Shown here: positions 1 through 12,276 of the stretch, piece by piece | Layout: each line of letters opens with the position of its first letter | How positions within the stretch are numbered: the first letter of the stretch is position 1 | From: an uncultured archaeon | GTDB lineage: Archaea; Asgardarchaeota; Thorarchaeia; Thorarchaeales; Thorarchaeaceae | Direction of reading: 5' to 3' | Length of the DNA: 12,276 bases | Assembly (NCBI GenBank): GCA_964590575.1 | Contig: CAZPWM010000040.1 | Coordinates: 1 to 12,276 of the forward strand | Notes under the pieces: model-generated | Told to the model about the DNA's origin: nothing | What the model saw: only the letters and a program-made list of their open reading frames with translations | The model's database searches: none | Position numbers and translations under genes: made by a program

Positions 1-482
1 ATAATCCCACCCTTTGCAGCGGAATACGCTGGAGAGAATGATCCAACTAGACCAGCAACCGATGAATTGTTAATGATTACACCTTTTCCGTTCTCCTTCA
101 TCTGTTGGATGGCATATTTGCAACAAAGGAAGACAGACTTCAAATTTACATTAACACTCTTATTCCAGTCCTCTTCTGATGTATCTAAAAGCCCCTTAGC
201 AACCTCAACACCAGCATTGTTGAATAGAACATCAACACCACCCATTTCATGTACGACCTCAAAAAGCGCTTTGATGTCCGACTCATAGGACACGTCGGTC
301 TTCACAAAGATCATGCTCCCACCAAACGCTTGAATCTTCTCAGTGATTGACTTGCCACCTTTTTCATCAATATCAGCACCAACAATCCGTGCCCCTTCTT
401 TTGCGAAGAGATTGGCTGATGCCCGTCCAATTCCAGCTGCTACCCCAGTGATGATGACAACCTTACCTTCTAGTCGTTTCAC
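1..482 (-). CDS. Short-chain dehydrogenase/reductase (classical SDR, FabG-like), 3' end runs off the window
   Basis: Not in the ORF track. Manual translation from GTG at 482 gives MKRLEGKVVIITGVAAGIGRASANLFAKEGARIVGADIDEKGG...DVLFNNAG...NNSSVAGLVGSFSPAYSAAKGGI. It has TGxxxGIG, NNAG and the S-YxxxK catalytic triad, and an acidic residue after beta2 suggests NAD(H). The GTG overlaps the upstream TGA (GTGA) and is preceded by an SD-like GGAGGAG. Confidence 0.93.
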   Translation of the reverse strand, partial: MKRLEGKVVIITGVAAGIGRASANLFAKEGARIVGADIDEKGGKSITEKIQAFGGSMIFVKTDVSYESDIKALFEVVHEMGGVDVLFNNAGVEVAKGLLDTSEEDWNKSVNVNLKSVFLCCKYAIQQMKENGKGVIINNSSVAGLVGSFSPAYSAAKGGI

Positions 483-1312
483 ATTTGTTCTCCTCCATGT
501 TTGAGCCAATATTCTGCAATTTCCCTAGGTGTTGCGAACCATACATCACCTTTCGACTGCATGAGTTGAATTAACCTGTCGAGCATCTTGCTTCGAGATG
601 GAACACCCATTATCTGGGGATGCATCGTTAGCATGAAATACAAACCTTCCTCATAGACCGCTTCGAACTCAGCTGACCAAATTTCAAAGACCTTTTCCTG
701 GCTACTGATTCCACTCTGATATGCAAGAGACGGAAACATGTTGAAACCAAAATAGACCCAGTCGTCCAACATCCACCTAATTGGTAACTCTACAATCCTC
801 TTTCCTTCAATCTCAACGATGTAAGGAATATCATCATTCATCATGGTGCTATCATACATCAAACCTTGCTGAGCGAGGAGTGAGTAGGTATTGGGACTCA
901 AATCCGCTGCTGGCGCTCGATATCCAAATGGTTTGTATCCTGCTATTTTCTCAAGCGCGTTTGATCCACGCTCCAGTTCATCCTCTTCCTCTGATAAAGT
1001 CAAGCGGGCTGGGTTCTTGTGATGATACCCATGATGTCCAATCTCGTGGCCAGCATTATGGATATCCTTCACTGAATCTGTAAATCGGTCTGCTACCTCG
1101 CCTGGAACAAAAAAACCAGCTCTGATTTCATTGGTCTTGAGAAGTTTTAAAATTCGAGGTAGAGCTGCTCTTGGAGCATATTCGCCAATCGAGAGAACCA
1201 CTGGGTTATCCCATTCGATATTATTTCGACGTAGGATATTTCTCCAAGAAGTATCTGCATCGAAATCAAAAGTAAGACAAACAACACATCTTGCTCCATC
1301 TTTCCACTCCAT
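479..1312 (-). CDS. CE4/NodB-fold polysaccharide deacetylase family protein (H. pylori PgdA / PuuE-like amidohydrolase)
   Basis: 277 aa with motifs TFDFD, HEIGHHGYHH (metal ligands), GYRAP, YDS, ELP..LDDW and TMHP. No obvious signal peptide. Confidence 0.9.
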   Translation of the reverse strand: MEWKDGARCVVCLTFDFDADTSWRNILRRNNIEWDNPVVLSIGEYAPRAALPRILKLLKTNEIRAGFFVPGEVADRFTDSVKDIHNAGHEIGHHGYHHKNPARLTLSEEEDELERGSNALEKIAGYKPFGYRAPAADLSPNTYSLLAQQGLMYDSTMMNDDIPYIVEIEGKRIVELPIRWMLDDWVYFGFNMFPSLAYQSGISSQEKVFEIWSAEFEAVYEEGLYFMLTMHPQIMGVPSRSKMLDRLIQLMQSKGDVWFATPREIAEYWLKHGGEQM

Positions 1313-1432
1313 TGTTGAAACACCAACAGATTCCTAAACACTCTCTAGGAAAAAGGTTCCTACTTCGAGAAGTAATTCATCTTGCAGTAGAATAAAATGG
1401 AGGTCAGGCAATTATGGACGGGGCTGGTTATT

Positions 1433-2398
1433 ATGTCCTCTACAAGTAAAGTCATGTCAGCTTCTGAGGCCATCAAGAGATTTGTTTCCAAAGGGGATTG
1501 TATCTCTTTTGGAGGTTTCACGGTCAACAGAAATCCGATGGCTTTGGTACACGAAGTACTCAGACAAAAGATTGACAATCTTCATGCAGTAATGCACTCT
1601 GGAAGTCAGGCACTGGACTTGCTGATTGGGGGAGGGCTTATCGATCTTGTAGAGATTGCGTACGGAGCAAATGGGCGGTTTGCCAGTACTTGTGTGAGAT
1701 TTAGAAAAGCAGTCGAGCAAGGATCAATATCTGTTGAAGACTACACGAATTATCAGATTACACTTCGATTCATGGCTGGAGCGATGGGTGTTCCGTATCT
1801 ACCAACGTACTCAGGTCTTGGCTCTGATATCGTGAATAAGTGGGGAATTGATGAGGGAAAAAGAAACTCAAGGAAATCTTTGCCAGAGAAGAAACTGATC
1901 GTTAGTAAGGATCCCTTTACCAATGAAGCGCCTTTGGTTCTCGTACCTGCTGTAAGTCCTGATGTCACACTTCTGCATGTTCATCAAGCCTCAGAGGAAG
2001 GGATAGCCAGGATTAAAGGTCTTACATTTGCTGACATTGAGCAAGCCCGTGCATCTAAACACGTTATCCTTTCATGTGAGGAGCTAGTTCCATCTGAAGA
2101 ACTCCGTCAAGAACCTTGGCATAACTGCTTCCCGCATACCCTTGTGGATGCTATTGTCCATCAACCATTTGGTTCTCATCCTACAGCATGCTATCTTTGC
2201 TATGACTATGATGCTATACACCTCAATGAATACAAGGAACTTGCAATGCATGATGAGCAGTTCTCAGAGTATCTAGAAACCCATGTATTCGGAGTTAGTA
2301 ATTTCAACGAATATCTTGAACTCATTGGAAAAGGTCGACTGGATGATATACGAGCATCACCTGACTTAGGCTATAGACAAAGGAGGAATTCTGCATGA
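1433..2398 (+). CDS. Family I CoA-transferase subunit A (glutaconate CoA-transferase GctA-like)
   Basis: Sequence KVMSASEAIKRFVSKGDCISFGGF..NRNPMALVHE, RFMAGAMGVPYLP..GSD, PDVTLLHV, PFGSHP. The start at ATG 1433 (MSSTSKVMS) fits the family N-terminus better than the ORF-track start at 1397. Confidence 0.88.
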   Translation: MSSTSKVMSASEAIKRFVSKGDCISFGGFTVNRNPMALVHEVLRQKIDNLHAVMHSGSQALDLLIGGGLIDLVEIAYGANGRFASTCVRFRKAVEQGSISVEDYTNYQITLRFMAGAMGVPYLPTYSGLGSDIVNKWGIDEGKRNSRKSLPEKKLIVSKDPFTNEAPLVLVPAVSPDVTLLHVHQASEEGIARIKGLTFADIEQARASKHVILSCEELVPSEELRQEPWHNCFPHTLVDAIVHQPFGSHPTACYLCYDYDAIHLNEYKELAMHDEQFSEYLETHVFGVSNFNEYLELIGKGRLDDIRASPDLGYRQRRNSA

Positions 2399-3165
2399 GT
2401 AATGATTACTCAAGCACTGAAATGATGGCAATAGCCTGTTCTCGGAGAATTAAGAATGACGATATCGTCTTTTGCGGCACTGGACTCCCGATGCTAGCAG
2501 CAGTGACTGCAAAAATGACTCATGCCCCGGATTGCGTCATTTTTTTTGAAACTGGTGCAATGGATCCAGCTCTGCTCGAGATTCCGTTAACCGTTGCAGA
2601 CCCCCGTGTGATGTACAGAGCATCACACAATGGAGGTCTCGTCGATGCATTCTCCTATATGCAGAATCAACGAACAGGTCCCGCGGTTCTGGGAATTCTT
2701 TCAGGGGCACAAATTGACATCTATGGAAATCTAAACAGCACGCTGATTGGTAATTATGATAAACCAGCAGTACGTCTTCCAGGCAGTGGAGGAGCATGTG
2801 ATGTTGCTACTGCCGTTGGACGGACTCTGATATTCATGAGGCATGAAGATAGGAGGTTTGTTGAGCAGCTTGATTATCTGACTAGTCCAGGTTGGCTCTC
2901 TGGTGGTGACTCCAGAAAGCAGGCGGGTCTTCCGGGAGGAGGCCCTGAGGGCGTTATCACATCTCTAGGTGTGCTCTCATTTGATGAAGTGACCAAGAGA
3001 ATGTACCTCGAAAGCTACTATGATTTCACGGCACCAAAAGAAATCCAAGATAATACAGGTTTCACTTTGGATACTTCTCGTTCCAAACCTGAACCTCCAC
3101 CATCACCCCATGAATTGGAAATACTGAGAGAGCATGTTGATCCCATGCGGCTCATCCTTCAGTAA
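2395..3165 (+). CDS. Family I CoA-transferase subunit B (GctB-like)
   Basis: Motifs VFCGTGLP, IFFETG (Glu52, matching the catalytic glutamate position of GctB), GAQIDIYGNLN and LPGSGGA. ATGA overlap with subunit A and an AGGAGG SD at 2381-2386. Confidence 0.9.
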   Translation: MSNDYSSTEMMAIACSRRIKNDDIVFCGTGLPMLAAVTAKMTHAPDCVIFFETGAMDPALLEIPLTVADPRVMYRASHNGGLVDAFSYMQNQRTGPAVLGILSGAQIDIYGNLNSTLIGNYDKPAVRLPGSGGACDVATAVGRTLIFMRHEDRRFVEQLDYLTSPGWLSGGDSRKQAGLPGGGPEGVITSLGVLSFDEVTKRMYLESYYDFTAPKEIQDNTGFTLDTSRSKPEPPPSPHELEILREHVDPMRLILQ

Positions 3166-3242
3166 TCATGTACATGATTTTATTCAGTCGCAAGATTTAT
3201 GTTCACGAGTACACTCTGTAGTATATCTTCTTGAACATGATT
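3164..3242. promoter_or_regulatory. Putative operator array upstream of the RHH regulator
   Basis: Perfect 16-bp palindrome AATCATGTACATGATT (3164-3179), inverted pair ATGTTCA (3199-3205) / TGAACAT (3232-3238), and the half-site ACATGATT repeated at 3235-3242. Confidence 0.45.
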
Positions 3243-3258
3243 CAGGAAGTGCGTGTGC

Positions 3259-4383
3259 ATGGAAGAAAAGATAGAATCGAAGAAGGTAAGTCGTAGCGAT
3301 TCTAGAGGGAAAGGTCCTCGGGTCCATCTCCACACTACGATTTCTGCTTCTACTCGGGATATGTTGAATGAGATCAGTGGTGATTCTGGACGAATCAATG
3401 ATGCTCTTGAGGATGCAGTTCGATACTACATGAAAAGACGAGACCTACCTGACTGTGATACGTGTGAAGATAAAGCAACAATGAAGTTACTATCATCTCT
3501 TGTCACAACTGCAGAGATGGGTCTTACAAGTTCTGAGTTTCTTGAAGCTTTCATGAACCTTGGACATGGCAGTCAATCATCTAATGAGTTCATAGAGAAC
3601 GTGTCAAAGACGGGGATTCAGCACACAAAGCTATTGCGTGGACTTGGCATAATTGAGGGTGACACATGGAAGAATACGTATGAAGCCTTTACTGAACACA
3701 TCAAGCTACTCGAGATAATGGGAATATTGAGGTCAGTAGAATTTTTCCCTGAGAGAAGCACGGTTCTAGCAACTGTGAAGATGTTACGAAATATCCCAGA
3801 AGTTATCATATTATTCCTATTATCAAGTTGGGATGAGGCGGGATACACTGTGGATGTTGAAATCATAGCAGAGAATAAGATCAGTATTCGTTGGTTGAAT
3901 GATAAAGAGTTTAGTATCAAGAAGGAGGGTAGGAATCAACGAATATTCGGTGCGTGGAAAGAGAAGAGAGAAGAACTGTTGATGAAATCTGGCAGGGCAG
4001 GAAATGCAACACTTCCGTCACCACTTCTGGATTGGTTAATCACGCATAAAATTGACGAGCCCATAGGTGAAAAGACACTCATCGAGATACGTAACTCTGG
4101 TCCCCAATACACACCGAATGAACCTAGCGAAGAGTTGCCATTGATAGACCTTGTTCAGAAGGCAACACTCAACATAACATCTACCGGACTTCTAGAGAGA
4201 TGCAGTGTGAAGAAGGATGGCGAAATTGTCAAAGTTCAGCTGGGTGCGAGAAATTCTTCTTTCAAGGATATTGCTATCAAACTCATACTTAACTTACTCG
4301 CCCTAGACAATGTTGAAGAGATATCACGTGAAGAGGGTGAAGCAACAGCAGTCTTGCACTTTGGACGCAGGTTATGGGTGTGA
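3259..4383 (+). CDS. Hypothetical protein; putative transcriptional regulator (N-terminal ribbon-helix-helix, CxxC, two V4R/HNOB-like domains)
   Basis: Long clean ORF (ATG 3259, alternative GTG 3253). The N-terminal RVHLHTTIS-ASTRDMLNEISG-RINDALEDAVRYY has the beta-helix-G-helix pattern of RHH domains and is followed by CDTC. Two similar helix-G-beta-hairpin-helix-beta-hairpin blocks come after that. The domain calls are pattern recognition only. Confidence 0.6.
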   Translation: MEEKIESKKVSRSDSRGKGPRVHLHTTISASTRDMLNEISGDSGRINDALEDAVRYYMKRRDLPDCDTCEDKATMKLLSSLVTTAEMGLTSSEFLEAFMNLGHGSQSSNEFIENVSKTGIQHTKLLRGLGIIEGDTWKNTYEAFTEHIKLLEIMGILRSVEFFPERSTVLATVKMLRNIPEVIILFLLSSWDEAGYTVDVEIIAENKISIRWLNDKEFSIKKEGRNQRIFGAWKEKREELLMKSGRAGNATLPSPLLDWLITHKIDEPIGEKTLIEIRNSGPQYTPNEPSEELPLIDLVQKATLNITSTGLLERCSVKKDGEIVKVQLGARNSSFKDIAIKLILNLLALDNVEEISREEGEATAVLHFGRRLWV

Positions 4384-4405
4384 AACCACAACCTGCTTAG
4401 CATCC

Positions 4406-5785
4406 TCAGTATAGGAAGTCAATTCCAAGATCGGTCACTTCTTTCTTCACTTTATAATAAATGTCAAAGCACTCCTTGGATGGCGTACCAGTTAAGGGAT
4501 CGCAGCATTCTTGGAATCGTTTACCCTTTGGTGGATCCGGAATCATATCCTTGAATTTCGGCACTATCTTCTTCACAATATCATTCGCATCACTTCTCTT
4601 TAGTCCTGCTGATGCATAAGCGACTTCAGCAGCGAACATAGGCTCGATAGGTGTCAGATAGTCGAAGTACTTACCTTTTGCAACACCACCGGTTTCAATG
4701 GATGCTCCAGATGAAACACCAGCGATGAACTCCGCAGCAAACTCATGAAGAACCATTTCAGTACATGGTCCTGCTGCTGTGTAGTTATAGTACAAAGCAG
4801 GCACTGTAGTATTTCTGGTCACAGCTTGAGCATATGTGCTTGCTACCCAGATGAGTTCAGGAGATGAACTTGATGTATACTTGACATGAATTGGGAAGCA
4901 TAGAGTCCAAGAGGCCCCATACGTCAAGATTCCTTGAATGTGAAATGCAGCACTTGTGATAGCTGTCCCTTCAGCTCCACCTGCAAAACCCCCATAAATC
5001 GGTCCGTAGATGCCTGCGATTGGCACATTCAGGGACTGGAGAAGTGCAACTCTATTTAGCAAATCTAGGTCTGTCTTCAATTCTGCAAGTTCTGCCACCA
5101 TGTAACCATCTGTTTTTCGAAGACCAAAATCGGGGTGCAGTCCAGAAGCCAAAGCAATAGCAGATTCAGCTGTCCCTATTCCATTCATAATTGGAAGACC
5201 AGGACGACCAGCTCGTCTCAGTGCTTCTCTTCCAAGAACAACGGTTCTAATGGAGCCTTCGATTTCTAAAGGAGACCTAGCACGTATATTCGCGCCATCC
5301 ACAGAAAGTAAACAAGGCGTTGTAATTGCATTGGCTATTGGGATTCTACGAGCATAGTTCTCAACAAGCCTCATGAAGATACTCTCATCGGAAACAGTGA
5401 CTCCTCCAGCGCCTGCAAAAATCCATGGCTTTTGTGAAGACTCAGGCTTCCTCTGTGTCAATGTTCGCTGTTCCATGCCTTCCCCGAACACAGCATGATC
5501 GAATGAAGTCTTGAGTTCATTCCGAACCTCATTCTCTTCGAAAGCAATAACCCGTTCAGTATCTTTACAATAAACACCAACATCACAAATTAAATCAATG
5601 GCAGCATTGAATATTGAATCAGCTAGTCCGTCATCTGATGGCACAAGGATGTCAGGATCGTAACTGATACCGTGTTCCTTGACCAACTCTCGCACTCTTG
5701 GAGAGAAAACTCGCATGTCATACTCTTTCTCAAGCATGGGTTTTCCATCGAGTGCTCTCTTAGTAATCTCAATAATTGGAATCAA
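4406..5785 (-). CDS. mtmB: Monomethylamine:corrinoid methyltransferase (MtmB) family protein, pyrrolysine-free
   Basis: 459 aa, similar in length to MtmB, with family motifs GVYCKDTERV, AGRPG, ELKTDLD, PIYGGFAGG, AGPCTEM.L.E and PKGKRFQEC. No in-frame TAG. TTG start at 5785, preceded by AAGGAGG inside the end of the upstream gene. Confidence 0.88.
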   Translation of the reverse strand: MIPIIEITKRALDGKPMLEKEYDMRVFSPRVRELVKEHGISYDPDILVPSDDGLADSIFNAAIDLICDVGVYCKDTERVIAFEENEVRNELKTSFDHAVFGEGMEQRTLTQRKPESSQKPWIFAGAGGVTVSDESIFMRLVENYARRIPIANAITTPCLLSVDGANIRARSPLEIEGSIRTVVLGREALRRAGRPGLPIMNGIGTAESAIALASGLHPDFGLRKTDGYMVAELAELKTDLDLLNRVALLQSLNVPIAGIYGPIYGGFAGGAEGTAITSAAFHIQGILTYGASWTLCFPIHVKYTSSSSPELIWVASTYAQAVTRNTTVPALYYNYTAAGPCTEMVLHEFAAEFIAGVSSGASIETGGVAKGKYFDYLTPIEPMFAAEVAYASAGLKRSDANDIVKKIVPKFKDMIPDPPKGKRFQECCDPLTGTPSKECFDIYYKVKKEVTDLGIDFLY

Positions 5786-5787
5786 GA

Positions 5788-6435
5788 TTATTTCCTCCTT
5801 TCTTCAATGAGTTTTGTTGCCACTCTCACACCATCAGGAGCGGTTTCAGCAAAACCATCTGCCCCTATCTCATCAGCCCATTCCTGATTTGAAGGCCCAC
5901 CTCCAACCATGACGATGTATTTGTCTCGGTCACCGGTCTGTTCGAGAAAATCAATCACATCTTTCTGACCTCCAATAGTGGATGTCATAAGCGCTGATAC
6001 TGCAATGATGTCAGCATTGATCTTCTCCGCCTCTTCAACAAATTTTGAGGCGGGTACATCAACACCTAAATCACTCACTTCAAATCCATTTGCTACAAGG
6101 AGTGACTTGAAAATGTTCTTGCCAATTTCATGAACATCTCCACGTACAGTACCAACAACCACTCTCCCTTTCTGAGGGACATCCTCACTCTTCAGCTGTG
6201 GTAGAACCACTTCCAGTCCAGCCATCATTGCCTCACCTGATAGCATTAATTCTGTTAGGAAAATCTCCATATTCTCGAATTGCTCACCAACTTTCTGAGC
6301 TCCCTCAGAGATTCCTTTCTCCAGAATATCTATGGGATCAATCCCAGCATCCAATGCTTTCTTTGTCAAACCAGCAACGGCATCAGTGTCACCTTCGATG
6401 ACTGCTTGTTTTAGAGCTTCAATCTCTTTATTCAT
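5788..6435 (-). CDS. Methyltransferase cognate corrinoid (cobalamin-binding) protein, MtmC/MtbC/MttC-like
   Basis: N-terminal cap domain (LKQAVIEGD...IFLTELMLSGEAM) plus the B12-binding motif GDVHEIGKN...VSALMT...VMVGGG. The true start is probably ATG 6435 (MNKEIE, 215 aa) rather than 6570. Confidence 0.93.
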   Translation of the reverse strand: MNKEIEALKQAVIEGDTDAVAGLTKKALDAGIDPIDILEKGISEGAQKVGEQFENMEIFLTELMLSGEAMMAGLEVVLPQLKSEDVPQKGRVVVGTVRGDVHEIGKNIFKSLLVANGFEVSDLGVDVPASKFVEEAEKINADIIAVSALMTSTIGGQKDVIDFLEQTGDRDKYIVMVGGGPSNQEWADEIGADGFAETAPDGVRVATKLIEERRK

Positions 6436-6448
6436 CTTAGACTTACTT

Positions 6449-6522
6449 CCAATTGTAATTGGGTCAAAGTTGTAGTGAACATCTAGAAAAGAACACCCAA
6501 CATATGTGAACATCTTTGTACA
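6449..6522 (-). promoter_or_regulatory. Putative regulatory sites upstream of the corrinoid-mtmB pair
   Basis: Direct repeat GTGAACATCT at 6475-6484 and 6506-6515, TGTACA at 6517-6522, and inverted repeat CCAATT-GT-AATTGG at 6449-6462, all within a 127-bp intergenic gap. Confidence 0.45.
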
Positions 6523-6562
6523 GAGATAGGGGAATAGATCATTGCGCTTCTTCTTCTGCACC

Positions 6563-7549
6563 TTAATCATGACATGCTACTTGACGACCATCAGGCATCG
6601 TTTTCAGTTCAGGCTCTTCCACACTGCACTTGTCCTTTACAAATGGACACCTTGTATGAAATCTGCATCCTGTTGGGATGTTGACTGGGCTCGGAATCTC
6701 CCCCGTGAGCAGGAGCCTCTCTCTCTTTATACCAGTTTCTGGAACAGGTACTACTGAAACTAGTGCTTTCGTGTAGGGGTGACTTGGGTTGTCAATGATA
6801 TCTTTTGTAACTCCAGTTTCAACGACCCTGCCCAGATAGGCGATGGCAATCCTGTCAGTCATTTGCCTAGCTATAGCTAGATTATGTGTTATCAGTACGA
6901 GCGTGATTCCCTTTTTTTCTCTTAGTTCAAGCAATAACTTCAGAATTTGACCTCTCATTGAAACGTCGAGCATTGAAACCGGTTCATCAGCAATGAGAAG
7001 AATCGGGTCAAGGACAAGTGCAGCCGCCACGGCCACACGTTGTCGCTGCCCCCCACTCAGTTCATGTGGTATCCTACCTGCAAATTCCTCAGCGGGAAGA
7101 AGCCCTACATCTTCAAGTGCAGCTAACACACGTTTTTCAATTTCACCAGCTGATGCATAGACATTATGAATCTTAAGAGGTTCTGCGACAATCTCGCCTA
7201 TGGTCATGTTATTGCTCAATGATCCATATGGGTCTTGGAAGATCATCTGAATCCTTCTACGATACTCCTTGAATTCGCCCTCATTCATTGCAGAGATCTT
7301 GTCCCCCTCAAACCAGATCTCTCCCTCAGTTAAGGTTTCCAAGCGCATGATCAATCTCGCAATTGTGGTCTTGCCGCATCCGCTCTCTCCAGCAATGCCA
7401 AAAATCTCGCCTTGCTTGATTTCCAAGTCCACTCCATCAACTGCACGGATGTACGAGTCGGACTTCTCCGAGAGGAGACTTGAGAGGAACCCAGCTCTGA
7501 CTGTAAACCACTTCTTGAGATTACGGGTTTCGAGAATCACATCTGACAT
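6563..7549 (-). CDS. Oligopeptide/dipeptide ABC transporter ATP-binding protein (OppF/DppF-like)
   Basis: Walker A GESGCGKTT, Q-loop FQDP, signature LSGGQ, Walker B LIADEP, H-loop ITH, HPYT, and a C-terminal C-x5-C-x6-C...C motif. TAATG overlap with the upstream ATPase. Confidence 0.95.
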   Translation of the reverse strand: MSDVILETRNLKKWFTVRAGFLSSLLSEKSDSYIRAVDGVDLEIKQGEIFGIAGESGCGKTTIARLIMRLETLTEGEIWFEGDKISAMNEGEFKEYRRRIQMIFQDPYGSLSNNMTIGEIVAEPLKIHNVYASAGEIEKRVLAALEDVGLLPAEEFAGRIPHELSGGQRQRVAVAAALVLDPILLIADEPVSMLDVSMRGQILKLLLELREKKGITLVLITHNLAIARQMTDRIAIAYLGRVVETGVTKDIIDNPSHPYTKALVSVVPVPETGIKRERLLLTGEIPSPVNIPTGCRFHTRCPFVKDKCSVEEPELKTMPDGRQVACHD

Positions 7550-8538
7550 TAGATTTCATGCCTCCTGAAACACGCCACTCTGTGGCCTTCTTCATCCACA
7601 AGCGGTGGTTCCTCTGTTCTGCACCTATCAATCGCATAGTCGCATCTTGGATGAAAGTTGCATCCTATCGGGGGATCAATAAGGTCTGGAGGATTTCCTG
7701 GGATGTAATCAATTTCCTTGTCGGCGAGAATACTTGGAAATGATGCAATGAGTTTCTTTGTGTATGGATGGCCGGGTTCATTGAAGAGGATTTGAACAGA
7801 CGCCTCCTCGACAATTTTCCCGGCGTACATTATGATGACCCTATCACAGGTTTCTGCAAGCACCGATAAGTCATGAGTGATGATTAGTAGTGAGAGACTT
7901 GTCTTTTTCCTGAGCTGTTTGAAGAGATCGAGAATCTGAGCCTGGATCATTACATCCAATGCAGTAGTAGGCTCATCAGCTATTACCAGAGGGGGATGTA
8001 ACACAAGAGAGAGTGCAATCATGAGGCGTTGCTTCATTCCTCCACTTAGTTCGTGTGGATATGCTGTTGCCCTTGACCTCTCTATCCCGACAGATTCTAT
8101 TAATTCAAGTGCAATCTCTTTCGCTTCATTCCTCGATATATTTTCATGGATCAAAATTGTATCAACCATCTGGTCAATCACACGATGAACTGGATTCAGC
8201 GAGTTCATTGCGCCTTGAAAGACCATGGATACTCCTTTCCAACGAAAGGCCTCAATGTCCTTCTTCCTCAAAGTTAGGATATCGGTATTGCCAACAATGG
8301 CCTGCCCACCTTCAACGACTCCCTCCTTCGGTAGAATCTGTAGCAGAGCCATGGCAGTAGTGGTCTTTCCACAGCCACTCTCGCCGCTCAGTCCTACAAA
8401 CTCACCACAACCCACTGTGAAGTCAATGTTATCTACTGCTTTGACTATTCCCTGGGATATGTGGTAGTAGATTTTTAGACCTGATACTATGAGCACTGGT
8501 TGCCCTGCAGGGATTTCTGTTTGGGATGTTTCATTCAT
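7549..8538 (-). CDS. Oligopeptide/dipeptide ABC transporter ATP-binding protein (OppD/DppD-like)
   Basis: Motifs GESGCGKTT, FQGAMNSLNP, LSGGMKQR, IADEPTTALD, ITHD, HPYT and GCNFHPRC..C..C. Confidence 0.95.
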   Translation of the reverse strand: MNETSQTEIPAGQPVLIVSGLKIYYHISQGIVKAVDNIDFTVGCGEFVGLSGESGCGKTTTAMALLQILPKEGVVEGGQAIVGNTDILTLRKKDIEAFRWKGVSMVFQGAMNSLNPVHRVIDQMVDTILIHENISRNEAKEIALELIESVGIERSRATAYPHELSGGMKQRLMIALSLVLHPPLVIADEPTTALDVMIQAQILDLFKQLRKKTSLSLLIITHDLSVLAETCDRVIIMYAGKIVEEASVQILFNEPGHPYTKKLIASFPSILADKEIDYIPGNPPDLIDPPIGCNFHPRCDYAIDRCRTEEPPLVDEEGHRVACFRRHEI

Positions 8539-8546
8539 CTATGTTG

Positions 8547-11270
8547 CTACCTCCTGCGAAGTTTTGGATTGACAATCTCATCCATCGCATATCCCACCAT
8601 TGACACACCTAGGAGCAAAAGTATAACCATGATTCCAGGCGGAAAGAGAAGCCACCATAAATTATTGGACATTGCACCTGCATTAAATGCCAAGTAAAGC
8701 ATTGTACCCCAGCTGATCATAGCGGGGTCTCCGAGTCCAAAGAAGTCCAGGACTACCTCTGATAGAATCGCCCATGCTGTGACAAGAATTGTATTGGCAA
8801 CAACAAGGGGAGCTACAGCAGCCAACACATGTTTGCTCATGATATAGACATTGCTGCCCCCCACTGCTCTAACTCTCTCTATATAGGCCCGTTCCTTTAT
8901 TGTTAATACCTGTCCTCGGACAATACGTGCCGTCGAGGACCATGAGAACAGACCGATCACAAGTATGAGGGTTATAATTGAAGGACCTAGTACTGCAGCT
9001 ATGATGATCATCAATAGAAGGCTAGGGATTACGAAGAAAATGTCTGTAAATCTCATTAAGAAGGAGTCAATAATCCCGCCATAATATCCTGCCACTAGAC
9101 CGACCAACGTGCCTATAATCACGGACATTCCTGTTGCTACAATGCCCACAAGAAGTGTGATTCTCACAGCAATAATCATTTGACTAAATACGTCTCTTCC
9201 CAATTGATCAGTACCCATTAGATGGGTACCCGGAAAATCTAGAGGGAGTGCCCGCGGTGCTTGAAGGATGCCTTGGACGAATAGACCGATACCGACTACA
9301 CCTACAAGAGCAACAACCAATCTTGGAAGATGAGTTTTCAGGTCCTGAATGAAGAAGTTTCGCTTCGCACTCAGAAGACTCCTTAAGATGATAATTCCAG
9401 CAATCACTCCAATTGCTACTGAGAATACCAAAGTTGTCGTATTCTCAAGAGATAATGATTGAACTCCAAAAATACCTGCAATGAAAAGAATAAGTCCTCC
9501 GCCTAAAAGGGTGACGAAAAATCTAGGAATGAGAGGTCTTTTTCTCCGATCCAATATCACCCAGACCTCTCCTGCAGCAATAGCAGATGCTGCGCCTATA
9601 GAAACCATTAGCAGTTGCATTTCTGGCAGCATATCAGGAGGCCGGTACAAGAGTCCTGTAAAGAATGCTTCAGGGTCATACGGAGCCACGATATCACCGA
9701 AAATGGTCATTCCTGCGAACATTGCAACAATCGAAGTTCCCATAATCCCCATTCGTGTTTTGATGAAACGACCGAAGGTATTTCCCAGGCCTTTCCTCTT
9801 CCCGAGAAGGATTCCAAATACCGCTACCAGCAATGCGACTTGTGTTAGGGATGGATGCGCAATTGATGAGAGTGTAAGTTGCAGTGTTGAGTACTCCGCA
9901 TCTGGTAGAAGTGGCGGAGGAAATAATCCCAAACCAGCAAATGCCGCGCCCCAATGCAACGCCCAATTAGGACTGAGAATACCTGTTGCAGCAATAATGC
10001 TCACTGCGATCAAATTGACGACCAATACAACTCCAGAAAATCGAACCAAGAGTTGGGACCGTTTGTTCCTCCATGCATAAATCAAGTTTTCTGGCTTCAA
10101 AGTACCAAATCTGCTTACTATGAAATGCAATACACCCTTTCTCTTTACAATTAGTAAGAGAATGATAAGAGGAATGACCGTGGTTATGCCTATTACTGCC
10201 CATGTAGAAAGAAGTGCGACTATAGCAATCACTGCTAGAGCATAATGAGAGAATGGTCTTGGCGGTTTCTCATCACCAATAGTGAAATCTGCTCCAACTC
10301 TTATTCTAGGGTCAAGATAGAAGTAGATAAAGTCTGCAAGAAGATTGGCAATCACCACAACCACAGTAATCATGAAAAAGGCTGCTTGGAGTAGTGGGTA
10401 GTCCCGGTAATAGACTCCTTCCCAAATTAAGTTACCAATACCAGGATAGGAGAATACAACCTCTGTCTGGAGTGCTCCAGCTACCGAAAATCCTAGCTGC
10501 AACGCGATGACAGTTGTTATTGGTATCATCGCATTTGGCATGGCTTCTTTATTCAGTTGTTCTTTCTCAGTTCGTCCCTTGGCTTTGGCTGTGACCATAT
10601 AATCTTCACTTAAGACGTCTAGCAGAGCGTTTCTCGTGATTAATGCAAATGAACCCAAGATTGCGATAATCAGCACAGTCCATGGAAGCATCAAATGGGA
10701 TATCATATCAGCAGCAAGACCAAAAGGATTACCCGTGAAGTCCATTCCTGGAGTGGTCAATCCCGGTGTTCCTGGAAACCAACCGAGCCCAAATGCGAAG
10801 AACATGATGAAGAACATGGCTAACCAAAATGTGGGGATAGAGTATGTAATCAGCGAAAATAGGAGTCCTAGAAAATCTGCTGGTCGACCTCGACGCCAGG
10901 CGGAGTTCTTGCCTATCCATATTCCGATGACAATCGCAGCGAGAGATGCAGGAACAATCAAAATCAGAGTATTGCCAAGGTGTTCCATGATAATGGGTCC
11001 TACTTCCTCTCTAAAGTGAAAAGACATCCCAAGTTTCAGAGTGAGGAAATTTCCAAGAAAAAGAATGAATTGTTCCCAAAGTGGTTTATCAAGCCCAAAC
11101 TGCTCAATCAATTGGTCCTGTGCAACTTCTGTTAGATTTGGATTTCGAGCAAGGAATGTCATTGGATCGCCCGGAAGAATGTGGAAGATCACGAAATCGA
11201 TTGCAAGTACTATGAAGATTGTGACAATTGCTTGAACTATTCGTTTGATTAGGACGTCTCGTAATGCCAT
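8547..11270 (-). CDS. Fused OppB-OppC (DppB-DppC) ABC permease with extra transmembrane insertions
   Basis: The N-half has LPGDP, GLDKPL, EDYMVTAKAKG (EAA-like loop) and YLDPRIR. The C-half has APYDP, HLMGTDQLGRD, MRFTD, AYIERVRAVG and NPKLR. It is a single uninterrupted ORF. ATG 11270 is preferred over GTG 11291. Confidence 0.9.
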   Translation of the reverse strand: MALRDVLIKRIVQAIVTIFIVLAIDFVIFHILPGDPMTFLARNPNLTEVAQDQLIEQFGLDKPLWEQFILFLGNFLTLKLGMSFHFREEVGPIIMEHLGNTLILIVPASLAAIVIGIWIGKNSAWRRGRPADFLGLLFSLITYSIPTFWLAMFFIMFFAFGLGWFPGTPGLTTPGMDFTGNPFGLAADMISHLMLPWTVLIIAILGSFALITRNALLDVLSEDYMVTAKAKGRTEKEQLNKEAMPNAMIPITTVIALQLGFSVAGALQTEVVFSYPGIGNLIWEGVYYRDYPLLQAAFFMITVVVVIANLLADFIYFYLDPRIRVGADFTIGDEKPPRPFSHYALAVIAIVALLSTWAVIGITTVIPLIILLLIVKRKGVLHFIVSRFGTLKPENLIYAWRNKRSQLLVRFSGVVLVVNLIAVSIIAATGILSPNWALHWGAAFAGLGLFPPPLLPDAEYSTLQLTLSSIAHPSLTQVALLVAVFGILLGKRKGLGNTFGRFIKTRMGIMGTSIVAMFAGMTIFGDIVAPYDPEAFFTGLLYRPPDMLPEMQLLMVSIGAASAIAAGEVWVILDRRKRPLIPRFFVTLLGGGLILFIAGIFGVQSLSLENTTTLVFSVAIGVIAGIIILRSLLSAKRNFFIQDLKTHLPRLVVALVGVVGIGLFVQGILQAPRALPLDFPGTHLMGTDQLGRDVFSQMIIAVRITLLVGIVATGMSVIIGTLVGLVAGYYGGIIDSFLMRFTDIFFVIPSLLLMIIIAAVLGPSIITLILVIGLFSWSSTARIVRGQVLTIKERAYIERVRAVGGSNVYIMSKHVLAAVAPLVVANTILVTAWAILSEVVLDFFGLGDPAMISWGTMLYLAFNAGAMSNNLWWLLFPPGIMVILLLLGVSMVGYAMDEIVNPKLRRR

Positions 11271-11301
11271 ACTTACCCACTCTGATTTCACTTTGGATTA
11301 T

Positions 11302-11340
11302 AAAAAAAGGGAAATGAACAGACAGGAGTTCTGTCTGCTC
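11302..11340 (-). terminator. Hairpin plus oligo-U between the binding-protein and permease genes (partial terminator or RNA stabiliser)
   Basis: The minus strand reads GAGCAGACAG-AACTC-CTGTCTGTTC (10-bp stem, one G-U pair), followed by ATTTCCC-TTTTTTT. Confidence 0.6.
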
Positions 11341-11366
11341 AATCTCTAATCCAATTCTGGCTTATG

Positions 11367-12276
11367 CTATTTTTTCTTGACGAAATACACCACAACAATC
11401 AGTACCACTACACCTATTCCTCCAACAGCTACGAGTAGTAGTGGATCAATTAATGGGGGTGGTGGTAGTGTTGTAGTCGTTGTTGTTGTAGTCGCAACTG
11501 GCACGTCGACCTCTAGCCATGAATCGATGTTCCACATTGACAGGATGCCGCTTTGCCAGTCTGTGTGAGTGAATGTCCAGGCATCATTTCTGTAAAGTTC
11601 GATGTCATTGTACTCAACAAGAACAATGATACTAGAATCATCGTACATTATCTGCTGGAACTCATCACAAAGAGCTGCCCTAGTTACATCATTGGTGGTC
11701 AGTTGTTGTTCCTTGTATATCTCATCAACCCTTGTGATGTTCACACCATTGGGGTTGATCCAGCTGTCACTGGTCATGTATTGCATCATGCTATTTGGAT
11801 CTGCAATCTGGCTGTAGAAGGTCAGAGCTATGTCAAAGTCCCAAACCTCTGTAGCGGTCTGAGCAATGAAGGTTGTTGTTTCAAGAGGAGTTGTTGAGAT
11901 ATCAAATCCTGCAGCCTCAAGATAAGCGCTAACTAGAGACACAATTGTGAAGTCTGTTGGAACACCAGTCACATACTTGATGTTGAAGGTTAGTGTCTCA
12001 ACAGTTCCAGCTACGTTTTTCTCATAGACACCTGCCAGATTCTCAGCCCATCCTGCAGCTTCAAGAGTTGCCCTAGCTGCAGCTGCCCCGGGGGTATAGG
12101 TCACAAGAGCGTCATTATACCACTTGAGCTCAGAATGGATTAGTGAGTCCGCTGCATTTGCATGTCCGAGATATGCAACCTCAGCAATTTGCGCCTTGTC
12201 AATGGCCTGATTCATTGCCTTTCTCACTTCTGGTTGACGAAGTGCATTAGTCTTATGTGTACGAGAAGCATATTCT
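11367..12276 (-). CDS. ABC transporter substrate-binding protein, family 5 (OppA/DppA-like); 5' part lies outside the window
   Basis: The frame is open to the window edge (EYASRTHKTNALRQPEVRKAMNQAIDK...). It contains ARATLEAAGW and RAALCDEFQQIMYDD, and ends with a Thr-rich linker, PPPP, a hydrophobic helix and KKK (archaeal-type C-terminal membrane anchor). Confidence 0.9.
   Translation of the reverse strand, partial: EYASRTHKTNALRQPEVRKAMNQAIDKAQIAEVAYLGHANAADSLIHSELKWYNDALVTYTPGAAAARATLEAAGWAENLAGVYEKNVAGTVETLTFNIKYVTGVPTDFTIVSLVSAYLEAAGFDISTTPLETTTFIAQTATEVWDFDIALTFYSQIADPNSMMQYMTSDSWINPNGVNITRVDEIYKEQQLTTNDVTRAALCDEFQQIMYDDSSIIVLVEYNDIELYRNDAWTFTHTDWQSGILSMWNIDSWLEVDVPVATTTTTTTTLPPPPLIDPLLLVAVGGIGVVVLIVVVYFVKKK
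11456..11493 (-). repeat. Low-complexity poly-Thr/Pro coding stretch (TTTTTTTTLPPPP linker)
   Basis: Run of ACN and CCN codons in the C-terminus of the binding protein. Confidence 0.8.

What the first reader, a model, noticed from the sequence alone, without database searches (positions are those of the whole stretch)
1..12276. Candidate undescribed uptake, demethylation and catabolism system for a methylated organic compound
Seen: a peptide-type ABC importer, a corrinoid protein and the non-Pyl MtmB are co-oriented. A putative ligand-sensing regulator, a GctAB-like CoA-transferase, a CE4 amidohydrolase and an SDR are immediately adjacent, with gaps of about 130 bp or less. Known: methanogen mtmBC loci come with the MtmP amine permease, not an Opp system. 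Inference: a larger substrate (N-methylated amino acid or peptide, methylated cyclic amide, or carnitine-like compound) is imported, deacylated or ring-opened, demethylated onto the corrinoid, and its carbon skeleton is oxidised and CoA-activated. The order of steps and the substrate are speculative.
Basis: inference. Interest (0 to 1): 0.75.

Follow-up and report, generated by a model that had tools for sequence, protein, structure and literature searches.

The report
Asgard importer-linked cobalamin methyltransferase regulon
A salt-marsh Thorarchaeon links a peptide-type importer to a pyrrolysine-free cobalamin methyltransferase under one dedicated regulator, which probably lets it harvest methyl groups from an unidentified imported N-methylated compound.

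Summary

- **Conserved core.** The core is SBP, a fused OppBC, OppD, OppF, a corrinoid protein and a non-Pyl MtmB homologue (Met200 at the pyrrolysine position), plus a convergent 376-aa regulator candidate. All 15 orthologous Asgard loci keep the corrinoid gene and the regulator beside the MtmB homologue. Twelve of the 15 have the Opp genes directly upstream.
- **Shared promoter cassette.** TGWWCA-N3-5-TGWWCA-N1-6-TGTTG occurs four times in the 3.4-Mb genome, all on this contig. The copies sit upstream of corrinoid-MtmB, the SBP operon, an M28 peptidase gene and an aminotransferase-M28-CN-hydrolase-M20 operon. The true pathway partners therefore lie mostly to the right of the window.
- **Left-hand genes.** CE4 and SDR are facultative neighbours (3 of 15 loci, plus one Bathyarchaeal locus). 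The GctAB-like CoA-transferase is a lineage-specific insertion (window and L006).
- **Open points.** The substrate is unknown. The methyl group probably goes through MtrH to H4MPT and the Wood-Ljungdahl pathway.
- **Closest known.** MtqBC (tetramethylammonium/choline, 2026).

This scan found the same island earlier in another genome (e1-5537715). I class it as a new variant of a known kind.

The parts
3..509 (-). SDR oxidoreductase, N-terminal 169 aa (gene cut by the contig end). A facultative neighbour, not shown to be in the regulon.
   Evidence: PF00106, 141 bits. An SDR lies next to CE4 in L004, L010 and L015.
479..1312 (-). CE4-family (polysaccharide-deacetylase/PuuE-like) amidohydrolase, cytoplasmic. 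A facultative neighbour.
   Evidence: PF01522, 76 bits. TIGR03212 (PuuE), 98 bits against a cut-off of 424. PDB 3rxz at E 2.5e-51. Orthologues beside the regulator in 3 of 15 loci, and a 43%-identical copy beside MtmB paralogues in L058.
1397..3165 (+). GctA-like (1397-2398) and GctB-like (2395-3165) family-I CoA-transferase subunits. Probably a lineage-specific insertion into the CE4|regulator spacer.
   Evidence: PF01144. 1POI_A at E 1.1e-65. Found only here and in L006 among the 15 loci. The spacer halves match the undivided L004 spacer.
3168..3238 (+). Promoter/operator region of the regulator gene: a TGTACA palindrome plus the inverted pair ATGTTCA-N25-TGAACAT.
   Evidence: The inverted pair is conserved upstream of the regulator in the 13 other loci read. 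That exact design occurs twice in the genome, here and inside a 2440-aa ORF on C28.
3253..4383 (+). 376-aa regulator candidate. It has an RHH-like N-terminus (judged by eye), a V4R/H-NOX/Bet3-like middle domain and a ferredoxin-like C-terminal domain.
   Evidence: No Pfam or NCBIfam family. AF2 pLDDT 73. H-NOX/TRAPP/BcsD matches at Z 6-7.8. Atlas AF_0136_C clusters at 0.93. Adjacent to the MtmB homologue in 15 of 15 loci and present in the same 16 genomes of its family.
4406..5785 (-). Non-pyrrolysine MtmB-family methyltransferase (MT1), 459 aa, with Met200 at the Pyl position.
   Evidence: PF05369, 326 bits. No in-frame stop. Pyl of 1L2Q and the TAG of L047, L049 and L051 align with M200. It is the only family member in the genome.
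5788..6435 (-). Cognate corrinoid protein. Likely 215 aa from the ATG at 6435; the ORF is open up to 6570.
   Evidence: PF02310 and PF02607. MtgC 219 bits, TIGR02370 213 bits. DVHEIG at residue 145. Orthologous ORFs are 215-216 aa.
6476..6522 (-). Promoter/operator cassette upstream of corrinoid-MtmB: hexamer-N4-hexamer-N4-TGTTGG, a TATA-like CTTTTCTAG, then a third hexamer.
   Evidence: One of only 4 matches to the pattern in the 3.4-Mb genome, all on this contig. Present upstream of the corrinoid gene in all 15 Asgard loci and in none of the 43 other loci.
6563..8538 (-). OppF-like (7549..6563) and OppD-like (8538..7549) ABC ATPases.
   Evidence: ABC_tran plus oligo_HPY. Walker A and LSGG motifs.
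8547..11291 (-). Fused OppB-OppC permease, 914 aa, with extra hydrophobic segments between and inside the two halves.
   Evidence: BPD_transp_1 twice, BPD_transp_1_N and OppC_N. Opp2B 243 bits, Opp4C 221 bits. Full-length matches in 8 Asgard loci and partial ones at contig ends in 3 more. Hydropathy.
11292..11366 (-). Hairpin followed by a U-tract between the SBP and permease genes. Probably an attenuator or mRNA-stability element.
   Evidence: -24.9 kcal/mol, z -5.36, 0 of 200 shuffles fold as well.
11367..12276 (-). C-terminal part of the surface-anchored family-5 solute-binding protein. The gene continues beyond a 10-N gap to contig position 13309.
   Evidence: PF00496. N-run. Signal peptide, Thr-rich linker and C-terminal TM anchor. 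The intact 655-aa orthologue in L003 has no close solved relative (best E 4e-16; NikA model 110 bits against a cut-off of 393).

Best explanation
This is the left half of an accessory gene island of Thorarchaeia (Asgard archaea). The island imports an organic, amide- or peptide-like compound that carries N-methyl group(s) and strips the methyl group by a cobalamin-dependent route.

Proposed chain of events (only the gene content, conservation and shared cis-element are shown; the steps themselves are inferred):
1. The 376-aa protein binds the TGTWCA hexamers that flank the TATA-like box of each island promoter. It probably acts as a repressor and releases them when it senses the substrate or a product.
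2. A surface-tethered family-5 binding protein, the fused OppBC permease and OppD/OppF import the compound.
3. Cytoplasmic amidohydrolases of the same regulon free the methylated amine. These are the M28, M20 ArgE/DapE-type and CN-hydrolase enzymes, plus CE4 in some genomes.
4. The pyrrolysine-free MtmB homologue transfers the methyl group to Co(I) of the adjacent corrinoid protein.
5. An MtrH-type methyltransferase passes the methyl group to H4MPT, and a RACo/RamA-type activase keeps the corrinoid active. Both are encoded elsewhere in this genome and adjacent in L014 and in the Bathyarchaeal loci L020-L022.
6. The methyl group enters the Wood-Ljungdahl pathway.
7. The demethylated primary amine is transaminated by the class-III aminotransferase of the regulon.

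The substrate is unknown.
For: **Gene identities:**

**Non-Pyl status:** Pyl aligns with Met200. PylS is not found above its cut-off (22 bits against 178).

**Conservation in the 15 Asgard loci with 74-95% identical MtmB homologues:**
- The corrinoid gene and the regulator are adjacent in 15 of 15.
- Opp ATPase genes lie directly upstream of the corrinoid gene in 12 of 15.
- The Opp operon is convergent and close by in L014.
- L015 has the start of an SBP gene at the locus edge.
- L011 has only an OppF relic.

**Co-occurrence:** the MtmB orthologue is in 16 of 85 other genomes of the taxonomic family. The regulator is in the same 16 plus 2 more.

**Shared cis-element:**
- The pattern has 4 matches in 3.4 Mb, all on C40, each upstream of an island transcription unit.
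- The relaxed pattern has 23 matches in 852 kb of fetched loci. All are in the 15 Asgard loci, and each of the 15 has one upstream of the corrinoid gene.
- Of 11 genome-wide clusters of three hexamers within 50 nt, 4 are on this 25-kb contig.

**Independent linkage elsewhere:** SBP_bac_5/Opp genes lie near 38-41% identical MtmB homologues in two Desulfobacterales and two Actinomycetota loci. In L039 the SBP gene is directly upstream. These rows fall in a different clade of the quick tree.

**Downstream parts:**
- L014 reads corrinoid-MtmB-MtrH-RACo-regulator.
- The own genome has MtrH x3, RACo x2 and CdhC, and no MCR alpha was found.

**Weak expression hint:** contigs of one sediment RNA library lie on the MtmB homologue, OppD, the OppBC 5' end plus spacer (0 differences) and the SBP gene.

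**Analogy:** a non-Pyl MtmB homologue, MtqB, methylates its corrinoid partner from tetramethylammonium and choline (PMC13044021; abstract, Results part 1 and Discussion read).
Against: - No substrate is identified. The SBP has no close characterised relative.
- Corrinoid-MtmB has its own promoter cassette and is separable from the importer. It stands apart from Opp in L014 and L015.
- G335 (85% complete) has the regulator, Opp, BPL_N-like and aminotransferase genes but no MtmB homologue at E 1e-20.
- Across the loci the SBP diverges to 45-49% identity while the MtmB homologue stays at 86-95%. This fits one fixed ligand poorly.
- The RHH assignment rests on reading the sequence only. There is no Pfam match even at E 10, and the fold matches of the sensor domain are middling (Z 6-7.8).
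- MT2 and activase genes are not on this contig and carry no cassette.
- The cassette pattern was derived from the sites it then finds. Only its absence elsewhere is informative.
- The RNA evidence is assembled contigs from one library, which may contain DNA.
Confidence: 0.55

Rival explanations
1. There are two modules under one regulator but no shared substrate. The Opp importer and the peptidases form an ordinary peptide-scavenging regulon. The corrinoid-MtmB pair demethylates a small free quaternary or secondary amine (such as choline or tetramethylammonium, as MtqB does) that enters by another route.
For: - Corrinoid-MtmB has its own cassette promoter.
- The island exists without an MtmB homologue in G335.
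- L011 and L015 lack adjacent Opp genes.
- The SBP is far more divergent than the MtmB homologue across loci.
- An extracellular anchored BPL_N-like protein and M28/M20 peptidases fit detrital protein use.
- MtqB uses small amines (PMC13044021).
Against: - The cassette is the same at all units and occurs nowhere else in the genome.
- Opp is directly upstream in 12 of 15 loci.
- SBP_bac_5/Opp linkage recurs in 4 bacterial loci, with the SBP gene immediately upstream of the MtmB homologue in L039.
- A paralogous Thorarchaeial MtmB-corrinoid pair (L016) also sits beside an ABC importer (Liv-type) and amidohydrolases.
Confidence: 0.25
2. CE4 opens or deacylates the imported compound, the MtmB homologue demethylates it, and SDR plus the GctAB-like CoA-transferase oxidise and activate the skeleton.
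For: - CE4+SDR lie beside the regulator in L004, L010 and L015. In L015 they are co-directional with it.
- In L004 and L010 the divergent spacer carries the operator hexamers.
- The Bathyarchaeal locus L058 combines 3 MtmB paralogues, a corrinoid protein, RACo, a 43%-identical CE4, M20 and SDR.
Against: - CE4+SDR are absent from 11 of the 15 loci (the L006 contig ends before that flank).
- The CoA-transferase is seen only in the window and in L006.
- The CE4|CoA-transferase spacer has no cassette and no hexamer.
- The closest relative, L003 (95% identical MtmB homologue), has unrelated genes at that flank.
Confidence: 0.12
3. The ABC system is a Nik/Cnt-type importer of nickel, cobalt or a metallophore that supplies cobalt for the corrinoid. 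It is not a substrate importer.
For: The best NCBIfam models for the SBP and the OppB half are nickel-type: NikA at 110 bits and Opp2B at 243 bits, both under their cut-offs.
Against: - The scores are far below the cut-offs, and peptide models score similarly.
- The same cassette drives peptidase, amidase and aminotransferase genes.
- The island without an MtmB homologue keeps the importer.
Confidence: 0.05

Closest known systems
MtqB/MtqC of Methanococcoides methylutens Q3c (tetramethylammonium/choline:corrinoid methyltransferase; PMC13044021, 2026)
   Same: A pyrrolysine-free MtmB-family MT1 encoded next to its own corrinoid protein, with the corrinoid gene first. It is the only non-Pyl MtmB homologue with a demonstrated function.
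   Different: - The host here is a non-methanogen: no MCR alpha was found.
- MT2 is probably MtrH/H4MPT rather than MtbA/CoM.
- The pair sits in a regulon with an Opp-type importer, amidohydrolases and an aminotransferase.
- The paper (passages searched) mentions no transporter.
- The paper places MtqB near Pyl-MtmBs and leaves the remaining non-Pyl MtmBs without a function.
Pyl-containing monomethylamine methyltransferase MtmB with MtmC (Methanosarcina barkeri, PDB 1L2Q/1NTH)
   Same: Same Pfam family over the full length (PF05369, 326 bits). Alignable over residues 9-457 (E 1.4e-64). An adjacent corrinoid protein with DxHxxG.
   Different: - Met200 (motif PIMN) replaces pyrrolysine.
- Identity to the bacterial Pyl-MtmBs L047, L049 and L051 is 33-34%.
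- No PylS was found.
- That methanogen loci carry the MtmP permease is recalled, not tested here.
Non-Pyl MttB-superfamily systems (MtgB glycine betaine, MtcB carnitine, MtpB proline betaine, MtyB gamma-butyrobetaine; recalled, apart from MtgB in the listings and abstracts)
   Same: The same logic: loss of Pyl goes with a switch to larger N-methylated substrates, and a corrinoid protein, MT2 and activase feed C1 metabolism.
   Different: A different MT1 fold family (PF06253 against PF05369). The genome has one such MttB homologue elsewhere, on C74, not in this island.
Opp/Dpp/Nik (PepT-family) ABC importers
   Same: A family-5 SBP, two BPD_transp_1 permease domains with OppC_N, and two ATPases with the oligo_HPY tail.
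   Different: - The permease halves are fused into one 914-aa protein with extra hydrophobic segments.
- The SBP is only remotely related to any characterised member.
- The operon is followed immediately by, and co-regulated with, a corrinoid methyltransferase pair.

Membership tests
MtmB family (PF05369) | Full-length match to the family model above its gathering score | tested here: met
   325.8 bits against a cut-off of 25; profile positions 3-450 of 450.
Monomethylamine methyltransferase MtmB in the strict sense | In-frame UAG-encoded pyrrolysine at the active site (Pyl202 of M. barkeri MtmB) | tested here: not met
   No in-frame stop. The Pyl position aligns with Met200. PylS is not found above its cut-off.
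Monomethylamine methyltransferase MtmB in the strict sense | Adjacent cognate corrinoid protein with a DxHxxG B12-binding domain | tested here: met
   PF02310 and PF02607. DVHEIG at residue 145. A 2-nt gap to the MtmB homologue.
MtqB/MtqC (tetramethylammonium/choline system) | Non-Pyl MtmB homologue encoded downstream of its corrinoid protein | tested here: met
   The gene order is as described in PMC13044021 (Results part 1).
MtqB/MtqC (tetramethylammonium/choline system) | Orthology or clade membership with the characterised MtqB | not tested
The paper's figure 6 legend places MtqB near Pyl-MtmBs. In my quick tree the window's clade is separated from the three Pyl-MtmB rows by a 96* branch.
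MtqB/MtqC (tetramethylammonium/choline system) | Methyl transfer from tetramethylammonium or choline | not testable with these tools
   Needs an enzyme assay.
Opp/Dpp/Nik (PepT) ABC importer | Family-5 SBP, two permease domains and two ATPases with the oligo_HPY C-terminal domain, in one operon | tested here: met
   The permease domains are fused.
Opp/Dpp/Nik (PepT) ABC importer | Peptide as the transported ligand | not testable with these tools
   The SBP is only remotely similar to solved or curated members (best PDB E 4e-16; NikA 110 bits against a cut-off of 393).
Ribbon-helix-helix transcription factors | Match to an RHH family model, or a confident RHH dimer fold | tested here: inconclusive
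   No Pfam match at E up to 10 for the N-terminal 51 aa of 5 orthologues or at E up to 1 for the whole protein. AF2 gives two helices after a strand-like stretch, at pLDDT under 50. A CopG-like atlas cluster scores only 0.86.
Glutaconate CoA-transferase (GctAB) type, family I | Two-subunit PF01144 enzyme closest to GctA/GctB | tested here: met
   PF01144 in both subunits. 1POI_A at E 1.1e-65 over residues 17-327. Catalytic residues were not checked.
CE4 / PuuE-like amidohydrolase | Polysacc_deac_1 (NodB homology) domain | tested here: met
   PF01522, 76 bits against a cut-off of 23.1. The PuuE equivalog is not reached (98 against 424).

The most novel reading that the evidence does not exclude
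Some Asgard archaea practise a peptide-linked methylotrophy. They import N-methylated peptides or N-acyl amino compounds, for example fragments of post-translationally methylated proteins or methylated osmolyte conjugates. They hydrolyse these compounds and pass the N-methyl groups through a pyrrolysine-free MtmB homologue, a corrinoid protein and MtrH into the Wood-Ljungdahl pathway. A new family of RHH-plus-sensor repressors controls all of this. [quoted passage not shown]
Probability: 0.2. Interest if true: 0.85.

Novelty: new variant of a known kind. Interest (0 to 1): 0.6.

Why it matters
- **An open family.** Non-Pyl MtmB homologues are numerous, but only one (MtqB, 2026) has a known function. 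Here the genomic context supplies an importer, a sensor-regulator candidate, hydrolases and a cis-element. That gives several independent experimental handles on the substrate: SBP ligand screening, EMSA with effector screening, and methyltransferase reconstitution.
- **Asgard physiology.** If the reading holds, non-methanogenic Asgard archaea in salt-marsh and other sediments take methyl groups from imported organic nitrogen compounds into an H4MPT-dependent Wood-Ljungdahl pathway. That would affect models of methylated-amine turnover, and so of competition with methylotrophic methanogens.
- **A small archaeal regulon.** The regulon is also a clean natural example of an archaeal promoter and operator design tied to one candidate transcription factor.

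Tried and rejected
1. **RHH dimer test.** Complex prediction on two copies of regulator residues 18-82 scored 0.38 against a mark of 0.42. There is no verdict, so it is not used either way.
2. **Pfam on the regulator.** Nothing on the whole protein or on the N-terminus.
3. **Foldseek on the regulator model.** The top hits are designed proteins, so no family can be assigned.
4. **Paralogues of the regulator in the own genome.** None found.
5. **Second copy of ATGTTCA-N15-35-TGAACAT (C28:24072).** It lies inside a 2440-aa ORF and is taken as chance.
6. **Simple 8-mer and hexamer counts.** They are only mildly enriched on the contig. Only the composite cassette is specific.
7. **Rfam.** No family in the window.
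8. **Literature.**
   - Searches 'MtmB'+'non-pyrrolysine', 'Thorarchaeota'+'monomethylamine', 'MtmB'+'Asgard' and 'MtmB'+'oligopeptide'+'archaea' gave no description of an Opp-linked MtmB homologue in the listings or in the passages read.
   - Searches for 'methyltransferase-specific regulator' and 'AF_0136' led nowhere.
   - PMC5864231 is not held.
   - Supplements were not seen, and the MtmB tree in PMC13044021 may place this clade.
9. **RNA run X19.** No contigs were laid on positions 1-4500. This is not evidence of silence.
10. **The M24 (PepQ-like) gene at contig 21823-23031.** It has no hexamer in its upstream spacer and is only 23-28% identical to the M24 genes beside MtmB homologues in L016 and L037. 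It is not counted in the regulon.
11. **Careful ML tree.** The search did not finish. The quick tree was used.

Full report
**Where the window lies.** The window is G000:C40:1-12276, the left part of a 25,218-bp contig. The assembly has 194 contigs, 3.40 Mb, 43% G+C, 91% completeness and 2.5% contamination. The window ends at a run of 10 N inside the solute-binding-protein gene. The closest homologues of its proteins come from Thorarchaeota and other Asgard MAGs. The DNA is held mainly by salt-marsh and other sediment metagenomes.

**Check of the observation.**
- A truncated SDR, 509..3(-).
- A CE4/PuuE-like amidohydrolase, 1312..479(-).
- Two family-I CoA-transferase subunits, 1397-2398 and 2395-3165(+). 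The first matches glutaconate CoA-transferase subunit A (1POI) at E 1e-65 over its full length.
- A 376-aa ORF without any family, 3253-4383(+).
- A 459-aa MtmB-family protein with no in-frame stop, 5785..4406(-).
- A corrinoid protein with DxHxxG.
- OppF- and OppD-like ATPases.
- A permease.
- The C-terminal part of a family-5 binding protein.

Four corrections apply.
- OppB and OppC are fused into one 914-aa protein.
- The SBP gene continues beyond the N gap to contig position 13309.
- The first 45 codons of the corrinoid ORF are really a 127-nt spacer. The likely start is the ATG at 6435, which gives the 215 aa seen in orthologues.
- The contig continues to the right with a surface-anchored BPL_N-like protein, an M28 peptidase gene, a class-III aminotransferase, a second M28, a CN-hydrolase, an ArgE/DapE-type M20 deacylase (292 bits against the TIGR01910 cut-off of 217.6), a PepQ-like M24 and a polytopic membrane protein.

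**The methyltransferase.**
- The pyrrolysine of M. barkeri MtmB (1L2Q) aligns with Met200 in the invariant motif PIMN.
- So does the TAG codon of three bacterial Pyl-MtmB genes, L047, L049 and L051. Thirty-nine of 59 aligned homologues have Met there.
- It is the only MtmB-family gene in the genome.
- No PylS is found above its cut-off and no MCR alpha is found (the genome is 91% complete).
- The genome encodes three MtrH homologues, two RACo/RamA-type activases, five URO-D-family matches, one non-Pyl MttB homologue and CdhC.

A complete route from a methylated corrinoid to H4MPT and acetyl-CoA is therefore plausible, but it is encoded elsewhere in the genome.

**Conservation.** A scan of species-representative genomes returned 58 loci with MtmB homologues. 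Fifteen are Asgard loci with 74-95% identity: L003-L015, L019 and L034. From tblastn of all contig proteins against them:
- The corrinoid gene and the 376-aa ORF are adjacent in 15 of 15.
- OppF/OppD lie directly upstream of the corrinoid gene in 12 of 15.
- OppBC is seen in 11 loci (partial at contig ends in three) and the SBP in 8 (plus a partial one in L015), wherever the contigs reach.
- L014 has the Opp operon convergent, 3.9 kb away.
- L015 has only the start of an SBP gene at the locus edge.
- L011 keeps only an OppF relic.

The flank beyond the regulator varies.
- CE4+SDR in L004, L010 and L015.
- CoA-transferase B in L006 (the contig ends there).
- M20 deacylase in L005, L007, L009, L013, L019 and L034.
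- Unrelated genes in L003, L011 and L012, and the Opp operon itself in L014.
- The L008 contig ends inside the regulator gene.

In L014 the order is corrinoid-MtmB-MtrH-RACo-regulator, the most complete version of the methyl-transfer module.

Within the taxonomic family the MtmB orthologue is patchy. It is in 16 of 85 other genomes: 5 of 27 in the same genus, and 9 of 17, 1 of 3 and 1 of 7 in three other genera. The regulator is in the same 16 genomes, in each case next to the MtmB homologue, plus G335 and a 60-aa fragment in G312.

**Linkage outside the Asgard clade.**
- The Bathyarchaeial relatives (50-62% identity) keep the corrinoid gene but have no Opp genes within the loci.
- Instead they often have saccharopine-dehydrogenase-like, MtrH, RACo, AFOR, aldehyde dehydrogenase, class-III aminotransferase or MttB genes nearby.
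- Four bacterial loci with 38-41% identical homologues do carry SBP_bac_5/Opp genes. These are L037 and L039 (Desulfobacterales; in L039 the SBP gene is directly upstream) and L041 and L042 (Actinomycetota).
- In the quick ML tree the 17 Thorarchaeial rows form one clade (100*) nested among Bathyarchaeial rows. The bacterial Opp-linked rows sit in a separate 10-row clade (95*). The careful search did not finish.
- A paralogous Thorarchaeial pair (L016, 67% identity) lies beside a Liv-type ABC importer, an M24 creatinase/prolidase-type enzyme, a CN-hydrolase and a luciferase-like oxidoreductase.
- L058 (Bathyarchaeota) combines three MtmB paralogues, a corrinoid protein and RACo with a CE4 (43% identical to the window's), an M20 and an SDR.

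The recurring theme is an ABC importer plus amidohydrolases plus a non-Pyl MtmB/corrinoid pair.

**The regulon.**
- The 127-nt OppF|corrinoid spacer holds a composite element. It consists of hexamer-N4-hexamer-N4-TGTTGG, a TATA-like box and a third hexamer, where the hexamers are TGTTCA, TGTACA or TGAACA.
- The pattern TGWWCA-N3-5-TGWWCA-N1-6-TGTTG has four matches in the whole 3.4-Mb assembly. All four are on C40 and all point at a downstream transcription unit:
  - 6522..6498(-), before corrinoid-MtmB.
  - 13387..13363(-), before the SBP operon.
  - 14487-14511(+), before the M28 gene.
  - 16386-16410(+), before the aminotransferase-M28-CN-hydrolase-M20 operon.
- The last two copies share a nearly identical block of about 50 nt.
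- With the last base relaxed, the pattern has 23 matches in the 852 kb of fetched loci. All 23 are within the 15 Asgard loci, and none is in the other 43 loci. Each of the 15 has one upstream of its corrinoid gene, and the others precede SBP, M28 or aminotransferase genes.
- Clusters of three hexamers within 50 nt number 11 in the genome, four of them on this 25-kb contig.
- The regulator's own promoter (3168-3238) carries a TGTACA palindrome and ATGTTCA-N25-TGAACAT. The inverted pair is conserved in the 13 other loci read.

The pattern was derived from these sites, so only its absence from the rest of the genome and from the non-Asgard loci counts as evidence. The CE4|CoA-transferase spacer has no such element. 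Comparison with L004 and L010 suggests that the CoA-transferase genes were inserted into what was a divergent CE4|regulator spacer. The CE4-proximal half now lies at 1313-1396 and the operator half at 3166-3252.

**The 376-aa protein.**
- It has no Pfam or NCBIfam family and no paralogue in the genome.
- Its invariant N-terminal stretch, a strand-like RVHLHTT segment followed by two helices, looks like a ribbon-helix-helix. This is my reading only.
- AlphaFold2 with 15 orthologues gives pLDDT 73. Confidence is low in the N-terminus and good from residue about 110 on.
- VIA-align finds H-NOX, TRAPP Bet3 and BcsD for residues about 85-223 (Z 6-7.8). It finds ferredoxin-like or ACT-like folds for residues 294-376 (Z up to 9, mostly designed proteins). 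Z values at this level can mean only a common arrangement.
- The ESM Atlas puts the protein next to archaeal 'AF_0136 family C-terminal domain' clusters (0.93), with a CopG-like cluster at 0.86. These are leads only.
- With the hexamers spaced one helical turn apart and flanking the TATA-like box, a ligand-released repressor is the most economical reading. It is inferred, not shown.

**Other points.**
- The SBP has a signal peptide, a Thr-rich linker and a C-terminal anchor. The BPL_N-like protein is built the same way, so both face outward.
- The intact orthologous SBP (L003, 655 aa) has no close characterised relative: best PDB E 4e-16, NikA model 110 bits against a cut-off of 393. Ligand class therefore cannot be read from sequence.
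- Contigs of one sediment RNA library lie on the MtmB homologue (three pieces, 97.6-99.3% alike), on OppD, on the OppBC 5' end plus spacer (226 nt, no difference) and on the SBP gene. This is a weak hint of expression, since such libraries can hold DNA.
- A DNA contig from another study bridges CE4 and the CoA-transferase gene (record 24). That arrangement is therefore not an assembly artefact of this MAG.

**Evidence against a single substrate chain.**
- Corrinoid-MtmB has its own promoter.
- G335 (85% complete) has the regulator, Opp, BPL_N-like and cassette-bearing aminotransferase genes but no MtmB homologue, either locally or in the genome at E 1e-20.
- Between loci the SBP drops to 45-49% identity and OppBC to about 52%, while the MtmB homologue stays at 86-95%.

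The methyltransferase pair is thus a module that can be added to or lost from an import, hydrolysis and transamination regulon. This keeps the two-module rival alive (0.25).

**Comparison with what is known.**
- The only non-Pyl MtmB homologue with a shown function is MtqB of Methanococcoides methylutens Q3c, which methylates MtqC from tetramethylammonium and choline. The remaining non-Pyl MtmBs are called of unknown function there (PMC13044021; abstract, Results part 1, Discussion and figure 6 legend read).
- That paper mentions no transporter.
- Papers on Asgard and Thorarchaeial metabolism that I could read in passages describe MtrAH, the Wood-Ljungdahl pathway and, for Sifarchaeia, Pyl-dependent methylamine use. 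They do not describe this island (PMC9723677 and PMC9635834).
- Four full-text searches found no description of an Opp-linked MtmB homologue. Supplements were closed.
- The same island was reported earlier within this scan on another Thorarchaeial genome.

**Verdict.**
- The window holds a conserved, dedicated regulon module of importer, corrinoid protein, non-Pyl MtmB homologue and regulator.
- CE4 and SDR are recurrent but optional neighbours, and the CoA-transferase is a local insertion.
- The system is a new variant of the corrinoid-dependent methyltransferase systems, with an unknown substrate and an unusual coupling to a peptide-type importer and amidohydrolases.
- Interest is 0.6.

Noticed in passing
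window 8547-11291 (-): OppB and OppC are fused into one 914-aa protein. About 350 residues of additional hydrophobic segments lie between the OppB domain (to residue 331) and the OppC transport domain (from residue 689), including four segments between OppC_N and the OppC core. The fusion gives full-length matches in 8 Asgard loci of both transporter subtypes (about 80% and about 52% identity) and partial ones at contig ends in 3 more. The bacterial loci have separate genes.
   Followed up: partly
window 11292-11366 (-): A strong hairpin (-24.9 kcal/mol, z -5.4) followed by a U-run lies between the SBP and permease genes. It is probably an attenuator or mRNA-stability element that sets the SBP:permease ratio.
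   Followed up: partly
contig C40:14460-16370 (L001:3461-5371): The 260-aa ORF and the following M28 ORF look like one M28 peptidase gene split in this assembly. The 87-nt 'spacer' reads as M28 coding sequence, and L003 has a single ORF there. This may be a frameshift, a pseudogene or an assembly error. The annotated N-termini of this ORF and of the aminotransferase ORF are really promoter cassettes.
   Followed up: partly
L062 (G335:C12:17000-36500): A related Thorarchaeial genome has the regulator, the Opp operon, the BPL_N-like gene and a cassette-bearing aminotransferase gene, but no corrinoid-MtmB pair. No MtmB homologue was found in the 85%-complete genome at E 1e-20.
   Followed up: yes
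L016:8486-17492: The same Thorarchaeon that carries an Opp-type island (L008) has a second, 67%-identical MtmB/corrinoid pair. It lies beside a luciferase-like oxidoreductase, an M24 creatinase/prolidase-type enzyme, a Liv-type ABC importer and a CN-hydrolase. In L037 (Desulfobacterales) an M24 gene lies directly upstream of corrinoid-MtmB.
   Followed up: partly
L014:9262-19939: A complete Thorarchaeial chromosome has AFOR-corrinoid-MtmB-MtrH-RACo-regulator on one strand and the Opp operon convergent. This is the only locus with MT1, the corrinoid protein, MT2, the activase, the regulator and the importer together.
   Followed up: partly
G000:C93:4467-5210: One of the two RACo/RamA-type activase matches in this genome is reported with one in-frame TAG, although no PylS is found above its cut-off. 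I did not examine it.
   Followed up: no
L003-L034, all 15 Asgard loci: The island is modular. Regulator subtypes (about 80% against about 45% identity to the window's) go with the flank type (CE4/SDR/CoA-transferase against M20). Transporter subtypes (SBP about 75-89% against 45-49%) assort independently. The MtmB homologue stays at 86-95% in 13 of the 15 loci (78% in L014, 74% in L015).
   Followed up: partly

Follow-up and report, generated by a model that had tools for sequence, protein, structure and literature searches.

The gene at positions 4406..5785 on the reverse strand of the window, by which we mean the whole 12,276-nucleotide stretch of Thorarchaeaceae DNA analysed here, probably encodes a working substrate:corrinoid methyltransferase (MT1) that has the MtmB fold, does without pyrrolysine (Pyl) and uses a methyl donor other than monomethylamine (MMA). 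The initial annotation had proposed a corrinoid methyltransferase for a different methyl donor, and this is still the best reading. It fits the MtmB fold of the product, a dN/dS of about 0.03, the conservation of a Met-Asn pair at the Pyl site, an apparently coupled corrinoid protein with a DxHxxG motif and the lack of PylS and PylB in the genome. The accompanying statement that no substrate is established for Pyl-free MtmB homologues is outdated, as Kashyap et al. 2026 (PMC13044021) report demethylation of both tetramethylammonium and choline by MtqB (ACT9XH_RS04775), an MtmB homologue without Pyl from Methanococcoides methylutens Q3c. Pyl-free MtmB enzymes are already known as a class, of which MtqB is the sole member with a known substrate.

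The open reading frame comprises 459 codons, starts with TTG and contains a single stop, the terminal one. In a Pfam search its product matches PF05369 (MtmB), the sole Pfam family found, at 325.8 bits (cut-off 25) over profile positions 3-450 of 450; the MTTB profile (PF06253) gave no match. A phmmer search of the PDB aligns residues 9-457 of the window's protein with residues 14-458 of the M. barkeri MtmB chain (1L2Q/1NTH, E 1.4e-64) and sets Met200 against the Pyl residue, shown as X in 1L2Q and as K in 1TV2. An alignment made in MAFFT with 21 MtmB genes that contain TAG agrees with this placement. Met200, in place of Pyl202, and Asn201 are encoded by ATG at 5188-5186 and AAT at 5185-5183 (5183..5188, reverse strand), within the peptide AGRPGLPIMNGIGTAESA, whose first residue is number 192. 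There is no in-frame UAG at the Pyl202 position and no internal stop in the gene. The description of this gene as a full-length, uninterrupted MtmB homologue with Met200/Asn201 at the Pyl202 position and no TAG is thereby borne out, and neither alignment to the M. barkeri structure nor that to the TAG genes places Pyl elsewhere. The one-residue insertion noted earlier does exist, but it lies 2-3 residues downstream of the Pyl site, after Asn201-Gly202 in the MAFFT alignment, rather than at the Pyl position itself. The match to the MtmB family with methionine at the Pyl site is real and not due to chance. An AF2 model (pLDDT 91.3) predicts an intact MtmB TIM barrel: Foldseek aligns it to 1TV2/1L2Q/1NTH with a TM-score of 0.95/0.96, an rmsd of 1.4 A and 30% identity over 455 columns.

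Comparison with two orthologues gives dN/dS values of 0.032 (L008) and 0.029 (L009), dS being saturated against seven further orthologues, and shows strong purifying selection; the relaxed selection expected of a degenerating gene, for which a check had been proposed, is not seen. Met200 and Asn201 are invariant at identities down to 45% in an alignment of 23 sequences. Of the 88 homologous copies of the gene that were compared, which come from 77 genome loci, 77 have the pair; they span Asgard archaea, Bathyarchaeia, Thermoplasmata, Chloroflexi and Desulfobacterales, with Methanomethylicia also among the lineages that hold this subfamily, and none of the 88 copies contains an internal stop codon. 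The module itself is patchily distributed: of the 85 further genomes examined from this family, just 16 have orthologues of at least 67% identity. One protein labelled Ca. Sifarchaeia is 89% identical to the window's.

The Met-Asn enzymes are clearly set apart from the Pyl enzymes. When 34 Met-Asn rows are set against 21 Pyl rows, 53 positions hold one and the same fixed residue in both groups and 13 hold a different fixed residue in each, 200 and 201 among them; the window's protein is 29-32% identical to the Pyl rows. All 21 bona fide Pyl rows carry the motif GRPG-x-G-x-TAG-GPET, which the window lacks. MtmB matches with an in-frame TAG number 66, in 34 Thermoplasmatota genomes, and the TAG stands at the Pyl202-equivalent site in each of the 44 copies read. 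A tree of Pyl and non-Pyl MtmB, as had been suggested, places 21/21 Pyl rows on one side of a branch with support 97, and a further branch (support 100, length 0.8) groups these with a single row of the Phe type, apart from the remaining 64 non-Pyl rows. The window's place is deep inside these 64, in a clade of 39 rows (support 99) far from the Pyl clade. Across the family, 994 cluster representatives of Pyl-free homologues were found at E up to 0.001, and more than 70 different residue pairs occupy the Pyl site in 131 full-length representatives, a diversity that suggests many chemistries. One protein, P0440, has Met-Cys at this site and is possibly of MtqB type; a cluster search with it returned generic MtmB clusters only.

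Immediately upstream of the methyltransferase gene, at 5788..6570 on the reverse strand, is the gene for its cognate corrinoid protein, which has B12-binding_2 and B12-binding domains (Pfam) and the His-ligand motif DVHEIG (DxHxxG) at residue 145; its true start is probably Met46. Matches of this protein to MtgC/MtbC-like models in Pfam and NCBIfam fall below the cut-offs, the best being MtgC at 218.6 bits (cut-off 310). Only 2 nt separate its stop from the start of the MtmB homologue, and GGAGG precedes that start, an arrangement that points to translational coupling of the two. A corrinoid-protein gene is present in 59 of the 77 related loci. Further upstream on the same strand are two Opp/Dpp-type ABC ATPases (6563-7549 and 7549-8538, together 6563..8538; ABC_tran plus oligo_HPY), which are 63-95% identical across the Thorarchaeota-clade loci, a fused OppB-OppC-type permease of 914 aa (8547..11291; BPD_transp_1 twice plus OppC_N) and the 3' part of a family-5 solute-binding protein gene (11367..12276; SBP_bac_5), which runs on to about C40:13309. 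The apparent frameshift in the binding-protein gene was dismissed, being no more than a scaffold gap, 10 N long, that starts right where the window ends; a relative with 95% identity has the gene complete, at L008:2345-4312. The best PDB matches of the binding protein are too weak (E 4e-16 or worse) to point to a ligand and comprise peptide, nickel and opine binders. The fused permease form of ~910 aa occurs in six related loci. The order binding protein, fused permease, two ATPases, corrinoid protein and MtmB homologue is kept in six related Thorarchaeota-clade loci, and a seventh, partial locus (L011) has the same order from the permease onward.

On the opposite strand, a convergent gene (3253..4383, forward) encodes a conserved protein of 376 aa, whose orthologues (40-84% identity) adjoin the MtmB homologue in nine loci, all within the Thorarchaeota clade. 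Its N-terminus resembles a ribbon-helix-helix and it is possibly a regulator; no Pfam family matches it even at E 10, and its AF2 model is weak (pLDDT 67.8), with faint V4R/Bet3/H-NOX-like matches only. Other neighbours that recur around the Met-Asn clade are MttB homologues (18/77 loci), class-III aminotransferases (9/77), M20 proteins (7/77) and DDAH-like proteins (5/77). An M24 protein on the window's own contig was considered as a creatinase; in NCBIfam it comes closest to archaeal PepQ, yet scores only 146 bits where the cut-off is 630.

Candidates for the remaining parts of a three-component methyltransferase system, MT2-type proteins and a reductive activator, are encoded in the genome outside the operon. 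They include two RACo/RamA genes, one of them on contig C93, a URO-D/corrinoid protein/URO-D module on C32, three MtrH homologues and one pterin-binding methyltransferase, and the genome also encodes CdhC (acetyl-CoA synthase). The single MTTB homologue of the genome lies on another contig. The best PylS match in the genome scores 22.3 bits (cut-off 178) and PylB has no match; aragorn found no tRNA-CUA, an absence that counts for little because it found just 16 tRNAs in this 91%-complete MAG.

In the scheme that we infer for catalysis, direction of transfer, acceptor and substrate class, an imported methylated compound would bind in the cavity of the TIM barrel, where Met200-Asn201 replace Pyl202-Gly, and its methyl group would pass to Co(I) of the corrinoid protein whose gene directly precedes that of the enzyme. 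From methyl-Co(III) the group would move, through a further methyltransferase of the MtrH, URO-D or pterin-binding type whose gene lies outside the operon, to a C1 carrier supplying acetyl-CoA synthase, and RamA-type activators would re-reduce any Co(II). This C1 acceptor is a guess, because none of the genes in the operon, or up to 7 kb away in relatives, encodes a second methyltransferase. The Opp-type importer of the operon would supply the donor or a peptide-like precursor of it; in S. meliloti, an Opp-like ABC system reportedly imports proline betaine (Alloing 2006). MMA has a poor leaving group, which Pyl activates; as Pyl is absent here, the donor is most likely not MMA. By analogy, its methyl group would most plausibly be already activated, as in a quaternary or otherwise charged N-methyl compound; according to PMC13044021, quaternary amines are the substrates of every Pyl-free MttB-type enzyme characterised so far, and of MtqB.

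A broader and rather doubtful extension of this scheme is that the Met-Asn MtmB subfamily forms a separate, widespread class of anaerobic demethylases acting on methylated nitrogen compounds from imported peptides or peptide-like solutes; in Thorarchaeota, an Opp-type importer and amidohydrolases would provide these compounds and the methyl group would enter the Wood-Ljungdahl pathway. Candidate donors under this extension are trimethyl-lysine, N-terminally methylated and other N-methyl amino acids, and betaines.

Several other explanations of the gene have to be weighed. It is quite unlikely that the window's enzyme is a functional orthologue of MtqB, that is, a tetramethylammonium/choline:corrinoid methyltransferase. 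MtqB is the sole characterised Pyl-free MtmB homologue, and PMC13044021 reports that Asgard archaea and proteobacteria have non-Pyl MtmBs and that the pocket of MtqB has a conserved methionine (the window has methionine at its Pyl site), and lists, in a proteome table, an abundant 'monomethylamine:corrinoid methyltransferase' of 459 aa, the length of the window's protein. The same paper, however, in its Figure 6 legend, places the MtqB clade near the Pyl-MtmBs, whereas the window's clade lies behind the long branch described above and its protein has only about three residues in ten in common with the Pyl rows. This separation compares the published position of MtqB with our tree, which was built from other sequences. 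Searches with the window's protein, a Borrarchaeum protein of the His-Asn type and a Phe-type protein adjoining the Pyl clade also returned no protein named for Methanococcoides or Methanosarcina among the best 120 matches per query, most rows there being nameless, and the transporter of the operon is of the Opp type rather than a choline- or betaine-type carrier. The public annotation, under which the enzyme would be an MMA:corrinoid methyltransferase working without Pyl, we regard as very unlikely. Relatives bear the name 'monomethylamine:corrinoid methyltransferase' at both NCBI and JGI, and Sun et al. 2021 (PMC9723677) take Sifarchaeia MtmB in this sense, but the public names are automatic, with no assays behind them. 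Use of MMA keeps some likelihood because MtqB has some MMA activity without Pyl, weak as it is (11 vs 37-42 nmol/min/mg; PMC13044021). Against this, Pyl is described as needed for MMA activation (PMC9842639, PMC13044021), the Pyl-site motif common to all Pyl rows is missing from the window, the 13 positions fixed differently separate the two clades, and an ATP-driven Opp-type importer would be an odd supply for a small amine.

A donor that is not an amine (an S-methyl or O-methyl compound), or transfer in the opposite, biosynthetic direction, also seems improbable to us. The wide variation at the Pyl site would suit such roles, and the most induced protein of 'Ca. Formimonas warabiya' on dichloromethane is a non-Pyl member of the MtmB superfamily (PMC9768040). 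Every characterised enzyme of the MtmB or MttB fold covered in PMC13044021 nevertheless uses an N-methyl donor, and the recurrent neighbours of the Met-Asn clade listed above belong to nitrogen metabolism. Loss of the catalytic Pyl and the patchy distribution (16/85 genomes) might indicate the remnant of a Pyl enzyme that is decaying or no longer catalytic; this is contradicted by the selection data, by the absence of stops (0/88 copies), by the 53 invariant positions common to the Pyl enzymes and by the tight coupling of the gene to its corrinoid protein, and we give it almost no credence. A working methyltransferase for a donor other than MMA is thus the reading that we retain.

As such an enzyme, the window's protein can be compared with several described systems. 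Both it and MtqB are Pyl-free members of the MtmB family whose genes adjoin that of their own corrinoid protein (MtqC in the latter case), and both would depend on RamA-type activation and on a second methyltransferase from another locus. The window's host, however, is a non-methanogenic Asgard archaeon, and its operon includes an Opp-type ABC importer. With M. barkeri MtmB1/MtmC (1L2Q, 1NTH, 1TV2) the predicted enzyme has the same TIM-barrel fold over its whole length in common; it differs in lacking UAG and Pyl and in the one-residue insertion in the next loop. Set beside the M. barkeri mtm genes, the window has its corrinoid-protein gene preceding its methyltransferase gene; the Methanosarcina order mtmCB also has the corrinoid-protein gene first. 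With MtgB, MtcB, MtpB and MtyB, the Pyl-free quaternary-amine methyltransferases of the MttB superfamily, the window's enzyme may share a logic by which an enzyme that gives up Pyl turns to donors with an already quaternary nitrogen. The cognate corrinoid proteins are of one family, the window's own matching the MtgC model best (below the cut-off, as given above), whereas these four methyltransferases belong to PF06253 rather than PF05369, and the TM-scores of the window's model to MttB and MtgB are 0.47-0.56. Asgard archaea have already been noted to have non-Pyl MtmBs (PMC13044021, with a tree of 1,061 non-Pyl sequences). The MtmB genes of Sifarchaeia and other Asgard MAGs in PMC9723677 likewise lack an in-frame UAG, the sole such codon being ascribed there to MtbB, and are read as methyl-group use feeding acetogenesis. 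Where that paper lists Sifarchaeia MtmB, the protein is regarded as a monomethylamine enzyme, and its lack of Pyl goes without comment.

Some thousand Pyl-free homologues of MtmB have been recorded, and a substrate is known for one of them. The operon described here offers an unusually direct route to a second, because its co-transcribed solute-binding protein lends itself to ligand screens that need no anaerobic enzymology. If the donor is peptide-derived or of the betaine type, this would show how sediment Asgard archaea and other uncultured lineages with Met-Asn enzymes draw methyl groups into acetogenesis. The same finding would put right the common but mistaken label 'monomethylamine methyltransferase', through which methylamine use is overestimated from metagenomes. 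Peptide scavenging by the Met-Asn subfamily, if true, would give non-methanogenic Asgard archaea a form of methylotrophy without biochemical precedent.

Contigs from two metatranscriptome libraries match the MtmB-homologue gene with 1-4 mismatches per 151-165 nt. Contigs from RNA libraries can contain DNA, and these are a weak hint that the gene is expressed; parts of the window lacking such contigs are uninformative in this respect. One of the matching contigs spans codons 200-201.

The gene on the minus strand at 4406-5785 (459 codons from a TTG start, no internal stops) encodes a putative methyltransferase of the MtmB family, and is the only MtmB-family gene in its genome. The window makes up bases 1-12,276 of its scaffold, C40, which comprises 25,218 bases of a 3.40-Mb MAG that is 91% complete. 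The product reaches 325.8 bits with the Pfam MtmB model (cut-off 25), over profile positions 3-450 of 450, and no NCBIfam model matches it. The TTG start is supported because orthologues start at the same position, with either ATG or TTG. Among the matches listed, the nearest relatives are 87-98% identical, and those with a name are from MAGs of Candidatus Thorarchaeota, Sifarchaeia, Hermodarchaeota and 'Promethearchaeota'. An AlphaFold2 model built with 23 homologues (mean pLDDT 91.3) superposes on the MtmB structures 1TV2, 1L2Q and 1NTH with a TM score of 0.95 and an rmsd of 1.4 A at 30% identity; MttB and MtgB are the next-best structures (TM 0.47-0.56).

The initial annotation described a full-length MtmB homologue without pyrrolysine (Pyl), and this description was borne out. 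With phmmer, residues 9-457 align to residues 14-458 of Methanosarcina barkeri MtmB (1L2Q/1NTH, 1TV2; E 1.4e-64), placing Met200 (ATG, 5188-5186, minus strand) opposite Pyl, with Asn201 (AAT, 5185-5183, minus strand) in the next codon. The register was checked against 301 Thermoplasmatota genomes, 35 of which contain an MtmB match; in 34 of these 35, copies carrying a single in-frame TAG reach 685-809 bits, and the motif GRPG-x-G-x-TAG-GPET occurs in all 44 TAG-containing copies read. When 21 TAG-containing genes were aligned with MAFFT, the TAG column fell on Met200 of the window protein, and the one-residue insertion that had been proposed was recovered two to three positions past it.

Neither Met200 nor Asn201 varies across an alignment of 23 sequences with identities as low as 45%, and the Met-Asn pair occupies the Pyl site in 77 of the 88 homologous copies found at 77 genome loci. 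The 11 exceptions comprise Met-Ser, Val-Asn, Ala-Asn, Gln-Asn and Leu-Asn (one copy each), His-Asn (two) and Leu-Gln with a deletion (four). Hosts of these loci range from Thorarchaeota-type Asgard archaea, Bathyarchaeia, Methanomethylicia and Thermoplasmata to Chloroflexi, Aminicenantes, Thermoleophilia and Desulfobacterales. The tree of Pyl and non-Pyl MtmB suggested at the outset was built from 86 rows, a chosen subset of the 88 copies plus proteins from two homologue searches (maximum likelihood, IQ-TREE quick search, LG+G4, SH-aLRT support only). All 21 Pyl rows fall on one side of a branch with support 97, and a branch of length 0.8 (support 100) divides them and a single non-Pyl row of Phe type, whose genome uses Pyl, from the 64 other non-Pyl rows. 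The window protein lies in a seven-row Thorarchaeota clade (support 100) within a 39-row clade (support 99) that includes 34 Met-Asn rows. Its identity is 29-32% with the Pyl rows and 34-41% with the His-Asn rows. The 34 Met-Asn and 21 Pyl rows share one fixed residue at 53 positions, and at 13 others each group has its own fixed residue (Met-Asn/Pyl rows): A126/P, T155/V, P157/G, R180/A, M200/Pyl, N201/G, G273/E, F297/G, Q320/A, E364/S, G367/A, P379/G and P382/A.

The MtmB family is both extensive and diverse: among 1.84 billion cluster representatives, searched exhaustively, 994 proteins match at E<=0.001 and 222 at E<=1e-30, and the 131 full-length proteins among the best 150 representatives carry more than 70 kinds of residue pair at the Pyl site. 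Those nearest the window protein keep Asn201 and have Leu, Ala, Ile, Gln, Phe, Val or His at position 200. The Phe-type copy mentioned above (L131:6283-7620, minus strand) is stop-free, has a loop of Pyl-type length and is the non-Pyl row nearest the Pyl clade; its Thermoplasmatota genome, G276, also has two TAG-containing MtmB genes, and its relatives are labelled Methanomethylophilaceae and Methanomassiliicoccaceae. A Pyl-free His-Asn class (G-F-H-N) occurs in Heimdall-, Hod- and Borrarchaeum-type Asgard genomes, often in two to three copies per genome (loci L082, L093, L097 and L100; proteins P0123-P0186), and resembles M. barkeri MtmB more closely than the window protein does (270.8 versus 221.8 bits).

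The gene lies in an operon. A gene for a corrinoid protein (5788-6570, minus strand; B12-binding_2 and B12-binding domains, His-ligand motif DVHEIG) ends 2 nt before the methyltransferase start, which has a GGAGG 8-12 nt upstream; 59 of the 77 related loci have such a gene, in most cases immediately upstream. The genes still further upstream, also on the minus strand, encode two Opp/Dpp-type ATPases, a fused OppB-OppC-type permease (8547-11291, minus strand; 914 aa, its halves joined by a long linker between residues 332 and 505) and a family-5 solute-binding protein whose gene extends past the window end. The fused permease recurs in six related loci. Importer order is the same in six Thorarchaeota-clade loci (L008-L010, L013, L014 and L020) and is visible from the permease onward in a truncated seventh, L011; a few bacterial loci have weaker importer matches. 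An apparent frameshift in the binding-protein gene was rejected, as a 10-N scaffold gap directly follows base 12276; this run (L088:1220-1340) takes the place of some 29 bases of the gene, which makes the frame seem shifted.

The neighbouring convergent gene (3253-4383, plus strand) encodes a 376-aa protein, found beside the methyltransferase in nine Thorarchaeota-clade loci and in no others of the 77. A search for a Pfam family found none. Its invariant N-terminal segment, RVHLHTTIS...GR.ND, looks ribbon-helix-helix-like by eye, and its weak AlphaFold2 model (pLDDT 67.8) faintly resembles Bet3/TRAPPC3, H-NOX and the DmpR sensor domain; the protein could be a ligand-sensing regulator of the operon. 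A perfect 14-mer palindrome, ATCATGTACATGAT, lies upstream of this gene (3164-3177), and palindromes sharing its TGTACA core occupy further promoter-like places at scaffold positions 13340 and 13380, both upstream of the binding-protein gene, 14495 and 16394. The pattern [CG]ATGTACA[TC][GAC] has four occurrences in the 25-kb scaffold versus 45 in the 3.4-Mb genome. In L008, L010 and L013, comparable sites precede the binding-protein gene by 38-81 nt. The palindromes may be operators of the island. The window also encodes a CoA-transferase pair, a polysaccharide-deacetylase/PuuE-like protein and an SDR; outside it, the scaffold carries genes for two M28 peptidases, a class-III aminotransferase, a carbon-nitrogen hydrolase, an M20 ArgE/DapE-type deacylase and an M24 PepQ-like peptidase.

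Within 7 kb of the homologue at all 77 loci, the commonest neighbours include the corrinoid protein, MttB-family genes and Opp-type ATPases (18 loci each for the latter two), followed by saccharopine-dehydrogenase-like genes (11), class-III aminotransferases (9), aldehyde:ferredoxin oxidoreductases (8), M20 peptidases (7), M24/creatinase-N proteins (5) and DDAH-like proteins (5). The 18 loci pairing an MttB-family gene with a Met-Asn-type MtmB fall in L021-L080, a proximity that hints at stepwise demethylation of one compound. In five Thermoplasmata loci a DDAH/amidinotransferase-like gene adjoins the MtmB homologue.

Parts for corrinoid methyl transfer are present in the host genome: two RACo/RamA-type activators, three MtrH homologues, one pterin-binding methyltransferase and CdhC, the acetyl-CoA synthase subunit. 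A second corrinoid module on another contig (C32:1929-4800, locus L089) encodes a corrinoid protein flanked by two URO-D-type methyltransferases, the second of which is divergent; both are candidates for the missing second methyltransferase. The single MttB-family gene is stop-free. Within this 91%-complete MAG, PylS gave nothing over the cut-off (best 22.3 versus 178 bits) and PylB no match; aragorn saw no tRNA with anticodon CUA, an absence that says little because it found only 16 tRNAs. TAG terminates 475 of 1,391 long open frames. The window protein is matched in 51 of 400 Asgard genomes, its own included, with orthologues of at least 67% identity confined to its own family (16 of 85 other genomes) and all other matches at or below 43%; the module is therefore accessory and patchy.

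The class is known, and Asgard members are already in print. Full-text searching with 'non-Pyl MtmB' yielded Kashyap et al. 2026 and Holland et al. 2022 alone; the literature searched contained no further relevant characterisation under the name MtqB and no report on the substrate of the Met-Asn clade. According to Kashyap et al. (PMC13044021), MtqB of Methanococcoides methylutens Q3c is a non-Pyl MtmB homologue; its methyl donors for cob(I)alamin are tetramethylammonium (37 nmol/min/mg), choline (42) and, with weak activity, monomethylamine (MMA; 11), but not trimethylamine or glycine betaine. The authors present it as the first non-Pyl MtmB with a demonstrated function, and note that Asgard archaea carry such proteins. 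Two further papers name a non-Pyl MtmB-superfamily protein as the most induced on dichloromethane (Holland et al. 2022, PMC9768040), and list Sifarchaeia with MtmB, the only in-frame UAG being said to lie in MtbB (Sun et al. 2021, PMC9723677). One metagenomic cluster representative, P0440 (466 aa, 35% identical to the window protein), has Gly-Val-Met-Cys-Pro at the Pyl site and a loop of Pyl-type length; it may be of the MtqB type, because a conserved Met and Cys are mentioned for MtqB (PMC13044021).

Judged by fold and partners, the window enzyme is most likely the first, substrate-specific methyltransferase in a three-component corrinoid system. Pyl activates the amine through a charged adduct. 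Pyl202 is described as anchored on a strand inside the MtmB barrel (PMC9842639) and Pyl as the activator of methylamine substrates for methyl transfer (PMC9842639, PMC13044021); in the window enzyme Met and Asn, unvarying in evolution, take its place. Every Pyl-free relative characterised, in either fold family, has a quaternary amine as substrate (PMC13044021). Since a quaternary-amine nitrogen needs no Pyl-type activation, a methyl donor other than MMA is favoured, and we consider this probable. The initial proposal of a corrinoid methyltransferase for another donor thus remains the best reading, while its remark that Pyl-free MtmB homologues have no established substrate is outdated by MtqB (PMC13044021). 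Within this reading, we would give a quaternary or otherwise charged N-methyl donor somewhat less than an even chance, as a personal rather than computed estimate. The donor would be imported, or released from a peptide-like precursor, via the operon's importer; Alloing is said to have described, in 2006, an Opp-like ABC system for proline-betaine uptake.

A specificity like that of MtqB, itself Pyl-free, appears unlikely: Kashyap et al. describe their tree of 1,061 sequences as having the MtqB clade 'near Pyl-encoding MtmBs' and the other sequences 'of unknown function', and the relation to the Met-Asn clade is taken here from that verbal description (PMC13044021). Pyl-independent use of MMA would agree with the automatic annotation of the near relatives, monomethylamine:corrinoid methyltransferase, and with the weak MtqB activity, but the activation argument makes it very improbable. 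Non-amine donors, or operation in reverse, we regard as a minor prospect; the dichloromethane-induced protein is a superfamily member, and the characterised Pyl-free enzymes act on quaternary amines. That the gene is a dead relic is scarcely credible. Relaxed selection had been named as a sign of a degenerating gene, and dN/dS (Nei-Gojobori) is instead about 0.03, at 0.032 against the 95%-identical orthologue in L008 and 0.029 against that in L009, with internal stops in none of the 88 copies; against seven further orthologues dS is saturated and dN is 0.075-0.23. The gene appears to be a real, functional new example of a known, almost uncharacterised class. A Pyl-free MtmB homologue in Asgard archaea is no surprise to a specialist in 2026; the operon is a good entry point to the open substrate question because its co-transcribed binding protein offers a simple route to the substrate.

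Metatranscriptome contigs from two sediment libraries of two studies lie on the gene, at 4550-4714, 4689-4853 and 4969-5119 in the first and at 5174-5324, spanning codons 200-201, in the second, with 1-4 mismatches each; being assembled and possibly including DNA carry-over, they give only a hint of expression in sediments. Near-identical DNA is present in salt-marsh, freshwater-sediment and other sediment metagenomes.
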